IMG/VR virus record: IMGVR_UViG_3300024264_000015
Coordinates: 26,320-90,319 of that record
Length of the DNA stretch: 64,000 nt
Source of the DNA: a virus
Reading direction: 5' to 3' (one strand)
The stretch's first letter is position 1, and the number at the start of each line of letters is the position of its first letter. Positions 1 through 64,000 of this stretch are shown one piece after another. The translations under genes and the position numbers were made by a program. Under the pieces are notes generated by a model, which did not search any database, was not told where the DNA came from, and was given only the letters and a program-made list of their open reading frames with translations.

Positions 1-2
1 AC

Positions 3-827
3 TTATTAAGAGAGAAGAAAATTGATTATCGCATAAGCGGACAAGATGCCGTAGTGTCTTGCCTTAATCCAGAACATGATGACAGTAATCCGTCTATGCG
101 TATAGATAGGGTAACTGGCGTGTTCAATTGTTTCTCATGCGGTTATAAAGGTAATCTGTTTACATACTTTGGTGCACCTGCTTCTCCACTAGAAGTTCGT
201 ATGCACAGAATTAAAGAATCAATCAACAAAGTCAGGTCAGCAACTGTCGGTATCCAACTCCCAAAGGATAGACTATCGTGGAAAGGTGGTGGTATTCGGA
301 ATATTTCCGAAGAAACTCTCGCTAAATGGGATGCGTTCACATGGAACGTTCCTAAGTTTGAGAATCGCATCATCTTTCCGATACGAGATATCACAGGCAA
401 GACGGTGGCTTTAATAGGCAGAAGCATAGATGACTTCAATCCTAACAAATATTACATTTACCCTAACGGAGTGGAAATGCCTTTCTGTCCCGCTAAGGTA
501 AAACCAATACAAAACAGAGTTATCCTTGTAGAAGGAATCTTTGATGCACTTAACTTATGGGATAAAGGGCTCAAGAATACTGTATGTTGTTTTGGTACAC
601 AGCAGGTAAACTGGGTTAAGCTTAGTTTATTAAAACTCCAAGGGATAACTGGTATAGATATCATGTTTGATGGAGATGAAGCAGGAAGGCAGGCTGGTGA
701 GAAAGCCAAAGACCTTGCAGAGAAACTAGAGATGTCTGCAAGAGTAGTAAAATTACGAGATAACATAGACCCTGGCAACTTAACAAGACCAGAGATAGAA
801 AGATTAAAGGAAAAATTATATGGCTAA
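3..827 (+). CDS. DNA primase (T5-like, CHC2 zinc finger + TOPRIM); 5' end lies before the window
   Basis: Zn motif CLNPEH...CFSC and TOPRIM motifs LVEGIFD and DGD. The frame is open from position 3. Directly upstream of PolA, as in T5. Confidence 0.9.
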   Translation, partial: LLREKKIDYRISGQDAVVSCLNPEHDDSNPSMRIDRVTGVFNCFSCGYKGNLFTYFGAPASPLEVRMHRIKESINKVRSATVGIQLPKDRLSWKGGGIRNISEETLAKWDAFTWNVPKFENRIIFPIRDITGKTVALIGRSIDDFNPNKYYIYPNGVEMPFCPAKVKPIQNRVILVEGIFDALNLWDKGLKNTVCCFGTQQVNWVKLSLLKLQGITGIDIMFDGDEAGRQAGEKAKDLAEKLEMSARVVKLRDNIDPGNLTRPEIERLKEKLYG

Positions 828-3081
828 TGTAGCACTAATAGAAACAACAATGTCCAGCACGAACTGGAATAAATACTTTGAGTTTGAATTCGATAGGTTT
901 GCCCTGTGTTCAGATAGTTCAAAGAAGAAAATTTTGAAAAGAGATGTTGATATCGAAATCGATATTGATGCGTACGAATGGCTCATAGTTGTGGGTTCCG
1001 AACCTTTCAAAATGTTTACAAAAAAGACATCAATAACTGAGTACAATGGAAAAGTTGTTGATTCTAAGTTTTTGGCAATAATCAATCCCGCAATGATAAA
1101 GTTCAGACCAGAAGCAAAGAAGTCGTTCGAGGAAGCCGTTGAGAGCATAACGGGATATGTTAGCGGAGAACTACAACAAATGACCATACCAAAAGATAAA
1201 TGTTATGGCATACAAGACACAGAAGAATTAAACGCTTGGTTACAGAAAGCACTAGATGCACCAGGCGATTTTATTGCACTTGACTCAGAGACTTCAGCAC
1301 TATATTGTCGTGATGGCTATATGCTAGGATTCTCTATGTCATATGAACCTGAGCATGGTATCTATGGAGACTGTGATTGCATGGATGAAGAATCAGAAAG
1401 ACTCATGCAGGAAATATTCAACAAGAAAAGAGTCGTCTTTCATAATGCAAAGTTTGACTTACAATGGTTTGAGTATCATTTCAACTTTGAGTTTCCACAG
1501 TTTGAAGACACTATGCTTATGCACTATATGTTTGATGAAAGACCAGGCACACATGGCTTGAAGACACTAGCAATCAAGCATACTCCATATGGAGACTATG
1601 AAGCAGAACTCTCAAACTGGATTGCAGACTTCAAGAAAAGAACAGGTATACTCAAAGATTCATTTGATTATAGTATGGTTCCCTTTGATGTTATGCAGAA
1701 CTATGCTGGTATGGACGCTATTGTAACGTACTTACTATTTGAAAAGTTTGAAAAAGCATTGAAAACAAATGACAAACTATATGGAGTATACAAAAGAATA
1801 TTAATAGAAGGTTGTAGATTTCTAAAATGTATTGAGAGCAATGGTGTTCCATTCGACAAGACTCGTCTAGAATTTGGACAGAAGCGTATGGGCGAAGACA
1901 TTGACACAGCAGTTCAAGCTTTGAATGAGTTTCCTGAAGTAAAAAGATTTATTGCAGATAATCAAGGATTCAATCCAAATAGTACACTACAACTTAGAAC
2001 TTTATTGTTTGATTATTGTGGACTTAAATCTGACAAGAAAACCGCAACGGGTGCACTCAGCACAGATGCTGAAGTACTTGGTAATCTTGCAGAAGAACAT
2101 GGAGTACCAAAACATATTCTTGAAGTTCGTCAAAAAGTTAAAATTAAGAATACATATCTTGATAAAATTATACCAAACCTAGATAGAGATGGTAGACTTC
2201 GTACAGGTTTCAATCTTCATGGTACAACCAGTGGTAGATTGAGTAGTAGTGGTAAACTGAATATGCAACAGCTTCCAAGAGATAATCCCACCGTAAAAGG
2301 TTGTATCAAAGCAAAAGCTGGAAACAAAATAGTTGCGATGGACTTAACAACAGCAGAGGTATACTGTGCGGCTGTACTTGCAGATGACAAAGGACTTATG
2401 AATGTATTTAAGTCTGGTGGTAATTTTCATAGTACGATTGCGAAACAAGTATTCAGACTGCCAGGGGATGTTGACGACATAGCAACAAACTTTGGTGCAC
2501 AAAGACAACAAGCAAAAGCTGTTACCTTTGGTATCATGTATGGAGCGGGACCGAAAAAGATTAGTGAACAAGTAACAAAGGATAGTGGAGAATACTTCAG
2601 TATGCAAGACGCAGCAAATACTATCAAAGATTATTTCGAGGCGTTCCCTAAACTTCGTGAATGGCTAGACAACCAAAAGAAATTTATTCAAGCGAATGGA
2701 TTTGTTTACAGTAGGTTTGGCAGAAAGAGAAGATTACCTGATGTCCATTCACAGGACAAAGGAATCGCCTCACATGAAGTGCGTAGTGGAATCAACTTCT
2801 TAGTACAATCTGTTGCATCTGATATTAACCTTATGGGCGGTATCGATATGCAGAGATATATAGAAAAGACAGGTATGAAAGCGAAGATATTTGCACTTGT
2901 TCACGATTCCGTACTAGCAGAAGTGCCTGAAGATGAGATAGAACATTATTCAGAAAAGCTTCAAGAGTTTATACAAAAAGATAGAGGATTATCAATCCCA
3001 GGCGCTCCAGTTGGATGTGACTTTGATGTTGCAGACGACTATTCATTAGGAAAGTTTGAGAAATTATATGGCATTTCATGA
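820..3081 (+). CDS. pol: Family A DNA polymerase with 3'-5' exonuclease
   Basis: Exonuclease motifs DSET and HNAKFD; TSGRLSS; motif A DLTTAE; motif B RQQAKAVTFGIMYG (Phe at the 762-equivalent position); motif C VHDS. Confidence 0.97.
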   Translation: MANVALIETTMSSTNWNKYFEFEFDRFALCSDSSKKKILKRDVDIEIDIDAYEWLIVVGSEPFKMFTKKTSITEYNGKVVDSKFLAIINPAMIKFRPEAKKSFEEAVESITGYVSGELQQMTIPKDKCYGIQDTEELNAWLQKALDAPGDFIALDSETSALYCRDGYMLGFSMSYEPEHGIYGDCDCMDEESERLMQEIFNKKRVVFHNAKFDLQWFEYHFNFEFPQFEDTMLMHYMFDERPGTHGLKTLAIKHTPYGDYEAELSNWIADFKKRTGILKDSFDYSMVPFDVMQNYAGMDAIVTYLLFEKFEKALKTNDKLYGVYKRILIEGCRFLKCIESNGVPFDKTRLEFGQKRMGEDIDTAVQALNEFPEVKRFIADNQGFNPNSTLQLRTLLFDYCGLKSDKKTATGALSTDAEVLGNLAEEHGVPKHILEVRQKVKIKNTYLDKIIPNLDRDGRLRTGFNLHGTTSGRLSSSGKLNMQQLPRDNPTVKGCIKAKAGNKIVAMDLTTAEVYCAAVLADDKGLMNVFKSGGNFHSTIAKQVFRLPGDVDDIATNFGAQRQQAKAVTFGIMYGAGPKKISEQVTKDSGEYFSMQDAANTIKDYFEAFPKLREWLDNQKKFIQANGFVYSRFGRKRRLPDVHSQDKGIASHEVRSGINFLVQSVASDINLMGGIDMQRYIEKTGMKAKIFALVHDSVLAEVPEDEIEHYSEKLQEFIQKDRGLSIPGAPVGCDFDVADDYSLGKFEKLYGIS

Positions 3082-3544
3082 GATAAATTGGTATTGTGAT
3101 ACTGACTATATGAAAGATGTATGGGAAAAGTGTGGTCGTAAACAAACGACTCTAAAAGACCCAAACATAAGTGAGTTTATGCAACCTCTTTTAACAGTAT
3201 TTGATAATGCGCTTAAAGAGAAAAAATATAAATTAGGAATAATGCAAATAGTAAATGACAAAACAACTGTGTCGGGCCCTAACTGGAAATCAGTATATGT
3301 TTGGGGTTTTGACCCTTTTCATGTAAGTATAAATGGATGGAAAGTACATTCCGCAATATGTGATGTAACTAAACCTATAGATATTGTCGGGCCTCACTTA
3401 GCAGTATACACAAATTTAAAGTTTGAAGCATTAAAGTTAGGGTATGATAAATATTGGGGTAAAAGTCAAGTTCAAAGAAAAGTAGTAACAACACAAGAGG
3501 TTTTTGGTGGCAATGTACGTACAGACAACATTGACGTTATGTAA
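3068..3544 (+). CDS. hypothetical protein
   Basis: ORF overlapping the pol stop; ATG at 3068 chosen; no recognisable motif. Confidence 0.6.
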   Translation: MAFHEINWYCDTDYMKDVWEKCGRKQTTLKDPNISEFMQPLLTVFDNALKEKKYKLGIMQIVNDKTTVSGPNWKSVYVWGFDPFHVSINGWKVHSAICDVTKPIDIVGPHLAVYTNLKFEALKLGYDKYWGKSQVQRKVVTTQEVFGGNVRTDNIDVM

Positions 3545-4001
3545 GTTTCCTATGTATGTTCTTTCAGAAGAACCAGAACTAGTAGATGGTTTAGTATGGA
3601 TTAATGACGAAGTAGTAGATGATAGAAATATGTTAGGAAAAACTATAGGACATAGAAGGCTACAAACACCAATGAAAAGTTTATATCCTTTACATAGACA
3701 AATAAACGAACCTAGTAATGTATATAAACATAGAGGGAAGCATTTTATAGATACCGAAGGTACATATTATTATAAAGAGTTAAAACCAATAGGAACAATA
3801 AAATATCATAAGATAGCTTCTATAAAAGAAAAACAAGGTATTAGAACCATAAGATGTCGTGACTTGGCTATAACATTAAAGACACTTACTCCGCAACCAA
3901 CTAATGCAAAATGGTGCGGAGTTTTGTATGTAAAAAATATGCCTTGGACTTTATGGGAATATAGCGAAACTAAAAAGAAAAACAGAAAAAGAAACGTATG
4001 A
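3504..4001 (+). CDS. hypothetical protein, resembles the conserved gene between pol and D10 in T5-like phages
   Basis: 165-aa ORF with FPMY...VVDDRN...GHRRLQ...FIDTEG; syntenic position. Start uncertain. Confidence 0.6.
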   Translation: MVAMYVQTTLTLCKFPMYVLSEEPELVDGLVWINDEVVDDRNMLGKTIGHRRLQTPMKSLYPLHRQINEPSNVYKHRGKHFIDTEGTYYYKELKPIGTIKYHKIASIKEKQGIRTIRCRDLAITLKTLTPQPTNAKWCGVLYVKNMPWTLWEYSETKKKNRKRNV

Positions 4002-4609
4002 TACATTTAAATATACATAACTTTGTCAATCCTTATGAAGTACAAAGACTAGAAGAAGTCATTGAAAGAGACGAAGACCAAATATTAGGTATACCAAATG
4101 ATAATATACATAGATTTTATCCTGCACTTACAAGTCAGTATCATGTATATAACTGGTTACAAAATGATGCAGTTGCTTCATTAGACTTACCTGATAGATT
4201 TTTTAATATGAAAGCACTAGAATCTTATAATGAATTGTATATTCAATGTTGGTGTAACATAGTAAGAGAAGGGGAAAAATTAAGTAAACATGTTCATGCA
4301 GGAATGAAAAGTCACAATAAATTTTATGCCGCAAACTTATTTATATCAGGAAATACAAAACCAGGTACTTGGTATGAAGGAATAGGTACAGTAGAAAATA
4401 CACCAGGTACATTAACATTTTTTGATTGTAGATTCCCTCACGCAGTTCCTGTGAATAAAACAAAAACACACAGAATCAGTATGGCATTTGATATTTGGTA
4501 CGAAAAACCACCAGGATATGAAGAGCCTCGTTGGCTTACATTTAAAAGAGAAGAATTAATAACTGACCCTATGGGTCGATGCTGGCCCGATTGGCCACCT
4601 GGAGAATAA
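3998..4609 (+). CDS. putative 2OG-Fe(II) oxygenase
   Basis: WCNI...KHVH...FPHAV...RISMAFD pattern of phage 2OG-Fe(II) oxygenases. Confidence 0.75.
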   Translation: MIHLNIHNFVNPYEVQRLEEVIERDEDQILGIPNDNIHRFYPALTSQYHVYNWLQNDAVASLDLPDRFFNMKALESYNELYIQCWCNIVREGEKLSKHVHAGMKSHNKFYAANLFISGNTKPGTWYEGIGTVENTPGTLTFFDCRFPHAVPVNKTKTHRISMAFDIWYEKPPGYEEPRWLTFKREELITDPMGRCWPDWPPGE

Positions 4610-4610
4610 T

Positions 4611-4859
4611 ATGGTAGACATTGAAAAATTAAAAAAGAAATTAGAGAGTAGTATAGTTTTGATAACTTTTGAATCTCTAAAAAGTGGAGAAATATACAAT
4701 AGAGAGTACACTCTTTCTAAAAACTATTTACCTTTACCTAATCATATATCTAGACAGTCTGGAGATAGACTTATAGTATGGGATGTAGAGTTTCAGAAAT
4801 GGGAAGACTTACTCCTTACGACAATACTAGAATGGAAAACCATGGTGGACATTGACTAA
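4611..4859 (+). CDS. small WYL-like/SH3-fold protein
   Basis: ITFESLKSGE...REYTL...IVWDVEFQKWEDL matches the phage WYL-like pattern. Confidence 0.5.
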   Translation: MVDIEKLKKKLESSIVLITFESLKSGEIYNREYTLSKNYLPLPNHISRQSGDRLIVWDVEFQKWEDLLLTTILEWKTMVDID

Positions 4860-6373
4860 TGTGCGGATTCGTAGTATCAAATAAATCAGGTGTAGTTAGA
4901 GAAGCACTTATCAGACAAAGGCATCGAGGCCCTGACGCGGTTTCTATGTGGAAAGGTCAAGGATTAGAAATGGGACATGTTTTGCTAGATATAAATGGTA
5001 GTAAAACAATACAGCCTTACACAACAAAGAAAGGAAATGTATTAGTATTCAATGGCGAAATGTATAACTGTCCAATAGAGAATGATACTGCTTGGCTAGG
5101 AGAAGGTATGGATAGATATGGCATACGTTTCTTAGAGTATAATAATTGGCATGGCGCAGTTGCATATCTAAATATAGAGAAGAACGAACTACTAGTAACA
5201 AGAGACCACTTTGGTGCTAAGCCTCTATGGTTTCAAATGCTATCTCCAACAGAGTGGATGTTTAGTACAAGTTTAAGAAGTATGGTACATAAAAAAGTTG
5301 ATGAAAAACACAAACCTTCTTTCTTGTTTAATCCTATATGGCAGGGAACAAGTTGTCCGTACCAAAATACTTGGAAAGTAGCACCTGGTCAGACCTTTAA
5401 GTTTGACTTAAATAATCCAGGAGAAAGAGTACATAAAAATTTATGGGATTATTATAGAATAGAATCTAGAAGATTTAAAAAGGAAAGAGTTAGAGAAAAA
5501 TTAATAACAAGTATACAATCTATTGCTAAGAATAAACAAAAAACAGGAATATTTTTAAGTGGCGGACTAGATAGTACGTTTGCTTTGGCAGCTGTAAAAG
5601 ATATGGGATTAGACCTTACAGCTTATATATTGGCATATGATGAAAAGAAAGGGTCTATACAAGACCATAATACTTTTAGAAATGAATCTAAGATGGCGAT
5701 ACAGACTTGCAAAGAATGGAATATACCATATAAAGTTGCAACTCTACATGAAGAAAATGTAGAGCATTATGGTAAGATGTGGATGAATTATACTCACTTT
5801 CCTTGGACTGATAGACTAAGACAAGCACCTAGATTTTTATTAGCAAAGACTGCTTCTGAAGATGGGTGTAAGGTCATACTTACAGGAGATAGTGCAGACG
5901 AGTTATTCACAGGATATTATCATCACGACAAAAGATTTGAAGAAGGGTACGATGATGAGACAGTAAAAAGAGCAGAAAAGATGAACTGGACTCCGAATAA
6001 AATATGGCATAAAACAGACCACTGGAATAATGGTTTATTTTATGATTTATTAGTAACATCAGAACAAAACGTACTTGCAGCTGACCAGACCTGTGGTATG
6101 TTTGGTATGGAGTCAAGACCTGTATTTTTACAACAAGATTTTGTAAGATGGATATTTGAGCAAGATGGAGAAATTAAGTTCAAAACACACCCCGATTATC
6201 CTAAAGGAACATATAAGTATATTTTAAGAGATTTACTAGGTGATATGTTGCCTGAGCATGTACGAAACAGAAAACAAAAAACAGGGTGGTCAAGTCCTTG
6301 GAACAATAATATAAAAAAATTACAACAAAAATGGAGGAATCAAGATTGGGAAACACTGAAAAGTTATCAATAG
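4859..6373 (+). CDS. asnB: asparagine synthase-like glutamine amidotransferase
   Basis: N-terminal MCG (Ntn Cys), HRGPD, FNGEMYN, RDHFGAKPL, LSGGLDS, LTGDSADELF. Confidence 0.9.
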   Translation: MCGFVVSNKSGVVREALIRQRHRGPDAVSMWKGQGLEMGHVLLDINGSKTIQPYTTKKGNVLVFNGEMYNCPIENDTAWLGEGMDRYGIRFLEYNNWHGAVAYLNIEKNELLVTRDHFGAKPLWFQMLSPTEWMFSTSLRSMVHKKVDEKHKPSFLFNPIWQGTSCPYQNTWKVAPGQTFKFDLNNPGERVHKNLWDYYRIESRRFKKERVREKLITSIQSIAKNKQKTGIFLSGGLDSTFALAAVKDMGLDLTAYILAYDEKKGSIQDHNTFRNESKMAIQTCKEWNIPYKVATLHEENVEHYGKMWMNYTHFPWTDRLRQAPRFLLAKTASEDGCKVILTGDSADELFTGYYHHDKRFEEGYDDETVKRAEKMNWTPNKIWHKTDHWNNGLFYDLLVTSEQNVLAADQTCGMFGMESRPVFLQQDFVRWIFEQDGEIKFKTHPDYPKGTYKYILRDLLGDMLPEHVRNRKQKTGWSSPWNNNIKKLQQKWRNQDWETLKSYQ

Positions 6374-6762
6374 GATTTACTTGTGGAGCCTTTGACTTAC
6401 TTCATGCAGGGCATATAGTAATGCTCAAAGAAGCAAAAGAAAACTGCGACTATTTAATAGTAGGATTACAGACAGACCCTAGTCTAGATAGACAAGAAAA
6501 GAATATACCTGTTCAATCTGTATTTGAAAGATATATACAACTACGAGCAGTGAAGTACATAGACGAAATTATTCCATATGATACAGAACAAAGTCTACTA
6601 GACTTACTAGAGGCTACAGAAATACATCTTCGATTTGTCGGAGAGGATTATGTCGACAGACATTTTACAGGCAAAGGACTGCATGAGATTTTTTACACAA
6701 GTAGACAGCACTCTTTTTCTAGTACGAATTTGAGAAATAAGATACATGAAAGCAGTTCTTAG
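6331..6762 (+). CDS. cytidylyltransferase (TagD-like HxGH family)
   Basis: GAFDLLHAGH motif; C-terminal RQHSFSSTNLR. Confidence 0.88.
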   Translation: MEESRLGNTEKLSIGFTCGAFDLLHAGHIVMLKEAKENCDYLIVGLQTDPSLDRQEKNIPVQSVFERYIQLRAVKYIDEIIPYDTEQSLLDLLEATEIHLRFVGEDYVDRHFTGKGLHEIFYTSRQHSFSSTNLRNKIHESSS

Positions 6763-8026
6763 TAACAGAATATATTTAGAAGTAAATAAAGAAACACATA
6801 ATTCTATCGAGAAGGAACTTACTTATACAATTCCTGCTCGTATGCCTCAAGACCCTCCTTTAGTATTTAAAACAATTAGATACATAAAAGAAGGTTTAAT
6901 CTCCATACCTATTGGAAGAGTGGATTTAATACCAGATGATTACGAAGTAATCGATAAGCGTGTTACCTCACCAACAGAACATGCAGATTTTAAGTTTGAT
7001 TTACGACCTTCCCAAAAAGCGGTTCATGACGAGATAGATGACAATGCTATAGTAAACGCATGGGTAAGTTGGGGCAAGACATTTACAGGTTTAGCTATCG
7101 CAGCGAAGCTTGGTCAGAAAACATTAGTTGTTACCCACACAACTAACTTAAGAAATCAGTGGGAAAAAGAGGTAGAAAAATGCTTTGGAATTAAACCAGG
7201 CAGAATAGGTAGTGGAGACTTTAACACTAATGCTCCTATAGTTATTGGGAATATTCAGAGTTTATACCGAAAAATGACTGACATTAAAAAGATATTCGGG
7301 ACAGTTATTTTAGATGAAATGCACCACGTCAGCAGTCCAACTTTTACACGAATTGTAGATGAAATGCCTGCTCGTTATAAGATAGGCCTCACAGGAACAC
7401 TAGAACGAAAAGATGGGCGTCATGTGGTGTTTAGAGATTACTTTGGGCACAATGTATTTAAACCGCCTAAAGAGAACTATTTAATACCAAAGATTCATAT
7501 TGTAAAGTCAGATGTAATATTTCTTGATGGGGCGTATACTCCATGGGCAGAACGTATAAATCATCTAGCGTACAATGAAGAATATGTACATAGCGTAGCT
7601 CTGATTGCATCAAAGTATGCAGCACTAGGGCACAAAGTATTAGTAGTATCAGATAGAGTTGCATTTCTAAAAGCCTGTGCAAGATTGTGCGGGGATAATG
7701 CAGTATCAATCACTGGAGATATGGATTTTGAAGAAAGAGAAAATACTATGCAACTAATAAAAGAAGATAAAAATATTTTATTTGGAACACAGTCAATCTT
7801 TTCTGAAGGCATATCTTTGAATGATTTGAGTTGCCTAGTACTAGGTACTCCAGTCAATAATGACCCCCTTCTTACACAGTTAATTGGTAGGGTTATAAGA
7901 GATAAAGAAGGAAAACAACAACCAGTAGTGGTTGATATACATTTAAAAGGAAAAACAGCAGCTCGACAAGCAAATGCTAGAATGGGCTACTATATAAAAC
8001 AAGATTACGAGGTAAAAATATTATGA
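6746..8026 (+). CDS. D10: SF2 helicase, T5 D10-like
   Basis: WGKT Walker A, DEMH, GLTGTLER, SEGIS, QLIGRVIR. Confidence 0.9.
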   Translation: MKAVLSNRIYLEVNKETHNSIEKELTYTIPARMPQDPPLVFKTIRYIKEGLISIPIGRVDLIPDDYEVIDKRVTSPTEHADFKFDLRPSQKAVHDEIDDNAIVNAWVSWGKTFTGLAIAAKLGQKTLVVTHTTNLRNQWEKEVEKCFGIKPGRIGSGDFNTNAPIVIGNIQSLYRKMTDIKKIFGTVILDEMHHVSSPTFTRIVDEMPARYKIGLTGTLERKDGRHVVFRDYFGHNVFKPPKENYLIPKIHIVKSDVIFLDGAYTPWAERINHLAYNEEYVHSVALIASKYAALGHKVLVVSDRVAFLKACARLCGDNAVSITGDMDFEERENTMQLIKEDKNILFGTQSIFSEGISLNDLSCLVLGTPVNNDPLLTQLIGRVIRDKEGKQQPVVVDIHLKGKTAARQANARMGYYIKQDYEVKIL

Positions 8027-8919
8027 GTGTAGAAGTACAACTTAACTTAGAAAAAATGAGGCAGATGAAGATATTTCTTGCAACTCCAATGTATGGAGGT
8101 ATGTGTCATGGTCTATACACAAAATCTTTAATGGACACAACAAATGTAGCAATGCAGTACGGAATACCTATTCAGATTTATTATTTGTTTAATGAATCTT
8201 TAATTACTAGAGCAAGGAATTATTGTGTAGCAAACTTTTTAAAATCAGATGCTACGCATTTACTTTTTATAGATAGCGATATACATTGGAGCGCAATGGA
8301 CTTGATGTATATGTTACATATTGTAACAGAAAAACCAGAACTATATAGAATTATGTGTGCATTATATCCTAAGAAAACTATTGCTTGGGAGAAAGTATTG
8401 AAAGCAGCAAAGTCAGGAGAGTATGATGAAAAACCATGGGAACTAGAAAGATTAGGAGGGGATATGGTATTTAATCCGTTACCTGATGAGTACCCTGATG
8501 GAAGAGCACCTATCAATGAACCAGTAAAAATTAAAGAAGGTGCTACTGGATTTATGTTAATAGAAAGAAGTGTTTTTGAAGAGTATGCAGAAGCTCACCC
8601 CGAGTTACTATATACTCCTGACCATTTAAGAGAAGGAGAGTTTGCTTTAAATGAGAAGATTCATGCTTTCTTTGATTGTATTATAAATGACCAAAACAGG
8701 TATCTATCGGAAGACTACATGTTCTCCGAGTATTGTAGAAATCTAGGTATGGACATATGGGCATTACCTATGATAGAGCTAATGCATTGTGGTAGTTACG
8801 TATTTAAAGGTAGCATAGCAAGAATGGCGCAAGCCGATGTTCATGCTACAGTTGACGAGGAAACTATAATAAAAATGCAAAAGGCTAAAGCTGAAAAAGC
8901 TCAGAAAAATAGTTCTTGA
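8023..8919 (+). CDS. GT-A fold glycosyltransferase-like protein
   Basis: IFLATPMYGG, NESLITRARN, LLFIDSD (DxD), ATGFMLI, YLSEDYMF. Confidence 0.7.
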   Translation: MSVEVQLNLEKMRQMKIFLATPMYGGMCHGLYTKSLMDTTNVAMQYGIPIQIYYLFNESLITRARNYCVANFLKSDATHLLFIDSDIHWSAMDLMYMLHIVTEKPELYRIMCALYPKKTIAWEKVLKAAKSGEYDEKPWELERLGGDMVFNPLPDEYPDGRAPINEPVKIKEGATGFMLIERSVFEEYAEAHPELLYTPDHLREGEFALNEKIHAFFDCIINDQNRYLSEDYMFSEYCRNLGMDIWALPMIELMHCGSYVFKGSIARMAQADVHATVDEETIIKMQKAKAEKAQKNSS

Positions 8920-8944
8920 CACGCGCTTAAAAATTTGTTATAAT
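8916..8944 (+). promoter_or_regulatory. consensus sigma70 promoter with extended -10
   Basis: TTGACA(8916-21)-17 bp-TATAAT(8939-44), TG at 8936-37, preceded by AAAAATAGTTC. Confidence 0.85.
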
Positions 8945-9337
8945 ATGTTACTATTTAATTGGAATAAGATAATAAGAGTAAGCAACGGAAATGTTGATGA
9001 TATGATTCAGATACTTAGAATCATTACTTACAAGATTCAACCAAAAAATTATTACGATAAAACATTTAAGTTTTATAAGCATAAATTCGGAGGCTCTAGC
9101 TTCATCCTAAACCCAAAGGATTTGCTAGAACGAGGAAGGGCATTGAGTGATAGAGAGGTTGTGGAGTATGCAGGTGTCGCATCATTCCGCAACTATTACG
9201 ACTATGTCCGCACAAAAGACACCACACTAGACCTCTTTGACTGTGAAGTTAGTGAGGAAATTATAAATAATAACAGACTGCTTGAGTTAAAAGATGGAAG
9301 GGTACACTTTTTATTCGAGGAGACAATGGAGAAATAA
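8945..9337 (+). CDS. conserved T5-like hypothetical protein upstream of D11
   Basis: 130-aa ORF with GGSSFILNP...EYAGVASFRNY...NNRLL; synteny with T5. Confidence 0.7.
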   Translation: MLLFNWNKIIRVSNGNVDDMIQILRIITYKIQPKNYYDKTFKFYKHKFGGSSFILNPKDLLERGRALSDREVVEYAGVASFRNYYDYVRTKDTTLDLFDCEVSEEIINNNRLLELKDGRVHFLFEETMEK

Positions 9338-9338
9338 A

Positions 9339-9971
9339 ATGGCAATTGGATTCAACCAAACCAAGGGCTCAGCCCAAAAAAACAAAATAGAAACATATAA
9401 CTACGCAGGTAGAGAAGACCACCACGTAAGACTGGTAGGAGACTTACTTCCTAGATATGTGTACTGGATTAAAGGAGAAAATGGCAAAAACATTCCTATG
9501 GAGTGCTTATCTTTTGACAGAAACTCTGAAACATTCAACAATGTAGAACATGACCATGTTCGAGACTTTTACCCTGATTTAAAATGTGGATGGTCTTATG
9601 CCGTTCAGTGCATAGACTACGCTGATAAATCTGTAAAAGTTCTTAATTTAAAAAGAAAGTTGTTCGACCAAGTTATAGTAGCTATGGAAGAGTTGGGTGA
9701 CCCAACAGACCCAGTTACTGGTTATGACATTCATTTCAAAAGAAAGAAAACTGGTCCGCAGGTATTTAATGTCGAGTATCAATTACAAGTTCTAAAGTGT
9801 AAACCAAGAGAACTTGAAGATTGGGAAAAAGAATTAACTTCAGGACTTAAGTCTATGGACGAAATTCTTGTTAGACCAACAGCAGACGCTCAGTTAGAAC
9901 TACTAAGAAGAGTTAACGATTCTGGTAGTGAAACACCTAGCGAAGTATCAGAGGAGTTTGACGTATCATGA
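9339..9971 (+). CDS. D11: D11-like putative ssDNA-binding protein
   Basis: VRLVGDLLPRYVYW, DPTDPVTGYDI, acidic C-tail; ATG at 9339 after GGAG. Confidence 0.8.
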   Translation: MAIGFNQTKGSAQKNKIETYNYAGREDHHVRLVGDLLPRYVYWIKGENGKNIPMECLSFDRNSETFNNVEHDHVRDFYPDLKCGWSYAVQCIDYADKSVKVLNLKRKLFDQVIVAMEELGDPTDPVTGYDIHFKRKKTGPQVFNVEYQLQVLKCKPRELEDWEKELTSGLKSMDEILVRPTADAQLELLRRVNDSGSETPSEVSEEFDVS

Positions 9972-10489
9972 TTGGAGTAGGAGAGAAGTTCCCTGCCTTT
10001 ACACTGCAGGGTGTAGACAAAGATAATAACTTTGTACAAGTATCTGTCACAGAACAGTACGAACCTTTGAAAAAAGATTACACAGTTATATACTTCTATC
10101 CAAAAGACTTTACTTTTATATGTCCAACAGAAATTGCTGGAATGGATATATTAGTAGAAGAAGCTAATGTTATTGGTATTAGTGGTGATAATGAGTTTTG
10201 TAAATTAGCTTGGAAACAAGACAATGAACTTATAGGAAATATACAACATTCCTTAGCGGCAGATTGCGGCTTAGGACTATCTTCTAAACTAGGAATAGTT
10301 CACGAAGAAGTAGGAGTATGTTTTAGAGCTACTTATATTATAGACAGAAATGATATAATACAACATGTAAGTGTTAACGCACTTGACACAGGCAGAAATG
10401 CTCATGAAGTTCTTAGAACTTTACAAGGCATTAAAGCAGGTGGATTAACAGGGTGTGAATGGACACCTGGGGATGAACTATTAGGATGA
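9968..10489 (+). CDS. ahpC: peroxiredoxin (AhpC/2-Cys)
   Basis: YFYPKDFTFICPTE motif, GRNAHEVLR, C-terminal Cys. Confidence 0.9.
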   Translation: MIGVGEKFPAFTLQGVDKDNNFVQVSVTEQYEPLKKDYTVIYFYPKDFTFICPTEIAGMDILVEEANVIGISGDNEFCKLAWKQDNELIGNIQHSLAADCGLGLSSKLGIVHEEVGVCFRATYIIDRNDIIQHVSVNALDTGRNAHEVLRTLQGIKAGGLTGCEWTPGDELLG

Positions 10490-11439
10490 TTTTATTTACA
10501 GCAGATTGGCATATTAAATTAGGACAAAAGAACGTACCAGTAGCGTGGGCTTGCTCTCGTTATCAAATGTTCTTTGAACAAGTGCAGGAAGCTGTAGATA
10601 ATCATGAAGTTAATCTTCACATCATAGGCGGGGACTTGTTTGACCGAGTCCCTTCTATGGATGAGCTTACTTTGTACTTTGATTTTGTAAAAAGAACAAA
10701 AGTAAGAACAATTATCTATGATGGCAACCATGAAGCCACTAGAAAAAATAAAACTTTCTTTGATAATTTAAAGAGAGTAACAAATGAATTAAATCCTCTA
10801 GTAAAAGTTATAACAGAAACTTACTATGAGGATGATTGGGCAATCTTACCTTATGCAGACTTGCATAAAAAGAAAAGTATAGAAATGATAGATGCAGACT
10901 ATTTATTTACTCATGTAAGAGGTGAGATACCTCCTCATGTTATGCCCGAAGTAGAACTAGAAAGATTTGATAAGTTTAAGGAAGTGTACGCAGGAGATTT
11001 ACATGCTCACGAGAATACTCAACGAAACATTGTATATCCTGGCAGTCCAATGACAACATCATTTCATAGAAATATTGTAAAAACTGGGTACTTAATAATA
11101 GACGATAACTGGGATTGGACATGGTATGAATTTGATTTACCACAACTAATTCGTAAGACTATCGAAGACCCAGCGGATATGGAACAAACTGACTTTCACC
11201 ATACTATTTATGAAGTCACAGGAGATGTACAAGATTTAGCAAAAGTTAAAAACTCAGACCTTCTTGACAAAAAAGTAGTACGTAGAGAAGTTGATGCTAG
11301 ATTAGATTTGAGCGGAGATTTAACTATGTCAGAAGAGCTTATAAAATATTTACAAGAAATATTATCGCTTGATGATGAAAAAGTTAGACAAATTATAGGA
11401 GTGTTTAATGATTATTCTTCAGAAGCTGAAGTGGGATAA
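10486..11439 (+). CDS. D12: SbcD/Mre11-like nuclease (D12)
   Basis: Metallophosphoesterase motifs TADWH, GGDLFD, GNHE, GDLH, YPGSP. Confidence 0.9.
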   Translation: MILFTADWHIKLGQKNVPVAWACSRYQMFFEQVQEAVDNHEVNLHIIGGDLFDRVPSMDELTLYFDFVKRTKVRTIIYDGNHEATRKNKTFFDNLKRVTNELNPLVKVITETYYEDDWAILPYADLHKKKSIEMIDADYLFTHVRGEIPPHVMPEVELERFDKFKEVYAGDLHAHENTQRNIVYPGSPMTTSFHRNIVKTGYLIIDDNWDWTWYEFDLPQLIRKTIEDPADMEQTDFHHTIYEVTGDVQDLAKVKNSDLLDKKVVRREVDARLDLSGDLTMSEELIKYLQEILSLDDEKVRQIIGVFNDYSSEAEVG

Positions 11440-13222
11440 TTGCTTCTCGTACGGAGAAGGTAATGAGTTGAATTTATCAGATGCAACTCTTACACAGTTA
11501 GTCGGAACAAACGGCGTGGGTAAATCCTCTATACCCCTTATATTAGAGGAAGTCTTATTTAACAAAAATAGTAAAAATGTTAAGAAGGCAGATATAGCGA
11601 ACAGATATGTTAACAAAGGATATGATATTAGCCTTGAGTTTAGTGTCGACAGTGATTTATATAATATTGCTGTTAGTAGGCGTACAAATCTCAAATGCAA
11701 ATTAACTAAAAATGGAGAGGATATATCTTCTCACACTGCGTCTAATACCTATAAAACACTAGGAGATATTTTAGGTATAGACTTTAAAACGTTTAGTCAA
11801 TTAGTGTATCAGAATACTAATGCATCATTACAATTTTTAACAGCAACAGATACAAACCGTAAAAAGTTCTTAATCGACCTATTAAAACTAGACGATTATG
11901 TTTCATACTTTGAAGTTTTTAAAGAAGCTGTACGTAACGTATCTAGTATGGTAACAACAGAGGAAGCCAAAATTGCAACTATTCAAAAATGGTTGACAGA
12001 CAATATTCTCGAAGATAGTTCCATACTCGAAAAGAAAATTTTACCAAAAATTAATGAAAAAGATGAAGAATCTTTACGTTCTTTACAAGTAGAGTTTGCA
12101 AATATCTCGGAAAAGAATAAAAATATAAATTTAAATGAAAATCTGAAACAACAGTTAAACTCAATAGATTTGCACGAAGCCAAAAGACTTATGGCTTTAC
12201 ATCCTGAGTTGAAAGATACCAAAGTTATATTGGAGGGTTTAGGAACGTGGCGTGCTGAAGAAATGCATGAACAACAAATGTTGAAGAAATATCAAGACCT
12301 AGCGGGTATGGAAAACATGGAGTGTCCAACTTGTGAAGGTGCGATTGATATTGACTTTGTAAATAGAATGATTGCTGAACATTCAGAAAGAGTTGAACAA
12401 ACACAACAATTCGCAGCAAAAGATAGACAAAATTTAGAAGAGGCAGAGGCAGATAATGAGATACATAGGAAAGCAAAGAAAGACATCGAGACTTGGGAAA
12501 CTCTCTACAGGGACATTGACAGGGAACTCCCAACTAAAGTCCTCAATGCAGAACAACTCCAAGAGCAGATTTCGGAACTTCGTACAAAGATTACCACTGC
12601 TAGGGAAACTTTTCAAGAGGTAATAGATGAGAATGAAAAAATTGAAAGACATAACACAAGAATTGGAATTATTCTTGAACAAACGGAACAGTTTGAGAGC
12701 GACCTTAGTAACAGCGAGTCTAAACTTAAGAGTGCAGAAACAAAACTGGCGGTACTTGAAACACTTAAAAAAGCGTTCTCAACCAATGGACTCCTCGCGT
12801 ACAAGATAGAAAGTTTAGTAAAAGAGTTAGAGATTCTCACAAACGAATATCTAGCAGAGTTTAGTGATGGTAGATTTGCCATCAATTTTGTAGTGGAGAA
12901 TGATAAATTAAATGTGGAAGTCTCAGACAATGGCAATATTATTGACATCCTTGCTCTTTCTAGCGGCGAGTTAGCCAGAGTAAATATTGCAACACTAGTA
13001 TCAATTAGGAAGTTAATGACTTCAATTAGTAGAAGTCAAATTAATGTTCTTTTCCTTGACGAAGTAAACCAGGCGTTAGACGAAGTCGGAAAAGAAAAAG
13101 TAGTAGAAGTGTTATTAAAAGAAGAAACCTTAAATACTTATATGGTATCACATGGTTGGACACACCCTCTACTAGAGAAAATAGAAATAACAAAAGAGGA
13201 TAACATTAGTTATCTTGAATAG
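11408..13222 (+). CDS. D13: SbcC/Rad50-like ATPase (D13)
   Basis: GTNGVGKS, coiled coil with CPTC zinc hook, LSSGE signature, FLDE. Confidence 0.92.
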   Translation: MIILQKLKWDNCFSYGEGNELNLSDATLTQLVGTNGVGKSSIPLILEEVLFNKNSKNVKKADIANRYVNKGYDISLEFSVDSDLYNIAVSRRTNLKCKLTKNGEDISSHTASNTYKTLGDILGIDFKTFSQLVYQNTNASLQFLTATDTNRKKFLIDLLKLDDYVSYFEVFKEAVRNVSSMVTTEEAKIATIQKWLTDNILEDSSILEKKILPKINEKDEESLRSLQVEFANISEKNKNINLNENLKQQLNSIDLHEAKRLMALHPELKDTKVILEGLGTWRAEEMHEQQMLKKYQDLAGMENMECPTCEGAIDIDFVNRMIAEHSERVEQTQQFAAKDRQNLEEAEADNEIHRKAKKDIETWETLYRDIDRELPTKVLNAEQLQEQISELRTKITTARETFQEVIDENEKIERHNTRIGIILEQTEQFESDLSNSESKLKSAETKLAVLETLKKAFSTNGLLAYKIESLVKELEILTNEYLAEFSDGRFAINFVVENDKLNVEVSDNGNIIDILALSSGELARVNIATLVSIRKLMTSISRSQINVLFLDEVNQALDEVGKEKVVEVLLKEETLNTYMVSHGWTHPLLEKIEITKEDNISYLE

Positions 13223-13239
13223 CAACACAAAAGTATATC

Positions 13240-13268
13240 TTGACATGAAACTTATTTTCTGTTATAAT
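13240..13268 (+). promoter_or_regulatory. consensus sigma70 promoter with extended -10
   Basis: TTGACA(13240-45)-17 bp-TATAAT(13263-68), TG at 13260-61. Confidence 0.85.
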
Positions 13269-13288
13269 ATATATCTTATGGAGAAAAA

Positions 13289-13516
13289 ATGAAAGTAGAA
13301 ATTTATAGTATACCAAATTGTACTTATTGCAAGAAGGCTAAGTTTTTAGCTGACCATGTAGATGAAGTAACAGAGGTGTCATATAAAATGATTGGCAAAG
13401 ATTTTTCTGCGTCTGATGTTAGAGAACTATTTCCTGGTGCTAGGACATTCCCACAAATACTTGTAGACGATAAGCACATTGGCGGCTACATAGAACTGGA
13501 GAAGTTAATTGGTTAA
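13289..13516 (+). CDS. grx: glutaredoxin
   Basis: CTYC active site, TFPQI, IGGY. Confidence 0.9.
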   Translation: MKVEIYSIPNCTYCKKAKFLADHVDEVTEVSYKMIGKDFSASDVRELFPGARTFPQILVDDKHIGGYIELEKLIG

Positions 13517-13997
13517 TGGTAGACAGAAAGGTAATAACGCAGAAATAAAAGTAGCAGAAATGTTACACAGATATACAGGAGAAGCTTTTGTACAAACCCC
13601 AGGCTCAGGTAGTGGTAAGATAAAAGGCGACTTAATGGTAGCACACAAAGAAAACTTGTTTGCTATAGAAGTAAAGTTCTATAGAGATATGTCTTTTAAC
13701 CACAAAATGTTTACACAAAAAAGTAATAAATTTGTAAACTGGTGGAGTAAGATAGTGAAACAAGCTGAGCAAATGAAACAAGAACCTATATTGTTCTTCA
13801 AAGAAAACCACTCACAATGGTATGTGGCAACGACAAGAAAGCCACTTTACAAAAAACATATGTACTTTAATTGGCTAGGTTGCTATGTAACTTTAGCTGA
13901 TAAATTTTTAGAAACACAAAACATGGAATTTACAAATGGCGATACAATTTATGAACCATGGAAAGCCGACCCCGAATGGGAACTTATTGATTGTTGA
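13509..13997 (+). CDS. D14: D14-like PD-(D/E)xK nuclease / Holliday junction resolvase
   Basis: GRQKGNNAE...PGSGSG...KGD...IEVKFY; synteny before D15. Confidence 0.8.
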   Translation: MVNGRQKGNNAEIKVAEMLHRYTGEAFVQTPGSGSGKIKGDLMVAHKENLFAIEVKFYRDMSFNHKMFTQKSNKFVNWWSKIVKQAEQMKQEPILFFKENHSQWYVATTRKPLYKKHMYFNWLGCYVTLADKFLETQNMEFTNGDTIYEPWKADPEWELIDC

Positions 13998-14787
13998 TGG
14001 ACTCAATCTGGCTTTTCGATGGAAACACCAAGGTAATACTGACTTCGAGCATGATTATGTAAGAACTGTTCAGTCTTTGGCAAAGTCCTATAACTGTGGA
14101 GAGATAGTCGTTTTAGGCGACGGCGGTAGTAACTATCGTAAGGAAATCTATCCAGAGTATAAAGCAAATCGTAAAGAACGATATGCAGAACAAACAGAAA
14201 AAGAAGCAAAAGAATTTGAAATGTTCTTAGCAGAATTTTCAACTACTTTAAGTGCGTTAAAGCGTAAGGGATATCTTACGCTTAAATATCCTGGAGTAGA
14301 AGCTGATGATATTGCAGCTCTTATTTGTCAAAACAGAGAAGAGTTAGGTCTCGATGAGATTTGGATGATATCTTCAGATAGAGACTGGGATTTACTAGTC
14401 GATGGTAATATAAGTAGATTTTCTACAGTTACCAGAAAAGAAACAACACTCCTAAATTGGGACGAGCATTATGACTTTGACCCTGAGTACTTTTTAACAT
14501 ATAAGTGCTTAACTGGAGATAAAGGAGATAACGTTCCTGGTGTTGATGGAATCGGGCCTAAAAGAGCCACACAGATTATACAACAGTATGGAGATATCTT
14601 TGATATTATGGCGAGTTTGCCAATGGAAGGAAAGTACAAATTCATTCAGAACTTAAATGAGTTCGGAGAAGAAGGACTAGAGATTGGTATTAAACTCATG
14701 GATTTAACTTATGACGTAGACGGTGCTGTCTTAGGTCATGCAGAAGAAATTATAGGATTAGTAGAAGATTATGTCAGTAAAAATTGA
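13936..14787 (+). CDS. D15: flap endonuclease / 5'-3' exonuclease (D15)
   Basis: DGLNLAFR, YKANR, EADD, SSDRDW, GDKGDNVPGVDGIGPKRA. Confidence 0.93.
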   Translation: MAIQFMNHGKPTPNGNLLIVDGLNLAFRWKHQGNTDFEHDYVRTVQSLAKSYNCGEIVVLGDGGSNYRKEIYPEYKANRKERYAEQTEKEAKEFEMFLAEFSTTLSALKRKGYLTLKYPGVEADDIAALICQNREELGLDEIWMISSDRDWDLLVDGNISRFSTVTRKETTLLNWDEHYDFDPEYFLTYKCLTGDKGDNVPGVDGIGPKRATQIIQQYGDIFDIMASLPMEGKYKFIQNLNEFGEEGLEIGIKLMDLTYDVDGAVLGHAEEIIGLVEDYVSKN

Positions 14788-16543
14788 TTTTAGTAAAGAC
14801 AAACTTTTAGATGATTTTGCATTAGCAACTCTAAAAGATAGATATATGGTAGGTGATGAAACTTCACCACAAGAAGCTTTTGCTCGTGCTGCAATGGCTT
14901 TTGCAGATGATGACGACCATGCACAAAGGTTATATGATTATGTAAGTAAACTATGGTTTATGTTTGCTACGCCTGTATTATCAAATGGAGGTACTCGCAG
15001 AGGACTTCCCATTAGTTGTTTTTTGAACTATGTAGACGATAGTAGAGAAGGAATAACAGACCATTTTACAGAAAATGCGTTCTTAAGTTCTTTCGGTGGT
15101 GGTATCGGAGGACATTGGTCTGATGTTAGGTCTATGGGAAGTAAAACTTCTAAAGGGTCTGAATCGACTGGTGTGATACCATTCATGAAAGTGGTAGATG
15201 CAGAAATGCTTGCTTTCTCACAAGGGGTTACAAGAAGAGGAAGTTATGCAGCGTATCTACATATTAGTCACCCAGAAATAGAGGAGTTCTTAGATGGAAG
15301 AAAACCCACTGGTGGAGATGTTAATAGGAAGTTCACTAATCTGCATCATGGTATTGTTATACCTGATGCTTTTATGGAACTAATTCATAGAGCAAGTAAA
15401 GAAGAAGGCTTTGATGACTCTTGGGAATTAATTGACCCACATTCAAAAGAAGTAAAAAAAGTAGTATCTGCTAGAGCCTTATGGGTAAAGATATTACAAA
15501 ATAGAATAGAAACAGGAGAGCCCTATGTAATGTATGAAGATGCAGTGCAAAATGGATTACCTGAGTTTCAAAAAAGAAAGGGGTTACAAGTACATCACTC
15601 TAATTTATGTAGCGAAATTACTCTTGCTACTAATGAGGAAAGAACAGCAGTATGTTGTCTTTCTAGTGTAAATTTAGAGTATTATGATGAATGGAAAAAT
15701 CACCCTTCTTTTATCCCTGACTTAGTTAGGATGTTAGATAATGTATTAACATACTTTATTGAAAATGCACCTAGCCAATTAGATAAAGCTAAGTTTAGTG
15801 CTTACAGGGAGAGAAGCATTGGACTTGGCGCTATGGGGTTTCATGCATACCTGCAAAAGAATGGTATTCCATTTGAGAGTGCTATGGCAGGCGGTACTAA
15901 TTTAGAGATGTTTGCGTTTATAAAAAGACACGCAGACAACGAAACCAGAAAACTAGCAGCAGAAAGAGGCGCTTGTCCAGATGATGATTCTTGCACAGTA
16001 AGAAATGCTCATCTATTAGCGATTGCTCCTAATGCTAGTTCTAGTATTATTTGTGGAAACACAAGTCCAAGTATTGAGCCATTTAGAGCCAATGCTTATA
16101 CACAGAAAACAAAAACAGGAAGTAACCTAGTAAAGAACAAGTACTTAGATGCAATCATCAAAGAAAAAGTTACTCCTGAACTGTATGATGAAACATGGTC
16201 TAGTATAGTTGCGAACAAAGGAAGTGTTCAGCACTTAGATATACTAGACGAGTGGGAGAAAGATGTATTCAAAACAGCAGTTGAAATCAACCAGGCATGG
16301 GTAGTGGAACACGCTTCAGTCAGACAAGAATTTATTTGTCAGTCTCAAAGTGTGAATCTATTCTTTCCACCTGATGTAAATAAAGGGGATTTGCACAATG
16401 TACATATGTTAGCATGGGCAAAGAACTTAAAAACATTATATTACCTAAGAAGTGAAGCTATCGGACGTGCCGATAATGTATCTTCTCAGGCTAAAAGAGA
16501 GATAATCTTTGAACAATCAGATTGTCTAAGTTGCGAGGGATAA
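14771..16543 (+). CDS. nrdA: ribonucleotide reductase class I alpha subunit (no ATP cone)
   Basis: PISCF, SNLCSEI, VCCLSS, APNASSS, LYYLRS, C-terminal CLSCEG. Confidence 0.95.
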   Translation: MSVKIDFSKDKLLDDFALATLKDRYMVGDETSPQEAFARAAMAFADDDDHAQRLYDYVSKLWFMFATPVLSNGGTRRGLPISCFLNYVDDSREGITDHFTENAFLSSFGGGIGGHWSDVRSMGSKTSKGSESTGVIPFMKVVDAEMLAFSQGVTRRGSYAAYLHISHPEIEEFLDGRKPTGGDVNRKFTNLHHGIVIPDAFMELIHRASKEEGFDDSWELIDPHSKEVKKVVSARALWVKILQNRIETGEPYVMYEDAVQNGLPEFQKRKGLQVHHSNLCSEITLATNEERTAVCCLSSVNLEYYDEWKNHPSFIPDLVRMLDNVLTYFIENAPSQLDKAKFSAYRERSIGLGAMGFHAYLQKNGIPFESAMAGGTNLEMFAFIKRHADNETRKLAAERGACPDDDSCTVRNAHLLAIAPNASSSIICGNTSPSIEPFRANAYTQKTKTGSNLVKNKYLDAIIKEKVTPELYDETWSSIVANKGSVQHLDILDEWEKDVFKTAVEINQAWVVEHASVRQEFICQSQSVNLFFPPDVNKGDLHNVHMLAWAKNLKTLYYLRSEAIGRADNVSSQAKREIIFEQSDCLSCEG

Positions 16544-17506
16544 ATGAGCAAACTATTAGAAGAAAGAGATTATTATAAACCTTTTGATTATCCTTGGGCA
16601 TTTGAGTTTTACAAAAAACAACAACAAATGCATTGGCTACCTGAAGAAGTGCCACTCCAAGATGACATCAAAGATTATAATGTAAAACTATCAGAAGGCG
16701 AGAGGAAACTTATAGATAACATATTTAAGTTTTTTACACAAGCCGATGTAGATGTATGTTGTGGATATGCAAAGCATTATCTTCCAACATTTAAAGTACC
16801 AGAAATAAGAATGATGCTAGTAAGTTATGCTGCTATGGAAGCAGTACACCAAGAAGCGTATTCTTTATTGCTGGAGACATTAGGAAAATCAGATGACCAA
16901 TACACAGAGTTTTTTGAAATACAAGCTATGGCAGAAAAGCATGAGTATTTAACTGATTTTAATATGTCAAACCCACACGAGATTGCAAAGACAATGGCAG
17001 TCTATAGTGGTTTTACAGAAGGAGTACAACTATTTAGTAGTTTTGCTATCCTTTTAAACTATCCAAGACATAATCTTATGAAAGGTATGGGGCAGATAGT
17101 AACATGGTCTATAAGAGACGAGTCACTTCACGTTGAAGGATTATCAAAACTCTTTAGGGCTTTCATTGCAGAAAATCCAGAAATATGGACAGATAAACTA
17201 AAATATGAGATATATTGTGCAGCAGAGCGCGTTGTTGAATTAGAAGATAAGTTTATTGATGTTTGTTTTGATAAAGCAGATATCAAAGATTTAACAGCAA
17301 AAGAAGTGAAAGAATACATAAGATACATCGCCGATAGACGATTATTAGGTCTTGGTATGAAAGCAATATTCCATAGTACAGTTAATCCACTTCCTTGGAT
17401 TGATATGCAAGTAAATGCAGTTGAGCATACCAACTTTTTTGAAAACCGTGCTACTGAGTATGCTAAGGCTAGTACACAAGGCAATTGGCAGGATATATTT
17501 AAATAA
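16544..17506 (+). CDS. nrdB: ribonucleotide reductase class Ia beta subunit
   Basis: FFTQAD, EAVHQEAY (radical Tyr), EGVQLFSSF, RDESLH, NFFE. Confidence 0.95.
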   Translation: MSKLLEERDYYKPFDYPWAFEFYKKQQQMHWLPEEVPLQDDIKDYNVKLSEGERKLIDNIFKFFTQADVDVCCGYAKHYLPTFKVPEIRMMLVSYAAMEAVHQEAYSLLLETLGKSDDQYTEFFEIQAMAEKHEYLTDFNMSNPHEIAKTMAVYSGFTEGVQLFSSFAILLNYPRHNLMKGMGQIVTWSIRDESLHVEGLSKLFRAFIAENPEIWTDKLKYEIYCAAERVVELEDKFIDVCFDKADIKDLTAKEVKEYIRYIADRRLLGLGMKAIFHSTVNPLPWIDMQVNAVEHTNFFENRATEYAKASTQGNWQDIFK

Positions 17507-17718
17507 TGAATAATTTACCAGAGTCCATAGAAATCGATGGTGTAACGTATTATACTGATGATATGGCAGAAAACCAAAGGCTTATTCTACTAGCTATAAG
17601 TCAATGTGATATAGAGTTAGATAGAGCAAAGCACATGATGGCTATTTGCCAAACAGCGAGACAAGCATATATAAATGATTTAGGTACACAACTTAAAGAA
17701 GATGCAAAAGAATCTTAG
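17506..17718 (+). CDS. small hypothetical protein (DUF6447-like)
   Basis: IEIDGVTY...followed by a helix ending QTARQAYINDL. Confidence 0.55.
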   Translation: MNNLPESIEIDGVTYYTDDMAENQRLILLAISQCDIELDRAKHMMAICQTARQAYINDLGTQLKEDAKES

Positions 17719-19021
17719 ATTTTATATATTAGTAACTCATACTTTACACAAGGTTCAAAGACACTTTTCTTACTCAGGAATACAACCTAAGGAAGCTATG
17801 GTAGTTATAAATACTACTAATGATGTTTTCTATAAACAATGTAGCAACTGGTGTGAATCGCAAGGCATACCATGGATTCGTACAGAATCTGATGGTACAC
17901 CTGCGACTGGAAAGAATAGTGTCTTGGATTTGTTTTTAAAAAGTAAAGATGATTATATGGTAGCTGTAGATGGTGATGATTATATCACTAAATATGGCTA
18001 TGCTTATTATAAAAATGTTGTAAACCAAGATAACACCCCCGATAGTTTATGTCTATATAAACAACAATCCCAACTAATCACCATTTTTGGTCAAAGAATA
18101 TGGATTAATCTTATGGGACTCCCCACAGATTTAGATACTGAAATGCATATACGTAGAAGTCATTTAATGGGAGAAGTGTACGCACACCATTTAAAAGATT
18201 ATTATGAAGAAAAGTATGGAGACCTAGAACTATATGTAGAAGATTGTTTGAAACATACAAAAGAAAATTTATATTATGTCTATAAGTATTATGAAAGATA
18301 TAAAATATATGATAACGATTTTGCAGAATCTCATTGTAGACCTGTATTGTTTTCCAAAGCAGCAGCAAAAGAATGTCATTTTCCTAGTAATGTACCTGTA
18401 GGAGAAGATACTTTAGTATATTTACAACTTAAAAATGCACATTTTCAAGGAAGAATACATACTGAACTAGTAGATGAACTAAAAGAAAATATGACTTATC
18501 TTTATGACTGTATAAAAGCGGACGGAGACGATTTAGGAGCTATGCTAGGAATTACTCTTAATCAGACAGACTATACTTGGGTACGTTTAATAAATATAAA
18601 ATTAAAAGAAATGGAACAAAAAGGAGAGTTACATGCTATTCCGCTACCTGTAAATAATTGTTTACCAAGTAAGTGGAAAAAAGATAACATAATACCTGCA
18701 AGACCCCAGTTTCCTCTTGATTTTAATTTAAAGAAATGGGATGAAAGATGGGAAGACAAACCCCAATACGATAAACCAAGTGATAAAGCTATGGAATTAA
18801 TAGATAATATAAGAATGTGTGAGTATTATGCGTCTACGGAATCTGGAGTAGTATTGCAAATAATAGAACAACAAAAAGAAAACAAAAAACAATTATTAGA
18901 AGTTTTAGGCCTAAGTCCTAATGCTATGGTCAAGTTTCCTAAAGGCTACTTTAAAAACTCTAGACCTTACTTTCACCACGCTACTCCTCAAGAAGTAGCA
19001 CAACTTTATCCAAAATCATGA
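17702..19021 (+). CDS. GT-A glycosyltransferase-like protein
   Basis: VVINT, SDGTPATGKNSVL, VAVDGDD (DxD), VGEDTL. Confidence 0.6.
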   Translation: MQKNLRFYILVTHTLHKVQRHFSYSGIQPKEAMVVINTTNDVFYKQCSNWCESQGIPWIRTESDGTPATGKNSVLDLFLKSKDDYMVAVDGDDYITKYGYAYYKNVVNQDNTPDSLCLYKQQSQLITIFGQRIWINLMGLPTDLDTEMHIRRSHLMGEVYAHHLKDYYEEKYGDLELYVEDCLKHTKENLYYVYKYYERYKIYDNDFAESHCRPVLFSKAAAKECHFPSNVPVGEDTLVYLQLKNAHFQGRIHTELVDELKENMTYLYDCIKADGDDLGAMLGITLNQTDYTWVRLINIKLKEMEQKGELHAIPLPVNNCLPSKWKKDNIIPARPQFPLDFNLKKWDERWEDKPQYDKPSDKAMELIDNIRMCEYYASTESGVVLQIIEQQKENKKQLLEVLGLSPNAMVKFPKGYFKNSRPYFHHATPQEVAQLYPKS

Positions 19022-19647
19022 AAATCTTTATAGGTTATGAATCTGCATACCCACAAATGTTTGACGTCTGTGCAAAAAGCATAAATCGTTACAATTCCAA
19101 TCATGAAATCATACCACTCAAAAAATCGGAAATATCCGAATATACTCGTCCTTTTCAGAACGAGAGTACAGAGTTTGCCTTTACTCGTTTTCTAGTACCA
19201 CAGCTCTGTGACTACGAAGGGGAAGCTTTATTCTGTGATGGAGATTTCTTATGGCTCTGTGACCCTGAAGAAGTTATGGATTATTTTTCCGATGAACATA
19301 CAGTTCATGTGGTAAAACATCCTAGTTTCCTCGTCAAACCTAAGAAAATGAAAAACAAGAAAAACCATGCTTATCCTAGAAAATACTGGTCAAGTCTTAT
19401 GCTTTTCAATAATCCTAAGTGTAAAGAACTTACTTATGATTATGTAAACCAAGCCCCAGCGGGTGCATTGCATGAGTTACATTGGGCAGATAGTATAGGG
19501 GAACTTCCTGCGCAGTATAATGCCATGGTAAATTATTACAAATTCAAGAGACCAAAAGCACTCCACTATACAGACGGCGGGCCTTGGTTAAATATAAACG
19601 AGTGTTCGGAGTACACAGCAAAATGGATGACACTTTACAAAAGTTAA
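19018..19647 (+). CDS. glycosyltransferase (GT8-like)
   Basis: KIFIGY, STEFAFTRFLVP, FCDGDFL, YPRKYWSSLMLFN, HYTDGGPW. Confidence 0.8.
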   Translation: MKIFIGYESAYPQMFDVCAKSINRYNSNHEIIPLKKSEISEYTRPFQNESTEFAFTRFLVPQLCDYEGEALFCDGDFLWLCDPEEVMDYFSDEHTVHVVKHPSFLVKPKKMKNKKNHAYPRKYWSSLMLFNNPKCKELTYDYVNQAPAGALHELHWADSIGELPAQYNAMVNYYKFKRPKALHYTDGGPWLNINECSEYTAKWMTLYKS

Positions 19648-20273
19648 CAGAAGATAAAAATATTATACTTGTGGGAAATTCAGTGGAAATGTTGGAGCAT
19701 GAGTATGGGGAGTACATAGAAAAGTTTGATACAATTGTACGATTTGGAAATGGTATACCTGATAAACACCCTAAGAATATGGGCACTCGCACAGATATAT
19801 GGATTACAGGGTGGCTTCGTATGATTAAACATAAACATTTTCCAACCGCGTATAAATTATTCAATCGTTGCAGAATACACTTGGATATAAAACCTAAAGA
19901 AATGAAACCTGAGTTTGAATATGAGACTATGTTCGATGATGACGAATTAAAAAATATTTATAAAATGGTAGGGGCAAAGAATAATGTGAAGATGGGAAAT
20001 AGACCGAGTGCAGGTTTCTTAGGTATATTATTTTTTCTTACTAAAACCAATCCTAAGTCAATTACTCTAATTGGCTTTGACTTTTTCTCTAAAAAATTAC
20101 CTTTTAAAAGTGGCAATGATTACCCTGCAAGTTGGCATCTACCACACAATTCACAAGAGGCTAGTCCGCATAATATTATGGAAAAACCACTTGTGCAAAA
20201 ATGGGCAAAGGAAGGTAAGTTGAAATGGAAAATCTTATCTGACTTGAACGAAGAGTTCTTAGATTTTTCCTAG
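19623..20273 (+). CDS. GT29/sialyltransferase-like protein
   Basis: IILVGNS...IEKFDTIVRF...GTRTD (sialylmotif L-like), PSAGF, LIGFDFF (S-like). ATG at 19623 preferred. Confidence 0.7.
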   Translation: MDDTLQKLTEDKNIILVGNSVEMLEHEYGEYIEKFDTIVRFGNGIPDKHPKNMGTRTDIWITGWLRMIKHKHFPTAYKLFNRCRIHLDIKPKEMKPEFEYETMFDDDELKNIYKMVGAKNNVKMGNRPSAGFLGILFFLTKTNPKSITLIGFDFFSKKLPFKSGNDYPASWHLPHNSQEASPHNIMEKPLVQKWAKEGKLKWKILSDLNEEFLDFS

Positions 20274-21239
20274 TTTATATCCGACTTCAATTAATTTTCT
20301 TGATACTTGTTTCTGTTTATTTGATTTAAATAATAGAAGTTCGTTGAGTCTAGCATTTCTTAAATTTACAGGTATGTTCGGTATCTGTGCAGTCCACAAA
20401 TCCCAAGGTATTCCTAATTGTACTCCTGCAGGTAGATACTCATATTTTTTAAGTAACCACTCTGGTTTTACATGGACACTAAATGCTTTTCTCATAATTA
20501 CATTGTGATTAATAAAGTCTTTTGTATTTAGTGCTTCGTAAGTAAGAAGTTTATCATTTTTACCGTTTACATAAACTGGCATTGCTTTTCCTCTGTAATG
20601 AAACTTCTCAAAGAAAGACTGATTCCAACTACCCATAACTCTTCTATCTATATGATGTGGATAGAGTACAGGATTGATTCTATTAGTCTGACCTCTTGCA
20701 AATAGTAATTTTTCATCGAAAGTAACCATTTTATCCCAATTTATAATAAAGAACTGGGGGTCAACCATACCTTTACTTACAGTTTCTTTTCTACCTACAT
20801 GCTCTTCTTCAAACATTTGACTTTTCCAACCTAAAATATCATAGTACTTTTTATAAGTAGGATGGTCTTTATAGACATGATTATGGCTATATAAAACAAA
20901 TTTATCATCAAAGTATTTATTATCAGGTAATTCGTTTTTCCAATTATTTCTTAAGAATATTCTTGCACCACCTGCGTACATAACTCTTTTGTTTAGTCCG
21001 CCTTTATCTTTCCAATACTCTTTTAAGTATCTTATAGCTCTAGCTTGTTCTTCACCTTTCCAGAAACTTTGATATACTTTTACGTTTTCTATATTACTTA
21101 TTACCCACTCTACTACACTTTTATCCCAGTCATCTTCGTGAATAAATAAATGCAAGCGAAAGTCCTCGTCTTTCTCAATCAGAGAAGCAAGTGTAAATAA
21201 ACTAAAATCTTTTATGTATGTATGTACTATCTCAATCAT
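20259..21239 (-). CDS. hypothetical protein, possibly a divergent GT-A glycosyltransferase
   Basis: N-terminal FTLASL...FRLHLFI pattern resembles GT8 N-termini; no clear DxD; lies within the GT cluster. Confidence 0.45.
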   Translation of the reverse strand: MIEIVHTYIKDFSLFTLASLIEKDEDFRLHLFIHEDDWDKSVVEWVISNIENVKVYQSFWKGEEQARAIRYLKEYWKDKGGLNKRVMYAGGARIFLRNNWKNELPDNKYFDDKFVLYSHNHVYKDHPTYKKYYDILGWKSQMFEEEHVGRKETVSKGMVDPQFFIINWDKMVTFDEKLLFARGQTNRINPVLYPHHIDRRVMGSWNQSFFEKFHYRGKAMPVYVNGKNDKLLTYEALNTKDFINHNVIMRKAFSVHVKPEWLLKKYEYLPAGVQLGIPWDLWTAQIPNIPVNLRNARLNELLLFKSNKQKQVSRKLIEVGYKLGKI

Positions 21240-22143
21240 CTTGTTTTTTATATTCCCAAAAATTATTTATAAACCTTTCAAGTCTTTCTTCAGCATCGTC
21301 ATCAAAATCAAATATGATTCCTGAATTTTTTGCTGATAGAATCTTACGTATAGTATGCGAGGCTTTTGTCCCAGATACTGCATGGTAAATGCTTTCGTAT
21401 GTTAATAAATTCTTTTCTCTTTCTTTTTTAGTATGACTTATCATACCAAGTTTTTTGTTTAATAATAATGCTACTATGCCCATTTCACTGTTTGGCATTG
21501 TAGCAACTTCTTTACAGTTGTATAAAATTTCATGCCCACTTTGTTTTTTATTTAATACTTTATCTGCTCCAAAATCTTTTTTAAATTTAGCCATATAAAG
21601 TGCATTAGTGATAGGATGTGGTTTTATTACATAACCTTGTTTTATGTATTCTCTCATTCTACCCCAATGTATAACTCTATCTTTACATATTAAATTACTA
21701 CCTGGTGGAAAAATTACTTTATCATAATGTTCTTGTGTTTGTGCTAAAATGTATTTATCTTCTATACAATTTAGTATTTTTTCTATTCTTTCTTCGTCAA
21801 TTTCTATATCTGAATTAGCAATAGATAGCATTAACTTATCGTTAATTTTTATGGAATTTGTTTTTACATAAATTCCTCTACCTAAAAAATCTGTGTATAA
21901 CCACTTTCGTATTGTAAACAATTCATTTGTGTTAAACCAAACGTCATATTCAAATCTAACACCTTCTCTCCACTCTGGTATTACTCTTTGTTTGAACTTT
22001 AGTAATGCGTCTCTTTGATGGTCGGGTCTATAGCAAGAGCCTGATTTCATAAAGTGAGTAACCTTATCTCCAAGACTCTCATTACTTGCCATCGGAACTA
22101 ATTTATCTTTTTTGACTGGACTTTTATTTATTTTTAGTTCCAT
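21232..22143 (-). CDS. capsule-synthesis (KpsC/KpsS-like) GT-B protein
   Basis: YVIKPHP and VATMPNSEMGIVALLLNKK resemble the KxHP and T-x-NS-x-x-G-x-EAL motifs of that family. Confidence 0.55.
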   Translation of the reverse strand: MELKINKSPVKKDKLVPMASNESLGDKVTHFMKSGSCYRPDHQRDALLKFKQRVIPEWREGVRFEYDVWFNTNELFTIRKWLYTDFLGRGIYVKTNSIKINDKLMLSIANSDIEIDEERIEKILNCIEDKYILAQTQEHYDKVIFPPGSNLICKDRVIHWGRMREYIKQGYVIKPHPITNALYMAKFKKDFGADKVLNKKQSGHEILYNCKEVATMPNSEMGIVALLLNKKLGMISHTKKEREKNLLTYESIYHAVSGTKASHTIRKILSAKNSGIIFDFDDDAEERLERFINNFWEYKKQDD

Positions 22144-22282
22144 TCTTTAACTCAAATAATTGTGTTTCTATATTTTTTAATCTATCTTCTTGTTCTACGA
22201 TTGTGTCCATTAGTGCTACAACGATGCTTTCTAGTTTATCGTTGACATACTTGGGGGTTATATCTTTGTCCTTTAGTTTCAT
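22124..22282 (-). CDS. 52-aa coiled-coil protein (not in ORF track)
   Basis: Translated by hand: MKLKDKDITPKYVNDKLESIVVALMDTIVEQEDRLKNIETQLFELKNGTKNK*. Starts immediately after the stop of the Thr-rich gene. Confidence 0.7.
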   Translation of the reverse strand: MKLKDKDITPKYVNDKLESIVVALMDTIVEQEDRLKNIETQLFELKNGTKNK

Positions 22283-25200
22283 TTATTCTGTCCATGTTGA
22301 ACCGTCCCAGTAACTTGCACTAAAGTCGCTTATACTTGCGACTTCCGTGTCAAAGATTGTACCCGCCTGAGACGCTGTTATTCTTTCAAATACTGTGGTA
22401 CTCGTATTAAATGTAGTTGTGGTAAGGTGGTCAGTATCTCTAGTAGTTTCTGTTACCTTACCTGTGGCAAATGTTGTGGTTGTTGTTTTGCCTGTTTCAA
22501 ATTCTGTTGTTCTAGTAGTTTCAAAAGTAGTTGTTGTGTCATACGCTGTAGACTTAGATGTCGTTGTAGACCTATTTGTCTCAAATGTAGATACTGTACT
22601 TCTGCTTGATGCTGTATCTCTTGCAGTAAGTGTTGCTCTAGCAGTATTAAATGTACTTGTAGTTTCTCTACTAGATTGCGTAGCTCTAGTGGTTATTGTT
22701 CCTAAAGTTGTAGCATATACTGTTGTTGTATCTCTACTTGTAGTTGTTCCTCTAGCTGTATTGAACGTAGTAGTAGTTGCTCTAGAAGTTCCTGTTACTC
22801 TTTGTGAGCCTCTACTTGTTAAGTATGCTGTTTCATATGCAGTACTTCTTGATGTGTTTGTATTTCTAGTAGTTCCGAATGATGTATTATCTACATACGC
22901 TGTTGTTCTTGAAGTTTCTGTTCCTCTGCTTGTATTTGTGCTTCTACTTGTATTTGTACTTCTGCTTGTTGTAAATACTGTATTATCTACATATGCTGTT
23001 GTATAGTTTGTATTTACTAAGAATACAGTAGTGAAATTAGTACTATCTACGTATGCGGTTGTTCTTGTAGTATTCGTATTTCTTGTAGTTGCAAAACTTG
23101 TATTATCTACATAGGCTGTTGTTCTACTTGTTTCAGTAGTTCTAGAAGTGTTTGTTGCTTGTGTAGTTGTATATGCAGTTTCATTTGTAAATGATGTATT
23201 ATCTACATATGCTGTTGTAAATGATGTATTATCTACATACGCTGTTGTTCTTGAAGTATTTGTGCTTCTTGTAGTTGAGAATGAAGTATTATCTACATAA
23301 GCTGTTGTAAATGATGTATTATCTACATACGCGGTTGTTCTAGCTGTATTTGTACTTCTTGTAGTTGAGAATGAAGTATTATCTACATATGCTGTTGAGA
23401 AACTTGTATTATCTACATATGCTGTTGTTCTAGCTGTATTTGTGTTTCTTGTAGTTGCAAATGCAGTGTTATCTACATATGCTGTTGTAAATGAAGTGTT
23501 ATAACTTGTGTTGTTTGTAAATCCTGTATCTCTACTTGTGTTAGTGGCTTGTGTTGTATTATATGCTGTGCTATTTGTAAACCCAGTATTTCTACTTGTA
23601 TTCGTTGCTTGTGTTGTATTATATGAAGTAGAGTTTGTAAAGCCTGTATTTCTACTTGTATTTGTAGCCTGTGTAGTTGTTCTAGATGTATTCGTGTTTC
23701 TAGAAGTGTTTGTGTTTCTACTTGTATTTGTTGCTTGCGTAGTATTGTAAGCAGTATTTCTAGAAGTATTCGTGTTTCTACTTGTATTCGTTGCTTGTGA
23801 AGTATTGTAAGCAGTATTAAATGAAGTATTATTTGCAAATCCTGTAGACCTAGTTGTATTATATGAAGTATTACGTGCACCAGTTGCTCTAGTTGTATTT
23901 ACTTGTCTAAATGCTGAACTTGCAGAAGTACCTGTTCTTCTTTGATAAGTTCCAGAATATCCACTATTCTGACCACCACCCCAGCCGGAATAATAGTTTC
24001 CTGGGCTAGACCAGTATACTGTAGTAATTCTATTGTAGTAATAAGTCAGGTATGAAGTAGAGTCTGTAGTTGACCTTGTAGTTCCATAAGAAGTATTCCT
24101 ACTAGTATTTGTACCTCTAATTGTACCTCTACTTGTACCAAATGATGTGTTATCTACATAAGCTGTACTGTTTGTAAATCCTGTACCTCTAGTTGTTCCG
24201 AATGAAGTGTTGTCTACATATGCTGTACTATTTGTAAATGAAGTAGAGTTTGTAAATGAAGTACTAAAAGATGTGTTGTCTACATATGCAGTGCCTCTAG
24301 TTGTATTTGTATTTCTTGTTGTACCAAATGAAGTGTTATCTACGTATGCAGTACTTCTACTTGTGTTTGTATTTCTACTTGTTCCAAAAGAGGTGTTATC
24401 TACATAAGCAGTAGACCTACTTGTATTTGTACTTCTTGTTGTGCTTCTTGTTGTACTTCTCGATGTATTTGTTGCTTGAGTAGTTGTATACGAAGTAGAG
24501 TTTGTAAATCCTGTAGACCTAGAAGTATTTGTAGATTGTGTAGTTGTTCTAGATGTATTTGTTGCTTGAGTAGTTGTATACGAAGTATTATTAGTAAATC
24601 CTGTACTTCTACTTGTATTCGTAGACTGTGTAGTTGTTCTACTCGTATTAGTAGATTGTGTAGTATCATAACTTGTATTGTTACTAAATCCTGTACTTCT
24701 ACTTGTGTTAGTAGACTGTGTAGTTGTTCTACTTGTGTTTGTACTTCTAGCTGTATTTGTATTTCTTGTTGTACCAAATGAAGTGTTGTCTACATATGCT
24801 GTTGCTGTTCCATATACAGTAGTTCTAGAAGTGTTTGTTGCTTGTGTAGTTGTATACGAAGTAGAGTTTGTAAATCCTGTGTCTCTTGATGTATTTGTAT
24901 TTCTACTTGTAGTTACACTTGTATTAGAAGCTCTAGAAGTTGTTCTACTCGTATTAGTAGATTGTGTAGTATCATAACTTGTATTATTCGTAAATCCTGT
25001 ATTATCTACATAAGCTGTTGATGTATTATATACAGTAGTTCTAGAAGTGTTTGTTGCTTGTGTAGTTGTATACGCTGTCTGGTTTGTAAATCCTGTAGAC
25101 CTAGATGTACCAATTACAGTATCAAAACTTGTAACATATGTTGTAGTTGTATTGTAGTTGGTAGTAGTGCTACGTGCGGTATTAAAGGTCGTAGTAGTTG

Positions 25201-25699
25201 TATACGTAGTAGTAGTATCGTGACTTGTTAAAAAAGTGGTTGTAGTTGTATACGCTGTTGTAGTATTAAATACTGTTGTAGTACCTTGTGTAGTTGTAAA
25301 GGTAGTTGTAGTATTGAATGTTGTAGTAGTTGTAAATAGAGTTGTAGTTGTAGTGGTTGTATTATATGTTGTAGTCGTATTGTGAGTAGTGCTTCTACTT
25401 GTATTCGTAGCTCTATCCGTATCAAATGTTGTTACTCTATCTGTGTTATATGTTGTTGTTGTGCCACGAGTTGTATCAAATCCAGTAGTCGTATTAAACG
25501 CTGTTACCTGTACACCTGATATGGTAGTTCTAGCTGTTGCTGTATTTCTTGAAGTTTCGTGAACGACAGAAAATGGCCCTTCTAGAGCACCACTATCGTT
25601 TACGTATACTTCATTAACCCTTCGTATTGTGCCATTGTCGTTGATGGCGAGAAAGGATATCTGACGTAATGTACCATTGTCATTAACATATATTGCCAT
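22283..25699 (-). CDS. 1138-aa Thr/Ser/Asn-rich self-complementary repeat protein; predicted giant beta-hairpin fibre
   Basis: 4/6-residue units mirrored about residue ~577 with aromatic versus Arg/Gln/Lys complementarity; located at the end of the tail-fibre block. Confidence 0.85.
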   Translation of the reverse strand: MAIYVNDNGTLRQISFLAINDNGTIRRVNEVYVNDSGALEGPFSVVHETSRNTATARTTISGVQVTAFNTTTGFDTTRGTTTTYNTDRVTTFDTDRATNTSRSTTHNTTTTYNTTTTTTTLFTTTTTFNTTTTFTTTQGTTTVFNTTTAYTTTTTFLTSHDTTTTYTTTTTFNTARSTTTNYNTTTTYVTSFDTVIGTSRSTGFTNQTAYTTTQATNTSRTTVYNTSTAYVDNTGFTNNTSYDTTQSTNTSRTTSRASNTSVTTSRNTNTSRDTGFTNSTSYTTTQATNTSRTTVYGTATAYVDNTSFGTTRNTNTARSTNTSRTTTQSTNTSRSTGFSNNTSYDTTQSTNTSRTTTQSTNTSRSTGFTNNTSYTTTQATNTSRTTTQSTNTSRSTGFTNSTSYTTTQATNTSRSTTRSTTRSTNTSRSTAYVDNTSFGTSRNTNTSRSTAYVDNTSFGTTRNTNTTRGTAYVDNTSFSTSFTNSTSFTNSTAYVDNTSFGTTRGTGFTNSTAYVDNTSFGTSRGTIRGTNTSRNTSYGTTRSTTDSTSYLTYYYNRITTVYWSSPGNYYSGWGGGQNSGYSGTYQRRTGTSASSAFRQVNTTRATGARNTSYNTTRSTGFANNTSFNTAYNTSQATNTSRNTNTSRNTAYNTTQATNTSRNTNTSRNTNTSRTTTQATNTSRNTGFTNSTSYNTTQATNTSRNTGFTNSTAYNTTQATNTSRDTGFTNNTSYNTSFTTAYVDNTAFATTRNTNTARTTAYVDNTSFSTAYVDNTSFSTTRSTNTARTTAYVDNTSFTTAYVDNTSFSTTRSTNTSRTTAYVDNTSFTTAYVDNTSFTNETAYTTTQATNTSRTTETSRTTAYVDNTSFATTRNTNTTRTTAYVDSTNFTTVFLVNTNYTTAYVDNTVFTTSRSTNTSRSTNTSRGTETSRTTAYVDNTSFGTTRNTNTSRSTAYETAYLTSRGSQRVTGTSRATTTTFNTARGTTTSRDTTTVYATTLGTITTRATQSSRETTSTFNTARATLTARDTASSRSTVSTFETNRSTTTSKSTAYDTTTTFETTRTTEFETGKTTTTTFATGKVTETTRDTDHLTTTTFNTSTTVFERITASQAGTIFDTEVASISDFSASYWDGSTWTE
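22439..25498 (-). repeat. mirror-symmetric array of 12/18-bp (4/6-aa) units, e.g. TNTSR, AYVDNTSF, GFTNSTSY, TTTQ
   Basis: Direct reading of the translation, residues 68-1087. Confidence 0.9.
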
Positions 25700-25702
25700 T
25701 TT

Positions 25703-25924
25703 TTAACTCGAATAGACAAACCATACATGACCGTCACTCGTTCCTGAAGTATTTGTTGGTGCTGTTGTTGTTATTGTAAAAGGTAGTCTAGCTTTTGCGA
25801 TAGTACCAGAGCCAATCTTTCCTGATGCGACCGCTCCTTGAAAGTTTCTGCTAGAGTCAACTACCTGTGTTCCATCAATCTTGATACCTGCGTCTTCGAT
25901 GTTAAAATCTAATTTTTGTCCCAT
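25703..25924 (-). CDS. 73-aa fibre adaptor-like protein
   Basis: Ends TTAPTNTSGTSDGHVWFVYSS, a motif common in phage fibre proteins; in frame with the downstream gene. Confidence 0.65.
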   Translation of the reverse strand: MGQKLDFNIEDAGIKIDGTQVVDSSRNFQGAVASGKIGSGTIAKARLPFTITTTAPTNTSGTSDGHVWFVYSS

Positions 25925-25925
25925 T

Positions 25926-28900
25926 TTATACCTCTATTGTTGTTCTTATGAACTTGTATGCCATTGTGTCTGCACTTGCTGGCGTTACTCTTAATCTTAC
26001 ATTACCTGCACTTACATCTGCGTCAAATGTTGCTTGTGCTCCATTGTCAAAGATAGACGCGTACTGTGTTAAGTATACATCTGACCCATCATGGAATAGG
26101 AAAATTTCTAATGCTTGATAATCTGAATCTGTTGTGTTTTTAATCTGTACTACATATTTAGCAGTTCTAAATACAGTAGTTGCAAAACTATCTAGTGTAA
26201 ATACTGTCGTTGCAGATGAACTTCCTGTACCAACATCCATACCAGCTACTTCGTCTATGTGAAGTTTTTGTGGTGGATTAGTGTCTTGAATACCTATGCT
26301 ACCTGCTACATTTACTTTATTAGATGTGCTTCCACCAAACCCTAAATCTCCTCCAAATGTAATACTTCCTGTCATTGTTTTACCACCAAGTGCTGCACTT
26401 GATAATTGTGTAGTTGTTATAGAGTTATTTGCAATCTCACTTGACCCAATAGCGTTTGCTGCTATTTTACTGGCGTCTATAGCATTGTCTTGAATTTTTG
26501 CAGTTGTTACTGAATTACCAGCTAATTGTGCTGTATTAATTAGACCATCTTGTATAAAGCTAACGCTATTTATTGCGTTTGCAGCTAGTTGTGTTGCTGT
26601 GATAGAAGCGTTTGGTATTTTTGCAGAAGTAATAGCATTATCAGCTATCTCTACTGCTGTTATTGTACCATTTGGTATTTTAGCACCTGATACAGAGTTA
26701 TCAGCTAATTTACCTACTGTTACTGCTCCTGTGCCTATTTGTTCTTCTGTTACTGCACCTGAAGCTATTTTGTTTACTGTTACGGAGTTAGAACCAAGTT
26801 TTGCTTCTGTTACAGAACCAGTTGATAAATGAATAGCATCTATACTTCCTGTTACTAACTCTGCTGAATCAACGGAGTTAGAAGCAATATGTCTGGCTAG
26901 TACAGCGTCTGTTGCTAGTTTAGTAGCATCTATTGAGTTGTCAGCCATATTGCCTGTAGCAATAGTATTGGCTGCTATTTTTCCTGTTGTGACCGAGGCG
27001 TCTGCTAGATGCTCGTTATCTATACTTCCTGCAACATAATGTTCTGAATTTATAACATCATCTGCTATTTTTGTGCCGTCTACTATGTCTGCGGCTAAAT
27101 GTATTCTGTCTATACTGCCTGATACGAGTTCTGAACTGTCTACAGAGTTTGCTGCTAAGTGTAATGCTCCTACAGAGCCAGTAATTAATTCTGAAGCTCC
27201 GACAGCATTTGCTGCTATCTTACTAGCGTCTACAGCATTTGTTCCTATTTTTGCACTTATTACTGCACCAGAAGCTAACTGTGTAGAGCCTACTGCTCCT
27301 CCAGCTATTTCTGCAGCTCCTACAGCATTGTCTGCTATATGAGAAGCATCAATAGACCCTGTTGATATTTTATTAGCATTTATTGCGTTATTTGCAATGT
27401 TTGGCCCTGTAATAGTTTCTGAGCCTACTTTGGCACCAGTGACTGCGTCATCTGCTAAGTGTATAGTATCAATGCTACCTGTCACTAATTCTGCTGAATC
27501 TACTGAGTTTGCTGCTAGTTCACTTGCTGTTATGCTTCCTGCGACTATCTTACTTGCATTTACTGTGTTGTTTGCAATCGCACTTGCTGTTCCTGTTAAG
27601 TTACCTGTAACGTTGCCTTCTACATTTGCTACTATAGTACCTGTTGTAATTGTTAGGTCACCTGTTGAAGCACCTGTAAATGTGCCTGTACCTACTTTAA
27701 ATTTATCTTCACTTTCATCAAATCCTATAAATGCGTTATTTGAATCTCCTCTTTCAATTACTATACCAGCGTCTCCATTTGGAGACCCTGTTGTACCTGT
27801 ACCTAATTCTAATAATGGGTCAGATATTGTAGTTGTAGTAGAGTTAACAGTCGTTGTTGTACCGTTTACTGTTAAGTTTCCTGAAAGTGTAACGTTTCCT
27901 GTGAATGTTTGACCACCTAATGCATCTGATTTAAGTTCAGAAGCTGATACTGCATTTGCTGATATTTCACTGTTACCAACTGCATTTGCGGCTATCTTTG
28001 CTCCTGTTACAGCATTGCCTGCTATATGTATTGCATCAATAGAGCCAGAGATTAATTCTGCGCTGTCTACTGAATTGTCTGCTAGTTCGCTTGAACCTAC
28101 AGCACCTGCATTGATGTGTCTTGCTAGTATTTGGTCTGTTGCAATTTTTGCTGAAGTAACTTGGTTAGCTGCAATATGTATTGTGTCAATACTACCAGTT
28201 GCTATTTCTGAACTATCTATTGAGTTTTCAGCTATATGTGTTACATCTATAACACCTGTACCTATTTTTGCAGCAGTGATTGAATTATCCCCTAAATGTA
28301 TAGTATCTATACTACCTGTTACTAACTCTGCTGAATCTACTGAGTTTGCTCCTAAGTGGTCTGCTGTTATTGTTGCTGTAGGTATGTGTCTTGCAACGAT
28401 TGAATTTTGTGCTATCTTAGTTCCGTCTACTGCGTTATCTGCAATATTGGCTAAGGCTATTGTATTGGCGGCTATTTTTGCGCCTGTTACTTGTAAGTTT
28501 CCTATATGTGCAGTATCTATACTACCATCTACTAAATGTTCTGAATCTATTGAGTCATCTGCAATTTTTGAGCCACTTACTGCATCCGCTCCTATTTTTC
28601 CACTAGTTACTGCTCCTGTACCTATTTTTGCTTCTGTTACTTGTGAAGCTCCAATATGTATAGTATCAATGCTACCTGATACAAGTTCAGAACTATCAAT
28701 AGAGTTTGCAGCTATTTGTGTAGAACCTACACTATTAATTCCTACATTGGAACTATTTACTATTGCTGTCCAACCCATGTTAGCGTGTGCTGAACATTGG
28801 TAATACAATATTTGAGGAGTAGTACTCGTAACGGCAATTTCTGTGTATGCACCTGAACTTCCTGCTGTTCCGTTATTTGTAACTCCTGTAGTATAAGCCG

Positions 28901-29801
28901 TTGTTTTATTGGCTTCTAAATAAAATCTGAAAGGATGGTTAGCGTTTGACGAGTCATCTTGCTTAAATTTATAGGTATTCCCAGGTTGTAATACTAATAC
29001 TGGAGACTCTTTGCTTTCGAACTTATATCCTAGAGTGCTACCATTTCCGTAGTCACCATGTGCGGAAGTTTTTGTAACAACCGTTACATCATATTCATAA
29101 GTTCCAAATTCTTGAATTGATTTTGCGTTCTTGTGTATTTCACTTGAAGTAACATTATCAGCAACTATTTTTGCTGTACTCACTGAATTTGTGCTTAGTT
29201 TTGCACCTGTTACTTGTAAAGCTCCAATATGTATAGTGTCAATACTACCTGTTATTAGTTCGCTAGAGTCTACTGAGTTTGCGCCAAGTTGTGTTGAAGT
29301 AATACTCCCATCAGCAATATGATGAGCAGTAACTGCATTTTGGGCAATCCTCGCTGTTGTTATTTGATTTTCAGCAATCTTGTCTGTAGTTACAGCATTA
29401 TCAGCTATCTGTAATGTTTCGATTGCGTTTGTTGCTATCTCTGAAGTGTCTACTGAGTTTGCAGCTATCTCGTTGGAAGTAACAGCGTTAGCAGCTATTT
29501 TGGCTGTTGTGACTTGTCCTGTTCCAAGGTGAATAGTATCAATAGAACCACTTACTAACTCACTTGAATCTACTGAGTTTGCAGATATACCTGCGTTTGT
29601 TACTGAGTTATCTCCTACACCTGTTACCGCACTAGCTTGTAGCTGTGCAGCTCCAACAGAGTTTGTAGCAAGTTCTGAGGTGGTAATAGCATTAACTGCT
29701 ATTTCAGAAGCACCAATAGCATTTGCAGCTATCTTTGATGCTACTACACTATTGTTTCCTATTGAATCTTGTTGTACTAAAAATTTACCGATTAGTGGCA
29801 T
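25926..29801 (-). CDS. long tail fibre with 5/10-aa IAANAVTSAKI-type repeats and an inserted cupredoxin-like domain
   Basis: Extensive repeats; HPF...YYQCSAHANMG; GNLTVNGTTTTVNSTT motif; C-terminal RTAKYVVQI domain. Confidence 0.8.
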   Translation of the reverse strand: MPLIGKFLVQQDSIGNNSVVASKIAANAIGASEIAVNAITTSELATNSVGAAQLQASAVTGVGDNSVTNAGISANSVDSSELVSGSIDTIHLGTGQVTTAKIAANAVTSNEIAANSVDTSEIATNAIETLQIADNAVTTDKIAENQITTARIAQNAVTAHHIADGSITSTQLGANSVDSSELITGSIDTIHIGALQVTGAKLSTNSVSTAKIVADNVTSSEIHKNAKSIQEFGTYEYDVTVVTKTSAHGDYGNGSTLGYKFESKESPVLVLQPGNTYKFKQDDSSNANHPFRFYLEANKTTAYTTGVTNNGTAGSSGAYTEIAVTSTTPQILYYQCSAHANMGWTAIVNSSNVGINSVGSTQIAANSIDSSELVSGSIDTIHIGASQVTEAKIGTGAVTSGKIGADAVSGSKIADDSIDSEHLVDGSIDTAHIGNLQVTGAKIAANTIALANIADNAVDGTKIAQNSIVARHIPTATITADHLGANSVDSAELVTGSIDTIHLGDNSITAAKIGTGVIDVTHIAENSIDSSEIATGSIDTIHIAANQVTSAKIATDQILARHINAGAVGSSELADNSVDSAELISGSIDAIHIAGNAVTGAKIAANAVGNSEISANAVSASELKSDALGGQTFTGNVTLSGNLTVNGTTTTVNSTTTTISDPLLELGTGTTGSPNGDAGIVIERGDSNNAFIGFDESEDKFKVGTGTFTGASTGDLTITTGTIVANVEGNVTGNLTGTASAIANNTVNASKIVAGSITASELAANSVDSAELVTGSIDTIHLADDAVTGAKVGSETITGPNIANNAINANKISTGSIDASHIADNAVGAAEIAGGAVGSTQLASGAVISAKIGTNAVDASKIAANAVGASELITGSVGALHLAANSVDSSELVSGSIDRIHLAADIVDGTKIADDVINSEHYVAGSIDNEHLADASVTTGKIAANTIATGNMADNSIDATKLATDAVLARHIASNSVDSAELVTGSIDAIHLSTGSVTEAKLGSNSVTVNKIASGAVTEEQIGTGAVTVGKLADNSVSGAKIPNGTITAVEIADNAITSAKIPNASITATQLAANAINSVSFIQDGLINTAQLAGNSVTTAKIQDNAIDASKIAANAIGSSEIANNSITTTQLSSAALGGKTMTGSITFGGDLGFGGSTSNKVNVAGSIGIQDTNPPQKLHIDEVAGMDVGTGSSSATTVFTLDSFATTVFRTAKYVVQIKNTTDSDYQALEIFLFHDGSDVYLTQYASIFDNGAQATFDADVSAGNVRLRVTPASADTMAYKFIRTTIEV

Positions 29802-29802
29802 T

Positions 29803-30135
29803 TTATGTTTGCTCCAAATAAGATAGAACTACGTCTATCGAGCTTGACGTGTTTGACTGTACTTTAATTGCATCACCAGCTTCTAATACTACTTTTGCGT
29901 CTCCACCAATTGGTGCGAGTGTTGAACCTGCTGGTATTTCTATTCCATGAACTATACTGATGTGATTAGTTGTACTTGCGTCATAAAATTGAGCAGTAGC
30001 ATTTATATCTGCGCCGCCAACATTACATAGATATAAACCTATAATCGTTGTTGTTGTTGAACTAGGACAAGTGTATACTGTAGATAAACTTGTTCCTATG
30101 TCATTTCCTGTTGCTGTTTTAAATGCTGATGCCAT
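29803..30135 (-). CDS. small virion structural protein
   Basis: TVYTCPSSTTTTIIGL...KVVLEAGDAIKV...DVVLSYLE; beta-rich type seen in aquatic phage tail regions. Confidence 0.6.
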   Translation of the reverse strand: MASAFKTATGNDIGTSLSTVYTCPSSTTTTIIGLYLCNVGGADINATAQFYDASTTNHISIVHGIEIPAGSTLAPIGGDAKVVLEAGDAIKVQSNTSSSIDVVLSYLEQT

Positions 30136-30139
30136 AATC

Positions 30140-30349
30140 TTATCCTAATGCTATCGAGAAAGCTACTAGGTCATCTGTTGTTAATGCTCCTGGTACATGA
30201 CTGGCTATAGTTATTATTGAGCCGTCTGCTTTCTTTGTATAAATCTTTTGGTCAGCCACATTCATAGCAAGTTCATGTGTTTGTAAATCGCTTGACTGTG
30301 GCACAGATAATGCTGTTTCTGACCTTTTTGGTTTAATAACGTGAGACAT
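30140..30349 (-). CDS. fibre-attachment protein (Mtd/hyaluronidase N-terminal-like)
   Basis: IKPKRS...P...L.THELAMNVADQKIY; related to the N-terminus of 30352-31995. Confidence 0.55.
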   Translation of the reverse strand: MSHVIKPKRSETALSVPQSSDLQTHELAMNVADQKIYTKKADGSIITIASHVPGALTTDDLVAFSIALG

Positions 30350-30351
30350 TC

Positions 30352-31995
30352 TTAGAAAGTACCTCCGTCTAATGTGTTAGTCCATGTTATTGTTCCGTTG
30401 TTTCCTACTTGTAATACTTGTCCTACAGAGTGTGTAGAGTCGTATGTTCCGATTGATAAAGAAGCAAAAGAGCTACCACCATTTGCACCATATAATAGTG
30501 TACCTTCTGGTAGTGCGCTTACTCCTTTTAATCTTGCTGTGTCTGAATTAAGTTCTATTGTAGTATTATCTACATTTACAGATAATGTATTTCCTGATTT
30601 TGCTAAACCGTTTCCTGCTGTAACACTACCAGCTCCTGAGAACTGTGTAAATGTTAAACTATCTGTACCAATGGAAGCTGAGCCAGTTATGTTTGAAAGT
30701 ACAAAACCTGCATCTGCATCACTACCTTCTTCAACAAATGTAAACATACCACCAGTAACTTCTGCTGCACTGTCTGCATCTGTTGTTCTTGTAAGAACGT
30801 ATGGGTTTCCAACATCACCTACTGTTGTTACAGAGTAGATACCGTTTTGTTTTCCGTCTGTCTGTGCTTTTACAAGTACTCTGTCTCCAGATGTTAAGTT
30901 AGTGCTATCTATAGAAACCGCACCATTACCACTTGCTGTAAGTGTTGCACCGACGCCACTAGTACCATTATTATAAGTTGTATTTAAATTACTCTGTGAG
31001 CCAACTCTTACTGAATCTTTGATATCTAGTGCTTGTTTTACAGAATCAACATATGCTTTAGTTGTAGCATCAGTTGCTTGTGCTGGAGTACCAATATTAG
31101 TTATTTTGTTACCGCCCATATCAACTGTTTGTGAGCCTGCGACTGTTAAGCCACCATCAAAGTCAGCTGATTGTGTGAATGTTGCTGTACCAGTAACTGT
31201 TACTGTATCTCCTGAATTATCTCCAAGAATAACATTACCGTCTGCTTTTAACTGTCCGTCTACTTCTAAGTTTGAAGAGAAAGTCGCATTATTAGTTACT
31301 GCTAATGTACCTGCGATTGCTGTATTACCTTCTCCGCTTGTTACTGTGAATTTGTCTGTGTTAATTGTTAAGTTACCAGCAGCTGATATAGCTCCATTAG
31401 AAGATAAAGAATTAACTGTTGCAGAACTTGATACATCTAAAGTACCATTTAAATCTACGTTCTTGCCAAGTTCAATTTCTTCACTACCGTTTGTGGTAAT
31501 TAATTTAATATAAGAAGTACCGCCTTCATTAATATCTAACGCTGCTGCATTATCATCTAAGATAGTGATTGAGTTAGATTGTGAGGCTAAAGATAAAGTA
31601 CCTCCATGAGTGACTGTTACTGTACCAGCTGCATTTAATCCTAATGCTCCTGCTGATGAAATTGTTATGTCGCCACTTGTTACTGTTTTTAAAGTAAGTG
31701 CTGAAGCTGAAGTTGCTAATGTATTGTTAGCACCTGTAATTGCTGTAGCCCCAGTAAGTATTCTATCTATTTTACTATCTGAGCCAACAATAACTGCTGA
31801 GTTAGCTGTTAAAGTCCCATGTGCATGGTCGAGCATTGCAACATACAAATCTCCACCGATTGTTGTTACTGCTGAACTACTAGGGTGACCTATAAATAGC
31901 TTTTGCGAATTAGAAGAATACGCTAACTCACCAGCACCTAACGAGGTAGGAGCAGCGGTGGAACTACTTCTTTTGATTTTAATGGTTTGTGCCAT
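30352..31995 (-). CDS. tail fibre protein
   Basis: IKIKRS...GELAYS N-terminus, DATTKAYVD, GDRVLVKAQTDGKQNGIY, C-terminal LDGGTF. Confidence 0.8.
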   Translation of the reverse strand: MAQTIKIKRSSSTAAPTSLGAGELAYSSNSQKLFIGHPSSSAVTTIGGDLYVAMLDHAHGTLTANSAVIVGSDSKIDRILTGATAITGANNTLATSASALTLKTVTSGDITISSAGALGLNAAGTVTVTHGGTLSLASQSNSITILDDNAAALDINEGGTSYIKLITTNGSEEIELGKNVDLNGTLDVSSSATVNSLSSNGAISAAGNLTINTDKFTVTSGEGNTAIAGTLAVTNNATFSSNLEVDGQLKADGNVILGDNSGDTVTVTGTATFTQSADFDGGLTVAGSQTVDMGGNKITNIGTPAQATDATTKAYVDSVKQALDIKDSVRVGSQSNLNTTYNNGTSGVGATLTASGNGAVSIDSTNLTSGDRVLVKAQTDGKQNGIYSVTTVGDVGNPYVLTRTTDADSAAEVTGGMFTFVEEGSDADAGFVLSNITGSASIGTDSLTFTQFSGAGSVTAGNGLAKSGNTLSVNVDNTTIELNSDTARLKGVSALPEGTLLYGANGGSSFASLSIGTYDSTHSVGQVLQVGNNGTITWTNTLDGGTF

Positions 31996-32015
31996 GATTA
32001 TTTCCTATCGAGCTA

Positions 32016-32396
32016 TTAAAAGCTCCCTGCGTCTACCGTGTCTGAGTCGGCTGAATTGTTACCTATCATTATAGGGACAAATTCAAAGTTTCCACTCGAT
32101 GTTTCACGGTAAATCTTTAACTGATTATCATCAGTATCATAAAATAAATCTCCTTCAGCCAAGTCTGTTGTACTTGATGTAGGAGCTGTTGTTGAGACAA
32201 AGAATTGATTTGCTAGAAAGTTAAGTGCACCTTCTACAGTCGTTTCACTTGCCAGTGTACCTACAGGATTAGAGAGACTAATTCCTGCAGCGTCATCAGC
32301 TGTACCAGCAATTGCGTTAGATATTGTTAGAGTTGTACTTTGAGATGTAGCACTGATGCTTGTATTATTAGGAGTAATAGTTATCGTTGTTGCCAT
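32016..32396 (-). CDS. tail-associated structural protein
   Basis: TTAPT...EGDLFYDTDDNQLKIY motif, C-terminal VDAGSF. Confidence 0.6.
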   Translation of the reverse strand: MATTITITPNNTSISATSQSTTLTISNAIAGTADDAAGISLSNPVGTLASETTVEGALNFLANQFFVSTTAPTSSTTDLAEGDLFYDTDDNQLKIYRETSSGNFEFVPIMIGNNSADSDTVDAGSF

Positions 32397-32734
32397 TATC
32401 TTGTTACATTTGGTGTAACTCTTGCTACACCCTCGATTAATCTAGTCATGCTTGAGGCTGATGAATTGAATAATTCTAAATCATAGTAATACTTTCCTGC
32501 CGCAACGTTTGCTGTTACAGTATAAGGCAAAGCCATTTTTATAGTTCCATTGGCGGAGTCTATAACTGTACAGGTAAATGTTGCTGAGAGAGTATTTGAA
32601 GTAGGAGTAGGTCTTAATTGTGCAGTTGCGGTGTGATTTGATAAGTTTATTGGTTCGCCATCTTGGGCAAGACTGAGCGACAAAGCGAAATCTGCGCCCT
32701 GGTCGATAACTATATCATATTTTCCTGCTGCCAT
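32396..32734 (-). CDS. fibre-anchoring/baseplate-upper-like Ig-fold protein
   Basis: YDIVIDQGADF...GKYYYDLEL...RLIEG...VTPNVTR. Confidence 0.65.
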   Translation of the reverse strand: MAAGKYDIVIDQGADFALSLSLAQDGEPINLSNHTATAQLRPTPTSNTLSATFTCTVIDSANGTIKMALPYTVTANVAAGKYYYDLELFNSSASSMTRLIEGVARVTPNVTR

Positions 32735-32755
32735 ATTTGTACTCCTATATGCTAA

Positions 32756-32784
32756 ATTATATCAAAAACTTGAGGTGGTGTCAA
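32756..32784 (-). promoter_or_regulatory. sigma70 promoter driving the fibre operon
   Basis: Minus strand AAAAATAGTTC-TTGACA-17 bp-TATAAT. Confidence 0.85.
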
Positions 32785-32813
32785 GAACTATTTTTGAGGG
32801 GTATATGCTTAAC

Positions 32814-32999
32814 CTACGAGTTTGGGAATTTATCTTTGACGGCCTTTCTAGCTAGATAAAATTGTCCAGTTTTTGCTGCGTCACCAAACTTGCCATCATC
32901 TATATCGTGGTATAGTAAATCCAATTGCTCTCTTAGCATTGTATAGTATTTTGCTCTTTGTTGTGCTGGAGTGTCCCCTTTACTTAAATTTATATTCAT
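32814..32999 (-). CDS. small hypothetical protein (fibre-assembly-like)
   Basis: RAKYY...EQLDLLYHDI...KAVKDKFP motif typical of aquatic phage tail regions. Confidence 0.6.
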   Translation of the reverse strand: MNINLSKGDTPAQQRAKYYTMLREQLDLLYHDIDDGKFGDAAKTGQFYLARKAVKDKFPNS

Positions 33000-33415
33000 T
33001 GTCCGTACCTCTTTACATTTACTGTTGTTCCACTATGTTGTTTATAATGGAGTTTTTTAAATTTTATTACGTATTGCCCTGGTTCTTGTATTGTTAATGT
33101 TAGGGTAGTATCTGACATAACTCCCATAGATTCGCCATCTTTAAATACTTCTGTACCTACTGGAACTCCAGTTACATTAACTACTTCGTCTATTGCAGGT
33201 GTAGTTGTAGAAAAAGTAAAATCAAATATTGATTTCTCTACTAAAGCAGTTGCGTCACTATTTAAATGAAAATCACCATCGGGTAAATTTTCAGATTCTA
33301 AGGCAACGTGACTGTTTCCTAAATCTGATTGTGCACTTTTTATTGCATCATTTATTAGTCCTGTAGTAGACCACACTATTTCTTTATTACTATTATAAAA
33401 TATATTATATATCAT
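32996..33415 (-). CDS. hypothetical tail protein
   Basis: ATG at 33415 with GGAGA SD and ATGA overlap with the upstream stop. Confidence 0.6.
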   Translation of the reverse strand: MIYNIFYNSNKEIVWSTTGLINDAIKSAQSDLGNSHVALESENLPDGDFHLNSDATALVEKSIFDFTFSTTTPAIDEVVNVTGVPVGTEVFKDGESMGVMSDTTLTLTIQEPGQYVIKFKKLHYKQHSGTTVNVKRYGQ

Positions 33416-34032
33416 AAACTTTCTCCGTTTAAAAAATTCTCTGCTGTAAATATTATACAACTCCAAAAATAACGAGCATTAGTATTAACAGAACCAGCTG
33501 ACATAAACCCAGTACCTGCATTTGGGTTAAAATCATCATCATGATACTGGCCCACGCTGTTGTGTAATACTATAGTGTTATTTGTTGTGCTACTTACTTG
33601 TAATCCGCTATACGCCCCCATACCTGGAAATACTACTTCATCTCCATCTTCGTCTCCTTCTTCAGTACGCTCACTCAAATCAATATTATAACTAAAAGGA
33701 GGGTAAGTTTCAGTTGCTACTCCACTGCTGATTTGATTAAAAGTACACCATCTGACTGCAAAACAAGGTACATAACCTAAATTATGTGTTATTGTAGTTG
33801 TATGTTGATTATAAGTAACATTATTATAAGTAAAACTAATTTGTGTTCCGTTATATGTTTGAACATTTGGGACTAATATTCCTTGTGAAGCAGAATGTAC
33901 AATAAGACTTTCTGCAGCTCTTGAATCAAATCCTAAAGGTTGATTAGAATTTGTTACATCTTGTCCTGCCCTAGAAACAAATAGACCATAATCTGTACTT
34001 CCTCTTTTTCCTAATAATACTCTATTTGCCAT
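33412..34032 (-). CDS. tail-tip protein, MANR paralogue 3
   Basis: N-terminus MANRVLLGKRGSTDYGLFVSRAGQDVT. Confidence 0.65.
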   Translation of the reverse strand: MANRVLLGKRGSTDYGLFVSRAGQDVTNSNQPLGFDSRAAESLIVHSASQGILVPNVQTYNGTQISFTYNNVTYNQHTTTITHNLGYVPCFAVRWCTFNQISSGVATETYPPFSYNIDLSERTEEGDEDGDEVVFPGMGAYSGLQVSSTTNNTIVLHNSVGQYHDDDFNPNAGTGFMSAGSVNTNARYFWSCIIFTAENFLNGESL

Positions 34033-34514
34033 TAGAATATCGCCAAGTTTGAGTATCTAGGTACTACAAATGATTTTACATTTACAGATAGAGTTCCTGT
34101 ATTTTCTATGCTTATTGTTTCTAAAGACTCACTTACACTGAAATCATACGATAGTGCACCAGATGCAGAACTATATGTTGTTGGGGCTAAAAGTCCGAAA
34201 CCTATAAAACCAAAATCAATTCCAAAATCTATACTACTTAAATCTAAAGTTGCTGTACTTCCTGCACTAACAGTAGTGGTGACTGTAGTAGTGGTTCCTC
34301 CTCCTACTACAGGTATAGGAGCAAGTTGGTACATAGATATTATTCTTCCTAAACTAGTTCCTACCCCGTTGTCAGTATTAAATATTAATTCATCTGCCGT
34401 ACAAGTGGTTACATCTTTCCCAGGTCTTGATATGTATAATCCATACCCAGGACTTCCAGCACTATGTCCGTGATTGCTATTTATATTTTTTCCTAATATT
34501 AATCTATTTGCCAT
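34032..34514 (-). CDS. tail-tip protein, MANR paralogue 2
   Basis: N-terminus MANRLILGK...YGLYISRPGKDVTT. Confidence 0.65.
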   Translation of the reverse strand: MANRLILGKNINSNHGHSAGSPGYGLYISRPGKDVTTCTADELIFNTDNGVGTSLGRIISMYQLAPIPVVGGGTTTTVTTTVSAGSTATLDLSSIDFGIDFGFIGFGLLAPTTYSSASGALSYDFSVSESLETISIENTGTLSVNVKSFVVPRYSNLAIF

Positions 34515-34516
34515 AA

Positions 34517-35419
34517 TTATCCAAAGTAAGTGCTTGTCATATATCCATAAGCACAGGGTATTCTTAATACAAAGAAACTTGCATTAATCATTTCTGTTTG
34601 TTGTGGTATCTCTGCATTATTATAAGTATAATTTCTTCCAATAGAAACAGGAGCTCCTACGTCAGTACCATTTGCACCTTGAGAAGTTGGACTATCTGCA
34701 GCAGCTTCTACTGGGTACATTGTACTAGAAGTTGTTTTAAATAAACTTAGTCTATTTACAGATTCATATATTTCTTCTTCTTCCTCTTCACCTTCGTAGC
34801 CTCCTCCGTGTTGTTCTGATAAAACTATTAAAGGTACATACCCTAAACTCGGCTTTATTGTCCCCGAACCAGTTAGAAAATTTACTCCAGTAGAAGATAG
34901 CTCTGGATAATCATAAGTTCCTCCAGCTATTCCTATAAATGTTTCTAGAGAATTGGATGCAGGATAACTTATTACCATATCAGAGGTTGTTTTCATAAGT
35001 GTTAATCTATGGTCGACACTAGAAAGATTGCTTGTAAGAGCTGTTACTCCTGATATACTTGCAGCATTAATATCTGCTTTCATATTGTCTACAGTAGTAA
35101 AAGTGACACCAGACGATGTTGTTGTTGTGCTAAGAGTTACTGTTGTTCCATCTATTATTATTTTCTTTCCTGTTAAATTTACTGGGTTAGTAAATGCTGT
35201 ACCAAATCTATTGACTGAGCCTCTTACATATGCTTCTTGGTCTGCTGAGTAGTCTACAAAATTTAATCCTGCACCTCCTGCATATATTTGTCCTGTTCTA
35301 TTTTTTGTGGAGTCAAAAATCATATCTTTATCTGCTCCAGTAGTAACGTCAGTACCTGCTCTAGATACTTTTAATCCATAGGTGCTTCCTATGTCTCCTA
35401 ATAATACTCTATTTGCCAT
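34517..35419 (-). CDS. tail-tip protein, MANR paralogue 1
   Basis: N-terminus MANRVLLGDIGSTYGLKVSRAGTDVTT; TAATG overlap with J. Confidence 0.65.
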   Translation of the reverse strand: MANRVLLGDIGSTYGLKVSRAGTDVTTGADKDMIFDSTKNRTGQIYAGGAGLNFVDYSADQEAYVRGSVNRFGTAFTNPVNLTGKKIIIDGTTVTLSTTTTSSGVTFTTVDNMKADINAASISGVTALTSNLSSVDHRLTLMKTTSDMVISYPASNSLETFIGIAGGTYDYPELSSTGVNFLTGSGTIKPSLGYVPLIVLSEQHGGGYEGEEEEEEIYESVNRLSLFKTTSSTMYPVEAAADSPTSQGANGTDVGAPVSIGRNYTYNNAEIPQQTEMINASFFVLRIPCAYGYMTSTYFG

Positions 35420-38400
35420 TAGTCTGTAATTAAAATCCTCCCATTTGTTCCGTCTATTGTTATATTTCCTACTACTATGCTTCCTCCAGAAGCAACACTC
35501 ATACTTGAAGTTACGTTTCCTGATGAATTTATAGCAGTGCCATTGTGTGTGGCTTTTCGTACACTTGCTACATTTATACCACTTGAATCTGATGTTATTT
35601 GAGCATCCGCTGCTGTTAGTGTTATATCATTATTTGAGCCATTATTTAATCTTAAAAGCCCTGTACTTGGTCTGCTAAAACTAATTTGGTCATTTTTTAA
35701 TGCGCTTGGAGCTCCTGCGCTTTGTATAACAGTAGTTCCTTTCTTAATTCTAACTGTAGTTCCACTATAGTCAATATCTAAATCACTGTTTCTTACGTCA
35801 ACGTCACTCAATACAGTACCATTAGCTTGTTTAAGGTTAGTACCTGCTATAGCTCCTACTGTAGCTCCACTAGCTGGTAGTGTACTAAATACTTTACCAC
35901 TTCCTGATATATCTGAAGATACAATACTAGCATTCTTTAAAGCATCAGGAGCTCCTGCGCTTTGTATAACAGTAGTTCCTTTCTTAATTCTAACTGTAGT
36001 TCCACTATAGTCAATATCTAAATCACTGTTTCTTACGTCAACGTCACTCAATACAGTACCATTAGCTTGTTTAAGGTTAGTACCTGCTATAGCTCCTACT
36101 GTAGCTCCACTAGCTGGTAGCGTACTAAATACTTTACCACTTCCTGATAAATTGGTAGATATTATTTTATCATTTGAAAGTACTACACTATTAAATGCGG
36201 AACTTGCTCCTGTTATTTTTCCATTACTATCTATACTAATACCGTCATTTTTTACAGCACCTTGTGAAGCTCCGTCAATAAATAAATTATTACCTGTTAC
36301 TGCTGTTTCATTTGCGTTGTTTGATACTCCTGATAAATTTATTAAACTTTGGGTTAAACCTCCAGTACTACCATTTGTTATTGTTGTACTTCCAAATTTT
36401 ATTTTTAAAGAAGTTCCATCTTGGAAAAGATTTAATTGTTCGTTACTTATTTTGTCAGGTATATTACTCTCAGAAAATTGTTTTACGTCATCTACATTAG
36501 TAAGTCCAACGTCTGCTTTTCCAAGTCCAACATCAGTATTTGCTCCTGTATTTGTAAGTCTAATTTGTCCGTTTACTTTACTTAAAACGATTTCGTCATT
36601 TCTGTATTTATCAGTAATTACAGCTTCTTTATAAGTTATAGAATTATCGGGTCTAAATTTAATTTTATTATTAGTATCATCTATAACAATATCTATGTTA
36701 TCTGGGTCAAAGATTTCCCACTTACCTCCTGCTGGTCTAACAGGGCCTGAAGTAATTGTTAAGCCAGTTGTACTGTCAAAAGTAGCCTCTTTTACTGTAA
36801 AAGTTGCATGGGCAAAAGGAACTACTCCTAAAGTCTGTGACCATCCGCTTGTAAGTCCTGATAAAGTTTTTGTTGTAAAATTAAAGCCTGTTGCAGTTGG
36901 AGCGCTTGGTAAAGCACCATATGCCCAAGCATCGTAAAATACTTGTACTGTTTCTGTTCTTGGTTGTTGTGCTTCTGACTGTATTGCTGGTGTTGACCAT
37001 TCGCCTGTTGCAACAACATCTGTTGCTGTGTTTGAGGTTGCAGTTGCAGAACAACTCCATAAATATTGAGCTGTACCTGTCGGTACTTCATTTAATGACC
37101 ATCCATCTAAGTCTGCTGTGTTTGTTACTGAAGAACTAGCGAATGTATATGTTACATTTCCATTTGGTACTGCCGGTGCAGAACTTCCACTAGTACTTCT
37201 TTTATAAAGTGTTAGAGTTGCTGTATTATTACCATCTGTACCATTTGAACCTTCTATTCTTGTAGGTTCTTGCCATGTAGTTTTGAATCCATAATTTCCG
37301 CTTACTATACTAAACTGTGTTGTTCCTTTGGATACCCATATTGGATTACTACCTGAAGGTACATCTCCTATATCATTATACCAGTTAGTTGGTATAACAG
37401 GAAAGTTTGTTATAGCAGGCGCATTTGGTTGAGTTGCACCTCTTTGAAATATAAACTCTACCTGATTTTGTGGACTCTTAGAATTACCTGGTGCAGACCA
37501 GGATAAACTTCCAGAAGTATTAGCTGTTGAACTTTCTGTAGCAAGAGCTTCTGATGTCCAATAAATTGCCCCCTCTGCATCTTCGGGTATTGCTTGTTGC
37601 CATCCTGAAGATATACTTGCTATGACTCCATTACCAAAATAATATACTCCAGAACTAGGAGCTGTTGGTAGTGTAAATGAGTTATTATTAAATGTTGCTG
37701 GATAATATAGAATTAACTCTTTTACTTTTCTGCCGTCAGTCCCTGGTGCACCATCATCTCCTACTTTTGATTTTGTGAATGTTTGTGCTTTTGTGAGTGT
37801 TACTTGATTTTCTATATTTATACTATATTCTATTTCTGAAAGGTCTACACCATTTGCAACACCACTATGGTCTGCGACTGTAATATTTTTTTCACTTCCT
37901 GTATTTAAAGTAAAACTTCCTACAGTTATATTAGTTGCTGTAGTAGTTACATCGTATTGATTTGTTGAAGGAGTACCTGTGTTTGCTACTGGAGTAAGTT
38001 GTGTTGCTCCTTTGTATACTTCTATTTTTGTTCCTGAACCTGCAAAACTACTTACTGCTCCAGTATTTGATGCTGGAAATGCGTGTGCTTCGTTTGTAAT
38101 AATAGCAGTGTATGCTGGTGCGCCATCCACCCCTTGACTTCCTTGTTGTAGTGAGGTAAGTGTAATGGTATCAAATGCAAGTTCTGTTTGATTTGCTTCT
38201 GATACACCAACTTTAATTGTTTGTGGAGCAGTATTTATAGTTGAAGGAATACTAAAACTAAAGGTATCTGATGCATTATCTGCGCCATCTGTAAAAGTGC
38301 CTTCATCAGATATACCATCTCCTGTAAATCTAAAGTATGGATTAGAAAAATTTTGTGAGGTTGCGGTTAGTGTAATTGTTCCACTAGGATTTGGCGTTGT

Positions 38401-41400
38401 CCCATCTGCTGCATAAATTATTGAGTAGTCACTTGCAGTTAAATTTACTGTTCTTGAATCTGTACCAGCTCCAGCTGCTCCAGGTATACTTTTACCAAGA
38501 GAAACTACTCTTGTTCCTATTGTTTCACTAGTACCTCTATCAGTTATAGTAACTACAAAAGAAGCTGTATCTGCTGTTATTGCTGTAACAGTAATTGCAC
38601 CATTACTAGAGTTTACTACTGTAGTACAGTTTGTATCTGCAGTAGCTATTCCAAACGTATTTGTTGCTGTGCCACTACTTGCAAAAGTATAGCTTATAGT
38701 GCCTTTATTAACTGTGTATAAATTTGAAAAACTTGAGAAATCACTAACAACTCCAGCTGCATTTGAAGGGAAGTTATGGTTTTCATTTGTACCGTTTATA
38801 CTGTAAGCATCTCTTCCTCTGTTTCCACTAGAAAAATTAATTAGTGAGAATACTCCACCTGTATTACTTATTGAAGCTAGTATACAATCTTCTGCATTTG
38901 AGATTCTAAGAGCTTGTCTAAATACATTCTTACCGCTATATGCTCTTGTTGAAACTGTTGATAAGCTAAGTTCTGTATCGCTTGTTATATGACTTACTGT
39001 AGAAAAGAATCTAGTTGCGCCAGCAGTGTCTATTATTATGACATCTCCTGGTTGAAAGTCTGTTGTAAATGCGGTGCTACTTCCTGAAACTTCTGTTGAG
39101 TTTGCAGCTAAAGTTATAGTACCACTTGCTTGTACAAAATCTTCATTTGATTCTCCAAGTCTTTTTGTATATTTAAAATAGTTTTCAGTACCATCTATGT
39201 CTGTTGTTGTTTCTTCTGTATGAAATACTATAGGTTGTAACAAGTCAGTACGAGTTGCTCCTCGTGATAAACTACCGTCATGGTCTAGTAATAGATATCC
39301 AGTTTGTCCATCTGATAAATTATTAAAATCTGCTTGTGTTGTAAATGCTGTGTTTCCAGAACTAACTGTTATTGTACTTTCTTCTTCGGAACTTGGTGAA
39401 TCAAAGGTATAAGAGCTACTTGCAAAAGTTACAGTACCATTTGAAGATTCTATGTTTATAGGGCAAGATAATATACCCCCTTTCATTATACCTCCATTTA
39501 ATCCTTCTCCAAGAGTAGGTACGCCGAAAGGTAAAATTTTGTCTTCATTTACAGTAAGCCTTCGTTGTGTCCAAGAAGAAGTAACACCTAAACTATTTAT
39601 TGTTCTAACTCTAACTATTATCTCACCGACTCCGCTAACTTCTGAAAGATTATAAGAAGTAGTATTTAAACTAGGAAGACTTACTCTAATAAACTTATCT
39701 GGGTCATCTGCACCTGGGTGTCTGTATGCGATTTCATATCCTGCTAAATGTTCATAGACATCATTAATAGCATTGCCATTATCGTCTAGTCTTGTTGTTA
39801 CAGGATGTTGCCATGAAATTAACAAATCTCTATCTGTACTAGAACCTACTTCTGAACCGAATCCTGAAGCTACCATTTCAAGAGCTAGGCTTGTAGGTGC
39901 TGGGACTGCGTCACTATCTTTAGGCGGTTGCATTATTTCAGGAACATCTGGTATTATATATCCTCTATCTATTTTTGTAAACTTTTCTATTTTGTATTCT
40001 TGCGCAGTTATAGCAAAAGACATATTTTTAATATCTTCTTTTATAGAATTTACTATATATTGTTTTAAACTTCCTGCTACGTTAGCTCCATCTTCTTCTT
40101 GTCCTGATACTGTGTAAATAACTTCAGCATTTGGTACAGATGAAAAAGCAGAGCTAACAGTTACTGATGTAGTATTAAATGAAGATATTGGTTTAGTTTC
40201 TACTCTTACTTGGTCTGACCAAAATAATTGAACTATACTACCTGAATCATCTCGCACATTAGCGGCTTTAGCGTCTGTATCTATAGCTGCTCCGCTTTCA
40301 TCTAGTAGTACTAAGTCTCCTTGCTTATAATCTACAGAATTTATAGTTGCACTCTGTTGTGTTAAATATGCGCCCCCTTTAGGGTAGATTAAATGAAGAT
40401 TAAAATTGTCAGTTGTATTTAAAAAACTACTTATATCTCGGTCTGTTTTTATAACTGTAGTAGTAGAACTAGAAGTTGTTGTTATTCTACCACTTGCTAC
40501 TACATCATGAATATCTGGGTCTTGTACATTTATTACATCTCCAGGTCGTAACATTGCTCCATTTATACCAGTAGTAAAAGTAACAACTTCTTCTTCGTTT
40601 AACTCAGAAAATAAATGCCATTTACCATATCGCATTGCTTGTCCTTTAGAAGTACAACCAAATGCTGTTACGTTTTTCGTTTTAAGTATACCTGTTTTAG
40701 CTATATTACTGCTGTCTTCTATAACTACTGTATCTTGTTTAAATTGTTTTTCTGGGTTATTCCAAGTTACTATTACTTGGTTGTGTTTAAATCTGGTTGA
40801 AGTTCCTGTATAATTAAAAATACCATCTACTACGTTTGCCTTTGTAAAAGTATATACTGCACCTTTTTGTATATTAGCACCTAAAGTAACTCCTCCGTTC
40901 CACCAGATTAACATACTTCTCATTGTAGCACTAAAATCTTTTAATATTTTTATAGCATTGGATGATTTTTGAATATAAACATTACACTCAAATCTAGGTT
41001 CTTGTCCGCCTTTTCCATCTGGTACGAGTTCATCACAATACTTTGCTAATCCAAATAAAGTATATTTGTCTATTTGTGAAAAATCAAAATTCGGATTAAT
41101 ATATTGTCCTAATCCATATCTTTGATTAGTCATTAAATCCATAAAAATCCATACAGGATTACTAGTATATACTGCATCGTAATTTGCGTGTCCAGGAGCA
41201 AATGTTTTTAAGTCTCCTCTAAAATTACCATCCCAATCTACATAATTTGAAGTATCTGTACCATTAGTAATATTTCTTGTATAAGAAGGAGTTGTTCTTC
41301 TTACAGAACTTCCTTTTATTAATTCATCTTTTGGAAAATAATTAGTTGGAACTTGTACTTTCAGTCCTCTTATTTCATAACTTCTTTTTGGTATTGATGA

Positions 41401-42846
41401 AAAATCTTGTGCGTCTACAATTACTGCTCCGTAAGCAGAGTACGGATAACTTAATCTATCCATTACTATATTTTCTACAATTTTTAATACTGCATTATTT
41501 TGTATTACCCAGTTGCCATATTCTCCGCCAACTTCATTTATTCTTTCAAAAGTTAAGTAGTAGTCGTCAAAAGGGCCATACTGACTTACATCAAATTCAA
41601 ATAAATAGTTAAATGCTTGTTTTGTTCTATTACTGAAGCCTCCTGCAGCATAATGACCATCATCTGGAGTATATCCTTCACTTCTATTTAAGTTAGAATA
41701 TGATGAAGCTCCGTTTACAATAACGGTTTTGTAAGCATTACTGCCTCTTTGATAGTGAAATTTAATTCTAATTAATGCACCTGCGTGTCTTAAAGTACTG
41801 TCTTTTGCTTTCCATTTGTAACATCCTTGTGGAAAACTGAAAGTACATCTTATTAAATCAATTTCTCCTGGAACATCAATACCCATCTCGGTTGCTGTTA
41901 TAGTTTTTGTAGTGCCAGTGTACGCAGGGTTATCACCTATAGTTACTCTTAGTTGACTCCATGTAGGATAGCCTGTATTAGGAACTGTTTTTAAGTCTCC
42001 ACCTGACACATTATGAGCAGCAGAGCCACTTCCTACTCCTGCAGGTGTAGGTAGGTATGACTGGTCTCTTTCTCCATTTCTAAACGCCCATAAAAAGTTA
42101 TCGTATTTTGCTAAAGGGGATTGTTCTGTGGTTCTTTCAGGAGTACTTAGAGTTGCTGAAACATTGCTTACGTTTCGTCCTCCTGCTGTAATTGTTACTC
42201 TATTATTTGAGTTATCATAACTGCTTACTGTACCGACATAGTCTAATTCAACTGCTGTTCCTGACACACTAGCAGAAGGTGCTAAAGCTACTTTAACTGA
42301 TGTGGTGCTAATAAATTCTGTAATTGTTGTAATTAAATCTGAACCGTCTATTCCTGCTGATGTTATTCTAATTTGTGGTTGTAATCTTTTTTCTCCTTCG
42401 CCAATAACATCACTAGCTACAAAAGTAAATCCAGAAGCGTTTGTAATTGTATTATTTCCGATAGCAGTAGTAATTGTACCTGCTTTAGAACCTCCTACAA
42501 TAAGTATATCTCTAGAGCCTTGTGCTGTGTTTGCTGAATCTATAAAACTTGGATTGTTGTGGTCAGTAATTACTCCAGTTGAAGCTACATAACTAACATC
42601 ATTACTATCTAAAATAGCTACTATATCTTTGTCTCCAAAATTATATGCAGGATTACCATTCAGTTTTATACTAGCTCCTTGGTCTACTAATCCTTCAATT
42701 GGTCCTTCTGATAAAGTATCATATATAACTGCTGTCTGTTGTCTTGTCATTCCATTAGAAGTAGAACCAGTTATCTGGTCTCCAATTATAGGCGCGTTTT
42801 CTTCTCTAAGTAGTGCCATTGTATTTAAGTTGTTTTGTATACTCAT
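35419..42846 (-). CDS. central tail fibre / tip attachment protein J-like (2475 aa)
   Basis: LSEGPIEGL, YPYSA, WDGNF, SNPVWIFMDLMTNQRYGLG, YCDELVPDGKGGQEPRF, FGCTSKGQA, LRPGDVI: lambda gpJ family motifs. Confidence 0.9.
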   Translation of the reverse strand: MSIQNNLNTMALLREENAPIIGDQITGSTSNGMTRQQTAVIYDTLSEGPIEGLVDQGASIKLNGNPAYNFGDKDIVAILDSNDVSYVASTGVITDHNNPSFIDSANTAQGSRDILIVGGSKAGTITTAIGNNTITNASGFTFVASDVIGEGEKRLQPQIRITSAGIDGSDLITTITEFISTTSVKVALAPSASVSGTAVELDYVGTVSSYDNSNNRVTITAGGRNVSNVSATLSTPERTTEQSPLAKYDNFLWAFRNGERDQSYLPTPAGVGSGSAAHNVSGGDLKTVPNTGYPTWSQLRVTIGDNPAYTGTTKTITATEMGIDVPGEIDLIRCTFSFPQGCYKWKAKDSTLRHAGALIRIKFHYQRGSNAYKTVIVNGASSYSNLNRSEGYTPDDGHYAAGGFSNRTKQAFNYLFEFDVSQYGPFDDYYLTFERINEVGGEYGNWVIQNNAVLKIVENIVMDRLSYPYSAYGAVIVDAQDFSSIPKRSYEIRGLKVQVPTNYFPKDELIKGSSVRRTTPSYTRNITNGTDTSNYVDWDGNFRGDLKTFAPGHANYDAVYTSNPVWIFMDLMTNQRYGLGQYINPNFDFSQIDKYTLFGLAKYCDELVPDGKGGQEPRFECNVYIQKSSNAIKILKDFSATMRSMLIWWNGGVTLGANIQKGAVYTFTKANVVDGIFNYTGTSTRFKHNQVIVTWNNPEKQFKQDTVVIEDSSNIAKTGILKTKNVTAFGCTSKGQAMRYGKWHLFSELNEEEVVTFTTGINGAMLRPGDVINVQDPDIHDVVASGRITTTSSSTTTVIKTDRDISSFLNTTDNFNLHLIYPKGGAYLTQQSATINSVDYKQGDLVLLDESGAAIDTDAKAANVRDDSGSIVQLFWSDQVRVETKPISSFNTTSVTVSSAFSSVPNAEVIYTVSGQEEDGANVAGSLKQYIVNSIKEDIKNMSFAITAQEYKIEKFTKIDRGYIIPDVPEIMQPPKDSDAVPAPTSLALEMVASGFGSEVGSSTDRDLLISWQHPVTTRLDDNGNAINDVYEHLAGYEIAYRHPGADDPDKFIRVSLPSLNTTSYNLSEVSGVGEIIVRVRTINSLGVTSSWTQRRLTVNEDKILPFGVPTLGEGLNGGIMKGGILSCPINIESSNGTVTFASSSYTFDSPSSEEESTITVSSGNTAFTTQADFNNLSDGQTGYLLLDHDGSLSRGATRTDLLQPIVFHTEETTTDIDGTENYFKYTKRLGESNEDFVQASGTITLAANSTEVSGSSTAFTTDFQPGDVIIIDTAGATRFFSTVSHITSDTELSLSTVSTRAYSGKNVFRQALRISNAEDCILASISNTGGVFSLINFSSGNRGRDAYSINGTNENHNFPSNAAGVVSDFSSFSNLYTVNKGTISYTFASSGTATNTFGIATADTNCTTVVNSSNGAITVTAITADTASFVVTITDRGTSETIGTRVVSLGKSIPGAAGAGTDSRTVNLTASDYSIIYAADGTTPNPSGTITLTATSQNFSNPYFRFTGDGISDEGTFTDGADNASDTFSFSIPSTINTAPQTIKVGVSEANQTELAFDTITLTSLQQGSQGVDGAPAYTAIITNEAHAFPASNTGAVSSFAGSGTKIEVYKGATQLTPVANTGTPSTNQYDVTTTATNITVGSFTLNTGSEKNITVADHSGVANGVDLSEIEYSINIENQVTLTKAQTFTKSKVGDDGAPGTDGRKVKELILYYPATFNNNSFTLPTAPSSGVYYFGNGVIASISSGWQQAIPEDAEGAIYWTSEALATESSTANTSGSLSWSAPGNSKSPQNQVEFIFQRGATQPNAPAITNFPVIPTNWYNDIGDVPSGSNPIWVSKGTTQFSIVSGNYGFKTTWQEPTRIEGSNGTDGNNTATLTLYKRSTSGSSAPAVPNGNVTYTFASSSVTNTADLDGWSLNEVPTGTAQYLWSCSATATSNTATDVVATGEWSTPAIQSEAQQPRTETVQVFYDAWAYGALPSAPTATGFNFTTKTLSGLTSGWSQTLGVVPFAHATFTVKEATFDSTTGLTITSGPVRPAGGKWEIFDPDNIDIVIDDTNNKIKFRPDNSITYKEAVITDKYRNDEIVLSKVNGQIRLTNTGANTDVGLGKADVGLTNVDDVKQFSESNIPDKISNEQLNLFQDGTSLKIKFGSTTITNGSTGGLTQSLINLSGVSNNANETAVTGNNLFIDGASQGAVKNDGISIDSNGKITGASSAFNSVVLSNDKIISTNLSGSGKVFSTLPASGATVGAIAGTNLKQANGTVLSDVDVRNSDLDIDYSGTTVRIKKGTTVIQSAGAPDALKNASIVSSDISGSGKVFSTLPASGATVGAIAGTNLKQANGTVLSDVDVRNSDLDIDYSGTTVRIKKGTTVIQSAGAPSALKNDQISFSRPSTGLLRLNNGSNNDITLTAADAQITSDSSGINVASVRKATHNGTAINSSGNVTSSMSVASGGSIVVGNITIDGTNGRILITD
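35708..36149. repeat. direct repeat, 202 bp x2, period 240 bp, 1 mismatch
   Basis: 35708-35909 versus 35948-36149 differ only at 35881/36121. Confidence 0.9.
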
Positions 42847-43487
42847 TATAAATTCCAGTTATATCCGTAGGCATTTTTGTTATAGCCTGTTGAGTTTTGT
42901 ACTCTTGATTTTGTAAAGGCAAAATTAGTTACAACACCACCAGCTTGTACTTTTCCATACGCCATTGGTATAGGTACTCCTGTTTTAGTAGTATTAACAG
43001 GGCCATTAAATAAAGTTGCCGACTCTTCATTATTACTATCAGGGTCTGGCGTTGTTAATTCTATAATTCCTTTTAGAGCTAATTGCATACCAGTACTAAA
43101 CAGAGCTGCGGCTAGATTACCACTAGGGTCTACATAAAAGGATAAAACCATAAGTATAACTCCTATAATAATTTTGGCCCAGCTTTCTAATTTACTAGCA
43201 GCTCCTGAAGGTATTGGTGTAATAATTATAGCCTCGTCATCTATAAAAGGTAATTCATCTGCTGCTAAAAAGCTAGGCATGTTTTCTTTTGTGTAATCCT
43301 TGACTGTTTTTCCTTTTTGTACTGTAAACACTGTTCCTTGGTCTGTACATTCCATTAAGTATCTACGAAGACCCCCTTTCATAACATCTATTGCATGCAT
43401 TGCTTCCTGCACACTTCGTACATTTAAATTATGCTCTTCTCCAAATAGTTTTCCCATTTGTCCTTTTAGTATTATTTTTCTATTCAT
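42846..43487 (-). CDS. tail assembly protein I-like
   Basis: RKIILKGQMGKLFG ubiquitin-like N-terminus; LFNGPVNT...GVPIPMAYGK. ATG at 43487. Confidence 0.8.
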   Translation of the reverse strand: MNRKIILKGQMGKLFGEEHNLNVRSVQEAMHAIDVMKGGLRRYLMECTDQGTVFTVQKGKTVKDYTKENMPSFLAADELPFIDDEAIIITPIPSGAASKLESWAKIIIGVILMVLSFYVDPSGNLAAALFSTGMQLALKGIIELTTPDPDSNNEESATLFNGPVNTTKTGVPIPMAYGKVQAGGVVTNFAFTKSRVQNSTGYNKNAYGYNWNL

Positions 43488-43797
43488 TTGGTTGTAAAAT
43501 TGTGTATTCTTTGTCTGGGTACGATACGATAAAGTATGGTATACCAAGATTGTTACAGTTCGTTTTGTCAAGGTCACTTGGGCAAGATTTTTGCTCATAG
43601 TGACTATGGACTACATATAATATTTTAAAAATAGCCTGGAAAGATGCAAAAGCTAACTCGTCCATTTGAAAGTAATTTTCTTTTTCAGAAATATTTTCCA
43701 TGGGAATATATCGTTTGTTGTTACCATCTTCTATAATAAGTCCACAACACTCTAATGGGGCACACTCGGCGGCATGTTGATATATCTCTTCTATCAC
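43480..43797 (-). CDS. tail assembly protein K-like, JAB/MPN domain only
   Basis: PLECCGLI...VVHSH...PSDLD. Confidence 0.8.
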   Translation of the reverse strand: MIEEIYQHAAECAPLECCGLIIEDGNNKRYIPMENISEKENYFQMDELAFASFQAIFKILYVVHSHYEQKSCPSDLDKTNCNNLGIPYFIVSYPDKEYTILQPNE

Positions 43798-44990
43798 TTA
43801 AATGTCCTTGCTGCTGGAAAGCCCCCGAAAGGTAATACAACTCTTTTATCTGTTGTTACACTTCCATTAGTTGTACTTCCATTTTTTACCCATCCGAATC
43901 TCATTTTACACCCTGAAGTTGATTTACTACAAGCATCTCCTTTTTCCCAGAATTCTCCATATGTTGGAGTTTGACCTTTACAAGCTTGCTCAACTTTCCA
44001 TAATAATGATTTATTATAGTTTTCAGAGGAAGAAACTCCATCTGTATATACTACATAGTCATTATCTCTATCATCTAAGTAAGTATAGTATTCGGTATTA
44101 GCATTATAAGTACTATATATTCGTACTCTTTTAAAATTTGTGTTTGAATCTGTTGGAGAACCAGGACTACTAGTTCCGAAAACAGCTTGCCAATAATTAT
44201 TTACAGTTACTGAACTAGTTGTTCCATCTGCATTAAATCTTGTTGTTGTTTTAGTAGTTTTATAATAAGCATTTTTTACTACAGTACCAGAAGTATATAA
44301 TGTAAAAGTAGTTGAACTTGGTATTACATACTCATCATCTTGATTTACAAAAATTACATGGGAAACCCCATTTACATAGTAACTTCCGTCTACAGCCCAA
44401 GGACATCCACTTTGTGCTTTCTTCCATCTATCTAAGTGAGGACTTGCTCCTTGGTATTTATGAGAACATTTATCCGCATATACTTTTCTTGCTGGTATAG
44501 TTACTGTTTCAAGGTCAAAAGGAGAAACTAATTCCATTTGTACTGCTGTTTTACTTCTTGCTTTAATTCTGTCTATTATCCAAACTTGTCTTGCAAACTC
44601 TACTGGAGGATTTGAACTATTTCCAGTACCATTATCCAAATATTTTTTTAAAGTGGTTCTTCTAATTAATTTTAATCCTAGTAAACTATTGTAATTAAAA
44701 CTTCCTGTAGCAGTACTTAAAGCATTAGTTACATTTGCTATAGTTACATTAGGCCTTGCCATTGCTCCATCATTTTTTGTTTCAAAGTTTTGTGCTTCTA
44801 TCGGTATAGGAGCATATGTTCTAATTGTAGCAGGAGAATCATAATCTCTAAATTTAAGACTACTTAAATCTGACTCTACTCCGCTGCCTGAAAAGTAAGT
44901 AAACACTCCCTTAGAAACTTCTAATTCATATAAATGTATTAGTTCTGAGGCGGGGTCTAGTTTTTGAAAATCTTCTATTATATTCGACAT
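43794..44990 (-). CDS. minor tail protein L-like
   Basis: PIPIEAQNFE, RRTTLKKYLD, ELVSPFD, four Cys ending DACSKSTSGCKMRF, LPFGGFP. Confidence 0.85.
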   Translation of the reverse strand: MSNIIEDFQKLDPASELIHLYELEVSKGVFTYFSGSGVESDLSSLKFRDYDSPATIRTYAPIPIEAQNFETKNDGAMARPNVTIANVTNALSTATGSFNYNSLLGLKLIRRTTLKKYLDNGTGNSSNPPVEFARQVWIIDRIKARSKTAVQMELVSPFDLETVTIPARKVYADKCSHKYQGASPHLDRWKKAQSGCPWAVDGSYYVNGVSHVIFVNQDDEYVIPSSTTFTLYTSGTVVKNAYYKTTKTTTRFNADGTTSSVTVNNYWQAVFGTSSPGSPTDSNTNFKRVRIYSTYNANTEYYTYLDDRDNDYVVYTDGVSSSENYNKSLLWKVEQACKGQTPTYGEFWEKGDACSKSTSGCKMRFGWVKNGSTTNGSVTTDKRVVLPFGGFPAARTFK

Positions 44991-45367
44991 TATGCTTCGT
45001 ATATTCTCCTAAATTTAGCTGACAAGCTATAAAAATCATCATAATCCCAAGTTTGGTCCCAGCTTTCGCAAACTATTTTTACTGTTTCTTCATTACCGCT
45101 CTCATTTGTGTCTGCAAAGTTAAAATCAAATGCAGTTGCTCCTTTCTTACTTTCAAAGAAAGCAACTATATCATCTATTTCATCTTTTGGTCTAGTTGCA
45201 AACTGAACACTAAACTGTTGCTCTAAATTATTTATACCATTTGCTAAGCGTTGTTCATACCCATCCCCAAATTTTTGTACATGTACTCTAGGTGTGTTAT
45301 TTCTTGTAAATCCTTTATCTGGAGCTACTGTCCCTAAACTTCCTCCTACATTAAACCCTATCGCCAT
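44990..45367 (-). CDS. minor tail protein M-like (distal tail)
   Basis: FGDGYEQRLANGINN...FFESKKGATAFDF. Confidence 0.85.
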   Translation of the reverse strand: MAIGFNVGGSLGTVAPDKGFTRNNTPRVHVQKFGDGYEQRLANGINNLEQQFSVQFATRPKDEIDDIVAFFESKKGATAFDFNFADTNESGNEETVKIVCESWDQTWDYDDFYSLSAKFRRIYEA

Positions 45368-45368
45368 A

Positions 45369-48300
45369 TTATGCTCCTAGTAATCCGCCTGGTCTTTGTT
45401 GTTTTTCTATTTCAGCTAGTACTGCCATATTAATTGCACTTGCCATTTGTTCTGCACCTTCTGCTTCCATTTTTGTAGTTGTTCCACTTTCTGCTATATT
45501 TACACTAATATTTGTATTATTGGTAGAGTTTGCTCCTCTTCCTAGGTCTACAGGGATGCTTTTATTATCGGGCAAGGGTACTACTGCTTCATTTTGTTTT
45601 CCTTCTCCTACAAGATAGGTAGGTTGAGTTGCAACTCCACCTTTTGCATATCTTGTTATACCGCCTTTTGCTAATCCAATAACTCCACCTCTTTCTAATC
45701 CGAAGAAGCTACCTATTGTAGACATAAGGCCTCCGCCTCCACCTCCGCCAAAGAGTCCTGAGAACATTCCTCCAAGTTTATCAAATAGTCCACTAAACAT
45801 ATTTGTAAACATGTCCTTGAACCCACCATCTGCAAGGGCATCTAATGCTTCATCTGCGCTTCCTGTTCCTGTACTAGTACTTCCATATCCATCTTTGCTA
45901 AGTAACTGACCTTTAAATAAACTTGCCAAATCACCTTTTTCGTCTAATCCACCAGTGGATATTCCCATAGAATGTCCAAAAGCATTTGAATGTGCTTGTA
46001 ATACTTCTGATAGTTGGGTAACGTGGTCAGTATGTACTTTTTGTATAGCCTCTGCTTCTGGAGTTAGTTTTACACTTTCTGGTCCCATACCTAGCATTTT
46101 TTTAAATCCTCCAGTTATAGGATTCATAATCATATCTGACATAGAACTCGTTGCAACTTTTTTCAGCTTTTCAGCCATTCCTCTGAGAGCCTCTCCACCA
46201 CTTCCACCTTCAAGTATTGATTGAAGAGCATCTCCTCCTGCAGCATCAAAAGTCTCTATTGTAGCTTTTCTAATTTGATGAAATCTATCTAATTGATTTC
46301 CAAGAACTTCTAGTTGTGCGTCCATTACTTCTTTCTGAGTCATAAGTTCTTGAGTTGTTAAATCATGTACAATTTTTGTATCTTTTTGCATGCCGTTTGT
46401 TTCTACACTTCTATCTAAAATTTTTCCTTGTAAAATTAAGTGGTCGGCTTGTAGTGCTTTTATTTTTACATCTATTGCAAGTCTTTTACTGTGTCTATCG
46501 CTTAATTGATTTATAAGTAGTAATTCTGCATTTTGTAAATTTTTTCTTGCTTTTTGCATTAAAACAGCTCTATTTAACTCATCGTTAATGGCTAATAAAT
46601 GGTCTCTTTCGTCTAATAATAATTTTGCTTGCTCTTTTGATATGTTTAATTTATGCATCATCTTAAAGATGGCTGCGCTGTCTATTGTTAAGTTAAATCC
46701 TTTTTCTTTTGCTAAATCTTGTTCTTCTTGTGTTAACTGGTTTGAGATTATCTTCTCAATATCCATACCCTTCTTCTTGCCTTCTTGTATTTTTCTCTGT
46801 GCTGTGTCATACTGATTAAATACTTGTGATAAATTTGCTGACATTGTTGCAAAAGCGGTAGGCTTAGGCATACTTAGTTTTATAGCTTCCATTAGATTGT
46901 CTAAAGGTTCTGACATATCTGATAAAGAAACAATAGCAGTTTTTGCCGCCTCTGTTCCTGCATCAATACTACTAAAGAAAGAATTAAAGATGCCGGTAGC
47001 ATTTACTACTGTTTTGCCTCCTTCCTCGGTTACGTCAAAAAAGTCTCTTGAATCTACTTTTAACATTCTAAAATGTTCTCTTATATTCTCTAAACTTTGA
47101 GAATACTCTGTAGTATCTGAAGTCGTTGACCCCATAGAAGTAAGTTCCTTCATTATTTCATTGGTTCTATTTTCAATAAACTCTTTAGTAAGATACCCAC
47201 TCATCTCTCCGTCGCTGTCTGTCTTCTCACTGGAAGCGTTCATAAATGCTAGGAATGCGGCCTGTACTTCATCTCCGCCACCTGCAGCCATGCCCATTTG
47301 AGAAGCTCTAATCATTTCCATAACTGCCAAAGGTACTGAAGCTTTTTTTGTTTTCTTTCCACCATCTACTATACTTGATTCTACTGTTTCTACTAAATTA
47401 CTGCCCATGTCTTTTATATCTGCAGTTTTTAGAATATTGGCTAAATGGTCGACTGCTTTTGCCATTTGCATCATAGGTTCTACGCCTTCTCTAATAGAAT
47501 CTCCTATGGCTTTTAATTTTCCTACCTCAAATCCTACAATAGCGTTGTTTAATTCGCCTGCTGCTGTCTCAGAATCTTCTAATTTATCTTTTAAGTCTTG
47601 TACAGCTTCTTTTGCTTTTGCTACCCCAGGTAGCATATCATAGAACATAGTAGCAATTGACAAGAACATAAATACACTAAATGCGGAATTTATTATTCCA
47701 CCTAAAGCTGCAAATGCAGGTCCTGCTTTCATAGCTCCTTGAGCTAATTTAGCCATTGCACTTTGTCCTAGTAATTTAACTCTAATTAAACTTTTTTCTG
47801 CTTGTAGAAGTCCTGAAGATAGTCCTAAACCTACTTTTTTTCCTGTAACATTCGACATTGCAACAATTTTTTTGTAAGCAGCGTCTTGAATTGCAATTTG
47901 CCTTTGCATACTCTTACCAGTAGCTTTTTCTTGTTTTTTTAATGCGTTAATGTGTGCTGTTATTGACCTTTTTTGGTTAGCAGCAGATTTATCAAAAAAT
48001 TCTTCTTCAGACATTCGTCGTCTCTTTAAAGAAGCTTTAAAAGCTTTTGAAACTGTTGATGTAGTTTTATTCTGTTCCAGTCCTAATTTTTTATATTTTT
48101 TACTATTACCGTCTAATTGTGTATTTAATTCTGTGATTCTTGTTTTTGAACTATTAACCCAATTTTGTGTCGCTGCTCCTACTCCTTTTAGTCCTGGCAT
48201 GATATCATTTGTTAATCTTAAAGCAAAAATAGTTAAAACTCCAAATAATATGGGTTTATTTCTGTCTAAGAAGGATATAAAAGTGTTGATTGCGGGAAGA

Positions 48301-49112
48301 ATTGTCCCTGAAATTGCTATTCCAATATCTCCTAAAGATGTTGTGAATGCGGTGATTTGATTCGTTAAACTATTAGCATCGTCTCCAATATCTCCAAAAT
48401 TACTTTCTAGCTGTTTGTTAACTTCGTTATACACAGCAGCTCTTCTTTGAGCAATAGTAAGTTTGTCTGCACTTGCGCCTATACTTGCAGCATAGTTTCT
48501 TGTTGCAATATCTAGTCTTAAAATGATACCTAATTCATCGAGTAGTTCGGGTTCGGCTTTTGTCACACCACGAATCAATCTGTTAAATGAGTCTGTCATA
48601 TCTCGACCTAATGCAACCGAAGCTCGTTTTGCTCCTTCCGCTAGTCCTTCAATTTGGTCTGCACTAAAACCTGCTGCTGTTGCTATAGCTGTTTGTTGTG
48701 CTGCTGTTTGAAAGTCAAGTAATCCATTAGTTGCTTCTCTAACTCTGTTTGTTATAGTAAGCAAAGATGTACCAGTAACTTTTGTAAGCGTTTCAAATCC
48801 TTTAATTTGTTGTTGAATATTTTGTGCGTTTTCTAGCGCTCTGAAAGCAGCTGTTACAGCAAAGACTGTTGATGCAAGAATCGCGTAGGACTGCACGAGG
48901 CCGCCAGTACCTTGCTGTAAACGTGAAAATGATTTTGACGCAGATTCTGTACGTCCTGACATAGATTGTAAATTTCTACGAGTATCGCCCGCAGACCTAC
49001 CTACACCAGCTATGTCTTTACTTGCTGATTTGGCTCTTCTTCCTACCTGTTTTAGAGTACCGTCATCGGTGACCTCAAAACTTATAATTGCGCCTTTTTT
49101 CTTTCTTGCCAT
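45369..49112 (-). CDS. tape measure protein
   Basis: 1247 aa, helical; T5 pb2-like RGVTKAEPELLDELGI; C-terminal QQRPGGLL; position after the chaperones. Confidence 0.9.
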   Translation of the reverse strand: MARKKKGAIISFEVTDDGTLKQVGRRAKSASKDIAGVGRSAGDTRRNLQSMSGRTESASKSFSRLQQGTGGLVQSYAILASTVFAVTAAFRALENAQNIQQQIKGFETLTKVTGTSLLTITNRVREATNGLLDFQTAAQQTAIATAAGFSADQIEGLAEGAKRASVALGRDMTDSFNRLIRGVTKAEPELLDELGIILRLDIATRNYAASIGASADKLTIAQRRAAVYNEVNKQLESNFGDIGDDANSLTNQITAFTTSLGDIGIAISGTILPAINTFISFLDRNKPILFGVLTIFALRLTNDIMPGLKGVGAATQNWVNSSKTRITELNTQLDGNSKKYKKLGLEQNKTTSTVSKAFKASLKRRRMSEEEFFDKSAANQKRSITAHINALKKQEKATGKSMQRQIAIQDAAYKKIVAMSNVTGKKVGLGLSSGLLQAEKSLIRVKLLGQSAMAKLAQGAMKAGPAFAALGGIINSAFSVFMFLSIATMFYDMLPGVAKAKEAVQDLKDKLEDSETAAGELNNAIVGFEVGKLKAIGDSIREGVEPMMQMAKAVDHLANILKTADIKDMGSNLVETVESSIVDGGKKTKKASVPLAVMEMIRASQMGMAAGGGDEVQAAFLAFMNASSEKTDSDGEMSGYLTKEFIENRTNEIMKELTSMGSTTSDTTEYSQSLENIREHFRMLKVDSRDFFDVTEEGGKTVVNATGIFNSFFSSIDAGTEAAKTAIVSLSDMSEPLDNLMEAIKLSMPKPTAFATMSANLSQVFNQYDTAQRKIQEGKKKGMDIEKIISNQLTQEEQDLAKEKGFNLTIDSAAIFKMMHKLNISKEQAKLLLDERDHLLAINDELNRAVLMQKARKNLQNAELLLINQLSDRHSKRLAIDVKIKALQADHLILQGKILDRSVETNGMQKDTKIVHDLTTQELMTQKEVMDAQLEVLGNQLDRFHQIRKATIETFDAAGGDALQSILEGGSGGEALRGMAEKLKKVATSSMSDMIMNPITGGFKKMLGMGPESVKLTPEAEAIQKVHTDHVTQLSEVLQAHSNAFGHSMGISTGGLDEKGDLASLFKGQLLSKDGYGSTSTGTGSADEALDALADGGFKDMFTNMFSGLFDKLGGMFSGLFGGGGGGGLMSTIGSFFGLERGGVIGLAKGGITRYAKGGVATQPTYLVGEGKQNEAVVPLPDNKSIPVDLGRGANSTNNTNISVNIAESGTTTKMEAEGAEQMASAINMAVLAEIEKQQRPGGLLGA

Positions 49113-49114
49113 TC

Positions 49115-49516
49115 TTACCTTTTCATTTTAGCTTTACGCTCTTCAGCTTGTCTTTTAGCTTTAATATTTTTATTAATTTTTTCTGAATTAAAATATTCAA
49201 TATGTTTCAAGAAGTACAAAGATTGCTTTGCATCTTCTATGTTAAATATGTTTATGTAAGTTTCTAAGGCTGAGTAGTCTTTTCCGAGGTAGTAGCCATT
49301 CATGCCATCCCATTTATCAGATAAAAAGTCATGAAGCATAAATGCTTCTTGGACTTCCAATGGAAAAATAGCACGTTCTACAGGCATTTTGTCTAAATCA
49401 GGCTCTTCTCCTAACTGTTCACATACTGCTAGATATTTATCTACATCTATTCCTGTATCTTTATAGCTTTTTTCAAATAAAGCAAGTATATATTCTACTT
49501 GCTTTGCGTAAAATTT
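49115..49516 (-). CDS. tail assembly chaperone, -1 frameshift extension (gpT-like)
   Basis: The -1 frame after the slippery site is open: FYAKQVEYILAL...YLAVCEQLGEEPDLDKMPVER... Confidence 0.8.
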   Translation of the reverse strand, partial: KFYAKQVEYILALFEKSYKDTGIDVDKYLAVCEQLGEEPDLDKMPVERAIFPLEVQEAFMLHDFLSDKWDGMNGYYLGKDYSALETYINIFNIEDAKQSLYFLKHIEYFNSEKINKNIKAKRQAEERKAKMKR

Positions 49517-49938
49517 TCCAAAGCGCCTACAGTATCAGTTACCCATTGGTCGAAATCACCTGAGTTTTTCATTAATAACTCTGCGTTTTCTACCGTGTAG
49601 CCGAGTTCTGACTCTAAGTCTTGTCCGCTTACATCTACCAATAGAAACTCTTCTAAGTATTTGTATTTTAGACCTGTCCATCCTTTTATAATTGAACTAA
49701 CGTACTCTATTAAAAACAGGTCTTCGTCGAGTGAATCTTCAAAAGCTCTTGTCTTTTTATTAAACTTTTGTTTCATGCATCTGTTTCTAAGTTTAACTAA
49801 TTCTTCTCTGCTTAAATATGTTAGGTCAACTGAAAAGCCATCATAACCGGGATAATCAATTGAAACTGTTTTACTAGGAGTTAATAAACTCTTTAGTGAA
49901 ACGGGTTGTACTTTTTTTACTTCTTTCTGTTCTGTCAT
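49495..49938 (-). CDS. tail assembly chaperone (gpG-like)
   Basis: Between TTP and TMP; IIKGWTGL; ends LENFTQSK. Confidence 0.85.
   Translation of the reverse strand: MTEQKEVKKVQPVSLKSLLTPSKTVSIDYPGYDGFSVDLTYLSREELVKLRNRCMKQKFNKKTRAFEDSLDEDLFLIEYVSSIIKGWTGLKYKYLEEFLLVDVSGQDLESELGYTVENAELLMKNSGDFDQWVTDTVGALENFTQSK
49510..49516 (-). other. -1 ribosomal frameshift slippery heptamer A AAU UUU
   Basis: X XXY YYZ in the chaperone frame; the -1 frame joins ORF 49115-49387. Confidence 0.8.
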
Positions 49939-49949
49939 TTTTTTGTCCT

Positions 49950-49976
49950 AAAAAGTGGGAGGGAATGACCCCTCCC
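49950..49976 (-). terminator. intrinsic terminator after the major tail gene
   Basis: GGGAGGG-GTCATT-CCCTCCC-ACTTTTT on the minus strand. Confidence 0.8.
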
Positions 49977-49984
49977 GAGTTTTA

Positions 49985-51211
49985 TTATGCTACTTTGTAT
50001 GTTACTTTAACTTCATCAGTTGCACTTGCTGCTGTTGCTGATGATAAATCGGTAGCTAAGCCATGGAAGGCTACGTCTACAGATACTACATCTTCAAAAC
50101 TGTGAGAGGGTAACTCTAAGTGTGCTTTTGGCACATCAACTACTACTCTAGGAGTAGCTGCTGTTTGTCCACCGATTGAGAAAACTAAATCAAAAGCGTT
50201 AGTAATAACTCCTCTTGATTCTTGAAGTTTCTCAAATAAGTCTAGAGAGCTATTAGCGTCTGAATTTAGATAACAAGTAAAGTTACCTGAGACACTTCTA
50301 GTTCCTGTTATATGACCTATTGGTAGATTTACTGTACCTAGCGTTTCTGGTGTTAAATATGTGAGATTGTTCTCAATTGTTATATTTCCACCTGTTAAGG
50401 TTATACCATAAGCTTGGTCACTTGAGCCTAAAGCTCCTAGTGTACCTGTAGATGCCGAAGCATCATAAGTTATAGATAAATCTGTTAATTTATTTCTGAT
50501 AAAGTTAGTTGTTGAACTAACTCCTTCAGCAATTAGTCCTTTTGGTGCTGCCGCATTTGAAGTAGTTAAATCTAAATCTGCTACTTCTTCTATTGACTTA
50601 CCATTTCCAGACCATGCAATCTGAGCAATACCTTCTATATCAAAATCAATTGATGCAGAACCTACTGAACAATCTGCTAGTTTGTAAATAGTAACACCTT
50701 CTGTACCTGTTTCGTAATTGCCTCCTGTGTCTTTTGAAGCTCCTAGTACGAAGAACATATTAAATGTTCCTACTTGTACGTTATTGGAATTTGCAAAATC
50801 AAAAGCTAGTCCGCCGGTACCTGTTCCTGCTGTGAAGTCTCCTCCACATGCTTTGTCATAGTCTTTTGCAGTCAAAGCTGCCCATAGTGGGCCTTCTACT
50901 GCAAAATGAGCTAATGCTGCGGAGTGTTCTCCACTAGTATAAGCTGCTGCACTACCTGACTTTGTAGGTCTCATATAAGTACTAAAGCTCCATTCTGCAG
51001 GCGCGAAAGAGTCAGTAAACATTGCTCTGCCTCTCTTGCTGTATCCTGCTGAAGTTGCTGCTTCGCTTAATGTTACCTCTGAAGTATTTGTGCCTTGGCT
51101 AAAAGAAAACCCATCTAATACAGGTATCTCATACAGAGCTGTATTTGCTGTAGTGCTATCCTCTGACCATTCCATAAATACTTTGGTATCTCTACTAAAG
51201 AAAAATGCCAT
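49985..51211 (-). CDS. major tail tube protein (T5 pb6-like)
   Basis: SRDTKVF, EIPVLDGFSFSQ, APAEWSFSTYMRP, DFDIEGIAQIAWSG, TGTRSVSGNFTCYL. Confidence 0.9.
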   Translation of the reverse strand: MAFFFSRDTKVFMEWSEDSTTANTALYEIPVLDGFSFSQGTNTSEVTLSEAATSAGYSKRGRAMFTDSFAPAEWSFSTYMRPTKSGSAAAYTSGEHSAALAHFAVEGPLWAALTAKDYDKACGGDFTAGTGTGGLAFDFANSNNVQVGTFNMFFVLGASKDTGGNYETGTEGVTIYKLADCSVGSASIDFDIEGIAQIAWSGNGKSIEEVADLDLTTSNAAAPKGLIAEGVSSTTNFIRNKLTDLSITYDASASTGTLGALGSSDQAYGITLTGGNITIENNLTYLTPETLGTVNLPIGHITGTRSVSGNFTCYLNSDANSSLDLFEKLQESRGVITNAFDLVFSIGGQTAATPRVVVDVPKAHLELPSHSFEDVVSVDVAFHGLATDLSSATAASATDEVKVTYKVA

Positions 51212-51224
51212 TCTTTTCTCCTAA

Positions 51225-51686
51225 TTAATATCGAATCTCTAAGGTGATTTCTCCTACACCTAGAGGTTCCAATACGCCTTCATCTGTATCTACAGTACCA
51301 ATTGTTGTTTGTACTGTATTATGAGATGTTCCTGTTGAATCATAGTATGTTAGTGGGTCGTTATCCTCTATTACCGTTTCAACGTCTTCTAACAATTCTT
51401 CGAGTGCTTCGATAACATCACTGTCATCTGAAACATAACATCGAACTGTTATTCTTAAAAATCTAAATCTGAAACCACCGCCATCATATTCGCGTGTTTC
51501 AGTACCTGCTCCGACATGTATTGTTGGGAATTCATTTACTTCATCCCAAAACTTAAGTCGTCTTTCTACCTTTGCAACTGAAGTTCTAAAAGGTGCGCTA
51601 CCATTTATTCCTTCTAGTTTTAAAGCTAGGGCTTCAACAATGGCTCTGCGACGCGTGGTATGTTTCCTTGCTAGTGCTGTTTCCAT
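51225..51686 (-). CDS. tail terminator protein (T5-like)
   Basis: KFWDEVNEFP, ETREY, TDEGVLEPLGVGEI. Confidence 0.85.
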   Translation of the reverse strand: METALARKHTTRRRAIVEALALKLEGINGSAPFRTSVAKVERRLKFWDEVNEFPTIHVGAGTETREYDGGGFRFRFLRITVRCYVSDDSDVIEALEELLEDVETVIEDNDPLTYYDSTGTSHNTVQTTIGTVDTDEGVLEPLGVGEITLEIRY

Positions 51687-53197
51687 TATTGTATATTTAT
51701 CCCAAATCTTGCTCCGATTAAACCTGAAGCTACTTGTCTAATTGACTTTCTAATTAATTTTTCAGGGTTTCTTTGAGTAGTATACATTTTTCCTCCTGGA
51801 GCAAATGTTTCATAAGGATTATTCATATAAGTTGCTTCAATTATTGTATTTCCACCTCTTGGTCCTTGTGTTACATTATCAACTCTTACTGAGTTTGCTA
51901 ATCTACCTGTTCTAAAATTTAGTGCAGGGCTCCCCATATTTTGTGCTACTGTTTGAGGTAATATTTCATTTAATAAACTTCTTAAGGCCATTGGATTCGT
52001 TCCTGCTTTCTTTTCAACATGACCCATACCTCTGCCATACCCTGAAGTCTTTTTAACAGCTTTTTTTCCTGTGCGTTTTGTTGTTATGCTACCTTGTTTG
52101 CTACTAATTTTTGCTTTTTGACTTCTTTTAATTCTTTTTGCATCACTTAGCATTTTTCTATTAACTTTAAGTCTCATATCAGGATTTATCTTATGTGGAA
52201 ATCCTAAAAGTTTTTCTATTACTATCTTTCCTGCCGCTGCTGTTAGATGTTGCTTAGGACTTGGAGAAGTTTTCATTTCCTCATCTGTAAGCTGATTACT
52301 TAGTGTTTTAATAACTGAGCTTTCATACTTATTTATAAACTTTTGAAGTTCTTTACTATCGTAATCCTTCATTGTAGCGTTTTTATTAGCAGGGTCAAAA
52401 GTTATCTGAACTTTAAGATTTTTTCTCATATCTTCTACTGACATATCAAGATATTGTTCTAATCCTACTTCTGTTAAAAATGCTTTGCTATACTCTTGGT
52501 AAACCTTGTCATATAGCTCATTTATATTATGTCCTGCACTTATAGCTTGTGTAAAATCTTTTTCTTCTAGTGAATCATGTCTAGTAGATGCATTTCCTTT
52601 CATCTTTTCTGCACCACCAAAAGCCGCTACTGTTGTTCTATTACTTTTTGTTCCATGTAAAGCACTTAATCTGATTCCTTGTCTACCTTTTTTCGTATCT
52701 GCTTTATAGCCCTCTTGCATTTGTGAACCAGTTAAACCACTTCCTATTAAGTCATTTATATCATTTCTAACGTGATTTAAAACAGTTCCTTGCATAGCTC
52801 CCATTGCCGCTTGGTTAGTAGTAAATGCACTCTTTGCGCCTGATTTTAAAGTATGTTTGTTACCATATCCCTCCATAGGGAACTTAATTAGTAAAGTATT
52901 ATTACTAGTTTGATAACTTAATTTTCTAGCTGTTTTACCACCTGCTAATTTTTTATACTCTATATGGTGAGCATCACGTGTAAAATGGCCTCTTACATTA
53001 GATGTTATTATACGAGCTAAATCTCTATCAGGTACTGTTAAACTATTATCTTTTAGTACTCTTCTACAAACTTCTTTTATATTCTTTTCTACATCGTTTA
53101 AATTTATTGTAAATTCGTGTCTATACCCTTGGTTTATTGCTTCTCTATCTGCTGCTCTAATTGCTTTAACAATTTCATCTTTTACTAATTGTATCAT
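51686..53197 (-). CDS. tail completion protein (T5-like C-terminus, extended N-terminus)
   Basis: ALNFRTGRLANSV...YMNNPYETF...RNPEKLIRKSIR; synteny. Confidence 0.7.
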   Translation of the reverse strand: MIQLVKDEIVKAIRAADREAINQGYRHEFTINLNDVEKNIKEVCRRVLKDNSLTVPDRDLARIITSNVRGHFTRDAHHIEYKKLAGGKTARKLSYQTSNNTLLIKFPMEGYGNKHTLKSGAKSAFTTNQAAMGAMQGTVLNHVRNDINDLIGSGLTGSQMQEGYKADTKKGRQGIRLSALHGTKSNRTTVAAFGGAEKMKGNASTRHDSLEEKDFTQAISAGHNINELYDKVYQEYSKAFLTEVGLEQYLDMSVEDMRKNLKVQITFDPANKNATMKDYDSKELQKFINKYESSVIKTLSNQLTDEEMKTSPSPKQHLTAAAGKIVIEKLLGFPHKINPDMRLKVNRKMLSDAKRIKRSQKAKISSKQGSITTKRTGKKAVKKTSGYGRGMGHVEKKAGTNPMALRSLLNEILPQTVAQNMGSPALNFRTGRLANSVRVDNVTQGPRGGNTIIEATYMNNPYETFAPGGKMYTTQRNPEKLIRKSIRQVASGLIGARFGINIQ

Positions 53198-53793
53198 TAA
53201 ATAACTACTTTATATAAATCAAGTACTCTTTTTATGTGGTCTGGAAAATCTGTACTATTTCTAATTCCAGCTGTTCCTTGATTCTGTTGGATAGCTCCGC
53301 CTAATGCTCTTCTTTCTTTATGCTCGTCTTTTATATAGTAATTTACTAAATCAAACAAAGCTAGTTGTAAGTCTTTTGGAGTACTAGCATAACCTGCCTT
53401 ATATGTGACTCTAACAGAACCTACGCCTTTCTTCCAACTTATTGGATTACCGCTTGTAGTAGTTCTTATAATAGCATCGGCTTCTTCATCTATATAGTAC
53501 TCATATTTAGTTGTAAGTAATTCTTGATAATCATCTGAATAACTTGTTCTTTCTTCCACTTTATTAATTGATACTAACGGACTCTCGCTGACTATTATCG
53601 TTGAGGTGTAGTTATCTTCAATTGTAAAAGTTTCTACTTTATTTGTACTGTAGTAATCAAGAAATGATACTCCACAATATTTTTTAACTAATTCAGATAT
53701 TTGAGGTACAATTATTGCAAGACGGTCATCGTCTTTCTCGCCTCTTAGACCTTCTGCGTCTTTGTATTCATTTACTGTAATTAAATCTGCCAT
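53197..53793 (-). CDS. head completion/adaptor protein
   Basis: VRVTYKAGY...PKDLQLA...FPDHIKRVLDLYK; follows MCP. Confidence 0.85.
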   Translation of the reverse strand: MADLITVNEYKDAEGLRGEKDDDRLAIIVPQISELVKKYCGVSFLDYYSTNKVETFTIEDNYTSTIIVSESPLVSINKVEERTSYSDDYQELLTTKYEYYIDEEADAIIRTTTSGNPISWKKGVGSVRVTYKAGYASTPKDLQLALFDLVNYYIKDEHKERRALGGAIQQNQGTAGIRNSTDFPDHIKRVLDLYKVVI

Positions 53794-53797
53794 AGTT

Positions 53798-53827
53798 AAA
53801 AAGTGGTGGGTTATAGGTAACCCACCA
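53798..53827 (-). terminator. intrinsic terminator after the capsid gene
   Basis: TGGTGGGTTA-CCTA-TAACCCACCA-CTTTTT on the minus strand. Confidence 0.8.
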
Positions 53828-53843
53828 AAACCGTAATTAGGTA

Positions 53844-55895
53844 TTAACTACCTTTATACATCCAACCCCACTTAGAAGTTGCACCGTCAATTAAGTCAGT
53901 GAATCCTAATCTCTGAGAAGCCACTAGGACTCTTCTTTGATTAGCTACTTCGTAGTCTGATTCAATTGTAACACCTCTTAATCTTGGCATTACATAGTTT
54001 CTTGGGTTAACAGCGATAGCTGCGAACTTAGATATTGCTGGTGCAGCAAACTCGTCACACATTAAGACTCTAGAGCCATAAACCTGTCCGATTTCACCGT
54101 TTAGCTTAGTAGCCATGTCGCCAACTAGGTTAGCGTCTTGGAACTCAGCATCTTCTAATAGTTCATAGTAAGACCTTTGTGAAACAATATATACTACTTC
54201 ACTTGGATTTATACCATATTTACCCATATTCTTTCTCATTTCAAGTAAGTCAGAAGCTACAATTTTATCAGTAGCAAAAGCTGTTGCTGATTGTGTGTAG
54301 TCACTGTCATTTCTTGCTAAGTGTAGTAAACCTTCGAAGGTTGCTTGTGATGTACCATATACACCGTCAGCGTCATCACCAGCTAGGATAGCATTTTCGA
54401 TACCTCTAGCGTGTGCTCTAACCATTGATTCTCTAATTAAAGGAAGAATCGGTAAGATTGCATCTTCTTCAGTTTCGTTACCTAAGTAAGATTGTGAGAT
54501 TAATTTTTTGGTTGAAAGAACTCTTTCAGTCATATCTACCCCACCTGCTGAACCAGGGTTATAAGAATCCCCTCTTTCTTGCAAGTTACCATGTGGTGAA
54601 GCACCACTAGCTGCTTGGTTGCCTGTAAATTCAGCATAACCAGCATCTGGTAAGATTGGGATAATCATATTAGCGGAATTCATAGCTATTTCTCTAAATA
54701 GAGGTGCTAATACTAATTCGTTTTGAATATCTCTTTCGATTTGTGTTGATACGATTTGCTCAAAGTCTGCTGAAGAAACGCCAACACCACTATGTGCGTT
54801 AACTTTTTCCATTAAACCTTTTGCATAATCACTGTTCCATCCTTTACCAGTCGCTAAACCAGCAAATTTTGCGTCAATGATATCATTCTCGTAAGCTTTT
54901 TTCCAGTCGCCTTGACCTTGTCTGTCCGCAAAGATTCTTTTTGATTCTCTGATTGACATGATTTCTTCTGATTTCTCAGCTAGTTGTTTCTCTAATGAGT
55001 CTACAACTGTTTTTAAGTCTTCATGTTTTTCAGAAACTCTTTTCTCTACGTCATTCATTAATCTTTCAGCGCCAGTTAAACCAGCTTCGATAATAGTTTT
55101 TTGCTCGTCCTGTTTTGCTTCTTGAACAGCCTTTTCATTAGCCTCTACTTCAGCTTGCTTTTCAGCCTGCTCTTGTAGTGCTTTTTCGTCTGCTGCTTTC
55201 TGCTCGGCTTGCTTCATAGCAATTTTAGCAGCTGTATCTTCAGCTACTTTCTTTGCAAATGCTTCCAAGTCGATTGAAGTTTCAGGAGATTTTTTCTCTT
55301 CTGACATATCAGTCTCCGTTGATGAGGATTTCTCCTCGCTTGGCTGCTCAATTTTAACAGCGTCTGCTGCTGCGGTTGAGTTAGCCTGTAATATTTCTTT
55401 TTGGTACTTTCTGTATTCATCCATACTATCAAATGACTTGCTTAAGCCAAAGGTTGCCCCTTGGTTGCAAGGTACTGATACTACAGACACTTCAAAAAGT
55501 TCCGCGTCTTTAATTTTGAATCCATCACTTTCAACCATGTATTCAGAATCTTTACATCTGAATCCAACTGAAAATGCTCCCAGGACTCCATCTTTCACTA
55601 AATGAGTAATGTCACCTGCGGCTTTTGATATCTTTGCAGTGATATCTAAACCTTTATCAGTGACCTCTAAACCAGTTGCTCTACCGATAGGTTTGTTGTA
55701 GTCGTGGTTAAAAAGAATGATTGGATTACTTTTGAAGTTTTCCAGTCCCCCTTTTGTCCATGCCTCGCTTTCGATTATATCTCCAGCTCTATCTAGTGCA
55801 TTTGTACTTGCAGAACCTTTGATGTTTATTCCACCATCTTCGGTTTCGCCTAGTGATTTAAAAGTACTCGTCCAATGATAAATTTTATTCGACAT
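53844..55895 (-). CDS. prohead protease + scaffold (delta) + HK97-fold major capsid protein in one ORF
   Basis: Protease ILFNHDYNKPIG, AFSVGF, ELFEVSVVSVPCN; coiled-coil delta region; T5 pb8-like ETEEDAILPILPLIRE. Probable internal start at 55307. Confidence 0.9.
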   Translation of the reverse strand: MSNKIYHWTSTFKSLGETEDGGINIKGSASTNALDRAGDIIESEAWTKGGLENFKSNPIILFNHDYNKPIGRATGLEVTDKGLDITAKISKAAGDITHLVKDGVLGAFSVGFRCKDSEYMVESDGFKIKDAELFEVSVVSVPCNQGATFGLSKSFDSMDEYRKYQKEILQANSTAAADAVKIEQPSEEKSSSTETDMSEEKKSPETSIDLEAFAKKVAEDTAAKIAMKQAEQKAADEKALQEQAEKQAEVEANEKAVQEAKQDEQKTIIEAGLTGAERLMNDVEKRVSEKHEDLKTVVDSLEKQLAEKSEEIMSIRESKRIFADRQGQGDWKKAYENDIIDAKFAGLATGKGWNSDYAKGLMEKVNAHSGVGVSSADFEQIVSTQIERDIQNELVLAPLFREIAMNSANMIIPILPDAGYAEFTGNQAASGASPHGNLQERGDSYNPGSAGGVDMTERVLSTKKLISQSYLGNETEEDAILPILPLIRESMVRAHARGIENAILAGDDADGVYGTSQATFEGLLHLARNDSDYTQSATAFATDKIVASDLLEMRKNMGKYGINPSEVVYIVSQRSYYELLEDAEFQDANLVGDMATKLNGEIGQVYGSRVLMCDEFAAPAISKFAAIAVNPRNYVMPRLRGVTIESDYEVANQRRVLVASQRLGFTDLIDGATSKWGWMYKGS

Positions 55896-56154
55896 CTTTA
55901 TTCTCCACTTTCACAGCTTTCTTTTTAGGAGCAGGTTTTTTAACTACCTTCTCTTCTACAACTGCTACTTGGACAGGATGTCTTTTCTTCATGGCAGATA
56001 ATACTCTATTCCAAGAACCAAATGCTCTTCTAAGCAAATAGTCTTTGACAGGTACATCATTACCGTGAGATTTGTATGCAGGTAAATCCATTACTTCAAC
56101 GCCTTTTTCGGCCATGAAATCGGATAAAGCCTTTATCATTTTGTCTTTTGTCAT
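55885..56154 (-). CDS. small protein with an HNH-associated-repeat-like motif and Lys-rich tail
   Basis: LLRRAFGSWNRVL; KKPAPKKKAVK. Confidence 0.5.
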   Translation of the reverse strand: MTKDKMIKALSDFMAEKGVEVMDLPAYKSHGNDVPVKDYLLRRAFGSWNRVLSAMKKRHPVQVAVVEEKVVKKPAPKKKAVKVENKDVE

Positions 56155-56156
56155 AA

Positions 56157-57364
56157 TTATTCTTCCTCGCTTGGCGGAGTTTCTTCCGGCCTGCCACCTT
56201 CTTCTGGGTTTGTGGCTGAACCTGCGATATTTGCAGGAACTCTTGGTGTATCAAACCCTTCAATAGTCTCAAGTCTTAACGCCTCCCTTGCTTCATTCGG
56301 TGTCATTATACCTGTGTTGACAAGTGTGGCGTAATAGCCTGCTTGGTCTCTTAACTCTGGTTGTAAAGCAGGTATACCTGATACATTTTCATCAAGTTTG
56401 AAACCGAAATATCTCTCGAAAGCATACGCTATTTTGTTAATAATAGGTAGTATGGTTTCTAAATAATATAGACGGTGGTTAGGCCTTAAGTTGGCATTAT
56501 TACCACTATCCATTAATATTGGTGGAACTCCTATTGCTTTTAGAATTATTTTTTCATTAGAAGCTATTGCTTCTTGAAAGTCTAAATCTTTAAGTTAACT
56601 TCAGTTAGGTTTTCCACTGTTAATCCGCCATCTAAAAATAGCGGTCTTCTACCACCTGACTGAGGATTGTATCTTGCAACCCAAGCCTGTAACATTCTTT
56701 CTTTGATTTTCTCTGAAAGAGTGTTCGGTGACTTTAAAACTAGTCCTGGAACTGCTCCATTTTTAAAGAAGTTGTCCTGAAACCTTCTCATGCTACCCAT
56801 TAATTGCATAGTTCTGAGTGCAGGTTTTAATCTAGGGACTCCTCTATAAATAGAACGGAAACTGTTTTCTTTAATATGAATTATTTCTGATGGCTTATAA
56901 TCAATAGAGTTGTCGTAAGTATATTTTTCAACATACTGTTTGTCATCACTATATATGGTTACATGCTCTGCTGGAAGATGATACAGATGTGCACCATCAA
57001 AGTAGACAAATATATTTCCATCAATTAGTAAGTCAATTATCAGATTTCTTTTAAATGTACTTACGTCTTGAAATGGATTTGGTTCACTATTTAGTAATAA
57101 ATCTACTCTACTTCTTCGTATGTTTTTTACAACAGGAGACGTTCCTATAATCTTATCGCCAATATCAAAAGGCACTTCAGCAGTATCGTCAACTACCATG
57201 TTGACTGCTCTATTTACTATTTCTATAGTTTCATAAGCATTTCTATAACTTATCTGGTGCTCAATACTGTCAATGGTCAAGCCTTCGTTTCTAGCAATAA
57301 CATATTGAGCAGGATTGTCTTTTTCCTCTCTATCTATTCCTAAAAATCTATCATACCATGCCAT
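56157..57364 (-). CDS. portal protein (HK97 type), split by a 1-nt frameshift near 56592
   Basis: DLLIDGNIF, EIIHIKENS, FFKNGAVPG. Adding one T restores NFKDLDFQEAI...IGVPPILMDSGNNAN continuous with ORF 56157-56513. Confidence 0.9.
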
Positions 57365-57722
57365 ATTTTTGTCTCTGTATTTCAACCCATTTCTGTTGCT
57401 TTTTTGCTGTTACCAACTTGGGTCGTTTGCCGTATATACTATGTAATCGTAAATGATGGTCATGACATATTGTAACAGCTTGATTATATATTTCGTCTTC
57501 TTTTTCTGCGATAAATTTTATTCTAAGGTCTAATATTTCTTGTTCAGATTCTATTTTTATCTTATTTACTTTCATCCATTGTTCTAATAATTCGGTTAAT
57601 CCGTAAAAATGATGAAAGTCTAGATTCTTCGTACTTCCGCAGATGTGACATTCCGTTGCTTTATTATATTTAGACTTGGCCTTGTCACGAACATACTTTA
57701 CTAAATCTCTTTTTAAATCCAT
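57351..57722 (-). CDS. HNH endonuclease (packaging/nicking-associated)
   Basis: CHICG...LDFHHF...TICHDHHLRLH; between terL and portal. Confidence 0.8.
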   Translation of the reverse strand: MDLKRDLVKYVRDKAKSKYNKATECHICGSTKNLDFHHFYGLTELLEQWMKVNKIKIESEQEILDLRIKFIAEKEDEIYNQAVTICHDHHLRLHSIYGKRPKLVTAKKQQKWVEIQRQKYGMV

Positions 57723-57744
57723 AAACCTACTCGTTATAAAGATA

Positions 57745-57773
57745 ATTTTAGCAAAATTTTAAGTTCATGTCAA
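57745..57773 (-). promoter_or_regulatory. sigma70 promoter for the head genes
   Basis: Minus strand AAAAAATAGTTC-TTGACA-17 bp-TAAAAT. Confidence 0.8.
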
Positions 57774-57796
57774 GAACTATTTTTTCAAGGGGTAGA

Positions 57797-59095
57797 TTAG
57801 AATGTAGTGACACTTGTCTCGAATGAGTATAGCGCGTATCGAATGGCGTCTGCCATGTGAGATGCATAATTGTGTTTGGGTTTTTCTTTTAATAAGTTAG
57901 GATTTGGGTCCCACTGATATTGGTCTAAACTTGATATAGATTCACGACAAGCTTGATGAACTATTAATTTATCATTATCCACTACTCCGGCTACGTGTCC
58001 TATACCGTCTAAAACAGATTTCTTTGCATTGATAGTAGTGATATCGTAATTTTGTGCAAAATCGAACCTTGTTTGCTGAGCAGCAGAATCGATGTAAATG
58101 TAATCTATGTCCCACTTTTGAATTAGTTTCTGAATCTCTATTGCGTGTTGTTCCGTAGTTCGTTCTGCATTAAGATATTCATCCAGTAAGTAGTACGTTT
58201 CTGAATCCCAATCATATCCGAAAACACAGAAAGCCGTAGGGTCTTTATAACCAACGTCCATTCCTGCGAAGATATCCATTCTCGAGGTATCTATTTCTGA
58301 CAAATCTGATAGACACTTTTCATGATTGAACGCCCATACTTGACCTTCAAACACATTGAAGTCCGCCATATACTCTTGATTAAACTCAGCTTCAGACATC
58401 GTCTTCTTTGCCTCGATTATATCTTGTTCTGATATTCTAGGATTCTCGTGATATGTTGCTTTGATACTTGCCCATTCTGGAAACTCATCTGAGAATCCTC
58501 TGTACCAAAACTCTGCAAACCAGTTATTTCTACCCCTTGGAGTAGATATAAAGAGTGCTTTTGAGTTTTCTTTATCTAGTGTGGGCCTGAGCGCAACATT
58601 GAAAGCATCCCGCCCGTCAACGAGAGCGGCCTCGTCGAATATGATGAGGTCATAAGACCTACCCACGACCGAGTCAACTTGGTTAACGGAACCCATACGA
58701 ATCGTACTATGGTTTGAAAGTTCAATAACTTTATCTTTTGCATTGTCTCTTAATACCTCTAAGTCAAAGTGCTTAATTAATTGCCTTTGTAAATCAAATG
58801 AAATTTGAGAAAGTGAATAGTTAGGTGACATCAATAATACATTAGCTCCTGGAACTAAAGTAGTTAATTGACCTATAATGTTGGCAATGTAGGTTTTACC
58901 TTGCCTTCTTGAAACTGCGGCAGTAACAAAACGATACTTTGGATTATTGATTGCATTTATAATTCCATGCTGAGAACTATTAGGTGTAATTCCTAACAAG
59001 TTCATATATCCATCAATAGGTAATTTTATAAATCTTCTATCATCGAACTTCATAATGTGGTCTGAAACCACATCTGTTCTGCTTATTTCAATCAA
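57797..59095 (-). CDS. terL: terminase large subunit (T5-like)
   Basis: SRRQGKT, LIIFDEAA, ISTPRG, GMDVGYKDPTAF, HMADAIRY. Confidence 0.95.
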   Translation of the reverse strand: MIEISRTDVVSDHIMKFDDRRFIKLPIDGYMNLLGITPNSSQHGIINAINNPKYRFVTAAVSRRQGKTYIANIIGQLTTLVPGANVLLMSPNYSLSQISFDLQRQLIKHFDLEVLRDNAKDKVIELSNHSTIRMGSVNQVDSVVGRSYDLIIFDEAALVDGRDAFNVALRPTLDKENSKALFISTPRGRNNWFAEFWYRGFSDEFPEWASIKATYHENPRISEQDIIEAKKTMSEAEFNQEYMADFNVFEGQVWAFNHEKCLSDLSEIDTSRMDIFAGMDVGYKDPTAFCVFGYDWDSETYYLLDEYLNAERTTEQHAIEIQKLIQKWDIDYIYIDSAAQQTRFDFAQNYDITTINAKKSVLDGIGHVAGVVDNDKLIVHQACRESISSLDQYQWDPNPNLLKEKPKHNYASHMADAIRYALYSFETSVTTF

Positions 59096-59319
59096 TGTAT
59101 CGTCTCGTCTTCAAATATATATTCGTGGTCTTCTTCGTTTAGAACACCACATTCTTTAGCTTTTTCGTATAGGTAACAGTAAGAAGCGGCTAGTTGTTTA
59201 AAATTCTCCTCTCCATTTGTGAGGTTTCTTTTCTTTTCTGTGTTTAGCATTTGTGCTAGAAATTTTCCTGCATTTACTAAACTTTCATCTAACCATAATT
59301 TTCTGCCGTCTGCTTTCAC
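59092..59319 (-). CDS. hypothetical protein
   Basis: 75-aa ORF with GGAG SD, overlapping the terL start. Confidence 0.6.
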   Translation of the reverse strand: MKADGRKLWLDESLVNAGKFLAQMLNTEKKRNLTNGEENFKQLAASYCYLYEKAKECGVLNEEDHEYIFEDETIH

Positions 59320-59327
59320 TTATTCTC

Positions 59328-60038
59328 CTATACTTCTAGTAAATCGTTTGAAATGTGGTCGTTATGTTTTGTTGGAATATATGGCCACTTCATATACTCC
59401 CATGCAACACTATATCTATAGTCTCGACTTTTATTCTCATAGCACCCATGTATTAGATTAGGATGAAAAAATACTGCAAAAGGTTCGTTTAGTTCTAAAT
59501 CTATAATTTCTGCATTAGCTTTAAGGTCTATCCACTTAATCCATTCTTGATGCGATTGCTTATTATGATTAAGTATACCTTGTTTATGAGATTCTTTTAC
59601 TATTCGTAAGCACCCACTTTCTTTTGTTGCTCCATTTACAAAAACATCACAACTTATTAGCTTATCTGGATGTGCTTCAATATAATAGTTGTCTTGATGC
59701 CAACTTACTGACCTTCCTTCTCGTGGAATCATTGGAAAAAACTTAGATATATAAGTACTTAAGTGATTTGTTCGTAGTAATGCTCTTGCTACTTTTAATA
59801 ACTTAGGATTTCTACCTAATTTTTTAAAAGTTTCATTATATTTCATCGCTCCTTGTAACACCATAGGGTTATACGGAGTGTTCATTAGCCAATTTTCTTG
59901 TGTATGCGCCGAAATAGTCTTTGCATATCTAGTCAAAGTGTTACATGTGCGGTTGAGCTCTTCATGTTCCTCTTTACTTAGAAAGTTTTTTACTATTAAA
60001 TAACCTTTTTTACGAAATTGACTAATGTCATAGTTCAC
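59328..60038 (-). CDS. PhyH-family 2OG-Fe(II) dioxygenase
   Basis: GYLIVKNFLS, WHQD, GCLRIVKESH, LIHG, R.SV. Confidence 0.85.
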   Translation of the reverse strand: MNYDISQFRKKGYLIVKNFLSKEEHEELNRTCNTLTRYAKTISAHTQENWLMNTPYNPMVLQGAMKYNETFKKLGRNPKLLKVARALLRTNHLSTYISKFFPMIPREGRSVSWHQDNYYIEAHPDKLISCDVFVNGATKESGCLRIVKESHKQGILNHNKQSHQEWIKWIDLKANAEIIDLELNEPFAVFFHPNLIHGCYENKSRDYRYSVAWEYMKWPYIPTKHNDHISNDLLEV

Positions 60039-60041
60039 TTT

Positions 60042-60335
60042 TTACCATTTTACCTTATTTGCCCAATAAGCTGCGGACATTTTGCCTCTAGCTATATTTT
60101 TAGCGTGACGAGCTTTGAAACTTTTACGCTTCATCTTCATTCTACGTGACTCTCCTGCTTTAGGTTTGCCTGCAGTCTTAGCTCCTTTCTGTCCAAATCT
60201 TATTGTTTTGATTTTACCACCCACCTTTGCCACAACTATATGTGATTTAGTTCTGTGACCTGGTGTTCTTTTTGGTTTATTAAAACCTGAGACTCCTGCT
60301 CTTTTTAATCTAGGGTCTCTCTTACGCTTAGGCAT
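60042..60335 (-). CDS. small highly basic protein
   Basis: NKPKRTPGHRTKSHIVVAK...IRFGQKG...RKSFKARH...SAAYWANKVKW. Confidence 0.75.
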   Translation of the reverse strand: MPKRKRDPRLKRAGVSGFNKPKRTPGHRTKSHIVVAKVGGKIKTIRFGQKGAKTAGKPKAGESRRMKMKRKSFKARHAKNIARGKMSAAYWANKVKW

Positions 60336-60337
60336 TT

Positions 60338-60601
60338 CTACCTCCTACGTAATATTCTGCTATGTCCTTTTTTACTGAATCTAGCTTTTTTAGGATTCTT
60401 TGTTTTTCCGAATCTAGGACCAACAGCTTTTGCTGCAGATGCGTATCTCATTGCTTCCATACTTCCTGCTTTTCTGCTATTTACAGTAGCTCCTGCTGCT
60501 GCATTCATGTCTCTAGTAACTCCTCTTTTAAGTCTGTGTTTACGGATTTTCTGTGTGCTGTGAACACCAGTAGGTCCGCTTAAAAAACCGCCTCTAGCCA
60601 T
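60338..60601 (-). CDS. small highly basic protein
   Basis: 87 aa, K/R-rich, GGAG SD. Confidence 0.65.
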   Translation of the reverse strand: MARGGFLSGPTGVHSTQKIRKHRLKRGVTRDMNAAAGATVNSRKAGSMEAMRYASAAKAVGPRFGKTKNPKKARFSKKGHSRILRRR

Positions 60602-60602
60602 T

Positions 60603-60743
60603 TTATTCTCCTACAAGCTTTTTTAATTGCTCGTCTCGAAAGACGCATCTGTTCATTGATGCATAATCTTTCAGTTTCTTTAAATTTGTTAACTTCTGTC
60701 TTGATTCTATTATTAACGATGCTACTGCTTTCTCTATACCCAT
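60603..60743 (-). CDS. 46-aa hypothetical protein (not in track)
   Basis: MGIEKAVASLIIESRQKLTNLKKLKDYASMNRCVFRDEQLKKLVGE*; fills the gap; may start further upstream. Confidence 0.45.
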   Translation of the reverse strand: MGIEKAVASLIIESRQKLTNLKKLKDYASMNRCVFRDEQLKKLVGE

Positions 60744-60790
60744 AAGGTTATAAGCTAGTTCTAGTTTGTGGTCTAGCTGCTTAATGGAGA

Positions 60791-61084
60791 TTATCTTCTT
60801 TTTCTTCGTGTAGTTTTTCGTTTTTTGCCTCTCTTTGCATATGTGCGAACGTTGGTAGGTCTTCCTCCAACGCCTTGTGCTACTTTTCTTTTTCTTCTTA
60901 CTGCTGAACGTTTTTGAGCTTTACTCATAGTTCTAGCACGAGCTAAAGGAACACATTTAGGATAGCCTTTTCTTGATGTTTTAGCCTTCCCTCTTCCACA
61001 AGGTTGATATCTGCCTTTCTTTTTTGGTCTTCCAATATCTACCCATTTTTCTTTAAACCATTTTTTAAGTCCGGTACTAGCCAC
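60791..61084 (-). CDS. small basic protein (DUF5872-like)
   Basis: LKKWFKEKWVDI...CGR...YPKCVP...SAVRRKR. Confidence 0.7.
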   Translation of the reverse strand: MASTGLKKWFKEKWVDIGRPKKKGRYQPCGRGKAKTSRKGYPKCVPLARARTMSKAQKRSAVRRKRKVAQGVGGRPTNVRTYAKRGKKRKTTRRKRR

Positions 61085-61268
61085 GTCTGTACCTCCCGCC
61101 TCTTTTCTTGTATTCTCTAACTAACCATGCATTTGCATATGCGCTAGGATATACTGCGAACTTTCTTTTTGTTGCTGCTTTTACTCTTGCATAGAGTTTT
61201 TTATTAGTAGGTAAATTACGTGATTTTCTTGCTACCTTCCTTCTTGATTTTTTCCTACGTGCTGCCAT
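61077..61268 (-). CDS. small basic protein (DUF5872-like)
   Basis: PTNKKLYARVK...YPSAYANAWLVREYKKRGGRY; ATG at 61268 preferred. Confidence 0.7.
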   Translation of the reverse strand: MAARRKKSRRKVARKSRNLPTNKKLYARVKAATKRKFAVYPSAYANAWLVREYKKRGGRYRRG

Positions 61269-61329
61269 AATTAAAGTGTAGAGTCCCCCACTCATTGACT
61301 GAAGAAGAGAACTCTAACTGGGTATTAAC

Positions 61330-61506
61330 CTACTTGTCCTTGGCTTTCCACACGTTTAATGCGCACCAGTCCATAATCATATAAAGTTTTTTCATCAAAC
61401 CGTCATCAATTGGTGTCGGTGTGACAGCTGCTACAAAAGAGCAGATTGTTACAATTACGGGGACAACTGATATTAATTTTCCTACTAATAAGAAAAAATC
61501 TATCAT
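61330..61506 (-). CDS. 58-aa membrane protein, holin-like (not in track)
   Basis: MIDFFLLVGKLISVVPVIVTICSFVAAVTPTPIDDGLMKKLYMIMDWCALNVWKAKDK*; strong GAGGAG SD. Confidence 0.7.
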   Translation of the reverse strand: MIDFFLLVGKLISVVPVIVTICSFVAAVTPTPIDDGLMKKLYMIMDWCALNVWKAKDK

Positions 61507-61555
61507 ATTTCTCTCCTCAGTCCTTTCCGCTCTTACGAGCTAGACTGCTTAACCA

Positions 61556-61744
61556 CTATTTATAAGAGCCTTCGCTAAGGTTAACTCCATCGCCGTTGTG
61601 GTCACTACTCGGCTTAAATTGTGTGATTTCTTTTGCAGTTTTTCTTTCTGCTTCAATCATCTTATCTTTAATGTCGACTTTACCGTCTCCATTTAAGTCA
61701 TTGGGGTCTACCCCCTTTAATATATTCCAAATTCTTTTAAACAT
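61556..61744 (-). CDS. small protein with an EF-hand/dockerin-like Ca-binding loop
   Basis: DLNGDGKVDIKD, plus a partial second loop DHNGDG. Confidence 0.6.
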   Translation of the reverse strand: MFKRIWNILKGVDPNDLNGDGKVDIKDKMIEAERKTAKEITQFKPSSDHNGDGVNLSEGSYK

Positions 61745-61876
61745 AATGTTTCCTATTAGGGCGGAGCTGGGACCCCTTGATTTATTTCCGTGTCATGAAA
61801 TTTACTTCATGCAGTTTTGCTTAGTATAAGGTCACCCGCTCCTAAAAATTAATCACCTCCTCAGGTTAAACTTTGG

Positions 61877-61960
61877 TTACTTTTTCTTCTTCTTGCCTGT
61901 TTTCTTTTTCTTTTTGGGCCGTCCGACCCTGGAACCATAAGTTCCTTTTCCATATGGCAT
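61877..61960 (-). CDS. 27-aa Lys-rich AT-hook-like peptide (not in track)
   Basis: GGAG SD, then MPYGKGTYGSRVGRPKKKKKTGKKKKK*. Confidence 0.7.
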   Translation of the reverse strand: MPYGKGTYGSRVGRPKKKKKTGKKKKK

Positions 61961-61969
61961 TGCTTTCTC

Positions 61970-62131
61970 CTAAGTCCAACGAGGTGGCTCGTCTGGACAC
62001 TCAGCCCATCTTAATTTAGTTTTGAGGGGCATAAAACATTTACATATTGTACAAGTTTTCCAAAACTTACTATATTTTGGACACTTCTTACAAATCTTTA
62101 GTCGCTCTTCAGGCGACTTCTTTCGGTTCAT
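61970..62131 (-). CDS. 53-aa Cys-rich protein (DUF6171-like; not in track)
   Basis: ERLKICKKCP...CTICKCFMPLKTKLRWAECP...W. Confidence 0.7.
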   Translation of the reverse strand: MNRKKSPEERLKICKKCPKYSKFWKTCTICKCFMPLKTKLRWAECPDEPPRWT

Positions 62132-62286
62132 GTTCTATCGCGTCTGTTTTTGTTGTGTTTTCTACGTTGTAGATTCTTTTTTCTAGCAAAGAGTTTTTTT
62201 AGTCTAGCAGATTGTGGAGTTTCTCCGTGTTCTTCTTCTGATTTTTCTACTGCTTTTTTTAATTTTTCTTCTATCTGATTAGCCAT
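62128..62286 (-). CDS. 52-aa protein with a basic C-terminus (not in track)
   Basis: MANQIEEKLKK...RLKKLFARKKNLQRRKHNKNRRDRT*; ATGA-coupled to the next gene. Confidence 0.6.
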   Translation of the reverse strand: MANQIEEKLKKAVEKSEEEHGETPQSARLKKLFARKKNLQRRKHNKNRRDRT

Positions 62287-62458
62287 TAATAAACTTCCAT
62301 GCTTCTTCTTCTGATTTATATTGTGTTAAGGCATTTTGGTCATCTCTTACACACCACACACCTCTTTTAAGAAACATCTTCCACCCTTCAGGTAAAGCTT
62401 TTTCTGCTTTAGCTTTTGGTGACTTAGATATATCTTTTTTGTTATATTCCATTTCCAT
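62279..62458 (-). CDS. 59-aa hypothetical protein (not in track)
   Basis: GGAG SD; MEMEYNKKD...GWKMFLKRGVWCVRD...EEEAWKFING*. Confidence 0.6.
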   Translation of the reverse strand: MEMEYNKKDISKSPKAKAEKALPEGWKMFLKRGVWCVRDDQNALTQYKSEEEAWKFING

Positions 62459-62467
62459 TGTTTTCTC

Positions 62468-62695
62468 CTAGTGCATTGTCATCATTGTTCCAACAATGCC
62501 CATTAAGGATACAAGTAAAAAACCTGCGCATCCTAATAATATAGATTCTAATCTAGAAACTTGTCCTTCGATTCCATTGAATCTGTCCGAAGCTCCTTTT
62601 TCCATAGATTCTATTTTGTTAAATATCGTCTTCCATCGTTCTGCACAGATAGCTTCGTGTTTCTCTAAGTTGGCAGCTACCTGCTCGATTTCCAT
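62468..62695 (-). CDS. coiled-coil protein with a C-terminal TM helix (XhlA/holin-like)
   Basis: HEAICAERW...RLESILLGCAGFLLVSLMGIVG. Confidence 0.65.
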   Translation of the reverse strand: MEIEQVAANLEKHEAICAERWKTIFNKIESMEKGASDRFNGIEGQVSRLESILLGCAGFLLVSLMGIVGTMMTMH

Positions 62696-62740
62696 GTTAG
62701 TCCCCTTTAAGTCTTTGTGGATATTTCCACATTTATAAAA

Positions 62741-62769
62741 ATTATATCAAAATATCAACAAGATGTCAA
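62741..62769 (-). promoter_or_regulatory. sigma70 promoter for the microprotein/terminase operon
   Basis: Minus strand TTGACA-17 bp-TATAAT with TG extension. Confidence 0.85.
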
Positions 62770-62772
62770 GTA

Positions 62773-64000
62773 TTATTTTCGTATGGTATAGATTTTTACT
62801 GGCTCCGACTTGCCTTTTACAGTTACCTCGTCAAGAAACTCGTACTCATAACCATCTACTAAACTGTGTTCGGATATGATTAAATCCGCATCGTAGTCTT
62901 TACAACTAGATTCTAGCCTAGCAGCCAGATTAACCGCATCACCAAGAACACTGTAATCGAAGCGAGTACTAGAGCCAAAATTTCCAACCACACACGGACC
63001 TGAATTAATCCCAGCACCCGTATTAATTTGGTCAAGGCCTTCCTCTGCAAGTGTTTCATTTAATTCCTCCAAGGCTATTCTCATTTCAATAGCCGCTTTT
63101 GTTGCATTCTCTATATGGTTTTCGTCAGGTAACGGTGCTCCCCAAAATGCCATGATGCAATCTCCCATGTATTTATCTATCGTGCCTCCATGCTTGAGAA
63201 TAATCTCAGTCTGATTGTCGAGAAAACGATTAATGAGTCTGGTAAGACCTTGTGGGTCTTTCTGGTATTTTTCAGAGATGGGAGTAAATCCTCTTATATC
63301 CGAAAAAAGAAAAGTTAGTTGTTCCGTGAACCCACCCAATCTCAGTAATGATGGGTCTTCCTGTAATTTTTTTACTAAGTCGGGGCTTACGTACGTCCCG
63401 AATTGTTGTTTGATTCGAAGTTTCTGACGATACTCGGAAAGGAAACTCAGGAATGTATGATACCCCCAGTACAGAATCGAGATAAGAATAATGCCTGTGA
63501 CGTCAAACAAGTAAGAAGATTGATATAAATACCAGGCTCCGTATATTGACCCACCAACTATTAATAACAGTGAGGGCAACGAGAACCATATGGATCTTGT
63601 TGCAAATGCAAGGGATAGTAGGACGAGTATTGCTGCTGCGAGCTCTGCTCCGAGTACCCAAGTAGGTATAGAAGGAGCAGTCCCTGTAATAAGATTATGA
63701 AGAATGTTAGCTTGTATTTCATGTGGGTACTTCGCCCCCGCAGGGGTCGGCACAGGGTTTGTTACACCCTCTGCAGTAGTGCCGAAGATAATGAATGGAG
63801 CTTCTATAGGATTCTTTAGAAACTCCAATCCTGTTTGTTTGTAAAACTTCGTATTCCAGTTTAAAAAGATACGACCATTCGCATCTGTATTCATTAAAGG
63901 GTAGTTTGGTATTCTAACCCATTGCACGCCTTCTGGTGTTGTTTTTAGCTGGTACGAAGGATCGCTTACTGCGACTCTTAAGAGTTCCAAGGCGAAACTC
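62773..64000 (-). CDS. membrane class III adenylate cyclase (CHASE2-3TM-CYC), 5' truncated by the window
   Basis: CHASE2 end PTPAG..YPHEIQANIL, three TM segments, FSDIRGFT, IDKYMGDCIMAFW, FDYSVLGDAVNLAARLES. Confidence 0.9.
   Translation of the reverse strand, partial: SFALELLRVAVSDPSYQLKTTPEGVQWVRIPNYPLMNTDANGRIFLNWNTKFYKQTGLEFLKNPIEAPFIIFGTTAEGVTNPVPTPAGAKYPHEIQANILHNLITGTAPSIPTWVLGAELAAAILVLLSLAFATRSIWFSLPSLLLIVGGSIYGAWYLYQSSYLFDVTGIILISILYWGYHTFLSFLSEYRQKLRIKQQFGTYVSPDLVKKLQEDPSLLRLGGFTEQLTFLFSDIRGFTPISEKYQKDPQGLTRLINRFLDNQTEIILKHGGTIDKYMGDCIMAFWGAPLPDENHIENATKAAIEMRIALEELNETLAEEGLDQINTGAGINSGPCVVGNFGSSTRFDYSVLGDAVNLAARLESSCKDYDADLIISEHSLVDGYEYEFLDEVTVKGKSEPVKIYTIRK

Follow-up and report, generated by a model that had tools for sequence, protein, structure and literature searches.

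A gene of an uncultured marine T5-like siphophage appears to encode a tail fibre in which a single chain folds back on itself antiparallel, residue i lying opposite residue 1155-i. We put the probability of this reading at roughly 0.8. The gene is on the minus strand of the window, the 64,000-nucleotide stretch of viral DNA that was analysed, where ORF calling gave it as the sole long ORF at 22283-25699, with a product of 1138 aa. The two halves of the protein were complementary to each other, this complementarity was conserved, the arms had co-evolved, turn motifs were found, and the gene lies in a tail-module context. The parts of the gene are as follows.

22283..25699, minus strand: whole gene, stop codon included, of the putative fold-back fibre protein (1138 aa), which 66 distinct relatives carry intact, within a conserved tail-fibre module
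25550..25699, minus strand: N-terminal domain, residues 1-50, three tandem ~14-aa repeats [IV]-x-V-N-D-x-G-x-[LI]-R
24050..25549, minus strand: N-arm, residues 51-550, ~48 decapeptide modules of aromatic or cationic type, keys at even positions
23891..24049, minus strand: apex, residues 551-603, non-repetitive and Tyr/Trp/Gly-rich, at the mirror point, putative chain reversal
22388..23890, minus strand: C-arm, residues 604-1104, modules complementary to the backward-read N-arm, keys at odd positions
22286..22387, minus strand: C-terminal domain, residues 1105-1138, terminal conserved WDGxxW, invariant columns from E1105 to W1136

In the proposed fold, the chain would extend outward in a single uninterrupted beta strand of ~500 residues, reverse at a turn or loop in its centre, and return antiparallel in exact register, with the conserved N- and C-terminal domains meeting at the virion-proximal end. 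It is inferred that folding would probably begin at the apex hairpin and then zip outward. Decapeptide modules of the form x-T-x-K1-x-x-x-T-x-K2 would fix the register through a binary code: those of the aromatic class have Y/F followed by F/Y (e.g., AYVDNTSF and GFTNSTSY), those of the cationic class have R/Q followed by R (e.g., TQATNTSR), and a cationic module stands opposite every aromatic module. The predicted partners of Arg are Phe or Tyr and that of Gln is Phe only; on the key face Thr would lie opposite Thr, and on the other face Asn opposite Asn. Because the order of the modules is aperiodic, a slipped register would place like opposite like. The beta conformation, direct contact across the strands, a length of ~160 nm if fully extended, and a function of the apex at the tip are inferences for which there is no structural evidence.

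When F/Y residues facing R/K/Q residues were counted over all values of i+j, there was a single sharp peak at 1155, with 91 pairs, and the runner-up registers were 1161 (46 pairs), 1149 (45), and 1215 (34). The peaks at +/-6 arise from same-class key doublets. Shuffling units left 23.5 +/- 2.0 pairs (maximum, 32), shuffling 4-unit chunks left 27.3 +/- 2.8 (maximum, 41), and shuffling the C-arm alone left 26.3 +/- 2.9; register 1155 is >20 SD over the shuffles. An earlier sequence-only reading of this DNA had predicted both the peak at this sum and an excess over unit-shuffled controls, and both were found (91 pairs vs 46 in the next register and 23-27 +/- 2-3 in the controls). The register extends from R51/F1104 to the apex. 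Even positions 68-546 contain 96 keyed pairs, 89 of them complementary, and the seven that are not (H106-K1049, T116-F1039, F156-L999, H160-Y995, I196-Y959, V262-F893, and D546-R609) are the same seven exceptions that had been listed previously. Other details of that description were also recovered: the 95 consecutive key spacings are all either 4 (46 times) or 6 (49 times), the key Gln lies opposite Phe in 16 of 16 cases, and no same-class pair (F/Y-F/Y or R-R) occurs on key positions. A single key parity is kept at 92 of 95 N-arm positions and 96 of 100 C-arm positions, and the two-residue period is unbroken across ~500 residues per arm.

Across 12,040 cross-arm positions of the family, F-R pairs numbered 852, Y-R 682, F-Q 489, and Y-Q only 7, with no FF, FY, YY, RR, QR, or QQ pairs. 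The windows for this fine code were picked for complementarity, and therefore the zeros are partly built in, but the contrast between F-Q and Y-Q is not. Throughout the family, Gln pairs with Phe only. Trp-Gly pairing was found in one family member.

The symmetry had been attributed to the protein rather than the DNA, and this attribution stands. No DNA inverted repeat was found at mirrored places of the gene, and the DNA anti-diagonal that matches the protein mirror was 33% complementary (z 1.7), which is the usual codon-phase value. On these grounds, we rejected the idea that the symmetry arose in DNA or RNA. The gene does contain tandem arrays at mirrored places.

24463..24742, minus strand: 90-bp array, 3.1 copies, N-arm residues ~320-412, mirroring to residues 743-835; partner 23190-23502
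23190..23502, minus strand: 90-bp array, 3.5 copies, C-arm residues ~733-837; partner 24463-24742, DNA sequence unrelated
24261..24442, minus strand: 60-bp array, 3.0 copies, N-arm residues ~420-480; partner 60-bp array 23507-23674, residues ~676-731
24122..24239, minus strand: 60-bp array, 2.0 copies, N-arm residues ~488-526; partner 60-bp array 23697-23818, residues ~628-668

Mirrored arrays have equal periods and similar copy numbers but unrelated DNA. The arms probably evolve by tandem duplication of modules, matched in the opposite arm by duplication of their complementary modules. Contigs from three independent seawater studies carried identical pieces of the gene, broken at the repeat arrays; the copy numbers of the arrays are unconfirmed because short-read contigs do not span them. 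Small contigs from RNA libraries (409 and 170 nt) matched the gene but are not proof of transcription.

Pattern scans of viral and metagenome contigs, from which all of the relatives were obtained, yielded 66 distinct full-length relatives of 689-1621 aa on viral and marine metagenome contigs. The best register was at length +15 to +18 in 64 of the 66; this offset follows how many residues come after the conserved C-terminal WDGxxW motif, relative to which the register is constant across relatives. In local windows of the relatives, 12-16 of 12-16 keys were complementary. Cognate N- and C-arms formed 60-92 pairs, compared with 19-40 when arms were swapped between diverged relatives. Comparison of the fibre protein with one relative (L010) revealed mirrored indels, two 22-aa insertions per arm. 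Arm indels were almost exclusively of even length, which, together with the unbroken two-residue period, fits a continuous pleated strand. Compensatory swaps between aromatic and cationic residues, which had been expected in homologues, were present as double swaps in 9 of 90 pair columns; column covariation in the MAFFT alignment was noisy because the aligner did not place gaps mirror-fashion. The further expectation that homologues would have arms of equal length held, though not absolutely: the best register was where it should be in nearly all relatives, but 15 of 53 length classes had one-arm bulges of 20-84 aa. They could be genuine bulges, or they could reflect repeats that collapsed during assembly. 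That they form side hairpins of their own was unconvincing (2-5 self-pairs of 3-6 possible). Members of a long subfamily have an extra N-arm residue every 21 aa, resembling regular beta-bulges. No aromatic/cation register could be resolved in the inner-half Cys/His modules of two divergent relatives (L082 and L093).

In 41 of 46 length classes, G or P was present at the mirror point, which was located by pairing alone. Gly made up 18% of residues there vs 3.4% overall, and Pro 4% vs 0.1%, with turn motifs such as DPEGG, DSEG, DDEG, and SEG. The apex varied from 1 to ~50 aa across relatives, and turns were 1-28 aa in relatives with DPEGG, DSEG, or SEG. In the fibre protein itself, pairing may continue inward to Y569/Q586, leaving a 16-aa Gly-rich loop. 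That the apex is a receptor-binding tip is inferred.

The Gly/Pro turn motifs at the mirror point make an intrachain hairpin more likely than pairing between chains, an arrangement in which the same code would operate without any fold-back, either in an antiparallel bipolar dimer, the N-arm of one chain on the C-arm of the other, or in daisy-chained open polymers. An antiparallel homodimer would meet a constant i+j equally well, and AlphaFold2 did not produce the hairpin in either of two runs, one of residues 448-707 without an alignment (pLDDT 40.6) and one of the whole protein with a 55-sequence alignment (pLDDT 31.4). Almost the entire chain was coil in both models, and the whole-protein model had strands only in the N-terminal domain, residues 1-50 (pLDDT ~60). 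Disordered Thr/Ser-rich stalks give similarly low confidence, and neither model decides between the readings. However, DPEGG in the middle of a strand would disrupt it, and loops at the mirror point may have any length and parity, from 1 to ~50 aa, but indels in the arms are nearly all even and mirrored. Pairing between chains would also put anchor domains at both ends of a rod, which does not suit a fibre attached at one end, whereas the fold-back brings the two conserved terminal domains together. We consider pairing between chains improbable.

Winding the fold-back hairpin into a two-start beta-solenoid, with 20-30 residues per turn, would give a short rod of ~25 nm in place of a 160-nm ribbon. 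Modules do sum to 20 and 30 residues and carry Asn at a constant position, which recalls solenoid coils with Asn ladders, and AlphaFold2 split the N-arm into strands of 3-9 residues, at low confidence. Each rung of such a solenoid would touch the other arm on both sides, and therefore a second, equal register would be expected at 1155 +/- 20 or 30, but counts there were at background (26-33 pairs vs 91). Nor does the solenoid accommodate a key parity unbroken over ~500 residues, and a constant coil length could hardly stack modules whose order is aperiodic and whose 4/6 spacing varies along the arm; this reading seems slightly less probable still. A stalk that is disordered and heavily glycosylated, like a mucin, with unpaired arms and a mirror pattern of some other cause, would explain the Thr (35%) and Ser (12%) content, the 87 N-x-S/T sequons (56.5 +/- 5.1 expected), the glycosyltransferase-like genes conserved beside the fibre gene, and the very low AlphaFold2 confidence. 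Yet disorder cannot yield a single sharp register >20 SD over shuffles and leaves unexplained the conservation of that register over a 2.4-fold range of lengths, the specificity of cognate arms, the mirrored arrays, and the F-Q/Y-R specificity. Of all the alternatives, it is the one we find hardest to credit. The fold-back would allow the non-key face to be glycosylated; glycosylation there does not compete with it as an explanation.

A literature search did not find a fibre of the fold-back, pairing-code design. The previous statement that no phage fibre of such a design had been described holds to that extent, but there is a short fold-back precedent, the T4 gp37 needle (PMC6957217). The gp37 chain reaches the tip and returns; needle domain D10 consists of residues 811-881 and 1010-1026, with D11 inserted between them, small residues lie opposite large ones between strands (e.g., G921 vs F970), and the core holds seven His-bound iron ions (PMC6957217). 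This needle (D10-D11) is the closest known structure, and the out-and-back chain with near-N and near-C segments side by side is matched in the fibre, although only by inference from sequence. The fold-back in gp37 is much shorter, with arms of ~60 residues vs 300-780 in the fibre family, and it has neither an aromatic/cation code nor modular repeats. His-x-His iron motifs of the gp37 type were not met in the fibre protein, which has just 4 His in 1138 residues and F/Y/R/Q/K as keys, and Pfam, PHROG, and phage tblastn searches gave no homology to gp37 or its collar domain.

Bartual et al. in 2010 reportedly described the gp37 needle as a six-stranded antiparallel beta structure made of three such hairpins. 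The oligomeric state of the fibre has not been shown. Three hairpins in a gp37-like six-stranded needle seem the best guess, a little short of even odds, with a single ribbon ranked next and something else last, as a minor but real possibility. An isolated two-stranded ribbon of ~160 nm is without precedent and, on its own, may not be stiff enough. The most elaborate form of the proposal, in which one chain makes one two-stranded ribbon of 100-260 nm with a digital F:R, Y:R, F:Q code (W:G in one member), compensatory duplications like those of RNA helices, and a sequon-rich face glycosylated by the adjacent transferases, is speculative and, taken whole, rather unlikely.

In SMC and Rad50 proteins, the chain folds back at a hinge or hook apex to pair its long N-arm with its long C-arm; both termini join in a single head, and the two arms have to stay matched in length. 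The likeness to the fibre is one of topology only. SMC/Rad50 arms are alpha-helical heptad coiled coils, whereas the fibre does not show the heptad pattern: its pairing follows a discrete aromatic/cation module code, and its arms have beta-branched and aromatic residues, 35% Thr, and a strict two-residue period, which indicates beta structure. A beta-solenoid or double-stranded beta-helix was rejected as a match because a constant coil period was not met. In designed beta-hairpin peptides, Phe or Tyr opposite Arg or Lys across an antiparallel pair is a stabilising contact. These peptides are 12-20 residues long with one or two such pairs, whereas the fibre would use ~90-130 pairs as a register code. 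T5 pb1 is a long, L-shaped, tail-module-encoded side fibre of 1396 aa from a T5-type siphophage, a parallel homotrimer whose C-terminal intramolecular chaperone is cleaved off (PMC4690869). Both pb1 and the fibre share a phage lineage and encoding in the tail module, but the fibre differs in having mirror-complementary halves. No intramolecular chaperone of the pb1 type (peptidase S74-type) was detected in the fibre protein, for which Pfam gave nothing at E <= 0.01; its last 34 aa form the small conserved WDGxxW domain.

If the fold-back is true, the protein has an architecture without a described counterpart, with hundreds of residues per arm and a register written in a simple two-letter residue code that co-evolving halves maintain. 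Proteins would then be capable of sequence-addressed self-complementarity at a scale known so far only for nucleic acids, and the family would offer a natural rule set for designing very long register-specific beta ribbons. It also points to a host-recognition device, so far unknown, in marine phages that are abundant but uncultured, and it exposes a blind spot of current structure prediction, with pLDDT ~30 despite an obvious structural constraint.

The N-terminal domain, which was strongly conserved in the family alignment with many invariant columns, is the probable virion anchor, and the C-terminal domain would adjoin it. The N-terminal repeat motif was not found elsewhere in the window. 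The protein contains 397 T, 142 S, 120 N, 83 R, 57 Y, and 56 F residues. It had no match in PHROGs, and in NCBIfam only a compositional match to NF033849 (24.4 bits vs a cut-off of 650), so far under the family cut-off that membership among these serine-rich/mucin-like repeat proteins was rejected. A protein atlas search returned unnamed viral clusters only. Homologous-protein searches with the whole protein or residues 1-70 and tblastn against phages with the whole protein or residues 1-66 found nothing, and the protein is without a cultured relative. With no PHROG or Pfam family linking it to known fibres, its putative fibre role rests on gene position. The gene fulfils the generic expectations for a tail fibre, namely a tail morphogenesis module, neighbouring fibre genes, and conserved synteny: upstream of it are tail assembly genes, minor tail genes, and a phrog_892 fibre, and gene order around it was identical in all related loci.

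25703..25924, minus strand: 73-aa gene directly upstream of the fibre gene, function unknown, 61-94% identical in related loci
25926..29801, minus strand: upstream 1291-aa tail-fibre protein (phrog_892 tail fiber, E 8e-125), syntenic in related loci
20259..22143, minus strand: two conserved genes (303 aa and 326 aa) downstream of the fibre gene, always adjoining it by synteny
19018..20273, plus strand: convergent GT8-like (weak) and GT29-like genes (Pfam), conserved beside the fibre module by synteny

The 73-aa protein had no Pfam or PHROG match. Sequence searches of the PDB found no significant match for the neighbouring 303-aa, 326-aa, and 439-aa proteins. The 303-aa and 326-aa proteins are possibly glycosyltransferase-like: the 303-aa protein matches phrog_26179 and has 244 homologues with an invariant K-x-H-P, and a 41-sequence profile of its family reached KpsC/WbbB-type transferases only weakly, at E ~0.6. 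A possible link between the fibre and phage-encoded glycosyltransferases would make this a testable case of virion glycosylation. In the convergent pair, PF01501 was below its cut-off (E 0.019), whereas PF00777 was above its cut-off (E 1.2e-6).

The gene for P0001, the proposed fold-back fibre protein under study, is a single open reading frame at the place where the sequence-only reading had put it.

22283..25699, minus strand: fibre gene P0001, single open reading frame of 1138 aa
25550-25699, minus strand: N-terminal domain of P0001 (residues 1-50), three tandem ~14-aa repeats of the form [IV]-x-V-N-D-x-G-x-[LI]-R

The protein is 35% Thr and contains 83 Arg, 57 Tyr, 56 Phe, and 25 Gln residues. 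Its N-arm (residues 51 to 550) and C-arm (604 to 1104) flank an apex (551 to 603) and consist of units of four or six residues, each ending in a key residue (mostly F, Y, R, Q, or K). When F or Y opposite R, K, or Q was counted over every value of i+j, there was one sharp peak, with 91 pairs at 1155. The runner-up registers, 1161 (46 pairs) and 1149 (45 pairs), are an automatic consequence of keys occurring as doublets of one class with a spacing of six residues. When the four- and six-residue units were shuffled, the count was 23.5 ± 2.0 pairs, and shuffling chunks of four units gave 27.3 ± 2.8 pairs, with a maximum of 41 in 2000 trials. These results confirm the mirror complementarity that the sequence-only reading had described and the single peak that it had expected. 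Of the 96 keyed pairs on even positions from 68 to 546, 89 are complementary, and the seven exceptions match exactly those that had been listed by hand; the accompanying claims that all 95 key intervals are 4 or 6 and that every key Gln faces Phe (16 of 16) also held. A search for inverted repeats at mirrored DNA places of the fibre gene found none, and the DNA anti-diagonal corresponding to the protein mirror was unremarkable. Therefore, the symmetry acts on the protein, as had been proposed.

The arms of P0001 are chains of decapeptide modules, 44 of them aromatic, with the consensus [T/S]-T-[A/G]-[Y/F]-x-[D/N/T]-[N/S/T]-T-[S/A]-[F/Y], and 43 cationic, with the consensus x-T-[T/S]-[R/Q]-x-T-N-T-S-R. 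A cationic module is always found opposite an aromatic one. Key parity is constant at 92 of 95 N-arm positions and 96 of 100 C-arm positions, and thus the alternation of a beta strand, with its period of two residues, continues without a break for about 500 residues. Besides the keys, the key face is 52% Thr, and these Thr residues make up the columns that are invariant when the family is aligned; the non-key face is composed of T, S, N, A, G, and V. Tandem DNA repeats within the gene are likewise mirrored. A 90-bp array of 3.1 copies (N-arm residues 320 to 412) mirrors a 90-bp array of 3.5 copies (C-arm residues 733 to 837), and there are two more mirrored pairs with a period of 60 bp, yet the DNA sequences of mirrored partner arrays are unrelated.

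Word-based protein searches and phage tblastn did not recover relatives of P0001. Pattern scans yielded 40 loci in viral sequences and 80 in metagenomes (the latter kept from 188), which provided 66 distinct full-length proteins of 689 to 1621 aa. The best register was at length +15 to +18 in 64 of the 66, as would be expected if homologues had arms of equal length, and the offset tracks the number of residues after a conserved C-terminal WDGxxW. In local windows, all keys (12 to 16 of 12 to 16) were complementary. Cognate arms gave 60 to 92 pairs, versus 19 to 40 when the N-arm and the C-arm were taken from different diverged relatives. Indels were mirrored; for example, the relative L010 carries two 22-aa insertions per arm at mirrored places. 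Indel lengths were almost always even in the arms, with odd lengths at the centre. The anticipated compensatory swaps, in which an aromatic/cationic pair becomes cationic/aromatic, were present, with both orientations in 9 of 90 pair columns. The N- and C-arms co-evolve.

The pairing code was tabulated from 12,040 cross-arm positions in 53 length classes (relatives grouped by length). The pairs F-R (852), Y-R (682), F-Q (489), F-K (61), and Y-Q (7) were recorded, whereas FF, FY, YY, RR, QR, and QQ each had a count of zero, and N-N occurred 402 times versus 108 expected. The windows had been selected for complementarity, so the zero counts are partly built in, but the contrast between F-Q and Y-Q is not. 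In L094, a relative of 762 aa, Trp lies opposite Gly in the main register. This stereochemical specificity argues for direct contact between the arms.

Such contact might be made between two chains in an antiparallel dimer, rather than within one. The mirror point, the centre of the i+j symmetry, was located with inner-arm pairing alone, and Gly or Pro was found within seven residues of it in 41 of 46 length classes (Gly, 18% versus 3.4% overall; Pro, 4% versus 0.1% overall). The motifs DPEGG, DSEG, DDEG, and SEG recur there, flanked by alternating hydrophobic residues. The apex ranges from 1 to about 50 residues across relatives, and odd lengths are tolerated only there. These features give the mirror point the look of a chain reversal, which counts against the dimer, and intrachain fold-back is favoured well above it. 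A two-start beta-solenoid was also considered and is disfavoured because the registers 1155 ± 20 and 1155 ± 30 were at background.

The comparative evidence strongly supports the predicted fold-back of P0001, to which we assign a probability of roughly 0.8. The higher-order structure, the fibre length, and the function of the tip are inferred. AlphaFold2 models were of low confidence (pLDDT of 40.6 for residues 448 to 707 and, with 55 sequences as input, 31.4 for the entire chain), and in the absence of a structure, a single ribbon and a six-stranded needle built of three hairpins are both possible. A literature search found no published description of such a fibre. The closest known structure is the T4 gp37 needle, which is lined by seven His-bound irons and in which the chain runs to the tip and then returns (domain D10 comprises residues 811-881 and 1010-1026) (PMC6957217). 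In contrast, P0001 lacks the His/iron core, has no homology to gp37, and has a modular pairing code; across its family, the arms are 5 to 13 times longer. The fold-back arms of SMC and Rad50 are similar in topology, but P0001 differs in its inferred beta form.

The expectation of equal arms was not met throughout the family. In gapped alignments of the N-arm with the reversed C-arm, 38 of 53 length classes were balanced, but in 15 a single arm was longer, by whole modules totalling 20 to 84 residues (L025, L046, L049, L052, L057, L058, L059, L069, L072, L074, L075, L076, L121, and others). These extra segments do not clearly pair with themselves. They may represent collapses in repeat assembly or real, tolerated bulges, and if real, they might be stages on the way to a compensatory duplication. 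Three independent seawater studies provided short-read contigs that exactly reproduce the unique parts of the fibre gene but break at the arrays. Exact matches to the N-arm, over 170 nt (24812-24981) and 409 nt (25194-25602), also came from contigs of a seawater metatranscriptome library, which is no proof of transcription because DNA can occur in such libraries.

A long subfamily (L011, L016, L023, L027, L067, L085, L088, and L098) has one extra N-arm residue per 21, versus a C-arm period of 20 residues, for five or six repeats in a row at N-arm residues ~430 to 540. The pattern resembles beta-bulges set at regular intervals and fits two-strand pairing. The inner halves of L082 (927 aa) and L093 (791 aa) are made of 18-residue modules that contain Cys and His (CGFIV opposite NNTHAG), for which a register was sought and none was resolved; these modules could be metal or disulfide sites. 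Judged from their sequences, the divergent members L094, L082, and L093 extend or replace the pairing code.

In every related locus the fibre gene is followed by a 303-aa and a 326-aa gene, the same two each time, and beyond these lie a GT29-like and a GT8-like gene in convergent orientation.

19018-22143, both strands: glycosyltransferase-like cluster adjoining the fibre gene (GT29-like, weak GT8-like, 303-aa, and 326-aa genes)

The GT29-like gene matches PF00777 (E, 1.2e-6), and the GT8-like gene has only a weak match that falls short of the Pfam cut-off. For the 303-aa family there are 244 homologues, with K-x-H-P invariant and S-E near-invariant, and its profile matched transferases of the KpsC/WbbB type only faintly (E, about 0.6). 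N-x-S/T sequons are enriched in P0001 (87 versus 56.5 ± 5.1 in shuffles), and 69 of the 83 within the arms are on the non-key face. With transferase-like genes adjacent and a sequon-rich non-key face, glycosylation of the fibre would be a reasonable idea, on sequence grounds alone.

The fibre gene ends a minus-strand tail module with the order tail assembly protein (phrog_32), minor tail protein (phrog_18), 2475-aa protein, several smaller genes, 1291-aa tail fibre (phrog_892), 73-aa gene, and P0001. With three internal repeats on a single chain, the P0001 N-terminal domain could fit a threefold socket, which would suit a monomeric fibre. The window forms the final 64 kb of an IMG/VR viral contig of 90,319 bp. 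Its GC content is 36%, and its capsid gene has relatives in T5-like phages that infect enterobacteria and vibrios.

53844-55895, minus strand: 683-aa protein spanning the prohead protease and major capsid protein of T5-like phages (33-38% identity over 84-96%)

In this one open reading frame, the two proteins appear to be joined. At this level of identity, the source is a distant, uncultured marine T5-like siphophage. The sole nucleotide match to deposited phages, from a query of positions 20000-30000 only (10 kb of the window), was a 58-bp stretch inside the 1291-aa tail-fibre gene (~28502-28559), which shares 88% identity with a hypothetical gene of Prochlorococcus phage P-SSP10.

Follow-up and report, generated by a model that had tools for sequence, protein, structure and literature searches.

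The systems closest to the locus analysed here are a cellular signalling protein, a phage fibre tip and a set of Thr-rich peptides. The cytoplasmic signalling hairpin of chemoreceptors (MCPs) varies in length between lineages by symmetric insertions and deletions (indels) on both arms (PMC5907407). It is an alpha-helical coiled coil whose heptad length classes, described by Alexander and Zhulin, proceed in 7-residue steps. Among phage fibres, the closest is gp37, the tip of the T4 long tail fibre. The gp37 needle that Bartual and co-workers described in 2010 is reportedly a short trimer segment whose core iron is bound by histidines. Each chain of this needle extends to the receptor-binding tip and then folds back, giving a shaft of antiparallel beta strands (PMC9659904); the hairpin predicted below would share this fold-back. 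Thr-rich peptides and hydrophilic repeats have been reported to favour beta-hairpins (PMC11936462); those sequences are short, synthetic or in silico, whereas the phage family described here is natural and has hundreds of pairs per chain. In the literature we found neither a chain-long fold-back beta-hairpin fibre nor mirrored tandem arrays. The phage protein that we analysed is a member of neither the MCP hairpin nor the gp37 needle, because defining sequence features of each were looked for in it and were absent.

The gene lies at 22283..25699 (−) of the window, the whole 64,000-nucleotide stretch analysed (positions 26,320 to 90,319 of IMG/VR record IMGVR_UViG_3300024264_000015), and is an open reading frame for a protein of 1138 amino acids (aa), 35% of them Thr. 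It lies within the tail module, where the tape measure and a J-like gene precede it, in the placement expected of a tail fibre. It is flanked on one side by a 1291-aa phrog_892 tail-fibre gene, downstream of which it lies, and on the other by phrog_26179. The source is an uncultured marine T5-like phage: the 90-kb viral record (CheckV completeness 86%) carries a capsid-protease fusion, a major tail protein and a tape measure that resemble those of T5-like siphoviruses, and the sequencing runs in which the gene occurs, from at least 13 studies, are seawater or marine metagenomes.

The whole protein has no match in Pfam, PHROG or PDB, and no relative was found in GenBank phages by DNA search or with the N-terminal 60 aa. 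A whole-protein homologue search of a protein index returned nothing, low-complexity words having probably swamped the index, while an exhaustive HMMER search gave terminal fragments and spurious repeat proteins only, and an ESM Atlas search gave unnamed viral clusters only. Both termini are conserved modules. The N-terminal one (res 1-53; 25541..25699, −) comprises three VNDxGTLR-type repeats, is 63-75% identical to metagenome fragments and matches phrog_13729 weakly (E 4.8e-6). The C-terminal one (res 1102-1138; 22286..22396, −) is conserved in all loci and 64-72% identical to metagenome fragments; searched against Pfam up to E 1, it gave only weak sub-threshold DUF matches. An L-shaped tail fibre of the T5 pb1 type was considered and rejected, as Pfam (E up to 1) found no cleavable intramolecular chaperone domain at the C-terminus.

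Between these modules, the chain consists of two arms that mirror each other. In mirrored DP, the N-arm (res 54-547; 24059..25540, −), which carries its large residues on one face with 4/6 spacing, faces the C-arm (res 608-1101; 22397..23878, −) along one diagonal at i+j=1155, so that residues 54-547 stand opposite residues 1101-608. The 494 mirrored positions hold 90 pairs of an aromatic with R, K, Q or H, two cation-cation pairs and no aromatic-aromatic pair. With aliphatic residues counted as well, large residues form 98 mirrored pairs, 95 of them on one parity, corresponding to one face of a beta strand, and the parity analysis reveals a two-residue alternation in a Thr/Ser/Asn-rich composition. 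Large-residue coincidences number 105 at 1155, compared with 77 at the next-best constant. The original prediction had implied a mirror constant of 1152, which is hereby corrected by 3 residues; scanning for the constant in local windows suffered from periodic ties, and DP and Viterbi were used instead. The mirror pairing ends in the segment between the arms (res 548-607; 23879..24058, −), which is aromatic/Gly-rich and non-repetitive, with GWGGG at its centre.

In a low-complexity repeat protein with such a Thr content and with 4/6-residue motifs, a mirror of this kind might arise by chance, or reflect a direct half-gene duplication or an assembly artefact, and the occurrence of both repeat unit types on both arms (see below) would suit these explanations. 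However, strong-residue coincidences at c=1155 number 92, far above the maximum obtained by shuffling the C-arm spacing (36±5.5; highest 52 in 1000 shuffles), and the best direct-repeat offset, with 51 coincidences, falls inside the shuffle null. Moreover, the repeat copies are all distinct in DNA, pieces of the gene recur in four studies, and the mirror rule holds in 54 sequences. Chance, half-gene duplication and artefact are thus, in our judgement, extremely improbable.

The mirrored register suggests that the arms form an antiparallel beta-hairpin within one chain, a reading drawn from sequence. The chain would run to an aromatic/Gly-rich tip and return, with residue i pairing with residue 1155−i in antiparallel fashion. 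One face of the ribbon would carry aromatics opposite Arg, Lys, Gln or His, with Thr between them, and the other face Thr, Ser and Asn. The central segment, Gly/aromatic-rich and lineage-specific, is a putative receptor-binding tip. The oligomeric state, the role as a virion fibre and the order of the mutational events discussed below are likewise what we infer. AlphaFold2 gave a mean pLDDT of 28 for the full protein (12-row alignment) and of 28 for a tip fragment (res 490-665); a complex prediction of res 1-200 with res 955-1138 scored 0.00, which counts neither way.

The same pairing could join two head-to-tail chains, in an antiparallel dimer or a higher assembly, given that the constraint of a constant i+j is the same for both topologies. 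Against this, the complementarity ends in a central 60-residue segment that is Gly/aromatic-rich and variable between lineages, as a turn or tip would be; furthermore, a fibre would need one end for the virion and another for the receptor, and a hairpin would bring the two conserved termini together. We regard pairing between chains as distinctly unlikely.

Tandem arrays occupy mirrored positions on the two arms. A 30-aa array of type-A units on the N-arm (res 319-414; 24458..24745, −; 3.2 copies), with its mirror image at 741-836, faces a 30-aa array of type-B units on the C-arm (res 734-837; 23189..23500, −; 3.5 copies), with its mirror image at 318-421. TRF detects 90-nt periods at 24463-24742 (3.1 copies, 82% matches) and at 23190-23502 (3.5 copies, 87%). 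The two triplications described in the original prediction are present as stated there, with three 30-aa copies of TTTQSTNTSRSTGFxNxTSYxTTQxTNTSR at res 325-414 (24458-24727) and three of TAYVDNTxFxTTRxTNTxRTTAYVDNTSF at res 738-827 (23219-23488). A 20-aa type-B array on the N-arm (res 424-478; 24266..24430, −; 2.8 copies) is matched by a 20-aa type-A array on the C-arm (res 675-729; 23513..23677, −; 2.8 copies; mirror image 426-480). Both unit types are thus present on each arm, and type-A units (TTQ..NTSR/STGF..TSY) are invariably opposite type-B units (TAYVDNTSF/TTR.TNT.R). At 1155, each 30-aa unit forms six pairs: Q-F, R-Y, F-R, Y-R, Q-F and R-Y.

Dispersed duplicates follow the same register. 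On the N-arm, TTVY occurs at res 221-224 and 293-296 (24812..25039, −); the C-arm counterpart is TETSR, at res 855-859 and 927-931 (22907..23137, −). The spacing is 72 aa on both arms and, in agreement with the earlier claim that the two rare motifs face each other both times, Y224 is opposite R931 and Y296 opposite R859. TTVY has further sites at 559 (tip) and 992 (C-arm), and TETSR is found only at 855 and 927. A DNA-level inverted repeat was looked for in the gene and not found.

The array copies differ from one another at 7-28 of 90 nt, mainly at synonymous sites. Because nucleotide identity among copies is 69-86% on the N-arm and 84-92% on the C-arm, the window arrays are old, and those of the two arms are not demonstrably of equal age. 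The gene contains no repeated 55-mer. Since collapse or expansion by an assembler would yield identical copies, and all copies here differ in DNA, the copy number in the window is not an assembly duplicate, which answers a concern raised with the original prediction. Logan contigs (four runs from four studies) show no differences or indels relative to pieces of the gene. They do not span the arrays, inside which assembly at k=31 breaks off, so that copy order is not confirmable from these contigs.

The mirrored organization extends from the window gene to a family of marine viral proteins. Scanning IMG/VR with the N-terminal module yielded 108 loci; the unique complete proteins obtained from them, encoded on marine viral contigs, comprise 53 with lengths of 742-1621 aa and a single longer one of 3108 aa. 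In all 54 homologues, the best mirror constant is L+15 to L+18 (L being the protein length), and the arms within each are equal in length to within a few residues. The 3108-aa homologue shows one diagonal from res 59 to 1557, with 223 aromatic-cation pairs and no aromatic-aromatic pair. Tips are lineage-specific, and outer arms and termini are conserved.

Array expansion at mirrored sites, previously seen in the window gene, likewise characterizes the whole family. Array periods across lineages are 16, 18, 20, 22, 28, 30, 32, 44 and 52 aa. An array at the mirrored site is present for 59 of 79 N-arm arrays (25 lineages) and has the same period (±1) in 55 of these 59; N-arm arrays with no detected partner are mostly old, diverged 22-aa arrays on the outer arms. 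Among 43 of these pairs, selected for agreement in copy number within 1, copy numbers differ by 0.24 on average, and the median disagreement in boundaries is 3-4 aa. Both arms have 3 copies in the clade of the window allele and about 4 in that of L035 (L numbers denote homologues). In one clade, 21-aa units on the N-arm stand opposite 20-aa units on the C-arm, giving a one-residue bulge per unit, and an aliphatic-aliphatic pair replaces the F-R pair.

Length differences between lineages are matched on the two arms. In pairwise alignments of lineages at 86-96% identity, the indels form palindromic sets: between the window allele and L030, for example, they are +20, −18, −6 and −2 on the N-arm and −2, −6, −18 and +20 on the C-arm, all eight falling in res 450-736. 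The corresponding sets are −6, +6, −12 and −12, +6, −6 for L049/L046, +20, −28 and −28, +20 for L065/L050, and −20, +12 and +12, −20 for L046/L053. The arms balance within 1 aa in L083/L085, L103/L078 and L100/L108. Overall, the net arm difference is matched within 1 aa in nine of 10 lineage comparisons, so the equal-length indels at mirrored sites for which the original prediction proposed to test are seen in fixed lineage differences.

A different pattern appears among contig pairs at least 99.9% identical, which differ only by whole units and nearly always on one arm. These variants have lost 30 aa on the N-arm (L034), 20 aa on the C-arm (L056 and L060) or 20 aa on the N-arm (L057 and L086), and L084 combines −40 on the N-arm with +20 on the C-arm. 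They may be real variants, or assembly errors and mis-joins, as repeated 31-mers exist in their arrays. As exact sequences, the proteins are absent from the protein cluster collection. L056 and L060 carry an identical 60-nt deletion on different SNP backgrounds, in a population of seven contigs differing by 0.4%, which reflects either recurrent slippage or recurrent assembly error. If the one-arm variants are artefacts, direct evidence for unbalanced intermediates shrinks to one lineage. In this lineage, L038=L041 (3.7% diverged from L037 and present in two samples), an unpaired 20-aa unit sits beside a paired 4/4 indel. It is harder to call an artefact, because the unit is an added copy that was observed on two occasions, and the partner array, with a DNA identity of 71% and a longest exact run of 15 nt, is too dissimilar to collapse. 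Thus, the expectation that unpaired indels would not be common is upheld for fixed differences and fails only among contigs at least 99.9% identical, possibly through assembly errors.

The 20-aa units are self-complementary (Y3-R19, F9-R13; Q3-Y19, R9-F13), and unpaired ones might be tolerated, perhaps as side hairpins. Local mini-hairpins, with units folding on themselves, were rejected as the principal fold, since the 30-aa units lack self-complementarity and this model leaves the palindromic indels and the equal arms unexplained.

Two facing arrays could change together through a dedicated or single-event coupling that duplicates or deletes both facing units at once. The close agreement of facing arrays in period, copy number and boundaries fits such coupling, as does the presence, within the palindromic sets, of small 2-6 aa indels besides whole units. 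Third-position identity is also correlated between the members of the 43 paired arrays (r 0.44), but this correlation of ages is lost under within-protein permutation (p 0.15). The comparison of copy divergence between the arms, proposed earlier for dating the events, is consequently compatible both with shared and with separate timing.

A more specific comparison used the 14 arrays with four or more units, in which the matrix of distances between N-arm units was set against that of the facing C-arm units. For amino-acid distances, the mean r is 0.52 in the mirrored mapping versus 0.12 in the direct one (permutation p<0.001, mirrored). For synonymous-site distances, the mean r is 0.27 mirrored versus 0.24 direct (permutation p 0.007, mirrored), in a test that has little power at 4-13 units per array; the two mappings lie above the null to the same extent, which reflects the similarity of neighbours in tandem arrays and is not mirror-specific. 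Facing units therefore co-evolve as proteins, and silent sites record no shared duplication events. That amino-acid but not synonymous distances are mirror-specific points to selection rather than to a shared mutational event. Other observations also speak against coupling: the loci are 0.5-4 kb apart in direct orientation and lack a DNA-level inverted repeat, the N-arm copies in the window are more diverged than the C-arm copies, and one-arm variants exist. We consider coupled duplication or deletion very improbable.

Recombination is a further source of matched change. Inner arms and tip form one contiguous DNA segment, and recombination can therefore shift balanced cassettes. Double crossovers that swap a balanced inner cassette could thus account for most of the paired lineage differences, complementing rather than replacing selection on register. 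Several patterns suit this proposal. The window allele is a mosaic, its 5' 200 codons being 96-99% identical to L030 and its 3' 240 codons 94-97% identical to L033. The indels between the window allele and L030 are confined to a region surrounding the tip, whose divergence (79% nt identity) exceeds that of the outer arms, and lineage-specific tips are combined with conserved outer arms and termini across the family. However, cassette exchange leaves unexplained the origin of the matched arrays and of their differing copy numbers (3 versus about 4), and crossovers at non-mirrored sites would produce unbalanced chimeras. We find it unlikely that recombination causes most of the paired differences.

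Our preferred reading, which we hold to be probable, is a hairpin fibre whose register is maintained by selection, with units gained and lost independently on each arm and with recombination acting in addition. What the sequences themselves show is the mirrored register with its pairing code, arrays and palindromic indel sets at mirrored sites, facing units that co-vary, and a mosaic allele. Because pairing requires the arms to be in register, a change in length on one arm must be matched at the mirrored site. Each arm would gain or lose whole units alone, when its own tandem array undergoes slippage or recombines unequally. The resulting unbalanced variants would be short-lived, being purged unless a second event on the opposite arm compensated for them, and recombination between alleles would additionally shift central segments that are already balanced. 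As a result, each tuning step in fibre length would add or remove 2 to 32 residues per arm. The original prediction offered two routes, tolerated one-arm intermediates followed by compensation and an unknown coupling mechanism. Its first route, broadened to include purging, is favoured here, and the second, though conceivable, is not needed to explain the data. Its broader claim, that fibre length changes through paired events at two mirrored loci, neither being a copy of the other, holds in a family spanning 742-3108 aa.

Set against the described systems, the family resembles the MCP signalling hairpin in its symmetric two-arm indels, seen as palindromic indel sets and as equal arms across the 54 sequences. 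In contrast to that alpha-helical coiled coil with its 7-residue steps, the phage protein is Thr-rich, with beta-type alternating faces and 4/6 spacing; its family changes in steps of 2-32 residues, often whole array units, and follows an aromatic-to-Arg/Gln code along arms reaching 1500 residues. Pfam finds no MCP signalling domain in the 1138-aa protein, and no sequence relationship was found. The protein also departs from gp37: it has only 4 His, none of them periodic, no detectable homology and a predicted hairpin that spans nearly the whole chain. Membership among gp37-type needles was rejected, as there are no periodic His motifs and no Pfam, PHROG or PDB match. A further parallel is with RNA stems, in which distant segments of one gene likewise pair in antiparallel fashion, fixed differences are compensated, and unpaired states occur only when young. 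Unlike in RNA stems, the pairing here is between amino-acid side chains, and the DNA is not self-complementary.

Matched two-arm indels in a hairpin are already known for alpha-helical chemoreceptors; we found no report of matched indels in a beta-type fibre, in tandem arrays or at such a scale. We tentatively propose, at somewhat less than even confidence, that the family is a structurally new class of phage fibre, in which a single beta-hairpin of 350 to 1500 residue pairs takes up the whole chain, with an aromatic-opposite-Arg/Gln code and a length evolution like that of RNA stems. If this is true, it provides a natural, programmable rule for beta-ribbons of chosen length, and the register rule could be used in designing beta-ribbons of defined length. 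Testing for the mirror (best i+j about L+16) offers a simple way to recognize this otherwise unannotatable family in marine viromes. The mirrored register explains how length can vary four-fold, from 742 to 3108 aa, with the fold retained. The homologues thereby constitute a natural experiment in protein-level compensatory evolution, whose rules (a binary pairing code, a mirrored register and the step sizes) are legible from sequence.

Compared with the homologous loci L030 and L033 from IMG/VR marine viral contigs, the allele of the Thr-rich 1,138-residue protein gene (22283-25699, minus strand) is mosaic, with its 5' end nearly identical to one relative and its 3' end to another, which places recombination breakpoints inside the arms. 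The long antisense or alternative-frame ORFs within this gene (22395-23006, 24476-24781 and 23508-23750, all plus strand) are most likely by-products of its ACN/AAY-rich codon composition and not genes.

In one clade of homologues (L074, L083-L089, L103, L078, L104 and L107), N-arm units of 21 residues (NTALAAVNTSY) lie opposite C-arm units of 20 residues, so that each protein carries three to six one-residue bulges, and an aliphatic-aliphatic pair takes the place of the F-R pair. The longest homologue, L111 (3,108 residues; G001:C1:10900-20400, minus strand), has a single diagonal with about 1,500 mirrored residue pairs, and would be roughly 0.45-0.5 micrometre long were the chain fully extended.

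Directly downstream of this Thr/Ser/Asn-rich putative fibre gene, a gene at 19584-20273 (plus strand) matches the Pfam glycosyltransferase family 29 (sialyltransferase) with a score of 28.5 bits, above the threshold of 23. Its neighbours at 17702-19647 (plus strand) and 20259-22143 (minus strand) gave either no match or a sub-threshold one only. The genes for the large and small subunits of ribonucleotide reductase (14771-17506, plus strand) belong to the opposite strand unit and adjoin the glycosyltransferase-like genes. A 683-residue protein (53844-55895, minus strand) matches the prohead protease family as well as the major head protein family, an arrangement that T5-like phages share.

The N-terminal module of the Thr-rich protein (25541-25699, minus strand), which contains three tandem VNDxGTLR-type repeats, is shared with small phage proteins of 160-195 residues belonging to phrog_13729, a family of unknown function; the N-termini of some of these small proteins resemble signal peptides. 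We speculate that three internal repeats per chain might mimic a trimer at the site of attachment.
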